Positions 1 through 64,000 of a DNA stretch of 64,000 nt are shown in pieces. The stretch is from contig NC_134030.1 in the NCBI RefSeq assembly GCF_964204645.1, positions 8,227,122 to 8,291,121 of the forward strand. Direction: 5' to 3'. Source of the stretch: Tubulanus polymorphus (Eukaryota > Animalia > Nemertea). The notes under the pieces are model-generated. The model was given only the letters and a program-made list of their open reading frames with translations. It was not told the DNA's origin and searched no databases. The translations under genes and the position numbers were made by a program. Numbering within the stretch: the first letter of the stretch is position 1; every line of letters starts with the position of its first letter.

Positions 1-417
1 CCCCCACATTTTTCAGGTCAGTGGCCACTCTGTAATGCATTTAGGGTGGCAGTAATTGGAGTCGAGAATGACCAATAGATAATGGACTTATCATGAAAAC
101 CCAAGTGGCTTTAATACCAGTTAGCTGTCATCATGTTTTCTCTTTTGAATTAAGAACGTTTCGATCAATTCAGGCCCGTATTTCAAAGGGGGGTTCTAGG
201 AATTGGGGACGGACCCCACTCATCGATAGTCAGCCCTAATGTCAGTTTGATGAAAATTTTAGCATCAATCTTGCATAATTCACTCATAGGTGCCACTTTT
301 TGTGAGTTTTCCTTTAAAACTTCCCTCACTCATTTGATTCAATTGCAGGAAAATGAAGCAGAACTTGGCTTCCGTTTTCATTCAGGTGTGCCAGAAGTCA
401 TTAAATTGCTTCTCTTT

Positions 418-625
418 CAGGGCTGGCAACCTCTGAAAAGTGCTATCAGTAACAAATTGAATTCCATTGAAATATGAACGGAAATAAGTTCACATCTATC
501 AGTAATCAACAGTAAAACCCTCAGTAACATTTTTCATATTTTCTCTGTGTATCAAACAAATCAGTATCAGTATTTCTCGTCATGAAATAGTAACAGATAC
601 TGAAAATCATGAAGTTGGCAGTCTG
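418..625. mobile_element. MITE family A, copy 1
   Basis: TIR CAGGGCTGGCAAC / GTTGGCAGTCTG; body matches 42039-42258. Confidence 0.7.
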
Positions 626-1557
626 CTCTTTGTGTTTGTCAATGTCATATGACGCCATGCACTTATACTGAGTCCAATTTCGTCATTTTTCAACCTCCCC
701 CCTGAAAACAGCTGGCTACGGGCTTGTAATTAATTTCATGATGTCAATCTACTTTCCGAATTCTTATTTAACGCTTGATGAAATCACCGCAGTATTTGAA
801 TTTCATTTGTCATCATGGAACAACAATAACCAGCGCGCGCGATACGAAACGAAAACAATGAGAAACGAAAACAATGAGCACCGTCAATTATTCAAACCTA
901 ATGTATTTTACGCAATATTCAAAACAGATGGCAGCATAGTCTATGTATACAGACACAATAAACAAGATATAAATAGTTGATTTAGTCATTGATGATTAAA
1001 AACTGTGACCTAAACCGTCAACGACTTTTTATAGAAGTACTAATTTCTAGAATAGAATCGAGATCTTTATAGATCATAGACTAGAAATTTCAATACAGCC
1101 GACGCTGACCAGGGGCAGATCTAAGCTATATTGCACTGTATTCCAGAATAAAGTCAGAAAAATGAGAATAACGCATTTTCTAGAAGTACCGGTACCTAAT
1201 CTAACAGGTCCAGAATGCCTTCCAATACACGGAAAATTAGTTATTTTTCAAACTTTTCTCAGGGAGGAACCCCAAATCCCCCTTTAATGAGCTTCGCCGC
1301 CGGCGTATATCATTGAGCGATAATTTTGAGGAACATAGTCAAATCCATCGGCTGGATCCATGCCTGAGACGATGAAGACGATGTAACACCTGGCCCCTCC
1401 GTTCGTCTGACCGTGGTCCACTACATTTATAGGCTACACCGCAATTATGTAGATTCCAAGCTGACCAATTTAGACGAGAAATCCAAACAATAATCAAGAT
1501 AGAACCACAGAATCTACACTCGATCGAGATTTCAAACTGAATCCAACTGGAACCTAA

Positions 1558-1672
1558 GGCACCGGTTTTAAAGACTGGTATTAGCTTATCTTTAACCCGA
1601 GGGTTAACTCAATCGAAAATGAATTAAGTTAGCCCCCGGGTTAAAGTTAACACCAGTCTATAAAACCGGGCC
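1558..1672. repeat. Palindromic MITE-like hairpin
   Basis: CCGGTTTTAAAGACTGGT..TTTAACCCG / CGGGTTAAAG..ACCAGTCTATAAAACCGG inverted arms. Confidence 0.7.
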
Positions 1673-1735
1673 AAGGAGTTTAGGCTAACTAGGAATGCTT
1701 AAGCCTTCGGTCGAAATTAACAAAGCAATACTTAC

Positions 1736-4700
1736 CCTGGCTAAATTGAATTTGACTTAAATTTCAAAAAACCTCGCGACCTTCGGCAAACCCGAATTTT
1801 CTTGGAAGAAGCACTCTCGAGATAATCGGAAAACGACAGACAATTAACAAAACGTTACAACGGTGCCAAGTAAGTACCATCGTAGCATCCATCGTCGACG
1901 AGACAATAATTCAGGGAAAAACCGCAATGCCATAAAAGTTTGTTTGCAAACGACGACAACGGCGGATGCCGCAAAACTGTAGTCGTAGCAACAACAACTA
2001 CAATTGTTGTTCCAACAAACCGCAAAAATGAAACAATCGTTTTGTCTTCCGCGAAGGAGTTCGATGTACTTTAGAGGGGGGAAAAATTCTTCATGGATAC
2101 AGCGGGTTGAAACGAGTAATGTGGGAGAATCGAATGACAAAATCATTGGAAAAATCGGATATTCTGGATTCGAAGCAACTTTTAACATTATTGAATCCAT
2201 TCTAAGTGAAATCGATGAGTGGTCAAATGAATCTTATCATTTCGGCGACTTATTTGATAATATTCGCATCAGGAAGGCTAAAAGATCAAGTTCATCTTTT
2301 TACCGACGAATAACTTGGCATATCGTTGTGCCATCTGGTGTGTACCATTTCGGTAAGCGAGGATCTGCCGAGGAATGAGTAACACTCGGACTGCTTCTAC
2401 ATTTCAATGAGATGTACCGAGGGAACCGAGGATTCAAATCCTGGCAGGATCGCTAGTGGCACCGGGTTTACCGCGCTAGAATTTCCTTCTAAATTCTAAT
2501 CCGTTCTTTTCCGATTAGTAAATCGATTTTCAGCGAAATCTGTATCACACACTGAGCGACAAAGGGAATCTTAGTATCCGATGACTGGTTTGATAGTCTT
2601 CACATTTGGAAGCCTAAAATTCAAGTTCAAACTTCATCGAAAATGAACTGATTTTTTACAACGAATGACCAGTGTTTTGCGGTGCTATGTAGAGGTGCCG
2701 GTATCACCACTAAAACAAATCATTAATGAACACTATGCCAAACTGAAGAAAAAATGCCAACTTGTTTGATGGCTCTTATTGGTAACATACATATCCAGTG
2801 TCTGGATTTTAAAGGCGCCAAAAAATTCTGTTCGAAGTTGCTCTAAATGTGTTTTTAAGATTTTATACCATTCAAATCCTCTTTTCTAGACACCACTTTA
2901 ATCAACACGAGATAAGACGCCTCGATGAAATACTGGAGCAATTTTTGCGATCCACCCACACACTTCACGGACGAGAAGGGGGTTAAACTATTATTAAAAT
3001 CATTGAATTACTAACAACATTGTACGTGTACATAGCAGCAATTCGACATACCTTCGAATTCGAGACGAGTCGATTCCATCTCATCTGTACACAGCTCACA
3101 TTTTCCACATTCCACATTCCGCAAGGTGTCTATAAAGTGTGTACTAACAGTCAGCACAGTTACTTCAAAGAATTTTTCATCACGTTGATACGGGCCGTTG
3201 ACTCGGAGGCTATCGTATATCCTGCTGACAATTGAAATCAAGACATCATTTCGTTTTCAAAACAAAACATAACATTTCCCCTCAAACGCTCATCCCGATT
3301 AAAATCTAAACCTAATAAAGAGTTTCAAAAAGCAGTTTCTTAAAATCAAGTCAATAGTTCAATCATATTTGCGAATTAGCTGAATTTTTTACCTCCCTCA
3401 ACCCTCTTAGGGTGTTCCGAGTTCTTTTTCCGGATTAAGTGGGAAAGGTCAATGCTATAGAGCAGAACAATCGACCCAAAGACTCTGTCGCCACCTGGTT
3501 TGACGAGACCATTGAACGATGGTTTAAATCCGTTCTCAGCCACATTTTCCCGCAGTAAATTGTCTATTATGTTCTTCACCATCCTTTCTATTTTTTCTTC
3601 TTTTACTCTCCTTTTTTTTGCTTAATTCTTACTCTACGGGAGTGCTCGCAGTGGCGGCCTTTCGGCATAATTGATATGCCCTCATGTGAAAGCCTTCTCG
3701 ATCTTCTACAGGCGCGTTTGAAGCAATGTTTTATTGCTGCGGCCAAATGCCGATTTTGGATAGATTCTTAATATTGCCGCGGCGAATTGACTTAATTTCT
3801 TCAAAAACGTGGTATTCAAAGAAAAAAAACATCATTTAGTAAATTATTGCCAATAGATGCACCAATAAGTGAATGACAACCCTTTACATACAAGAACCTA
3901 TCAAGAGTATATTTCACTTTGTTCTAACCAGGGTATCAGGGTATATTTTTTTTACCCGTGACACAAAAAAATTGTATTGATGCCTTGAACAGTATCACAT
4001 TGTAGACAATAAACAATATAACATGAAACAAAATATTAAGGATCAATAACGATATTTTGGATTTGAATAAATCGATAATTCAATTGAATTGACCGGCAAC
4101 CAGTCCAACCCCGATATAGCCTATCGATAATGAAATGCACATGCTCTCGAAAAATTATCCTAATTTATCAACCAAAAAGAGAAGATAATTGAATGCAGCA
4201 TATCCATACAGCCAATATATAAGTATCATGCATATTACGAAGATGACCATAAGCTTACACAATTGAGCAAGTTCTAACCAATGAAATGAAATTAAGGGCT
4301 TCGATTTATGGTGAAATAAACTAAAATCATCAGCAGAAACCTTGGCAGGCCAGCTTGCTACCATTAATAAGATCAAAACAAAGCCATCTATTTTTGCCTT
4401 AACAATCTAAACATTGTTTTATCAACAGCTAATATAAGCTTAGTCTTAAAAACAATTCTCAGTAATTTTCTACCAGGCATTTCTACCTCTGGAATTATTA
4501 CCAGTAGGCCTAGATCTCAACTTGCAGTCAACAGGGGTGGATCCAGGAATTAAGGATACTTCCTAAACCAATTGCATGGTACATGGAATAGAGTGTACAG
4601 TAAGAAATGAAGCCTTGTAGTAGGGGTATGGAGATCCTCCCGCAAGAAAATTTAGATTTTGAAAACATCTATCATTAGCATCTCACATGATTCTATACAC

Positions 4701-5560
4701 ATTATATGATGGGAAGGGCCTAATTTCATGAAAAGTACAACTCAAATTGGTGCTTTTATTGTAATTGGATCATGCATTCAATGAAGGACAACTATTCAAA
4801 GTTAACCATTCTATGCTTTAAAAATATTTCATAAAACTGAGCTTGTTGCAACAGAAAAAATAGGGGGAGCTCAGACCCCTGAATCCGCCCATTAGCCTCC
4901 TCCCTGTGTGACCGATCTAAAAATTGACACTGGACCAGGCTTTTCAGTCATTGATAGGTCTTAATAAAATAAGTTGACAAGTGAAATTAGTAGCCAACTC
5001 TGCTGACCTAATGATCATTAAGTAGGGCATGCATGCCATGTTCGTTCGATGATGTTGTGATGCACGAACAATGCCGAAAAAGTAGAGTATTCTCCGAGGC
5101 CATTCTTTCCAGTCAATACAACAATTGTCACAACATCTTTTGTGATTCACTCATTCAAAACTGTGTTATGCCTAAAGTCCGAGCACAAATCGAATGGACG
5201 CTGACTCACTGGTCAGTTATCGGACACTCGAACACGTGCTCGACCCGATGAGAGGAGCCTCACCACACGCGCCACGCACCAAACTGACACTGACAGTCGG
5301 TCAGTGAGTGTAACTAAGAGGCCTTATCAGTGGGCCTAAACTTAAATACAAGCCGCATGGGCATGACCTAACAGTCGGCGATAAGCCTGAATAATCCAGA
5401 AATTTTAAAAGTTGAAAGAATTACCGTAAACTGCATCGTTACACAGCCGCCTAAAGAAAACAGACCAGCGTTAAATCAGAAAACCGCGCCGTGATCCATT
5501 TGAAGCGGGAGACATGACTCAGAGAGCCGCTTTAGGAGAATTGCTAACAAATCAGTAACA
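1736..5560 (-). other. Possible 5' untranslated exons of a minus-strand gene extending left of the window
   Basis: Minus-strand donors GG|GTAAGT at 1735, GT|GTAAGC near 4257 and CG|GTAATT near 5424; CpG-richer patches; no coding frame recognised. Confidence 0.3.
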
Positions 5561-8500
5561 CCTTTGCATAGCGTCTGAAATTGACTTGATGATTATGCTC
5601 TCTCGCTATTACACAATAATACATTGGATATCGTATGTATGAATAATATGAATAAAAGTAAAAACGTTGCGTAAATAAGTTCAAAAGCGAAATTATAGTA
5701 GTACAGTCGGTATTTCAATTCTCCTTACTCGGCTCGCACTAGGTTAGGAGGCGGAGCTACAGTGTGATTGGCTCAGGACCGTGAATGGATGACGTCATTT
5801 TACTACGTTTACTACGCCGAGAAGAATGGTGTTCCAAGCAATGCGCCAGAGATCGATGGTTCGAATCCCATGTCGATTCTATTTTTAATCGCAGATAGCA
5901 CAATCGTTGTCATATTTCTTTTCTGTTAAGTCAAATCGAGAACAAATTGAGAACAAATTTGAAATTTTTGTGATACACTTTCGCATATCTTTATTTCACA
6001 AATCACTATTTTACAATGTAGGCCTATGTACATTTTACAGTGTGGCCCTTGACACAAAATTGTTAATTCAATAATTGACATGGTTAATTCAACATCAAGG
6101 CCATGGAGAGGAAAAAATCTTCTCAGAAAATAATATCCTACTCTAATTTTCAAACAATCGAAGGAATTGATTTTGATGCGTAGTACTTACTAGCACAGTG
6201 AATTCTAATCTGTCAAAAGATGGATGACTCTTTTTGAAATAAAAAAATGCAATTTCAGACTTGTATATTACAAGTGACATAGGGTACATATCAGAATGCA
6301 GGGGCTTGAACACCCCTGGATAGGTTCCACTTCATGGTACAGTAAACCACGCATAAGTCTTATTAGGATAAGTTGGATATCAAAAAGTTCATTCTCAAAA
6401 TCTCATTTTAAATCTTACAGTCCAAAACATCGATTACTGCTTATCATTTGGGACCATAAAAATTCATCCGACTTGCAGCAAATCCGACTAAAGTCATTTT
6501 CTTGAATACTAATGAACAGATGGACTCCAAATATTGACCGGATTAGACCAAAATCTGGATAAAGCCGATGCGTAGTAGACCCAACTTTATTGCTAGATTG
6601 GTACGACATAAGTGAATGTTCTTCAGTAAATTATATATCCCTACCCCGGCACTAAGTTTTCCTGATACTTGTATCATCCAGCTTACTGATGACAAAAGAC
6701 AAAACATTACTTCAACTCCACTGTCAAACGATAACCAAATTAAAATGTGGACAATATGTATATATATATTCATATTATGGTATTCACACATAAAACTTCA
6801 TTCCCGAAATTTACATCAATATCATATATTTTCATATATACAGTATTTTTCCATTATTTCCATTACATTGAACAACCATGTACAGATGAGATGTATGAAA
6901 TACCATCGTCGCTCTCAAATACAAGTTAGATCATGCACCTATTAAACCTGAGCGTACCATATTCGAGTGAAGTCGAATCAGCTGCTAAGTGTCAAATTCA
7001 TGTACAATTATTACATGCAGGAGGAAGAAACAACTTGTTGATTTTGCGAATTTCTTATCATCAAGGGGTAAAGCATTCGCTTTGATATTGAGGCATATAT
7101 CGAATTGTCTTAAAAGGTATTTCTTGGTCCAACGAAATCATAAATTCTTAAAACAATACAGGGACCAGTTTCGACTTAAACTCAATGTGAGTTGACCTCA
7201 GGGTAGCTAAAAATCTAACTTCCAACAGTTACTAGTGGCGCTCCTGGATGCTTTATCTTCAATATTTCCAGTATGGCACTCCAACATCCCAAAAAATGGT
7301 GAACTGTATTCAAAATTATGACAAGAAATCAATCGAATTAAATCATCGACCGCGGAAGCCATTTTCTTAACCAGTAATGTTAGGTATTCGTCCTAATTTC
7401 AGCCCAGCCCTACACTATCTTTTAATAACGTGACTTTTCATATAGGACACACTTATTAATCATTCACATTTACCCACATAAATACTATTTCTGTACATTA
7501 TATATATACATATACATCAATTAATACATTATTATTATAGTCAATATCAGTTTATAGTTTAATTTGCATTGATTGTGTTTTTTCACCAGTGTTTTCGTCG
7601 CTACGATATCTTGCTTAAATCTAATCGGCTACATATCATCAAGATATTCCTAAAATTGACTTGCATTAGCAGTCATTCCACACTACCTAAAACACATACA
7701 ACTAACACCCTTTTTATAGGCACCACTAGTATTCTAGTAGCTACACTAAGAATCAATGTACACAAATGACGCACAATTCATTAATTACACAGACAATATT
7801 TCACCAATTTCTACCCATTTTCCCCAAGGTGCATATGTTATCTTATGAATGAAATAATCAACCTTATGTTCATGGTATTATTCCCATACCACAGCATCAT
7901 TTAATCAATAATCATTCCATCATAAATTTCTAATGAAAAATAATTGCATTAACAAGACTGTCCTGGCAAAATTCTTAATCAAATTTTGATGACAAATATG
8001 TAGGTTGAAATAGTAGCTGCGAAAATGAACCCAGAATGAAATACGACAGTGATTGAATGTACCGTCATACATACCCCGATCATGAACATACAACAGTATT
8101 TTTTTCTTTTCACCTCTCATTAATGAATGGAACATAGAATGAAATACTGGCACACTTGATGGCCTAACAAAACATTAGGTCACTTATAGTGAAAATCAGT
8201 TCTTGCCATTCTCACTCAAAATATGGTATACATTTCACCGAAAATTGATTTAATGATGAGAAAAGTTGATTATCTAATTATATAAAGAAATTCAAACGCA
8301 GTAACCTAATGCCACAAGCGATCCTGGCAGATTATCAATGAATCCTCGCTTCCCTCAGTAGCGTTGCCGGTATCCAATTGAAAAGACGAGGCATACTCTT
8401 TTTTATGAATTCATGTTACTCATACCTATCTACTTGATGTACTAATCTAAACTACAATGACAGGGTCCCTACAGATCCCTTATTCCTGGATATAAAGAGT

Positions 8501-9736
8501 TTGAAAGGGGAAAATTTCAAATTTTGATGAAGTGTCAGCATTTTCCATTTAGAAGACATTTTCTAAGAAATCAAGGAGTTGTAAGGACCCTGAAAGGTAC
8601 CATTACTGTGATTACCAGCAGTGTATAGTATTTGTACTTAGGTATATTCGTTCAGGTTCACTCGGGAGTTCTATTCATAAGATATGATATTCATAGGATA
8701 CAAAATACAAACAGTTCAATTAATAGTTCTGATTTTTTCACTTTAGACTTACTCAGTCTTGAAACTAATTTACAATATTACTGTTATGCGCTGATACTTC
8801 CACTACACCTTATGTATCGTTATCTTCTCAATTCATTTCACCGTCCAAAAAATCAACCTTAAGCACCCATTTTCACGCGTCTAAAAATCCATTAATCGAT
8901 AACATGAACAAATTAGAAGATGTATCACTCGATCAATAATATTTACATTGAGCAATGATTCGAATGAAACATAGGTGGTGCCACAAGTATATTCTACAAT
9001 CATCAAAAACAGTACACGCCCAGGAACCACAAAAAGGCATTTTCTTCCCTAATTAAGACATGAGAAAATCAGGTGGATGCAAGAAGGCCACTGATATCGG
9101 TGATTGAAGCGTTAAGAAGAAAGCAAACTTGATTTTGCCATTCGAGTTTCTGGCGTTGAAGCAAAACATCAACGAGCAAATATAAAACCTGGACGAAATC
9201 TTATTTTATCACACACAGGCAATAGCTTCGAACAATTTCTCGTGTTCTCTCTTTGATATTAGGCTTGTAGTATCTCTAGTAATGTATATCATAAGCAAGG
9301 CACAATAAGAAAGTACGGTACATTCCGACCAGAAATATTTCTCATTATGTCATTTACATTTATTAGCAAACTTTAAGCACCCCTGATGTGCTTTATGTTC
9401 AAAATTTCAATAAATACCTTTGTTTTAAGTTCTAATAATAATTACCCTTCAAACTCGATGTCGATATTATTTTGTAATGTTATTCTAGCTCTCATACATC
9501 TTCCATCTGCATCAAGTTCACATTCAAATTCACGTTCAAATTCTGTGAAACTAGTCTGATGGGAGAACGATTACTTACTGAGATCACTTCCGGTTGTTAC
9601 AATACTGTCGTAAAGGTGTCATTTCAGGTGTTAAAAAGATCGCGCGATAAACCTATGATACGTCGAAAACATGAGCGATGAAAAATAGTTACTATAATCT
9701 TTATAGGTAAGTAATCGTTTTCGGGACAGAGATGTA

Positions 9737-9738
<2 letters not shown>

Positions 9739-9770
<32 letters not shown>
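9739..9770. repeat. (TGA)n microsatellite
   Basis: ~10 TGA units. Confidence 0.9.
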
Positions 9771-11043
9771 GCGACGGCGACAATGAAAAACGAAGGAAGC
9801 TGATGAACGAAGTTTATACAGACTCAACAAAAAATATGTACATATATTCAGGCCTTAATCCTTTTCGTGAAACAAGGCCCTGAGGCTTAACTGACTTACT
9901 TTTCACGAGTTTTAAAGGTTATATACCATAAGGAGGTATAACATAATGCCAGCCAACTGCAAGTCGACTTTGGTTGGCGATTTGCTCTTGACCATCAATA
10001 TGGACATTATCGGTACGTCCATGACGTCTTAAGGCGCTATGCATGTAATATACATCAATACAATAACAACTATAATTATGTCACTATAAAACCGAAGACC
10101 TTGCTACCAGTTGAAAAATGGCTGCCGTTAATGAAAAGCTTGCATTTTTTGTAGACTAGATTTATTTCATCTAATTACATATGGTTGAATATAATCTGTG
10201 CAATGTGATACCACAACCCGCATGTCATAATTATACAGTTCCCTGATAGAAAAAGAAGAATGGACAGTCGACCTCTGCTCCATCCTATCTCTAGTGGCAG
10301 TTAACAGAACATTAAATACAAAGGAGTATCTTAACTACCGGGTACACGCATAATTGTAAGTCATGCTAAGCAATCTTGCATTCATATACAAAATATATAT
10401 TATACATGGGGATACATGACCCGGCATGTGATGTAATATACTCATCATACGAATGGATGGTAGTGATCTAGAATATCAATAGCACTATACTTAACTCATG
10501 TAAGATTATAATCGAAGCATATTAACTTAAAAAGCCTTAGCATAGCCTATACATAAAAAAAATTTTCGATCTTCAAATTTATCATAATATATCGATCTTA
10601 TTACATCTCGCGAAACCATAAGCATTTCACAAGTTTAGTTTGAATATTTACAAGCTTCGTTTTTTTTTTGTTTCTAATATTTTTCTTAATGCTCAATGAC
10701 GTACTGAAAAAATATATGTACTTTTTGTATCTACATTACTGGCACTTTAAAAGGGTCTGAATGCAAAATATATTCGTTCCTCAGTCTACCCTATGTACAC
10801 TTTTTTGAAAGATGATAGGTTAAAAACATTTATTTTCAGCTGGCATCAAGGTCGACAGGAGAACTTCATATTCGAAAATAAGCAGGTTTAAAAAAGATCG
10901 TGCTAATGTATTCGTCGTTCATTTTCATATGGAAGTCTCAGATTTTCAAATGCATGTCGTTAAAAGCCTAGATAGTTTATCCCCATCCTTGAACAACTTA
11001 ACATTGTATAAATGTATTATTCTGGCATAAAACAGCACAGTAG

Positions 11044-11047
<4 letters not shown>

Positions 11048-11098
<51 letters not shown>
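11048..11098. repeat. (AG)n microsatellite
   Basis: ~25 AG units with one interruption. Confidence 0.95.
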
Positions 11099-11100
<2 letters not shown>

Positions 11101-11297
11101 TCAAACATTAGACTGAAGCTGAACAGCTTGTAGCCTAACTGAACAATATAATATCAAAACATTTCAGTTAACAACCTTTCGATTTTCGATGAATAATCTT
11201 TAATGTAAGTGGTCCTCACTTTAAAAACACAATCGGTTGCAGATCTTTCGTAGAATATTCACAGCAGTCGCCGAGAGACATTATCTTTTGAGTAAAA

Positions 11298-12564
11298 CAA
11301 ACTAGGGGTCCAGGGACACCATGCCCACTTGGGAAGTGGTTTCAAATGCTCAACAATCTAACAATTTCAATATTCAACACCCTCTGGTGACCATATACAA
11401 AAACCAATGACCTTGAAACTCAATACAATCATAAAACATGTCAGCAGCTACGATTTTGTAATTGATTGTGATAACAAACAATGCCTCGTTGACAATTTAA
11501 TATGGAAATACTAAGTTATTCTACTATTCAACGCCCCCTGGTGACCATATTCAAAACCCAATAACCTTGTAACTCACCATATTCATAGAACATGTCATGA
11601 ACTACAACTTTGCAATTGATGATGGTAAGAAAATATGCCTAGGTACCAATATAATAAGGAAATACCAGGTTATTCTACTATTCAACGCCCCCTGGTGACC
11701 ATATACATTAACTAATGTCCTTAAAACTCACCATAATCATGGAAGATGTCATGAGCTACAACTTTGCAATTGATTACGGAAACAAAATATGTATTGGTAC
11801 AAATATAATATAGAAATACTAAGATATTGTATTATTCAACGCCCCCTGGTGGCCATATACAAAAAACAATGAACTTGAAACTCACCCCAATCATAGAACA
11901 CGTTATACGCTACAACTTTCTAATTCATTGTTGTACCAAAATATGCTTAGGTATCAATATAATGTCGAAATCTTTTTCCCACCTACAAATAAGTACTAAT
12001 GACACCAAGATGGCCGCCAATTGCATCATAATTGGCGGATCAAAAATACCTGTCTCAGGTATAAAACATCCCTTTACAAAGAATACCCATCACAAATTGC
12101 AATGAGAAATGGCAAACCAGTAGGAAGCTACAGGACCTAGAATTCTGGCCAAATTTGACATTTTTGGGCACTTAAAAGGTCATAGGACGGCCATCTTAAG
12201 TCAGATGGACCCAATTTTTCTTATGCTGATGGGCCCTTGGTAGATTCAAATATAATCGAAAGATCAAGGTAAATGATCAAAGCCTCTTCAAAATTTCCCT
12301 CGTAAACTTCGAAAATGTGTAAAAAGTGCTTTTTTTGGCGAACAACAATGGCTGCCAGTCGGCCATCTTGAATCTGACAGGGCCAGTTTTTGGGCTGAAG
12401 ATGTGTCTAGGGTAGATACATGTATAAACCAAATATCAAGACATTACCTTGAAGCGTCTTCAAAACTTCCCAAAATAACTGGATTCCGTCTACGGACGGA
12501 CGGACGACGGACGAAAAATGAACGCAATAGCCCGCTGGGACTTAAGTCCCAAGTGGGCTAAAAA
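11298..12564 (+). mobile_element. Non-autonomous HINE/pearl-like (Helentron-associated) element with four 154-bp internal tandem units
   Basis: Subterminal IR GCCCACTTGGGA (11323) / TCCCAAGTGGGC (12547); units start at 11371, 11525, 11679 and 11833; (ACGG)n microsatellite near 12492; 3' palindrome TAGCCCGCTGGGACTTAAGTCCCAAGTGGGCTA; A-rich flanks. Confidence 0.8.
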
Positions 12565-13652
12565 TGGCACAAATTTATGATTGAAGACCGAATAATTCAT
12601 CGAAATACTGTATGTATGTTGGTGAAAAGAGACTCCCACAATAATGACGAAAAATAAAGCCAAAAAATGTTTCCTTGAGCTAGTAGTCTATTCAATGTTT
12701 CGACTAATAGTCATCTTCAGGTATTGTTGGCGATGAGTATTATTGTGGGATTCTCTTTATATTATCGTCACAACACGGATATAGTGCGCGATTAATGGTG
12801 AACTGTATGCTGGCTTTAAAAATTCTGACATCATCAGAATTTAGTGTATTAGGTCATTTTCACCCCGGCCTAACCGATCAACATAGCGGAAAACTTAGAT
12901 AAAAAGAAATATTTTCATTAAGTACAATCATCACTGCATACATTCATACATACTAACTGCATTAAAAATTAAACACTAGAATTAAAACAAATAAACCAAT
13001 CGGAAAAGACGCTAAAACGCTTCATGGCAACAAAATTACATGAAAATTCAATAATAACAGGTGTATACGCAGTGTAACTCCAATTCTTTCATCGTACTAA
13101 CTCATCCTGCATGACTAACTGTGGGTAGGCAGACCAGTCCATCTAGTGGTGTCCAGATCAGCCACTTTCTGCTACTGTTTCACCCGACCTACGAAGCTAC
13201 GATTAGCAGCTGTTCCTCATTCGAGTCAATGAACTTTGTTTTATTGCATTTCGACGCTGTGAATGATCACATCCATTAGCTGACCACGTAAGCCAGCCGT
13301 GTAAAATGTTTGCATCGAAATCGCAAGAATAAAACCGAAGTTCCGTGGTGCTTGAAATTTGTCCCGTTCCAATCAGTCAGACGATCACAATTCGCTATTA
13401 TCTTACTAATCCCTGAGTGAGAGTAAGCCGGCTGTATGAACGAGCTGCGGCACATCAACGACCCGGGACGCAGTCACCGCGTTCTGCACGCGCGGCACCG
13501 GGATACAACCAACCTACTCTTCGTCTTCTACTATGCGCTCCGTCGATGCTATATACAACCCGACGACTGTATCCCCGTGCCCTGAGGCTGACGCGCACGC
13601 ACACGCTTAGAAGACATTACACAGCTTGTATAGCTGTTCGTCGGTCTGTGAG

Positions 13653-30866
<17,214 letters not shown>

Positions 30867-33800
30867 CGTCGCTCCGATATTCAATTCATTTTCGGTCAAA
30901 GCTAAGCAATTCGTACGAACGAAAACAACGCATTACTTAAAATACGACTCGGTTTTCTCTAAAAATACACCTATCAGTTCATGTATGTCCGCACTAACAG
31001 GTTTGCGAATAACCTTTCACCAAACACTGGCCACTTGATCATAACTACCGGGAGTACTTCACGCTGTGGTTACGTCTCTTGAGAAGAGATCTTTTTATTC
31101 GCTAATTGAATCAATTCACCCCCCAAAGATGTTCTCGGCGTATTTGTAAACAGACTCCTCCGCTAATTTCGAGTGAAATCCCAATTACGGATTAAATTGA
31201 TTTCCCAGTTTGAAGCTAATACGTCTCAGCACCCTTTAAACTCATTCACAAATAACTGGCGAGATACCAGTTATCATCAAGTTAGTGACCCTTATAAATA
31301 TAAGCGCTTAATATAGTAAAAGATTAAAAACTTTGTCACGCCACCAGGTGATAAAGTTGTGAGTGTAAACAGTTCATTGATCTCATAGTCAGAAATATGA
31401 CCTATTGAGATAGCTCATTCTTACCCGCCAATCAAAACTGAACTGATAAGCAACGCACTTTGGGTACTAAGAGGGAAACACACTTGGCCGTCTAACGGCA
31501 AGAAGCAAATAGGAGTGTAGAAGAAATGAATGAAGAACTGCGTAACCTAATCTGTAATACGCCATACTGAACCAAAAAACCCATTCACATCTAGATCTAA
31601 CGCATACTTGAGTTCATTCATGGACTTTTACTTCTTTTTTTTGTAACCGCAACACGCCCCCTCTAACATTCAACATTGGTAGATGATCTCTTAATGAGAG
31701 TGTTGATAAGTCCTTTCAGTTGTTCATTCGCAGGTTCAGTTATATTTATCGCCACAGGTCTCATTTGACATGTTCAGTTTAACGAGTGGACTGGAAGAAA
31801 TGGTCCGAATATTGAATAGGCATTGGGGCCAACCTTGTTTTTTAAAATACATTAAAATGCATGTGGACGAGTCTGATTTTAAAGAATTCTATGGGTTAGG
31901 TAGGGCCACCAGAAGGTGCTTTGTGGAGACCCAACATATACTCTTTTTCCCTGATGTCTGACCAATAGAAAAATGAAGGATACATCGCTGCAGGTTAACT
32001 CCCGATGATAAATCAATTGGAAGAATGGTAATTAAGTGTGGTATAATGGAACAGGGCTTTGAAACGATGCTGAACCCGCATGGAATCATTTTTTCATATA
32101 TCCGTAACGTCATTTCAAATGAAAAAAGAACGCAAATCAAAACTTGCGCAAAAATAGCGGGAATAAAGATTGATGTCACGATGATGAGAAATGACTGCAG
32201 TCTGACGCAGTTACAGGTCACCGTGATCGATAATCTGCCGTCGCAATGATTTCTTCTTATTGGCGCGATGCCAGCCAGCTCTCTAAAATCAATCGATTTC
32301 GTACTTGCGCGGCAATATCAATCTTGATGCACCCATCGTTGAATGGCAAGATGGCGATGCTGTCACAGAAACAATTATTCTCAATCGGAATAAACTTAGG
32401 ACCTAATTGTGTCTCAGGTGAACTTTTCTTGGCATACAAGAAGGTATGTCGTCGTCGCCTTACAATACAGATCACAAGCGTTTTCATTATTGTGGCGAAA
32501 TATTAATTTCCTTTCAAACGTTTGAAACGATTCCCGCAGACGTGGAATTCCTTAACGATACAATAGAAAATTGGCTTCTACCCAAAATACAATAACATTC
32601 CTCTAAACCCGAATGTGACCTTATGTATGTATAGCGATATTTGGCCCCCTGTAGTTTTGAAAATATAGTAAGATTATTATGAAAACTGTTAAAACGCAAC
32701 CATCAAGCTGAAGAATTTTGACAACTACGATCGAGACAGTGAGACAATAAACCAGGCAAATTCATGTTGTCAATCAATCGAATGTCAAAAATATTTATAT
32801 AATGTTTGAATGTCGAAAACTCACTGAAGGAAAAATAGATCACGTTCAATAGATTGCCAGGCGAAATAGTTTCGCCCGGCAAACTTATTTTATGATTTTC
32901 ATAATGATTATCGAAAACGAGCAATTCGCGGAGACATCTTCAACAACAACCTACCTCATTAGCTACATCATATACCAGTTTATACTGGGCCATACCACTA
33001 CAATTATTGAAGCCACACGTTATCCGAGCAATAACAAAAGTTTGAAAAGTTGATGTGAAGTGGAGACGACGACGACGTATTGAGGTACCATCATTCGAAC
33101 ATATTTTCACAGCGCGCTGCAGGGTTTCCAAGAATTGTCCCTTGCGGTAACAGGTGTCACTGTATACGGGACATTTTTACCATAGATTTATTACATTTAT
33201 ATAGTTAGCACGGCGACAAAACCATATCAGCTGTCTACAGACTACTTCCATACATAGACACGGGCCGGCGGCTGATGGAAAAACAGGCCACGCTGAAAAA
33301 CTGATATAACGACTGAACGCAACACTACTGCCAGAAGTTTGCGCAAGACAGTAACAATTATGCCGGAAATTTCTGTCTTCGAAAAAACACTGTCACGCTG
33401 TATCACTATTTAAATATGGTAAATCATAGCAAATAAAGAATATCGTAATAGAAATCATGAATATACGTAAAATGTCAAGTTATCCTAGTTTCCCATTACA
33501 GACGCAACATTATCCATTTACCAGAACGAAAATGTCAGACGGGGATAAAAAGTTTCAAAATGATAATACACGCAGCAGTGAGACCAACTGCTGCTTATTA
33601 GTATTCTTCGCACGAGGAGCAGGAAAGAAGAATATCTGTTCACATCTACGAGATGAGGGATGGGAAGGGAGAGAGTTCGGATGGATGGATGGCGGGCTCG
33701 TTTTCTTGCAAACACTGCATTACATCTAGCATAAAATATCAGCGCTCCTCCGCAGGCAAACATGCAGACATAAATACTTATTCCCCCACAGACATGTTAC

Positions 33801-35280
33801 TTTCTAAGTTCACCTGACAGAGGAAACATACTTTTTTTCGGTTGCGTATGTATGTATGTATGTATGTTGGTAGGCAAATTCTGTCAAGTACATAGCAACT
33901 GGATTTGTTTTCAAAACCTCTCAGTTCAGTGGGAAAACAACGATCGATCTCACTTCTTCGCAAAGTTTAGTCGAATTCTCTTCACATTGCACTCAACGCA
34001 CTAAAGTGGCCTCAAACTTATTCTCGACTACTAACTCAAAAAAGAAAATTCAACAAAAGAGCTTTAAAAATCAGCGAAGGGATGATAGGACGTTAAATAA
34101 CTTAGCTTTCAGGACCGTTGGTTCCTGGATAATTCCATGAAATGAGCAGCACCAAAACCTTTATATGAATATGAAATTAAGACTGTTTTCAAATCTTTGT
34201 AAATGATGTCCTTATATGATCAGTTTAACAAGTGGTATCCATTTTCGTTCAATCATTTAGAGAGAGAGTTTCTATGTCACTTTATGTCAAAGAATACATG
34301 AAAGATCGAGCATCATGTGTACTTTACACGAAGATGACGCATAAGGTCATTAATAGGTCACGTCGATAAACAGTAAAATACAGTCGATCCCGCTTGTTTC
34401 ACAGTATTCTCAAGAAAAAAACAGGTACGGTACAAGTATGGTAGGAAAAAGCATGTTTTCATCCATGTGGACCAATGAAATGCTATCTAAAATCCTATTT
34501 CTTTAGGTAGCAGGTTCAAACTCGACTACATGAACTGCTGAAAGTGCAATGACATGATCATTTACAAGAAGAAATTGGTGATAAATCTTGCTCAGACCAG
34601 TTCATAAGGTGTTCTGAGCTTATCACTAAGAAAACCACACTAAGGGATTGTCATCTAAAATGGACAAATAGTAGATATCAGGAATTATCTTTGTTTGGTC
34701 AATGACCAATACGACTAGCTCAGACAGGCCTGGTGTTCTTAGCACTATAAACTAGACATAGCATTGTTAACGGCACCAATAATATTGAATCAAGAAGAAT
34801 TAAGTAAAAACGTTCTCCAATCTTCATTTTGAAAAAGAATGACCATCGAATAAAAAAGAAGGATATTAATTTCAGAAGAAAATCCTCTCTTACCCCTGGC
34901 TTTAATACAGCCACAACATAAACCATCTGCAATGATTCAGGCATCTTGTCAACACTCAGCGATCTGATAACGTTTGAGTTTTCTTTTAGATGAAACTGTT
35001 CGATTCAAATTTAATAATAGACGTTACAGTATCCGAGTAGAGTAGCCGACTGTAAGATGTCTGCTACGACGACGACGACGACCGCTTGATCCGTTCTGAT
35101 CCAGACAAGACAAACCGCCGCGTCCTTATTGAGTTCTGAATCCATCAGTCCAGCGTACGTGCGCAGCATTTCAATCTGGGATTATTCAGCGCTCTAAGAC
35201 AGCAGCGCCAAAACACCGGTCCGCTGTCATCAGGATTTTCTTAATTTTCTACTGATTGTGTGCGATAAATTCAATACCTG

Positions 35281-35616
35281 TGTATCCTCCCTCGACAGGG
35301 ATTCGAACCTGATGGCATCGCTACACTCAACCACGACACGAACCCCTGCCACAGGAGACCCCGTGCGCAGCATTGCAGCAAGATAACTTTCGGTGCTAAT
35401 CAGATTGCTCATTGTATAATCGCCGAGGTAAATTTTACGGAAGAACTATAAATGGGAAAACCCGGGCTAAAATAAAACAGAATGTCTTATCGGCTAATAA
35501 TGACATCATCTAAGCTGCGCGTGCAGCTGCGCACGTGGTCTAGTGTGACAGGGTTTTATACCGTGGCAATCTGTATGTCATCAGGTTCGAATCCTTGCAG
35601 GGGAGGATGATACCTG
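35281..35616. mobile_element. Head-to-head pair of tRNA-derived SINE heads (35281-35370 minus; 35526-35616 plus)
   Basis: A-box-like GTGGTCTAGTGTG and B-box CAGGTTCGAATCC followed by GGGAGGAT in both copies; a third copy lies at ~19645-19730. Confidence 0.6.
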
Positions 35617-35829
35617 TGGGATATAGCCACTATATAAAACATCATTTGCATGCTATTGAAAATCTCAACCACAAGACAATAAATCAGTATCCTGGACTTG
35701 GTACAGTCAAACCGTTATCGCCGGTACAGCCAAACCATTATCGCTTGAAAATTGTTCAGATTTCGTTATATCAGGGTTCGTAGTGTGTACATGACCAATC
35801 TCATTTGACGACTTTCTTGACTCCAATTC

Positions 35830-36090
35830 CAGGGCTGGTACATAATGTCACGCTTAATGCCAGGAATCCTGACAACTACCAGGCATTCATTATCTAATCA
35901 GTGGATTAGTAACAGTGAACTTGTATCTTGTATCTGCAGATGAGAACTAGTGCCTTATGCCGTTCAAGGACCAATGACAATGATTTAAGGAGCCTGATTC
36001 CATGATGCTCAAGGCCTTGAATTGACCGATTCCCATTTATGGATTCGAAAACTTTTTTGAGAACCTCGACAACGGCTATGAACCCTAGAG
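35830..36090 (+). repeat. Dispersed repeat with an inverted second copy at ~53633-53910
   Basis: TTCAAGGACCAATGACAATGATTTA and GCTCAAGGCCTTGAATT are found reverse-complemented at 53685-53750. Confidence 0.65.
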
Positions 36091-39000
36091 TACCATATAG
36101 CCACTATAAAACATTGCTTGCACGTAATTGAAAATGTCAACCAGCACAAGACAAAAAAGCAGTACACATGTACATTCACACTATTGTCGCTTGAAAATTG
36201 TTCTTTTTTTTCTTAACAGGTTTTTTCCTATCCATGTTTATAGTGAACTGAATTTCATCGTCCAGGACTATCGTCGCACAGATTCATTTCATGTTTTTAA
36301 GATCAAGAAAAGCAGGTTGTTAAAGGCGCCACGTACAAAATTCTATTACTTATTTACCGAAACACGCCACGAAACTAATTTTCAACACCATTTTTCTTTC
36401 ATCTTCTGTTTCTTCCTTTTCAAATCGAGACATTGCCGTTTCCTAATTTCAATTTAGAATGGATTTCATTTTCGCGAACTGCAAGCTGTTTGTCGAATTG
36501 CAAACGACTTTCGAAAATGAATTTGAAATATGAGATATGTAATATGCGCCACCTGTGTTCAATGGGATGACATTTAGATTTATCTGCGAACATACAGGCC
36601 ACCACTCCTTTCAACACCCACAGCACGGTATTTAAAAATAGAGCCATTAAGATTCCTAGATTTAGGGATATTATTTTCTCGCGAGCATCCGGCAAGTTTA
36701 TCGCAAATCCAACCAATAAATAAATCAATACATCAAACCAGTCACCGCGCACTGTCAAAGCCCTGCTACTCCGGTTGACCCGAGCACAATCACCAATAGC
36801 CAGCGCCAGTCCAATCAAGTCACAGATGGTGACAAGATCAGCCACACGGAGCTGTAGTCGACTTACGCACTTCTGCTATTCTACGATTGTTTGAAATTAC
36901 AGGGTTCAAGTCGTGCGCGGGTTGTTTTTCTATGCAGATTTCCTCTCATATCATTGCGTTCAAATGGGCTTTATTTTTAAAAAATTACATGAAGCTAACA
37001 AAACTTGACAATTTTGATCAGTTTCATAGGCTAAATTTCTAGGAAAGAACACCGATATAGTTGCAAAGAGCTGCAGGGTTCTCAATTATTTTTCTATTCA
37101 TTTATTGAGCTTTTCTGTATCAGGGGCCAGTCGCTCAAAAGTTGGTTAAAGATAACCAGCGGATGAATACCATAGTATTGTAATCATATATCATAATAAA
37201 GTTACCGTACTTGTTTTCCTCTTAAACTTTTTACACTTTGTGTGCTTCAGTCCGCAAGGAATCTAGATACAGTAAAGAGTCTTTTAAGTGGAATTGAAGC
37301 ATCGTAGGCCAACCTGAGCCCGGCCTAAGAAAGTAGATTTCCTTAAAATTTTCACTCTATCTTCAACAAGGTCTATAGTCGACTCAGTGAAAGATTGTTC
37401 CTCCAAGAAACCGTAATTGGAAATCAATGCAATCTAGTTTATTAACTACCATATAATATTGAGGTCACAGGCTAATCATGAATCGGTATTCATGAATACC
37501 TGGCGCGTAGTCGTAGTAATCGTGAGTAATAATTTTTCCAGGAAAAATTCGATCGAATACGTAATAACATAGCTAGTCACTGAGCACCACTCAAATCACA
37601 CTCCGATTCACCTCGTAGAATCAAAGTCTGAGAAACACGTCCTAATAAACATAAAACTTCTTTTTTCCTAGATGTCCTAGATTTCGCCGGTAATTTGTTG
37701 ACAGTCGTTACTGTTGGCTAGCGAGGTTTGTTTATTGAATGATCGCTACCACCTTGAACAAGAGAGTAGCTAAGGCTAAAATGACTTTTTTAAGGTTCAT
37801 TAAGTAGTAACATGTAGTAAGGCCGAGACCAAAGGAAGCTCTATATGATAGCCTGGTAATAGTAAGCACTTTTGAAAGGCAAAAGTGAGAGACAGTGTTC
37901 TTTCGTCTTCTTAATTCAATAAATCGTAGATCTTCAAACTTACAATGTTAAACACTGGACTAGCTAATTTGGGATATCAAAAGTCTTTAAGTAAATACTT
38001 TGATGGCACTTTTTTGAAAATTTTGTAAACAGTGAGCACTTTATAAGGGCCCTACTTTTACTAAAAGCGCTTTGGAAATTCGCTATGAACATGACTCCCG
38101 CTCTTAGAAACAACCAACAGCGTTGACAAGAACGTGACATATCAAGTAGGCCCATAAATAGGATAGGTTACAGTCCCTTTCAGAGTTTGATAAATCAATA
38201 TATATCAATGATAATAATCTAGTAAAAACGTAAATATTCAGAAATCTGATGACAATGATCAGCGGCATAGATCATAATACAGCCTGCTCCACTCGCTCTC
38301 ATCGACATCAGCGATGACTGGCATTGATGAGAGCCTGGCAATACCCGAGAGGCTGTGTATATAGAAACATCTAAAGATGATTGTTGTGACCCTGGAGAAG
38401 CGTTATGGATGACTTACACGTCCGATATACTATATTTTCTAGTAATGAATAACTTCCTGCATCCGTATCACCATAATATTACACGTATTTGGCAGTACGC
38501 CAATAAAAATCGATTCTCCACCACGCTCAGCAGACTTTGCTCACTCGCTAGAGTAGCGTGGTCTACATTTCAAACCGATAAACTCAGTTTACTACGAGGA
38601 AATACTTACATTAACCATAATGTACGTAATTTCCTTCTTATCGTCCGGCTTATGTGTCATCGTGAAATTGATAAAACGTCGATTAAACAGTATATTTCAC
38701 CGAATTTAGTAACGCATTTTTAATAGTCAACACGACTGCAGTGTAACGTAGAACTCGTATGCTATAGCGCCATCTATCCCCATGTAGTGCTCTGCAATTG
38801 AAAGCGTGAACGAATTAATTGTATCTTATCTGTTATTTCAAATCTAACAATTTTCAATTTCATAAAGTGCGTTTCCTATGCGTTTTTCAATGTGTGTTAT
38901 TCCCCTCACTTTGGAATGTCTTGTGCACATTCGTATTGAAACTAACAATACAGTTTGAATTTATTTGACACATTCCCGCCACGAATTTTTCTTATGAATG

Positions 39001-39223
39001 GAATCACCGCGTGACGTCATTTACTACTACACGTCGCCCAGTTTTTCACACGGCACGAAAATACATATAAGACTAATCATTTTGATAAAATAAATACTAA
39101 AATATAAAAGTTAGGCTATATTACACGTAATATACTTATTGATTAATTGGTCGTACTTATTTGATGCAAGTAAAAAATATGTATTTATTACTTATACTAA
39201 TGGCAATGCCATCCTAACATCTA

Positions 39224-39305
39224 GTTGTCGTGGCCGAGTGGTTAAGGCGATGGACTAGAAATCCATTGGGATCTTCCCGCGCAGGTTCGAATCCTGCCGA
39301 CAACG
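39224..39305 (+). tRNA. trnS-AGA: tRNA-Ser (anticodon AGA)
   Basis: 82 nt. Acceptor stem GTTGTCG/CGACAAC, A-box TGGCCGAGTGG, anticodon arm ATGGA-CTAGAAA-TCCAT, long variable arm, T-arm GCAGG-TTCGAAT-CCTGC, discriminator G, and a T-run Pol III terminator just downstream. Confidence 0.97.
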
Positions 39306-39619
39306 GAAATTTTTCGTATAATAGTCTATTCTTTTAATTTAGTTATGGATTCTCCCTGCATCATTGGGGGTTGGGCCCTTTTTACAAAGGCTACAGCGTA
39401 TTAAATCACTCTCAATTTGTGAAACTTCTCTGAACTAGCGGGGGTGACGCATATTTTGGATTTGGGAAATTTGATAGGTTCCACATAGCTTTTCATAACT
39501 CTCACCTAGGCCTGGATACATTGATGAAAATTTAGTTATCACTGACACCAATAGGCCTAGATAAATTATGTTCATTTTGATAAAATGTAATGTACAAACA
39601 CTATTATCAGTAGTAATGT

Positions 39620-40152
39620 ATAAAATAATAAATTGCCATAGTACCTTGCGATAATTGTTACCATGATATTCATCGCGTCGTTGGCTTTCTTTTTTGCTTT
39701 CACAGCGGAGGCTTCCAAAATCTCAAAAAATGTGAGTAAATAACGCTTAATTAAACTTGTATACTTATTTTGTTTTTGACATCTGCGAATTTCACGACGT
39801 TGCCACTGGCACAGTTTTCAGATTTGAGTCAAAATTTTGAAGGAACGATAACCATCGAAGATGTGAGTAGAAATCAATATTTTCACATAAAATAATAAAT
39901 TGCCATAGTACCTTGCGATAATTGTTACCATGATATTCATCGCGTCGTTGGCTTTCTTTTTTGCTTTCACAGCGGAGGCTTCCAAAATCTCAAAAAATGT
40001 GAGTAAATAACGCTTAATTAAACTTGTATACTTATTTTGTTTTTGACATCTGCGAATTTCACGACGTTGCCACTGGCACAGTTTTCAGATTTGAGTCAAA
40101 ATTTTGAAGGAACGATAACCATCGAAGATGTGAGTAGAAATCAATATTTTCA
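39620..40152 (+). repeat. 267-bp direct tandem duplication covering exons 1-2 of the EPDR-like gene
   Basis: 39620-39885 and 39887-40152 read as identical; ATGs at 39663 and 39930. Confidence 0.95.
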
Positions 40153-40995
40153 ATTTTTTTTAAATAGAATAATTCCAAACAAAAACTAATGATGATCATT
40201 CCTTGTTCAAGCAATAAACGTTCTTCTTCACTTAACACAAATCTCATTAGCAAGGTAATTTTATAGACCATTTACTATGGGGGAGCGAACTACGGCAAAG
40301 CTAAAATAGAATACGATGGTGCAACAAAACGTTCCAAAATATCCGATATCAATCTTGAAAATTCGGTAGGCGTTAATTACAGACCAGCGCAAATAAATGA
40401 TTTTAACGAGGTTAGTAGAGAGTTAAATGTAGAATATAGTAATGAAATCGAGCCAACACTCAAATTACTGGAATTCGTTTTTTTAACTATAGGATGTCGC
40501 TTATACATTGGGTGACGGTGACGATACTTGTAAAAGGGATACTGATTTATTGCCGTGGTACAGTGATCTGAATAAACCATCGTCAGCCGGGCCATGTTCA
40601 ACATCCGTTGATGGTAGCGAATGTTCTTTCGAATGGAAGAACGGAAAATGTAAAGCTTCGGGGAAACGGCGCTTCGTTTTTTTCCTTCTGATCGGGCAAA
40701 GCATATAATAGTTTTAATTTCTTTCCTCATGCAGATGAGTACAGACTGACGATGGATACATCTACGGGTCTACCGATCGCTTCCGAAATAACGACGACGC
40801 AAGGCCAAGCATTCAATCTCTTCCAAAGAAATATCAGGTTTTGAGCGCTACATATTTTTCTTATCAAATATATACGCCATGTACTTGAATATACCCAAAA
40901 CTGGGTGCTCTCTTCTTTCCAGATACCGCGTTGATAAAACTGGTAGCGATAGGATGTTGCAAATACCGTCTACTTGTGCCACGATCGATAATTAG
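39663..40995 (+). CDS. Secreted ependymin-related (EPDR/LolA-fold-like) protein, ~197 aa, 6 exons
   Basis: Exons 39663-39731, 39815-39862 (duplicates at 39930-39998 and 40082-40129), 40267-40410, 40493-40649, 40735-40837, 40923-40995. GT-AG introns, mostly 82-85 nt, with consistent phases. Signal peptide MIFIASLAFFFAFTAEA; TATAAAA at 39619; AATAAA immediately after the stop. Motifs KIEYDGATKRS, TCKR, LPW and C-terminal QIPSTC resemble EPDRs. The exon 1/2 junction has two possible splice solutions. Confidence 0.8.
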
Positions 40996-42038
40996 AAATA
41001 AATAAATGTCTGAAAAAATCTACTACCGTATAGGTTTTCTTATGATCTTTTCATTTGGGTCGTGTTATGTTCTACGTCCATTCTCCGTAGTTCTTGGGTC
41101 CACATTAGTAAGGCCAAAGCAAAAGTGGGTATAAAAGTGACAATTGCGGCCCTTGCCAATCATCCAAGTCCCAAATAATAATATTGGCATAACACATAAT
41201 TGCCCAAAAAACCAATCTGGGATACCAAGTCAAATTTAAGTTTGAACACTTTTTAGTATTTTCTTGTGAAAAAAGTAGGCAGTTTTTTTAAGGGCCTTCA
41301 TCATCTTTCTTAAGAAGGAAGCACTTACGAAACTCACCTATGAAGCTAGTTATAATTTACCCGATGGTTTGGATTGAATGCGACATCGCTGACGAGACCT
41401 CAAATGAAGGAGGGAAGGCACTGGAGCATTCGTAGCAGTTATTTTCTACTTTGAGGATATATCACTACTTACAAATACAGTCAAGGAAGTAACACATCAT
41501 TTGTTTATGATATCATCTATTCATCAATGGATATCTATGGTCACACAAATTTTGAATGACGTACAATTATTCACTTCCAACATTTTTTAAGCATTCACTT
41601 TTTGACAACAGATTCTCTGTGAGACCTCTTTCCTTTTGCCTAGACACAGTACGCAGAAAAACATCTGTACGCCTAACACTCACTGTACATGTACTGAGCA
41701 TGTGACTGGCATCACCCCAGCAATAAATAGCGTAAACAAAATGCAGTCAAGGCTATTGCTAAAAAATATACACCAGTGGAAAAACTGATAACTTGACATT
41801 TTAGTATTCATTTTGGCACTGAGATTCTACTAAGTCTATTCGAATATAGCCGAAAATGATTTACTGTTATGAATTCCGGTCACAGCAAATAAGACATTAG
41901 AGAGCGCAGACTAATGGTTCCAACTGTCTTTGCTCCAAAAGTGTCCCAATCAGGCTTTTTCAACCAGTTTTCAAAATCAATCTAACCCTATTCGCATAAT
42001 TGCAATTGTACAGCTGTCAAATAAGTCTTAGTACATCA

Positions 42039-42258
42039 CAGGTCTGCCAACCTCTGAAAATCGCTTTCAGTAACAAAGTGACTTATTTTCAGTAACATTT
42101 CATCGAATATGAAAAAGTCTTCAAATTAATCAGTAATTAACAGTAAGACCTTGGGTAAAATCTTTCATATTTTTGTACACATCAAACAAATCAGTATGAG
42201 TATTTCCCGTTATGATATAGTAACAAATACTGAAAGTCAGGAATAGTTGGCAGCTCTG
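42039..42258. mobile_element. MITE family A, copy 2
   Basis: TIR CAGGTCTGCCAAC / GTTGGCAGCTCTG; shares ATCAAACAAATCAGTAT...TAGTAACA with 418-625. Confidence 0.7.
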
Positions 42259-43842
42259 TCTGGGTTAAAATGAGTAGCTTATTGATGTTATTTGAAAGAC
42301 CCACTGGCTGCTGGCCTTGTTACATTAAGTGATGGTTTCATCATAGCTGGGTTTGTGAGAAAGTTGAGACATGACCAGCCTTTATCATGCAACCAGGTCT
42401 ATATACTCGTATACATGGATACATTCACTCATGAAATAAGCTCCTACTGATTGTTACGTTTTTCAGCTATCAACTTGATTTTTTCAACACAAAAAAATTT
42501 AAACATATCTTTACTAACATTACAAAATGGTTACATAGAACAATTCCATACTTAACACAGTAGAGAAACTATCTTTTTTTACAAAACAATTACACGGATG
42601 GAAGGTAAAACTTATTCTACTTTCATATTACATACCGGTTAATACTTAAAAATGCGTATACTACGAAGGGGTTAAATATATACATATTCAATGGACGGTC
42701 CCCATCACAGCTTCTCAAGTAAATCTAAGAAATGGACTTTAATGTGAACATGTACAACAAGATTCTGCTGAAAAGTTGGATCTGAATTCAGCGATATCCA
42801 AGTCCAACTTGGATGATATACACAACACATTTCGAATATTCTCATGCCCTTATAAGTTCTTTCATAAATTTCCTTTTATACCAAGGAGTGTTTCTTTTCT
42901 AGAGTATTCACAAATGCAATTGATTTTCAAATGGCTTTCCACGCTACAGCTGAACCAATGACCCGCTCCGAACCGGTTCTAGTGGTTAAATAGTTGCGTT
43001 ACATAAACATTTTATATAAATTCTATTACAGGTTTTGGCACAATTTCAAAACATTTTCGCACGAACATTCCCGATCAATATAGCAGAGGAAAAGCGATAT
43101 TCTACAACACCAAATTCATTCTACATCCAATCTACATACATTCAAACTGACGTTACGAAATCATCCTTCAAGATTAATAAATAACTAACGCTACTTAAAA
43201 CTAAATAATCAACAGTTCACATGGATCAGTTTTCGAAAACCAGACAACAATAAACCCAAGGTTATTGAAATGGCCAGACGTGGCTATTTCTATAATTCAC
43301 TTGTAAAGGTGCAACTGTATGTGTGCCACCTTGCTAAATGAAATTGACCACAGGCCAAAATCGACAGCACATGTACCGGTGAATTTATCCTGGTTCCATA
43401 AATCAGCGCTTAGATCTAAGGCCCTCATTCAGGCCAATTTTACAATTTAACACCAGTCTAAGAATTTAAGATGATCACAAAGTCCTGACTTTGCAACTGG
43501 GCCCAGAAACCCATTCTGCAATTGTGGGTTGTCCAATTTTCTACTAAAAAAATCATCAAAAGTGTAAGTAACACTTTAAACCAGATCCTAATTCAATTAT
43601 TCAGTTCGGTGTTACAAATTTGACTCGTTTACAAATCTTTTTATCCTCAATCATAATAACTGTGGAACTAGGAGCTAATCATTATACATGACCACTGGAA
43701 CAACATTTTAAGTCGAACATTGAAAGTTTTACAGCGGAGACAATTCGAAAACGAAACAGCTTCGACTATCATTAGTCAGTTGGACTTGGTGCTGTTCATG
43801 TCGCCTTTCACTCTTCCGATCAATCTCCAAATATCAGCGTAT

Positions 43843-44462
43843 TCACGATTTTTTGAACGGTAATAATTTATGAGTCCGAGAGATACCCGAGTCTTTCTCG
43901 CACAGCTGCCGTGCGCTGAACGTAGATACACCGATCCCGAACGCGGCGGCTAGTACGAGAATTTTCGTGCTCAGATCGCCTTTCGCCGAATTCGATGACG
44001 GCGACGCTCCTTGTTCCTGAAAAATAAGTCAAATAGTGATACTCGTGAGAAAACAACAACTTAAAACTACATACACAACAAAATACTAATGTAGACGAAA
44101 AACAGATAAAACATGCAGAGTTCGATCTAAGGAATGAAAGCCACTTGCCCGGGGGCAAGCATATCTGAAATTTTGCTTGCCCCCTCCAAAAGCTACTTGC
44201 CTTACACAGGCAGTCCGATTGGACTGGTGGCACTTAATCATCAGTGTATCGAGTAGGGAAAAAGCTTTGACATAAAATTGCACTAGGCCGGGGGCAAGTG
44301 ATAATGATAACCTACTTGCCCTGAATATACTTGTCCTGGGCATTCGGACGAGTGCCTAGTAGTTAGATCGGACCCTGACATCGCCATCTGGATTTATATA
44401 CTGACCTGAGCTCGTAGGAATGGCATCCCTTGCCTCGAAAAAAATCGAAATGTTGAAGACAT
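43843..44462 (-). CDS. 76-aa single-pass microprotein with mitochondrial-presequence-like N-terminus (2 coding exons)
   Basis: Exons 44406-44462 (AAAACCATG start, MSSTFRFFSRQGMPFLRAQ, CAG|GTCAGT donor) and 43843-44016 (TTTTTCAG acceptor, EQGASPSSNSAKGDLSTKILVLAAAFGIGVSTFSARQLCEKDSGISRTHKLLPFKKS*), phase 0/0. An upstream non-coding exon has a GAG|GTAAGT donor at 44811. Confidence 0.7.
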
Positions 44463-44799
44463 GGTTTTGTTGGCAATTAGTGTCCGTAGTACGTGCACTA
44501 ATGAAATCCTCTCCGTATAATTAGGTGTGGACCTTCCGTCTTTTCCACAACGACGCACTTTATAGTCTATACGCTACTGCTAGCTGAAGAAAATAATGAA
44601 TCTTTATTAGATTTCCAAAAATCAGACCCTCGGCAAGTTTGAATGGATACAAAGTGACCTCTGGCGCGCCGCCAGAGCGTGACATGTGCGTGTCTACGTA
44701 ACAGCACTGTGTCTGTCTATTAAGTAGTACAGGCAATAAAATGACTTTAATTGAATTGGAATAAAAGATTCGACCCGCCGGTACTTTTAATCGGTGTTT

Positions 44800-45340
44800 T
44801 ATATCACTTACCTCAAATTTCAACTGATCGTGAGTGCAGCCGCAGCTTACGTGATTAATTTACACAACACACCAATCAGTCCAAACAAATACAAAGATTT
44901 TTCCTTCTTACAACATGTACAATTACTTAACCACGACCCAAGGCCGCCCAAAGTCATGTGGAGTCTTGAGTTATAAACGAAATGAAATGACGATATCAAT
45001 ACGAATTTTTTCAACGATGCTGGATATGTAATCATTCCCTTTATAGCTTTCACATAAAATATCATATCAATAAATTTTGCTAGTAAATTAGGCAAAAGAT
45101 AACTCATTTTGTGATGAACAAGATATCACGTTTCATTGAAATATTTCGATTTTTATTTTCGATCACCTGTATACACGCGGCGCCTGATCATGGTTCGGCC
45201 GAAATTCGAGTGGTGCAAACTCGAGAATCAAAGAGGTCAATCCTCGACCGATATTTATTGATAAATTCCCCCATAAATTCCTTTACACGACACTCGATTC
45301 ATACTGATTAATGACGATATCGTTTCAAGGTTGATCGTAA
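44800..45340. promoter_or_regulatory. Probable bidirectional promoter between the microprotein gene and the large plus-strand gene
   Basis: Minus-strand Inr TCAGTT (~44825) with a GTAAGT donor at 44811; plus-strand GTAAGT donor at 45337 followed by a TTTCCAG acceptor at 45470. Confidence 0.45.
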
Positions 45341-46577
45341 GTTATATTTACTAATTTAGTGAGCTCATTTTTTAATCTGATTTCACTCTTTTTAAGCTAT
45401 AGACTGATTAAACTGTTAAAAACTAGTAAACGAACAAGTTAAAAATCTACAAATTCAATTTTATTTCCAGCTTTTTTGCATCAATCTAAATCTAAGATAA
45501 AGAGGCAGGTGATGTTTTTTGCCAAAGTGGCATAATTCCAGTTAATGCTTTGCCGACAACTGGTTCTGACGAGCCATTGATACCACGGCCCGCGCACACT
45601 GAGACTCAAGAGAGTGAGGTGCGCGACTATGTAGGCCTCTACTAACTTGAGTCTAGACTATTCCACAGGCTATGGTATATATAAAATAACTTACGTTGAG
45701 TTGTTTGTGAGCGTCGTTAGCCCCCTTGTTATTTTATATATACTATACACATTGTATTAACAGATTATCGTTTTTACATTACCTACAACTCTGATAGTGA
45801 TACGAGCCCCTGTGGACTATTCAAAGCCGAAGGTGTGGAGATCAGCGTTAAAGAAAATGAGTGGACAACAGTATTTTAACCCAGGCCAGCATATTGCTAG
45901 CATCTAACCCTATAACCCTATCACTGGCTGTGGCTCTAAAATCAACCCTCAACCTAAACGTCTGGACCCGTATCCTATGAAAACCCAAAATAGAATGAAA
46001 TAATGTCATTATTATCTTATTATATAAAGATATCGGCAAAATGGCTTTAGGCCAAATTATTGCAGCATGGGCAAAATATCCACTTTCTAGATAAGATGAA
46101 ATTAGCACTCTTTTTGTCAGTTTAGTGAATGATTTTCTGAGTAGAGCCGTATAAGCCTACCACAAGATTGCCGTTCTTATGTCATGATGACCTTTCAATT
46201 TCCTGACCGACAAGTTTCAAGTTGCAAAAATTAGAAAATGTTTGAACATATGAATATTTTGAGATTGAGATTGAATTTCCTCATAAACAAGAGCTTTAAA
46301 AGATTGTAGAGACTGCAGTTTAGGTTTTCTTCATTTTGTATCTAATCATATTTGAATACCAGACATTGTTACGGTTCCCTACAACTTGTTTGGGGTTTAT
46401 GGTTAGTATTTAGCCGGTTAAATTCTAGACTAACCATAACCCTAATCCATAGAAGCCTTACATGAGCATCACATAGCTGGAAGGTGACCTAAACTGCAAT
46501 AAGACGGGTGTATTAATGACGCATTTATTTGTCCAATCATTTTCAAATTTTTTGAGTCGGATCTTTTCTCTTTCCAG

Positions 46578-48615
46578 AGATTCGATATCTCGTCAGGTTT
46601 TATGGCTGAACCGAAGACGCAACACAATGTGAGCTTCAGCAGCTCGGTGAATACTGTCGAATCGGACGGACCGAGCGAAAGAGGAAGATCTTCCAGAAAA
46701 AAGGATATTACATTCGTAAGGGTCGCAGAGCGTTCGGCGTCAAACAACCGTAATCATGAAATGTTCTTCCCGAAAAGCAGCCACATTCACGTTCCGCACC
46801 GGAATACGCGCGAAGGTAATTGCGACAAGATCACTCGATTCGCCAGTCCGACGCGGCACCAGGTGGAAACCGAGGTGATCACCCGCGTGCCGCAGTCGTA
46901 TCTGACCAGTCTTTCAGCGGTCGTATCGTCAAAAAAAGTAGTCAAGCGACGCGCGTCGAACGATACCCAGGATCCCGACGCGAACGATCAGAACGTCAGC
47001 TTCGCGTCGAGTAGCAGCAATAAGTCGTGCGAATCGGATCAGACGCCGGCCGTCGATTACTGGGACGGACGCCGCGGGCAGAAAAAATACCAGAGCATGC
47101 CGCACACGATAATGACCGAGCGATTGCACGCGTTGAACAAGAAAACGCAGGAGATCGTCAAAGATCGCAAACAGCGACAGAAAGAGTTCCAGAAGGAACT
47201 GTACGACATTCGTGTCGGCAAAGCGTACGATCGCGACCGGCAAATATCGCACAGTATCAGCACGGAATCGTCGCCGTATCGGACTCCGGTGAGCGGCAGC
47301 GCGGCGTGCAGTCGCGAACTGCTCTGCTCCCCGGCGCACGTTTCGAATAAAACGCCACCCGACACATCCAATCATCGGCGCGACATTCCGACGCCTCCGC
47401 TTAGTTCAACGCCGAATTCGAACGCTTCGTCGAACGCGCGTCGCCAGTTTTTCTCGTCGACACCGGAGATGGCGGCGTCGAAAATCTACCAGTCGTCATC
47501 CGCGGTCGGTCACGCATCGAACAAATCGAGTAGCCTCGACGCGGTGGTCGCGACGCCGGTCGATAAAACTGCGATCACCGGCAGCGGTAATAGCGTCTCG
47601 TCGGTCGGCGCCAAAGATCCGCGTATTAAAGTCGTCGTAACGACCGAGCACTGCGTCGATAAGAAGACGGATTATTATCGACTACGCGACCGCTACGATC
47701 CGGCGGAGGTCGAATCGGACGCGACGACGCGAGCGATGAACGATATGAGACTGACAAGCGACGATCGTCTGAAAACGCCGACGACGAATAACGTCGCGAA
47801 TAATCATTCAACGGATTCCGACCATCCTCCGCACCAGCAGCAGCAGCAACGCGCTCAATCTCCTAACAGCAATAATAAAAAATCGCTAAGCGCCACGATT
47901 AGTAACTTCATACGTAAAATGTCGCCACATTTGCGACGCAAAGGCGGCAAAAACGCGGCGTCCGAAACAAGTGATAGCAAGAAAGACGACGTAGTTTCGG
48001 CGAAGGCGACGGAAAGCGATTGTTCATCATCGGTCAGTATCGGCTCGAGTCAGTCGGGTAGCCCGGCCCGTAGTAATAGCAGTAGTAGTAATAAGCCTAG
48101 TCGCGGCAAGAAAAGTCCGCTGTCGTCTCCGATCCGTAAACTGATACCGACCGGTAAACGTTCGACGGCCAGTAGCGATTCGGCGACGGTTATAACGACG
48201 GCGTCGGACAAGAAACCGGCAACGTCAACGGATTCGTCGTCGTCTTCCGAGAAGTTGAACACTTCGGCGGACAGCGCGACGAAATTGATGCTGAAAAGCA
48301 TCGGCGACAACGCGGCCGCCGATAAAAACGTTTACTCGCATTTCAAAGAGAAGCACCGCTCGTCGCCGACCGAAATGAAACAGCAGCAGCAGTCGCAGCA
48401 GCTGAGCTCGCCGTTACGCGCGACTGATCAGTCAACATCCCATCAACAAACTGGCGCGGCGATGACTGCTGCTGTGAACTGTGGCGCGGCGACCGGTAAA
48501 CCACCTCCTCACAGTTTGAACGTCCGTAATGTGTCTGTGATGACGAAAAAATTGGTGCATAGTAATATATCGACTGAGTCTATTGGTGATTGTTCACTCG
48601 ACATAAACATGATGG
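46578..48615 (+). CDS. Large Ser/Thr/basic-rich, probably disordered N-terminal coding exon of an unidentified gene that continues downstream
   Basis: 683-aa ORF from ATG 46602, GC- and CpG-rich against an AT-rich background. TTTCCAG acceptor at 46577 (frame open from 46578); ATG G|GTAAGT phase-1 donor at 48616. No domain recognised. Confidence 0.85.
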
Positions 48616-51176
48616 GTAAGTATCTGATCTGTTTAGATAGCTTGATTGTTTAGCTCAACTTTTCTGTATTAGACTCCAAGGGCCAGTTGCATAGCCACGG
48701 CTTAGACTTAAGACTAGTGACCAACTTTATACTTCTATAGCCAGTCTAACAACTTAAGATCAGTCTTAACATTTGAGACAACTTTTGCATTTAAATCACG
48801 ACTGTGCAACCAACCTCAGGAGCCAGGACCCATATTTGAGTTAGCTCTGATCATGGACTCTAAAAGAGTCCATGCCCTGTCCTAAAAATTCTTTTTTGAT
48901 GAGTTAACTCGATCTCAACTGCAGACTCGAACTTATAACTATAGAACTGAACTGGATCCAGCAGCACAGATAAAGCTTAGACTTAAGCCCTTCAACAAGA
49001 CTCAATCTAACCTTTTATTTATTTATTGATTTATGAACTTAAAAATCTTGACTGTGCGAACATGTCTGGATATCTGATTTGAATGTTAGTAGCGGTAGTT
49101 AAGTTCCTTTTATGTGGATTGTATGAGAACAATAATGAAATCGGCTTTATGGGAAATCTGACATGCTCGTGCGCATTAAGATAAAAATCTGGATCGAATG
49201 GAAGATTTAAAAAATTGACAAGATTTTATCATGCCGGCGTATGTGTCATCGGAGATATTTGATGTTGGATCAGTCGAGGCAACATGATTGATGTCGACTC
49301 GACAGGATTTGATACGAGATTATTGACGAAAGATATGAAATTATTCTCGTCTATGTAGAAACGACCAAAATAAGAATATATCAATTTAGTTTCGTGTTCG
49401 TTAATGACAGGCGCATATGGTATATATGTTAAATGGTACTTCACACAAGAGATGCTACGATCGTTTTCGAACGTTTGTAGTCGTTTTCATTTTCCCATCT
49501 CCCGTCGTAAAATGTCAATTACGTCTAGATTTTCGTATCGCGCGACGTTTCGTAAATCGTCGTCCTACGCGAGACGCTAATTCGATTAACCCTCGTTCAT
49601 AGTTTACATTCTTTCATCTCCAGTCGTATAATGCGTAACATGTCCTATAAAATGTCTCGTGACAGCTGCTAGTTGACCATCGGACAATTAACTGTGTGTG
49701 TGTTGTGGCCGATTTGTGTATTATCGGGGATCGACCGATGATTCAGTGGTCCCTATGAGATTCATCGGGCCCATCTGTCGCATCGGCGTTATTATTGCGT
49801 AAGCCCTCCCGGGTTCGTGGAAGATCAGTTAAGGCAGTGTTTTACATTTCCGATTTGTTATTACGTTGTATGAATCACTGGCGGCAGTAGTTCGTGTACG
49901 GCATCTCGTGCTATTTTGTTAATAATACGACTTGTAGATATTTAAAAAAGATTTTCAAGAAGTGAATCATGACTTTATAAAAACTTGTGCCTTGTTTTCG
50001 ACAAATGGATTTGAAAATTACCTAGTAGCCCGTGTATGCAATTTTCTAACAGGGTCCCTTCAACTCCCTGATTCCTTAATAAGTCCTTCTAAACAGAAAA
50101 TGCTGTTAAAGGTGCTTGAAACTCCTTTAATTTGAGGAAAATACCCAAAACTCCATCAATTCTGGAAAATAGGCAATTAGAAATTTTTGTCTAGTTTACA
50201 ACTGTACAGTAAACTTAGATCGATGCAGTCGGGACCCGGATTTGTCTTTACCCAATTATGCATGTAACAACTCGATCGCAGCTTTTATCATTTAGAAGGG
50301 CAAGATTTTAAGTAGAATTTTTTTGAAAGTTTTTGGAGGTGAAATCAGCATTTATTGAAAATTTTGAAAAAATTTGCCAGTATTCAAAGCCGCGAAAACT
50401 CGGACTCACAAGTGACGCCGCTTATTTCCACAATACTAATCGCAGTGACGCGAGTCCACGATGAAAAATACCGAGAAAATCCTTCTCCGAAAACTGATTA
50501 ATCATTACGCAATGAGATTATTCATGCTTGAATTGTGGCGTTTTTAATCCGCGATGATTTTATTATTGCGAATCATGAATCGCTCTCGGGAGTGCAGTTT
50601 TGTAAGTTACCCCAGTGTGGCTGATGCACACACGCAGCTGTCAGCAATGAATATATATCAACATGACTCATGCTGAGATGAGAATCTATCGATTTTCCGA
50701 GGCTCGCGCTCGCTCGCGTGTTGGTTTCGTAAATATCGATCGTAGCCGCAGACATCAACCTCGCGTCCAACCTGTGGAGTTTGATTCTCTCCATGATCAC
50801 CGCTAGATGGCAGCACTTAATACGCTAGCAGAATCTCGGTATGGTTTCAGAATCAGACGCGGATGTAGTAGGGGTGTTGAACGTACGTACGTACGCACGT
50901 GTGTTAGTATCAGATCGGTATCTATGACTCAGTCGACATGCCGGTGTACACTGGATTATAATATTGTTGAAATAAAAAATAGAAGAAGAGTTCTTTATTA
51001 TTATGAATCGGACTGACGAACGGAAAACGTATTTCTCATCGACTCATTCGTAAGGACTGAAATCCGGCGCCGTACGCTACAGCTGTTCTTTCGTTCAGAT
51101 ACAAAGCCAAGGATTTTACTTACATAGATATTTACGGAAAAAGTTGTTCACGTTTTTGAAGGAAAAAACGACATCG

Positions 51177-51288
51177 ATGTCGTCGATAAAGTGTTACATG
51201 CAAGGCTGTCTTCAGAGGACGTGGAGATGGACCTGTTGTGGTTCGCAGCGATATTGCTGCCTGTCCTCGTCCGCCTACGCCATGAAAG
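51177..51288 (+). CDS. Candidate alternative first coding exon (Cys-rich: MSSIKCYMQGCLQRTWRWTCCGSQRYCCLSSSAYAMK)
   Basis: ATG-initiated, 37 codons + 1 nt, AAG|GTATGG phase-1 donor, preceded by a CpG-rich promoter/UTR-like stretch (~50400-51100). Confidence 0.5.
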
Positions 51289-51511
51289 GTATGGTAATTT
51301 TTTTCATAAGCTATATCTGATGTTTTTCATTCTTGCCTCTACTCGATTCCGATTATAGGTATTTGGATTTGTATGTATTCCTTTTGTCGTATTTCCCGAT
51401 GAAAAATGATGACTTTTTTTCGCCCGGATATTCTTTTGTTGTCTGATGGCTCGGGAGGTTTGTCTCGCGCACACACTCTCGAGGGAATCGATATTCAGGT
51501 AACAGCGATGC

Positions 51512-51878
51512 GTCATTGGTTTATGTCTTTCTCTCGCACTGACGCTTAATTCTCCCATAATGCAGTAATACTATGTCCAAGGACGACTTGACCTGAAGAC
51601 GACCACGCATTCTGTGTAGTAGATGCTGCAGTGTAATACATTTGATTAATTCGATGTTTCTTTCGACCTGAAGATTCCGTGTGCTATGTGTCATTGGTTT
51701 ATGTCTGTCTCGTACTGACGCTTAATTAATGCTCCCGTAATGTTGTATAATTACTATGTCCAACGACAACCGTTCTTGACCTGAAGACGACGCTACTATT
51801 CCGTGTAGTGAATGACGCTGCTGCTGCAGTGTGACACATTTGATCTATTCAATGTTTCGACCTGACGATTCCGTGCGG
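51512..51878 (+). repeat. Diverged ~180-bp tandem duplication
   Basis: Units begin GTCATTGGTTTATGTCT at 51512 and 51690; both contain CTGACGCTTAATT, ACTATGTCCAA and TTGACCTGAAGACGAC. Confidence 0.8.
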
Positions 51879-51984
51879 TGAATACTGAAGAGCAAGAGAT
51901 TTGATCTCGTATTCACAGTTCCTGATCTGAAGATGAATGGTTCTTCGTAGTGAATAATGCTGAAGAACAACTAATCTGATCTTA

Positions 51985-52211
51985 AAATATGAGTCCCACA
52001 ATCACAAGTTCGAAAGAGATTTTAAAACATCAAAACTATAAAGAATTTATTAAAACCTCGAATTTTCGGTTTTATCCTAAAAAACCATTCTCAAGAGAAT
52101 GAATGAATTCACTCTTGAGAAAGGTTTTTAGGATTCGAGGTTTTAATGAATTCTTTATAGTTTTGATGTTTTAGAATCTCTTTCGAACTTGTGATTGTGG
52201 GACTCCTATTT
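51985..52211. repeat. ~227-bp near-perfect foldback (long inverted repeat)
   Basis: Left arm GAGTCCCACAATCACAAGTTCGAAAGAGATT... is the reverse complement of ...AATCTCTTTCGAACTTGTGATTGTGGGACTC; the arms meet near 52100. Confidence 0.95.
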
Positions 52212-55200
52212 CATTTGTCTCTCGCGATTTATTGCGTAGTTTTATCACGTAATCTGATCTTCGTGTGTTCCTGTATTAACAGCAATCAGCAGCTCCAACT
52301 GACTGTCTCGTCACAGAATGTACATTCATATTTGGATATATGATCGATATGAAGTAATTTTTATGCTACAATATAAGTTACATGTCAACAATACATGTGC
52401 AGAGCGCTTAGCCTACCTGGAGATCAGGGGATAAGTCTGAGAATTTTGTTTAAAAAAAGAGCTAAAAATCAGGGAAAAGTTGGAAATTCTGTGAGATTGC
52501 TTTATCACAAGTATAATCAAATTTCTATCTATGTCTTACATATTTGGTTGCGTTGATCGATTGGATTCATAGCAGATCAAGTCAGAGAAAAGAATGTGCA
52601 TGTCAGGCAATTGTCAGGGTTAAAGCAAGTCAAATAAAAGTAGCCAACCTGATGTGTTTTTTGGTTTTATGTGGTTAACTGTTAGCCAAGTGGCTAAAAA
52701 GCTTTCGGCCCTTCACAGGTCTTGTCATCAAGGATTGATGGATTCAAATCCGTGTGGTGGCTGAGTGGCTGAGTTCTTACACAGTCTCTGCATGGCACTG
52801 CAGAAAAAAAATCCTGAAATAGTAGAGCAGAGCCCAGTTCCATAACGACTTTAATAAAAAAGCAGTCTTAAATCTTTGAGATTGGTCTTAAGTTGTTAGC
52901 CATAGAGGACAAAGATGGCGTCAGACTGGTCTTAGGTCTAAGCCATGATGTACAAGATCTCGGGCTGGACGAACAGTCGTAACTCCAAAAGTAGCCTCAA
53001 ACCTTAAGACTTAGAATGGCTAAAACTAAATTGTCATACTCTTGTCTAAGCCATGCATAGTCTTGTCAAAGCCATGAATATGCGACTGTCCCAAGCAGTA
53101 CCTCCCTGGGTAGAGGGGTACTTTTTATACAATAAACAGAAATATCCATCAGATTTGTATGATAGATTTGTACATTGTTCTCTGTGGCTGTTGTTGTATA
53201 ATGATATAAGCCGCTGTTACTGTGAGTATTATCATCGGTTGATTGCGCACCGTGTATCGTTCATTCATCAGGATAGGTCAGTTGTCATAATCTTCTGTTC
53301 AATTAAGCATTTATTGCTAGCCGATTGAACTAGTCATAACCTCTGAACTTGATGCTTGAGGTTGGCAAAATTCAGATTAATCCATATCCACCGATCGATG
53401 ATTAGTTTAGCCAAGTTTTTGCTCTGATGTCGTCGCTGTTCTTGCGTTGGTAGAATCAGTTGAAAATTGGATGAGAAAGATTCGGTATCGCAGGATTTGA
53501 TTGCATTCATAGTGATAGCTTTAAGTAGTTTTGGTTTTGTCGCACATATCCAGTAGAGGGCCACTCTGAGAATAACTAAATCGGCACATCCAAACAAAGC
53601 ATTCGGGGCCAGTCGTGGCTCATAATGGTTGCAGGGTTCATAGCAGTCCTTGTAAGTCCTTAAAAGTTTTGAAATGGGAATTGGGAATTCAAGGCCTTGA
53701 GCAACGTGGAATGGGCTCTAAAATTCCTAAATCATTGTCATTGTCCTTGAATGGCATCAGTCATTAGTTATCATGTGCAGATCCAAGATTCAAGTTCACT
53801 AGTACAGCTCTTAAAATCTATTGATTTAATATAGGAATGCCTGGAAAATGTAGATGTCAGGATTTCTGGCGTTAAGCATGACGGTTAGATATAAGTTTCG
53901 GAATCTGAGTAAAAAAAAAACCTAGAAAGTCATTAAATGAGATCGGACATGGACACCATGAACCCTGTGGTTGTCCATCGTGGTAAAGCCGAGGACACAC
54001 TGGGCGATTTCGTTGGTTTAGACCGGTCTAATTTGGCACGGGCTAAAAGAGCGAACCAGGTCCGGACCAAATTTTGGACAGGTCTTAATATGTGTGTGGA
54101 CAGTAACTGGTACCAGGTCCTGTCTGACGAAATCGCCCACAACCCAGTGCGTCTGATGCTTAACTTCATTTCTGGTGAACGGGAAATGATTTGCACGGCG
54201 AAGTCCGATCAGAATTTCATGCTTGCAGTTCGCCTATGTCGCTGAACGTATTTCAAACGCACAATGGTAAAAAGGATCTAGTTGAAACGCTTCAGACGAG
54301 GATAGAACAGGTAATAAATAGTTTTTAATAGCAGGTGTATACGAAACGATCATTCATATACACGGCCCACGGTTGCTGTTGCTGCCACGCACATTTTGCT
54401 TACACTTTATGCTCAACGTTCCCCGCATACCTTCAAAGTAAAAAACGAACCGAAGCAAAAATGACGAAGCAAGATTTTATTTTCAGACTATTCTCTGATG
54501 ATGAGTGATGAAATGTGTATCTGAATTAAGCGCTAGTCTGTGTATATCGTGTATGATATAGCTGAAGGAATCGGCGTTTTTGAAAACCGAGAAAATGCGG
54601 TGAAAGAAGTGATTATTGCCCCACACTCCTTGTGACTAATGTGTACAGGGGTGGGAGCACAAAGAACACATTTTCCCACGCCCTTTTGAAAATATGATGG
54701 CAATTTTTTCGGGGCACTTTTTCCAGTGGGATCCTAATAAGACCTTGGGGATGCCCTTTTGGTTTCTATATGGTCCCATCAAAGTTAGCCCCTGGATCCG
54801 CCTTTTGGAGTATGTGGTTAAAGGTAGCAGTCAAATGCCCGGGTCTACGGTTTCTGGGTTTGATACAAGGGGAGAGAGTTTGATAATTCAGGGATGAAAA
54901 TCTTCCGACCATAGACGGATTTCCGACCTTTTCTAACATTTTATTTATTCCTGAGAAAAGTGTAAATCACCTCTATCGCGGGCGTCACATCGGAGCGCTC
55001 CGTAGTTAGGAGTGCTCCTTAAGACGGTTTTTGGCAGTTGTTAGCACAACTGTAGAGTCGGAGAAACCAATATGGCGTCTCATTCAAAAAGCGGCTCTAA
55101 TTCAGGCCCAAAGTATTAACATTTTGACCAAAAGGAAGTAAGTTTTTTGGCTAAAAGTTACTGATTTTTGTTCCCCAAAAAAATTCTTTTTTTTTGAAAA

Positions 55201-56090
55201 TATTTTCCGACTTTTTCAATATAGGCCGTTTTCATCCCTGATAATTGATGAAGAACTAATTTTGATTCACAGTGGGTCGTCGAATTCAATTAAAATGACG
55301 GTGATGAATTCTTTAAAATGTGCATTATTTTTCTTTCCGGGGGAGGGTGTTGCTTTTCTGTCTTAGATAGTATAAACCACTTTATATAACAAATTGCTTA
55401 GATTAAATTAGTATTTACTTGATACTAAACAATGCTTAATCAAAGCAAAGTGGGTCGTTTCCGGTACGAGTGGCGATTCAAATGCCGGCTCGTGCCCATT
55501 TGGTACACGTGTGAACAGTTGTTCCGGGCCAAAAACGCTCTCGTGATAGTGATCGATATTTTTGACTCGATATCATCGTACTCGCTAACTATGCCACTTA
55601 TGATGAAAAAACATCTGAATATCAAATATGTTTTAATCTCCCAGGCATGTAGTTATCAAATATCAGATCGATGTTTGGATGTTTGTTCGATTACATTCAG
55701 CAGTAAAGTACGTACGTGCGTTGTTCGGATATGATGATTATAAACTGTGCACCTGTTACACAATCATTCCACAATAAACCCAGCCTCTAGAAATCGTTAC
55801 AAACAGCAGAACTAAACTGTACACTGTGTCCAACTCATTTATGAATTTCCAGCATTTTCATCATGATTAAGTTCTATTTCTAATCATGAGTGAATGGACA
55901 CGGCGGCGGCGTGTGAATTAATGAAAAATATTTTGATTGATTACATGATTACAAAATTCCTGTTGTGAATCAACAGAAAAAAATCTGTTACCCCGTTTTT
56001 CACTTGATTTTTCAGTATTTCCTCATGATTAAGTACCTTTTCTAACTACGGGCGAATGAATTTAGAAAAAATTATCTTTTGATCGATTAA

Positions 56091-56362
56091 CCCTTTCAGT
56101 GTTGGCTAATTAATACCCTATAGTGCTGAAGATAATTTGAAAATTCTGAAAAATTCCACCCTAGTGTGTTGAATAACGGGAATAGCACTATAGTGCGTCT
56201 ACACCCTGGCGCGGTATATCGTTAGTTACTAATATTTCGCTATGTTTGATAGGTGCTGCCATCTTTCAAGAGAGATAATTAGTAATTACTAATTAAATCA
56301 ATACACCGCAGTGCGGTGTACTAGCAAAATCCATCACTGATTCGTACGCCGCACTGAAAGGG
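56091..56362. mobile_element. piggyBac-type MITE
   Basis: TTAA|CCCTTTCAGTG ... CACTGAAAGGG|TTAA: TTAA target duplication, CCC/GGG termini, 11-bp TIR, 272 bp. Confidence 0.8.
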
Positions 56363-59300
56363 TTAAACAAGCATTTTCTTCGTGCAAATTTTCCTCTTAT
56401 GAATCGGAAGAAAAACTTCTTTCCCCGTACAATAATAATGAGGCTTGTATAAAAAAGCAATGAAGGGCTCTTCATTGGTATATTACTTTACTCTCTAGGG
56501 CGTTCAATACGACATAATTAAAAACCTGTTGAATGAATCTAAGTTGAATATTTCGACATGTTTCCATTAGCTATTAAAGATTTCACCTCACGCTGACGTT
56601 GAGCTCCGATTTAGAGTCTTTATATTCATTCTTTCTCACATTAATGAACCCTGCTGATATCTGATATACTGATATAGGGTTAAGTCGAGCGAAATATGTC
56701 TCATGATTACAAGTTTTGCCACAGATAGATGTATATCACGAAAAATGTCGGATTATTAGGACTACGGACTCAAATTTAGATGATTTCATTTCATAGATCA
56801 AATGAAAGTAGTCGATTCCGATTGTTCAGCGCTCCGTGAATCTGTGTATGAGTTTTACCTATTAGCACTCAAGCCGCCCGCATCCCCCTCCGGCCTATGA
56901 GCACGCCCAAATCCACCCTAAACTTGACACCCAAGAAGTCAGAATTCTGTACAGAAATCAACATCTTCCTATTTGAAATGCTCTAGTATTTGGAGTATGC
57001 ACGTGACAGATCCGAGCGCTCAATTATATCCAAGTAAGTCTGCATAAATATCAGGGGTAGAACTAAAGGTCATGATTTTGGTGGCCCACCTCATCGAATC
57101 TTATGATATCATATGAAAGCCTTGACTATTTACTACAAAATAACATGAATTTGTAAAACATGAAAATCAACTAGAAATGAGCTATTCTGTATCATGATAA
57201 ATGTGGATTTTCCTATGAATTTTCTGAGGTGTAATAGACACTAGATTGTGAAATTCCTGAGTGCTAATTGGTTAACAGTTGTGTTGTCAGTAGCGCATTC
57301 ACAGCACAGGTAAATTTGTTAATGACGTTATATTATCAGATGGGTATATTGCCATGGTGTTTGTATTGATCGCGTTACCAACCAGGACGGACGGTACTGT
57401 ATACACTGATGGTGTGTGGTGTCCGATGTAGAAACGGGGACTAACGTTTCTCTCAATCTCTCTCTCTCTGTTGGAATTCAGCGCGAGGCTGATTGACGTC
57501 AATCGCGTCGGCGTAATGAATATTCCCCGAACGTACGTACGTATCGGTCGACCAGTTCGGGGGCGTGAATACAGACTAGCAGACCTGCTGGATTAACATC
57601 TCGTTCGAGGCATCTCTTCTTGGAATCGGGTTCTTTTTTCATCGAAGTGTGACGCGAAGATGAAACAATGTTTATCGCACGATGTGAATGGGTAATTGTG
57701 ATTGCTTAACCGGTTAGAATTAATCGCGCTCGTGGACTTACGCAACAAGTTCTGATCCAGTAACTTAAAAGAACTGAACTTAAGACTTGTGCCTGACAAA
57801 GTTGCTTTATTGTTATAAGTAAAGTCGCGTTGTTGTCTTGAGTAGTAGCAGCAACCCTCCCAAATTTAGTTTCATCGTAAGAATTTTCTAAAAAATCGAT
57901 AAGCGCCAACGACCGCGCGGTATTGTAACGTTTTTCACATAAGTTGCTATGAAGTTTATAGACGTCGTTCGTGGATTGTTGATCGGTTGACACTGGTTTT
58001 GTCCGGGTTGTCAGGTTCGCTCGCGCGGCGATAGTTTCTGCGAAATACGCGATCGAATCAATCGATCAAAATGTGAATATAATTCATTTATGAATCGAAA
58101 CGTTTTTATTTATCCGAAGTTGTTTTTTGTCCGTAGTTGCGCGCGATTAAAAACGAACCGCGACAGGCTGAATTGCGCGAGTGATAGGCCTATTATAAAA
58201 CATGTTTGAATAAACGTAACTCTCTATTGATAATGGCGTTGTCATTTATTCGTCTATAAACGTAACGTAATAAGCTTTCTCTTTGCGGATCGCGCTTAAA
58301 GGTTGTCGACGTTTAATGATCCTGTGAACATCACTTCCGACTGGTGGCGTAATAGCGGGCGCGAGTGTCATCGAGGAAAATTGATATTAGTAATTAGCGT
58401 GAACAACAGCGCCAGACACTTAGAACATACATTCCGATATAGACCGTCTACTGAGATATCATCGTGAAGTCTTAGGTGATGGTAACTCTGAACTTTGTTG
58501 GATTTTTATTTCTGAAACAGAGAGAAAGTAAAAATTGATAGGAATACGAATCGCTAGCCTTTTCCAGGACAGACCATGCAATTTCTTCGTTTTTTTTTTT
58601 TTAAAAACAGTTGAACAGGACAGAAAGTAAAAGTTGAAACGAATATACGTATTTTCCAGCTGAGCGGACTGTGACATTTCTTTGTTTTTGGAGAGAAAAA
58701 AATCATTGTTTTTCTTTAAGAAGTATCAGCAGATATGTCTCGGACCTTGGTCCCGTTCTGAATACCTGCTGAATGATTTATTTAGACTAAACGCGATAAA
58801 AAAAAGATAACGAGACGACAATGTTCCATACGTCGGGCAAATTCAGTCCTTTGAATCCGCGCAATTACTGGACGTCGGGCAGCGGAGTGAGAGAGCGCGC
58901 GAAAACTGCTCATCCCGGACGGACTACTAGGATGATTAAGAGCGCCCCGGTTCGAGGGGCCGGCGCTGCCACCGGTTTGGAGATATTGGGTAAATCGTGT
59001 TTTCCGCGAGATATAAAGACAGCGAATTACAAATATAGAGGTGAAGTTTACTTGTTATTATTCATTGCGGATTCTCGTTGGGTTATTTATTTAGTCCATT
59101 ATGATCAAGAATGGACCAAACGGTCACACTAAGTCTGTTTTAAGTTGGTCCATTCGATTTTAGAATGGACCGAAAGGGTTTGATCTCAGTCCAGGACTGA
59201 CCATTTCTCTTGTTAGTTAATAGAAACTTAGCTCTAGTCGACTGTCAATCAGCGAGTTGTCTCAAGCTGGACCAGCGGTTATAGCAAATTTCAAAATGCA

Positions 59301-60489
59301 TATGGATGTACAGCAATGTTTTGGTCCACTCTAACTAGGTCTGTCCTCGAAATTGATCAAATTAAATTGCACTAGCGTTAATAGTGTGAAAGTGGCTTCC
59401 AGTACAGAATCAGTGTACTTGACAAATTTTGAAAGTACTGCAGAACTTTTCACACTTGCACATTATAATAGACTAGGTCCTATAGCTTATTTTAGATATG
59501 CAAGACGGATATTGTGAGAAGTCGAAGTTAGAATTGTTGAATACGTAACTGTAGAGATTGTTTAAATATCCATAAAAGCGTGTGCATCTCTCATCCTCCC
59601 CGATAGCTGGGATTTCTAACCTGATGGAATCGAGACTGCCTGGTCCATATGGAGGATGACAACTCTTTGCCGCCGAAAGTGTAGAACTTTGTCAAGGCGA
59701 ACTAGCATATTAACTAGGGACTGGGCCACATTTAAAACCAGTCAGCAGTTCCAATCTAACAATCTAAGACCAGTCTTAAGATTTAAGCCCACTTTTAGGT
59801 CATATGTCGACTATGAAACCAGCCCGATCATCATCATCATCATCATCATGATCGAGGAAAATTTGTCTTGAATTAGTTTCTCATCTTTTATCTACATTCG
59901 TATATTTGTCTAGTAAACTATATTCAAACAATGTTTCATTTTATATTCTCAAACAACTAGTACAACACTGAATGTTTGAAAATCATGCAGGTGTTTTTCG
60001 TTCTCTGCCGGTATAGAGTTCACCTGGTACCCCAGACTAACAGGAAAAATTCTAAACATTTGTGTTTGCGGTTTCAGACGTAAGAGTCTACGGGGAAATT
60101 GTTTGTTGATTGCGGTTTATTCGGATTGATGAACTCTCTTGTAACAGATAGAATTGCACGCTTCGACTGTTTCATCTCCGTCTATGTTTGGTTTGTTACC
60201 CATCGTTTTACTTCCAGTTGCCTTTTAGTCAAGTATGTCCGGAATCAAAATTGATTTTTTCGGTTGGACCATTGCATAGATTTGGGACATTATGGTAGGA
60301 ATATTGTCAACCCAGACCCGTCGACGAATGAAAGTCCTGGTATCATTTTATGAAGAAATTCTTGAAATTTTCCAGGCATGGGTAGATTTTGGTTCTCGGG
60401 CTTCCGCGAGACCCTTATCCTCGTACTATCTGTGTGTGTCTGTCTTTCAGCATTCAGCTTCATTGATAATGGGTCTTGATAAACTTGAG

Positions 60490-60730
60490 AACACAATCTT
60501 AGCAATGGGAGTCTAGTTGTGCAGAATGGACCCAGTGACCCACCTAGTGGCAGAACTGGGCACTAAAAACTGACCTTAAAGAGGAACCGGATCGTAATTT
60601 AAAAAGTTGTCGACAAAATTTAGTTAGTGGACCTAGATACAACATATCCTAAATGCGATGGGAACAAATGCATGGTAATTTCGGAGTTCACGCCTGAGCC
60701 CGAGAACCATTGTTGCCTATGGTTTGTTTT
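60490..60730 (-). mobile_element. Second dispersed HINE-like family, copy 2 (inverted)
   Basis: GGGAGTCTAGTTG, CCTAGTGGCAGAAC, CCTAGATACAACATATCC and CCTGAGCCCGAGAAC match 16300-16570 in reverse. Confidence 0.6.
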
Positions 60731-63239
60731 TTCAAAAAGGAAAAAACCGTTTATGTGTGAAACTTAATACCTGCTACAGCAATTATCCTAGAAGCACTTG
60801 TCAAATGTGAGAAGAAAGTCTTTAGAACTACGTCGATCTTAATGGAAACATAGCAATTTACGTGTCAAACTGTGCAAGGAATAATTGATGAGAAAGTCAG
60901 TCCGGGATAAACAGTGAATTATTCACTGGTGAATTCTTCTTTTAGTGCATTCCACGTTCTTACGTCATCTGCCTGGCGGGGATGTTGAATTAATAAATAA
61001 CCCGGCGGCCAGTTTCACACCGTTCACATTTCGGTCGGCTTCGTATCGATGTTTGACATTTGTCTGTGTTCGATGAAGATCTAGACTAAGTTACAATTCA
61101 ATTCAATCTTTATTGAGCGTAAACGTAAAATATAACATGCTCGGGCCTTGATATGAAATTTACGCAAATGGTACCGGTAATAGGAAAAAAAGCAAGGAAT
61201 TTTTCAGAATGCAAATTTATGTTCACAGTTACGTTGAAAGAAACAGCAGTTTTCAAAATTAATTGACGAGAATATTTCTTGGGATGGGCATTCGTATGTA
61301 TATTTCAGCGGATATTTAAAATAGCAAAAATATTAGAATTAAAGATATTTTAGAGAAATGATGAATGTCTTATCTATGGATTCAGTATTGGTATTTTTGT
61401 AGTGTGAATTTTTCGAAAAATTGTTTTCTAAGAACGGAATTTCCAAAATTAAGGAAATTGAGAATTTTTAACTCTTCCATTAGGCACAACTCGAAGCCTC
61501 AAAACTGTGACACTGAGTTCCCCAGAAAATTGCAGGTAAAAATTCCAAGTAATAATCGGAGATAATGCGAACGGCTATAGTAAGGCATTTAATCATGTAT
61601 TATTGCCATTATTAAAATGGGTCAAAATCAACATCCTGTTTGATATATGCATGAAAAATACGGAAGGTTATGTTTGTATTGTGTATATGTGATGATATTA
61701 GTTAGTCACGATCGCTGAACTAAAACCACCACATCCGAAAAATAATCACGAGGATAGGCCGCATGAGGATAGGCCGCTGTAATGATCCTTCGATGGTTTT
61801 ACGAAGCCTTTTTCGGCAGTAAGTAGTGGGTATTCATCTTATGAGCATGCATTTATGAAAGGTAGGCACGATTGAAGCTAGGCTTATGGGGACTTTATGT
61901 AATTTTGGGAATACCCAGGATTTTTCTTATCTTTATTGTTTATTTCAAAGACTTTTTTGAAGCTATTTTACGATAATGTTTATATACATTGATTACATTG
62001 ATACGTCATCAATACTGGCGTTCCAAATAACAATTAAAACTGTAAATTTTGGCGATAATTTCGTAATTTTTTAACTCTTATTCTATTTTTGATAAATCTT
62101 AATAATCATTTTTTGAGAGGATGTGCCCTACGTCATCAATATATCATGGCTAGACTAGTTGCTTGTCAATTCAATTCAATTATCGAAATATTCAATCCAA
62201 ATAACTTAACTGATCCTTAATGATTAATAGTATAATTATCCTAACAATATGATTTATATTATTGTATTAAGCCATATATGTGTTATTTTTCCAGGCGTCA
62301 ATAAACTTTCAAGTTAGTTTTCTTGTTCCTTAATGTAACTATGACATAACCACTGAAACAATAAGTCTGTGTTATGACAATATATAGAGAATGCCACGCT
62401 GATATTATATAAGATGAAGGTTTCCTTTAAGCTTAAATAATTAATTCATTCGATGTTTCGACTGTAACCTAATCGGGAATCTTCAGGAATGAGATATGAA
62501 ACCGTGAGACTTACTTACATTTTTACTATGATATTTTATTCATCATTTGATCAATAAAGTGTTTTTTCTAATTCTCAGAAGAAATAAGATCCCTATTTAT
62601 TGACGGTGTAGCGTAATTCGGAACGATTTTATATTTGCGATGTCCTCTCACTGTTTCCCCGCGACGACGCGACCGGGTTCGAATACCGCTCCCGCGGAAA
62701 TATGATTCACGTTTCGTGGCAATTAATTGCAGGGGTGGCCTATAGGTCCGATTTCGCGGTATAGTGGGTCTTTTGTGATCGTTTTGAACGCCTTGAGTCA
62801 CACGCGAGCAATATTACCCTGTATATGTAGTCATATTTTCTCTATTATGTACCCGTGTTTTGTTGTCTACATACCTCCACCAGCGCTGTACACAGAACCC
62901 GGCTTTTGCAGTTTGAGAGTTTTTAATCGAAATCTCAGCAGACGACTGGCTTGTGTTACGTCTCCATTTCTGATTTCTGATTTGAGGTGTTTCCATAGCA
63001 GAAAACGTCGGCCTGCCATCTTTCGGATTAGCGGCGGCTTATGGATTATGGATTATTTATAAGGACTTAAGTGGATTATCTATCGTTGATAAACAGTCAA
63101 ATTTGGATTAGTTTATCGGTCCGATATTGTTTTGTTGGTCATTCAATAGCGTATGTGCCAAAACACGAGTTGTATAAAATAGCGCACTCTCTATCTATCT
63201 GTTGGATATTTGGTGCGTGGTAATTTTTCGAGAGGAAAA

Positions 63240-63363
63240 ATGAACGACGATAAAGGCTGTTGGGAATTCATCTGGGGCAAATTCTTTAAGAAAAATAATG
63301 GCCATCGCCAATCGAAAACAAAATCGTCGAGACAACGACGAAAGAGTAAGCAAGGAAAGGAGA
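63240..63363 (+). CDS. Candidate alternative first coding exon (MNDDKGCWEFIWGKFFKKNNGHRQSKTKSSRQRRKSKQGKE)
   Basis: AAAATG start, 41 codons + 1 nt, A|GTAAGT phase-1 donor; TATAAAA near 63174. Confidence 0.55.
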
Positions 63364-63477
63364 GTAAGTGTCAATTCTGATAACGTATTGTTTTTTCCAA
63401 TCTGAAAAGCATTGTTAGATTTCTTAATGGTAGTTACGGTAGTTCAGGTTTCTTTGCTCACGGGTGATGGAGGACTT

Positions 63478-63565
63478 ATAGTAGTGGTAGTAGTTGTAGT
63501 TGTAGTGTAGTTGTAGGTTGTAGTAGTTGTAGGTAATTGTTGTAGTAGTTAGTGGTTGTAGTAGG
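63478..63565. repeat. Degenerate (GTA/GTT)n microsatellite
   Basis: GTAGTGGTAGTAGTTGTAGTTGTAG... run. Confidence 0.8.
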
Positions 63566-64000
63566 CAACATCGTTATAGGCCTAGCCTTTTTTAGACTCA
63601 TCGCTGATGGAGAGCTCCACTTGAGATTAATCTGTTAATTGTGTTTAATTAGTTGCATTTGTGAAAATCGTCTGTTTTCGTCATAAAACGTCAATTAAGT
63701 CTCCTCTATAGTTGATCTGATATGCTCGATTATTTTAGTTCCTTTTCGTGTGATTTCTTGCCTTGCGAAATTCCATGTAAGAGTTTTCAATATTTATTGG
63801 GCTATAGGCCTATTCATGGCTGTACCTAGCAGAGGCAGTTACCCCAGCCCCTGAAACTGGAAAGGTGCCCTTTGGAAACTGGAAAGGTGCAAGTATTATT
63901 GTTATATCCAATAGAACTGCCCTTTTCGGGATTCTCTGCCCCCCAAATTCAAGTGGCCTTGCTATTCCACGACTGTTCTTCTAATTGAGTCTCGTATGGA

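Follow-up and report, generated by a model that had tools for sequence, protein, structure and literature searches.

Ependymin-related proteins (EPDRs) are a widespread and functionally obscure eukaryotic family of LolA-fold proteins, which has been repeatedly expanded and co-opted in marine invertebrates. Crystal structures of human EPDR1/MERP1 revealed a LolA-type sheet of 11 strands with a hydrophobic groove (Wei et al. 2019, PMC6363788). The disulfide linkages of EPDRs were given in that work, and the pairing was also proposed in PMC6280359, whereas bacterial members of the LolA superfamily have no disulfides (PMC6363788). According to McDougall et al. (2018, PMC6280359), the median length of the family is 213 aa and a Cys at alignment position 23 is conserved in all three EPDR profiles; two Capitella teleta EPDRs that lack two cysteines were placed in the family by alignment and phylogeny.

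Here, we analyzed a spliced gene in a 64,000-nt window of the genome of the nemertean Tubulanus polymorphus, which probably encodes a very divergent EPDR descendant: a real, single-copy gene whose product would adopt a LolA-type fold and is probably secreted. The features of the locus, numbered from the first base of the window, are as follows.

39619-39625, forward strand: TATAAAA box, read directly from the sequence, 44 nt 5′ of the first ATG.
39620-40152, forward strand: perfect tandem duplication, 2 × 267 bp.
39663-39731, forward strand: exon 1, copy 1, with the start codon; the encoded N-terminus is a hydrophobic, signal-like stretch of 17 residues that ends in AEA and is followed by SKISKN; the exon ends in phase 0 and equals XP_074653027.1 residues 1 to 23.
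39815-39862, forward strand: exon 2, copy 1, 16 codons with phase 0 on both sides and an FEG motif; it equals XP_074653027.1 residues 24 to 39.
39930-39998, forward strand: exon 1, copy 2, identical to copy 1 and intronic in the RefSeq model.
40082-40129, forward strand: exon 2, copy 2, with the same sequence as copy 1, included in the RefSeq model as an additional in-frame exon.
40267-40410, forward strand: exon 3, 48 codons with a YD...R...D block.
40493-40649, forward strand: exon 4, 52 codons plus 1 nt, with the central Cys116 (C-x-K), P-W, and a new Cys138/Cys147 pair.
40735-40837, forward strand: exon 5, entered in phase 1 and left in phase 2, with G-L-P-I in place of the EPDR C-I-P-I.
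40923-40995, forward strand: exon 6, with the C-terminal motif I-P-S-T-C (Cys208) and a TAG stop at 40993-40995.
40997-41006, forward strand: two overlapping AATAAA polyadenylation-signal motifs just 3′ of the stop codon, read directly.

All five introns are of the GT..AG type, with phases 0, 0, 0, 1, and 2, and four of them are 82 to 85 nt long. No stop interrupts the 197 or 213 codons of the six or seven exons, the splice sites are canonical, and start and stop codons are both in place. The RefSeq protein XP_074653027.1 (“uncharacterized protein LOC141907319,” Tubulanus polymorphus, 213 aa) has the same junctions, and exhaustive phmmer matched exon 4 to its residues 104 to 155 at 100%. The spliced gene at this locus is real, protein coding, and single copy (LOC141907319). 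An earlier note on this DNA had described six exons joined by GT-AG introns into a single frame, with a TATA box upstream and AATAAA downstream; every exon translated as it had stated, the database protein has identical junctions, and both signals are present. The same note had presented the gene as hidden, which it is not, since it is already in RefSeq, albeit unnamed. The existence of the gene is public, and what our analysis adds is the family assignment of the unnamed protein.

The 5′ part of the gene lies in the perfect tandem duplication, which had gone unmentioned in the earlier note. TRF reported 100% matches with no indels, and alignment agreed. The 267-bp unit contains exons 1 and 2, the intron that separates them, a promoter-like A/T box, and the opening ~23 nt of intron 2, and these two copies are the only ones in the whole 268-Mb genome. 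The boundary of the duplication falls one base inside the TATAAAA box, and the copy-2 counterpart of this box (39886-39892) reads CATAAAA. In RefSeq, exon 1 is spliced to both copies of exon 2 and then to exon 3 (e1-e2-e2′-e3), giving a protein in which residues 24 to 39 equal residues 40 to 55. A transcript with one copy of exon 2 would encode a 197-aa form, the one read in the earlier note, and one with two copies would encode the 213-aa RefSeq form with its repeated 16-residue N-terminal segment; the reading frame is kept by the duplication. The second copy of exon 1 would serve as the first exon if the proximal promoter were used. This duplication of the promoter and exons 1 and 2, very recent or possibly an assembly artifact, could yield both products.

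Because a predicted RefSeq XP_ entry in a single-member cluster is its only record, the protein collections containing no copy derived from a transcript, the locus might be a mere prediction, that is, EPDR derived and no longer functional or unexpressed, the duplication then being an assembly artifact or a recent disruptive event. The extreme divergence from its paralogues and the 16-residue repeat in the annotated product would fit this account, which we nevertheless regard as improbable. Neutral decay would not sustain 197 or 213 open codons together with canonical splice sites, start, stop, TATA, and AATAAA at ~20% identity, and a frame kept intact despite only ~20% identity to any relative points to selection on the ORF. 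Structurally key residues and one full disulfide pair are also kept, and the duplication is in frame.

Similarity to EPDRs was examined with the single exons, the database protein XP_074653027.1, and its residues 40 to 213 as queries. The Pfam Ependymin model (PF00811; gathering threshold, 32.3 bits), a check that the earlier note had called for, gave no match at an E value of ≤10 with the whole protein, with residues 40 to 213, or with single exons. Run on the genome, PF00811 found two true EPDR genes exon by exon, P0003 (contig C4) and P0004 (contig C1), both “mammalian ependymin-related protein 1-like,” but not the candidate locus. The sole Pfam match of the candidate was MucB_RseB (12.6 to 12.9 bits; E about 0.1), below the cut-off of 22.3.

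An EPDR-only HMM, built from 15 Pfam-positive EPDRs with the candidate excluded, scored the candidate at 5.1 bits (E = 9 × 10−4 at Z = 1, one planned comparison), and 1 of 3,000 shuffled sequences did as well. BLASTP against P0004 yielded an E value of 0.018, and hhalign against EPDRs yielded one of 0.027, the match covering the same co-linear region as that of BLASTP. The candidate kept 16 of the 42 near-invariant EPDR columns versus 9.7 ± 2.5 in re-aligned shuffles, 16 being reached by 4 of 200 shuffles, and 11 columns were invariant across the candidate and the 15 EPDRs (YD, R, Y, the central C, P, G, P, IP, and the C-terminal C). Exon 3 formed the core of the HMM match, and when single exons were aligned with those of the true EPDR genes, it alone gave a suggestive score (z of 2.9 against P0004 exon 3). 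The C-terminal half alone scored no better than shuffles against the EPDR HMM, the signal of which was confined to the N-terminal half.

We then consider the searches for relatives. Genome-wide, the search for paralogues that the earlier note had also proposed found the candidate locus only in the 268 Mb, and no orthologues were found in the protein collections searched. A word-index search found nothing when queried with exon 4 and, when queried with the full-length protein, recovered that protein alone. Over 1.8 billion representatives, exhaustive phmmer with exon 4 returned the protein itself and P0002, an 840-aa tandem-repeat protein that was dismissed as a repeat artifact with no aligned stretch. 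Against PDB sequences, phmmer produced no matches exon by exon and only chance rows (E > 1) with the whole protein, EPDR1 not being found among them.

These results bear on whether the protein is an ependymin derivative or a secreted, beta-rich protein specific to this lineage and not related to ependymins, whose motifs, cysteines, and intron positions agree with those of EPDRs by coincidence. The miss by PF00811, the weak pairwise and profile scores (E of 0.018 to 0.027 and 5 bits), the nonsignificant C-terminal half, the lack of relatives of exon 4 among the 1.8 billion representatives and of the whole protein by word search, and the uninformative AlphaFold2 models described below are all in keeping with coincidence. 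We nonetheless hold coincidence to be unlikely, because several independent lines converge on EPDRs: the two shuffle tests (1 of 3,000 and 4 of 200), the introns and the disulfides, and a language-model structure that is obtained without an alignment and lies nearest to Ependymin.

The introns were compared with those of P0003 and P0004. The candidate and both EPDR genes have six coding exons, and their last four introns share the phases 0, 0, 1, and 2. In each of the three genes, the middle two of these four introns precede a landmark by exactly 13 residues, the landmark being the central Cys for the first of the two and the conserved Pro for the second. Of the outer two, one precedes YD by 16 residues in the candidate and by 15 in both EPDRs, and the other precedes the C-terminal Cys by 18 residues in the candidate and by 20 in both EPDRs. 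The HMM-anchored alignment puts one intron in the same column. The first intron differs, being in phase 0 in the candidate and in phase 1 in the EPDR genes. Four introns thus match in phase and two of them sit at identical landmark distances, an agreement that extends into the C-terminal half and argues for common descent with the EPDR genes.

At the protein level, the candidate shares with P0003 and P0004 a putative signal peptide, YD..R, Y-x-L, the central Cys, P-W (as in P0004), I-P, and the C-terminal Cys, and its length of 197 or 213 aa compares with 190 to 192 aa for the two EPDRs and with the family median. Its N-terminus has 17 hydrophobic residues ending in AEA before Ser, with a mean hydropathy of 2.36 over residues 2 to 14, and is signal-like as in both true EPDRs; judged from these residues, the protein is probably secreted. 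The identity of the candidate to the two EPDRs is about 21 to 25%, whereas P0003 and P0004 are 69% identical and both pass Pfam. In contrast to them, it lacks Cys23 and Cys151 and reads D-RMLQ-IP-STC where they carry the invariant DPNVFIPP.EC.

The cysteines of XP_074653027.1 are at residues 116, 138, 147, and 208, with none before residue 116. This agrees with the four-cysteine pattern put forward earlier, in which the N-terminal Cys is missing, the central and C-terminal ones are kept, and an extra GPC...EC pair is present. In the alignment of 16 sequences, Cys116 and Cys208 occupy two columns that hold Cys throughout and correspond to positions 94 and 186 (C113 and C210 of human EPDR1). The Cys of the N-terminal C-x-x-P (alignment position 23) is absent from the candidate, the aligned residue being Ser/Asp, and in the EPDR C-I-P motif the Pro is retained and the Cys is replaced by Gly (position 148 Cys and position 150 Pro of profile 1). 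That the position 148 Cys disappeared together with its partner, Cys23, is coherent, but the candidate deviates from profile 1 in this respect. Losing both cysteines of one disulfide and keeping both of another fits the linkage in PMC6363788 and the pairing proposed in PMC6280359 and supports EPDR descent. Among known EPDRs, the two from Capitella teleta provide a precedent for the loss of two cysteines in spiralians; they were found by the family HMM, unlike the candidate, and are compared here by their published description.

Relative to human EPDR1, the candidate is predicted to share the 11-stranded sheet and its groove, and it keeps the disulfide positions of the C113-C210 type, the lid-loop Trp (P-W), and the C-terminal P-S-T-C. 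It differs in having no equivalents of C42-C172 and C88-C222 and no sequon of the N130 type, its only N-glycosylation sequon being N23, and in carrying a new Cys pair in the lid-loop region, where P0003 and P0004 have none. Taken with the HMM, the conserved residues, the introns, and the ESM Atlas neighbors, the disulfides uphold the part of the earlier note's “ependymin-like” call that concerns descent; canonical membership did not stand, as PF00811 missed the protein and the N-terminal Cys is absent. Most likely, then, the relation to EPDRs holds as descent and not as canonical membership.

The fold was approached with predicted structures. The ESM Atlas's own model of the candidate (pTM, 0.65) was closest to an Ependymin cluster, with TM scores of 0.69/0.61 over 163 residues and 0.61/0.63 over 170 residues, followed in the structure ranking by LolA, DUF2092, and DUF4292 clusters (TM, 0.55 to 0.67). 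By Atlas features, 13 of the 30 nearest clusters were Ependymin, and the top match was DUF8395 (0.94 to 0.95), with an unnamed Platyhelminthes cluster at 0.93 to 0.94. The AlphaFold2 models were too poor to use, both without an alignment (pLDDT, 37) and with an EPDR alignment (pLDDT, 50), an input that is not independent of the EPDR hypothesis. With the pLDDT 50 model, Foldseek and VIA-align gave no significant PDB match, and EPDR1, LolA, MucB, and GerS appeared only at a TM of about 0.3 or a Z of ≤6.3. The fold that we infer is a curved beta-sheet of the LolA type, in which the groove would be hydrophobic.

A LolA-type fold could also have come from another eukaryotic LolA-like lineage, such as DUF8395 or the unnamed flatworm cluster, and not from EPDRs proper. 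The top Atlas feature matches would agree with such an origin, as would the TM of 0.55 to 0.65 reached by bacterial LolA-clan models and the MucB_RseB match as the sole one in Pfam. Even so, the best structural neighbor was Ependymin in both Atlas runs, hmmscan found no DUF8395 match in the candidate, and the YD..R block, the C-terminal IP..C, the EPDR-specific disulfide positions, and the intron map match the genome's own EPDRs, so we think this origin very improbable. To the bacterial LolA/LolB/RseB-MucB superfamily, whose LolA proteins are free of disulfides, the likeness is at the fold level only (Atlas TM, 0.55 to 0.67), along with the weak MucB_RseB match; the candidate is eukaryotic, spliced, and predicted to be secreted and disulfide bonded, and no significant sequence similarity was seen.

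If the candidate is an EPDR descendant, the following mechanism can be proposed. The predicted Cys116-Cys208 disulfide, corresponding to human C113-C210 and retained, would tie the C-terminal tail to the sheet, and the disulfide tether of the N-terminus (human C42-C172) would have lost its two cysteines together. The lid loop would likewise have lost its conserved N-glycosylation site, and Cys138 and Cys147, gained after the conserved P-W, probably staple a remodeled lid loop. By analogy with EPDR1, for which a homodimer and the binding of a hydrophobic ligand in the groove have been shown, the groove may hold a hydrophobic small molecule or lipid, either extracellularly or in the secretory/lysosomal pathway. 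The lipid-binding, mucus, or signaling roles raised in the earlier note are speculative. A more specific scenario, which we offer as a doubtful extension of this analogy, is that of a fast-evolving, nemertean-specific ependymin derivative with a freed N-terminus and a lid loop re-stapled by a new disulfide, which would have been co-opted to carry a small hydrophobic molecule for defense or signaling outside the cell, in mucus or proboscis secretions, the fresh duplication of the promoter and exons 1 and 2 representing an ongoing change in dosage or in N-terminal structure.

The locus shows a probable EPDR member that has drifted below detection by the family model; its ancestry can still be recognized, but solely from where its introns lie, how its disulfides were kept or lost, and what fold is predicted, and an unnamed RefSeq protein thereby gains a defensible family assignment. 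As a naturally occurring form that has given up a conserved disulfide and instead carries a new cysteine pair in the lid-loop region, it could help to map the determinants of ligand choice in EPDRs. It is not a new kind of system, and the result is modest and fairly ordinary, of use to those working on EPDR evolution or nemertean secretion.

Two minor observations concern the same interval. An antisense ORF of 117 aa (40377-40730, reverse strand) was rejected as the real gene: nothing independent supports it, and it shares sequence with exon 4 and intron 4 of the spliced gene that the database confirms. The mature protein is small (about 19 to 22 kDa) and acidic, with a pI of about 4.5 versus 5.2 and 7.8 for P0003 and P0004.

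The window is a eukaryotic stretch of 36-40 % GC (C6:8227122-8291121, in an assembly of 268 Mb and 77 contigs). The six exons that an earlier note had proposed at 39663-40995 (+) gave exactly matching translations, and a script check revealed that all introns are GT..AG, with phases 0,0,0,1,2 and lengths of 82-85 nt in four of the introns. The flanking signals it had described were also seen in the sequence:

39619-39625, +: TATAAAA, 44 nt upstream of the ATG
39663-40995, +: exons 39663-39731, 39815-39862, 40267-40410, 40493-40649, 40735-40837 and 40923-40995
downstream of the TAG stop, +: two overlapping AATAAA

The candidate gene is spliced, intact and present in single copy; a search of the genome for a paralogue returned none. 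The earlier observation is confirmed with two corrections, namely a duplication and an existing annotation.

A perfect tandem duplication of 2 x 267 bp, absent from the earlier note, occupies 39620-40152. Each unit includes the A/T box, the first two exons with the intron between them, and the beginning of intron 2, and in the genome the unit was confined to this interval. The box of copy 2 reads CATAAAA, because the repeat boundary sits one base inside it. Since a word search with a 52-aa piece was unable to detect a full-length relative and family scans left the protein open, exon 4 was put through an exhaustive HMMER search, and this yielded one real match, P0001 (RefSeq XP_074653027.1, uncharacterized protein LOC141907319, Tubulanus polymorphus, 213 aa), with 100 % identity over residues 104-155. 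The gene is therefore not hidden, contrary to the earlier note, its product being already annotated in RefSeq. P0001 uses all the exon junctions proposed, the sole difference being that exon 2 is included twice: copy 1 of this exon is spliced to copy 2, and residues 24-39 are identical to residues 40-55. As exon 2 is 48 nt long with phase 0 at both ends, the 213-aa and 197-aa forms are both in frame. Whole-protein analyses were run on P0001 or P0001:40-213. A second database protein from outside the window, P0002 (840 aa, about 20 near-identical repeats of about 40 residues), reached an E value of 2e-7 against exon 4 but without any aligned stretch; this match is a search artefact from the repeats, and P0002 is no relative. 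No relative was found in the protein collections.

A tRNA-Ser gene (anticodon AGA; 39224-39305, +) lies 358 bp upstream of the candidate ATG. It matched the Rfam tRNA model at 64.7 bits, was found by ARAGORN as well, and is the sole tRNA or Rfam match within the window. The longest ORF at the locus is an antisense one of 117 aa (40377-40730, -) overlapping exon 4 and intron 4. It is without support as a gene, and a plain ORF track probably shows it instead of the real spliced gene.

The candidate was compared with ependymin-related proteins (EPDRs) using an EPDR-only alignment and HMM built from 15 Pfam-positive sequences, including two canonical EPDRs of the same genome:

C1, L005 744-2038, +: P0004, 190 aa
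C4, L006 33-2335, -: P0003, 192 aa, last intron 1215 nt

Against this HMM the candidate scored 5.1 bits (E 9e-4, a single planned comparison), a value equaled by just 1 of 3000 composition-matched shuffles. BLASTP against P0004 (E 0.018) and hhalign (E 0.027) converged on one co-linear stretch, which begins at the YD...R block and extends to C-x-K...P-W. Placed into the fixed EPDR alignment, the candidate agreed with 16 of 42 near-invariant columns; shuffles re-aligned in the same way agreed with 9.7 +/- 2.5, and 4 of 200 reached 16; 11 columns were invariant over all 16 sequences. The C-terminal half alone scored no better than shuffles against the EPDR HMM, and so the sequence statistics back the N-terminal half only.

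Intron positions provide a comparison that is alignment-independent and spans both protein halves. P0003 and P0004 share 69 % identity, six coding exons each and intron phases 1,0,0,1,2; the candidate likewise has six coding exons, of similar sizes, and its last four phases, 0,0,1,2, are those of both true EPDR genes. In all three genes the distance from a phase-0 intron to the central Cys that follows is exactly 13 residues, and this intron occupies the same HMM-anchored column too; exactly 13 residues likewise separate the codon split by a phase-1 intron from the conserved Pro downstream of it. The remaining distances differ slightly, with 16 residues in the candidate versus 15 in the true EPDR genes before YD, and 18 versus 20 before the C-terminal Cys. 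As these landmarks were picked after the alignment had been seen, no formal probability is given for the match; chance agreement of unrelated genes in four phases and two exact positions is very unlikely.

EPDRs carry Cys 23, 94 and 186 in all profiles and Cys 148 in profile 1, with proposed pairs 94-186 and 23-148, and Pro150 is conserved (McDougall et al., PMC6280359). The candidate retains Cys116 and Cys208 (P0001 numbering), the two members of the 94-186 pair, as well as Pro150, lacks both members of the 23-148 pair, and has a new close pair, Cys138/Cys147, downstream of the conserved P-W. Such loss and retention of cysteines by pairs is the pattern expected of a true homologue. McDougall et al. 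mentioned Capitella EPDRs without two cysteines (PMC6280359), and there is thus a precedent for cysteine loss in EPDRs. Descent of the candidate from EPDR ancestry is supported.

With respect to fold, AlphaFold2 without an alignment gave a mean pLDDT of 37, too weak for use, and with the EPDR alignment an all-beta model of about 10 strands at 50.4, also too weak and dependent on the EPDR hypothesis. Foldseek with this weak model returned no match at E <= 0.001; rows at TM about 0.3 included frog, human and mouse EPDR1, LolA, MucB and GerS, and VIA-align limited the match to a 60-residue beta-meander (Z <= 6.3). The exact candidate protein is present in the ESM Atlas with an alignment-free model (pTM 0.65). 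An Ependymin cluster was the closest structural neighbour of this model in two runs, at TM values of 0.69/0.61 (163 residues) and 0.61/0.63 (170 residues), and LolA, DUF2092 and DUF4292 clusters came next. By language-model features, Ependymin accounted for 13 of the 30 nearest clusters, and the single top match was DUF8395 of streptophytes. This family and an unnamed cluster of 136 members (mostly Platyhelminthes, 237 aa) are as near P0001 in feature space as the Ependymin clusters, and both may represent further unrecognised EPDR/LolA-like families.

Pfam Ependymin (PF00811) gave no match at E <= 10 to the protein whole, trimmed or exon by exon. As a positive control, PF00811 run over the genome recovered both true EPDR genes through matches to their individual exons and missed the candidate locus. 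phmmer against PDB sequences did not find EPDR1, and the sole Pfam trace was MucB_RseB (a LolA-type domain; E about 0.1, below its cut-off). The candidate fails two defining canonical tests, the Pfam threshold and Cys23, and is therefore classed as a divergent ependymin variant rather than a plain member. The ependymin reading of the earlier note holds for ancestry and probable fold, on sequence tests, introns, cysteines and the Atlas, and fails for canonical membership.

The product starts with a hydrophobic N-terminus ending AEA|S; its mature part has an acidic pI of about 4.5, contains four cysteines and carries a single N-glycosylation sequon, at N23. The protein would be secreted and would fold into a half-barrel of the LolA/EPDR type that has a hydrophobic groove, and a Cys116-Cys208 bond could anchor the tail. 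The N-terminus would be free because the tethering disulfide is lost, and the lid loop appears to lack its glycan site and to contain a new local disulfide. EPDR1 has a deep hydrophobic groove with an elongated ligand inside (PMC6363788), and by analogy the probable cargo of the candidate protein is a lipid or a small hydrophobic molecule.

Elsewhere in the window, an uninterrupted ORF of 683 codons (46602-48653, +) lies in the most GC-rich stretch (48.5 %). Its Ser/Thr/Lys-rich, low-complexity product had no Pfam match, and the ORF probably forms one large exon in the gene of a disordered protein.
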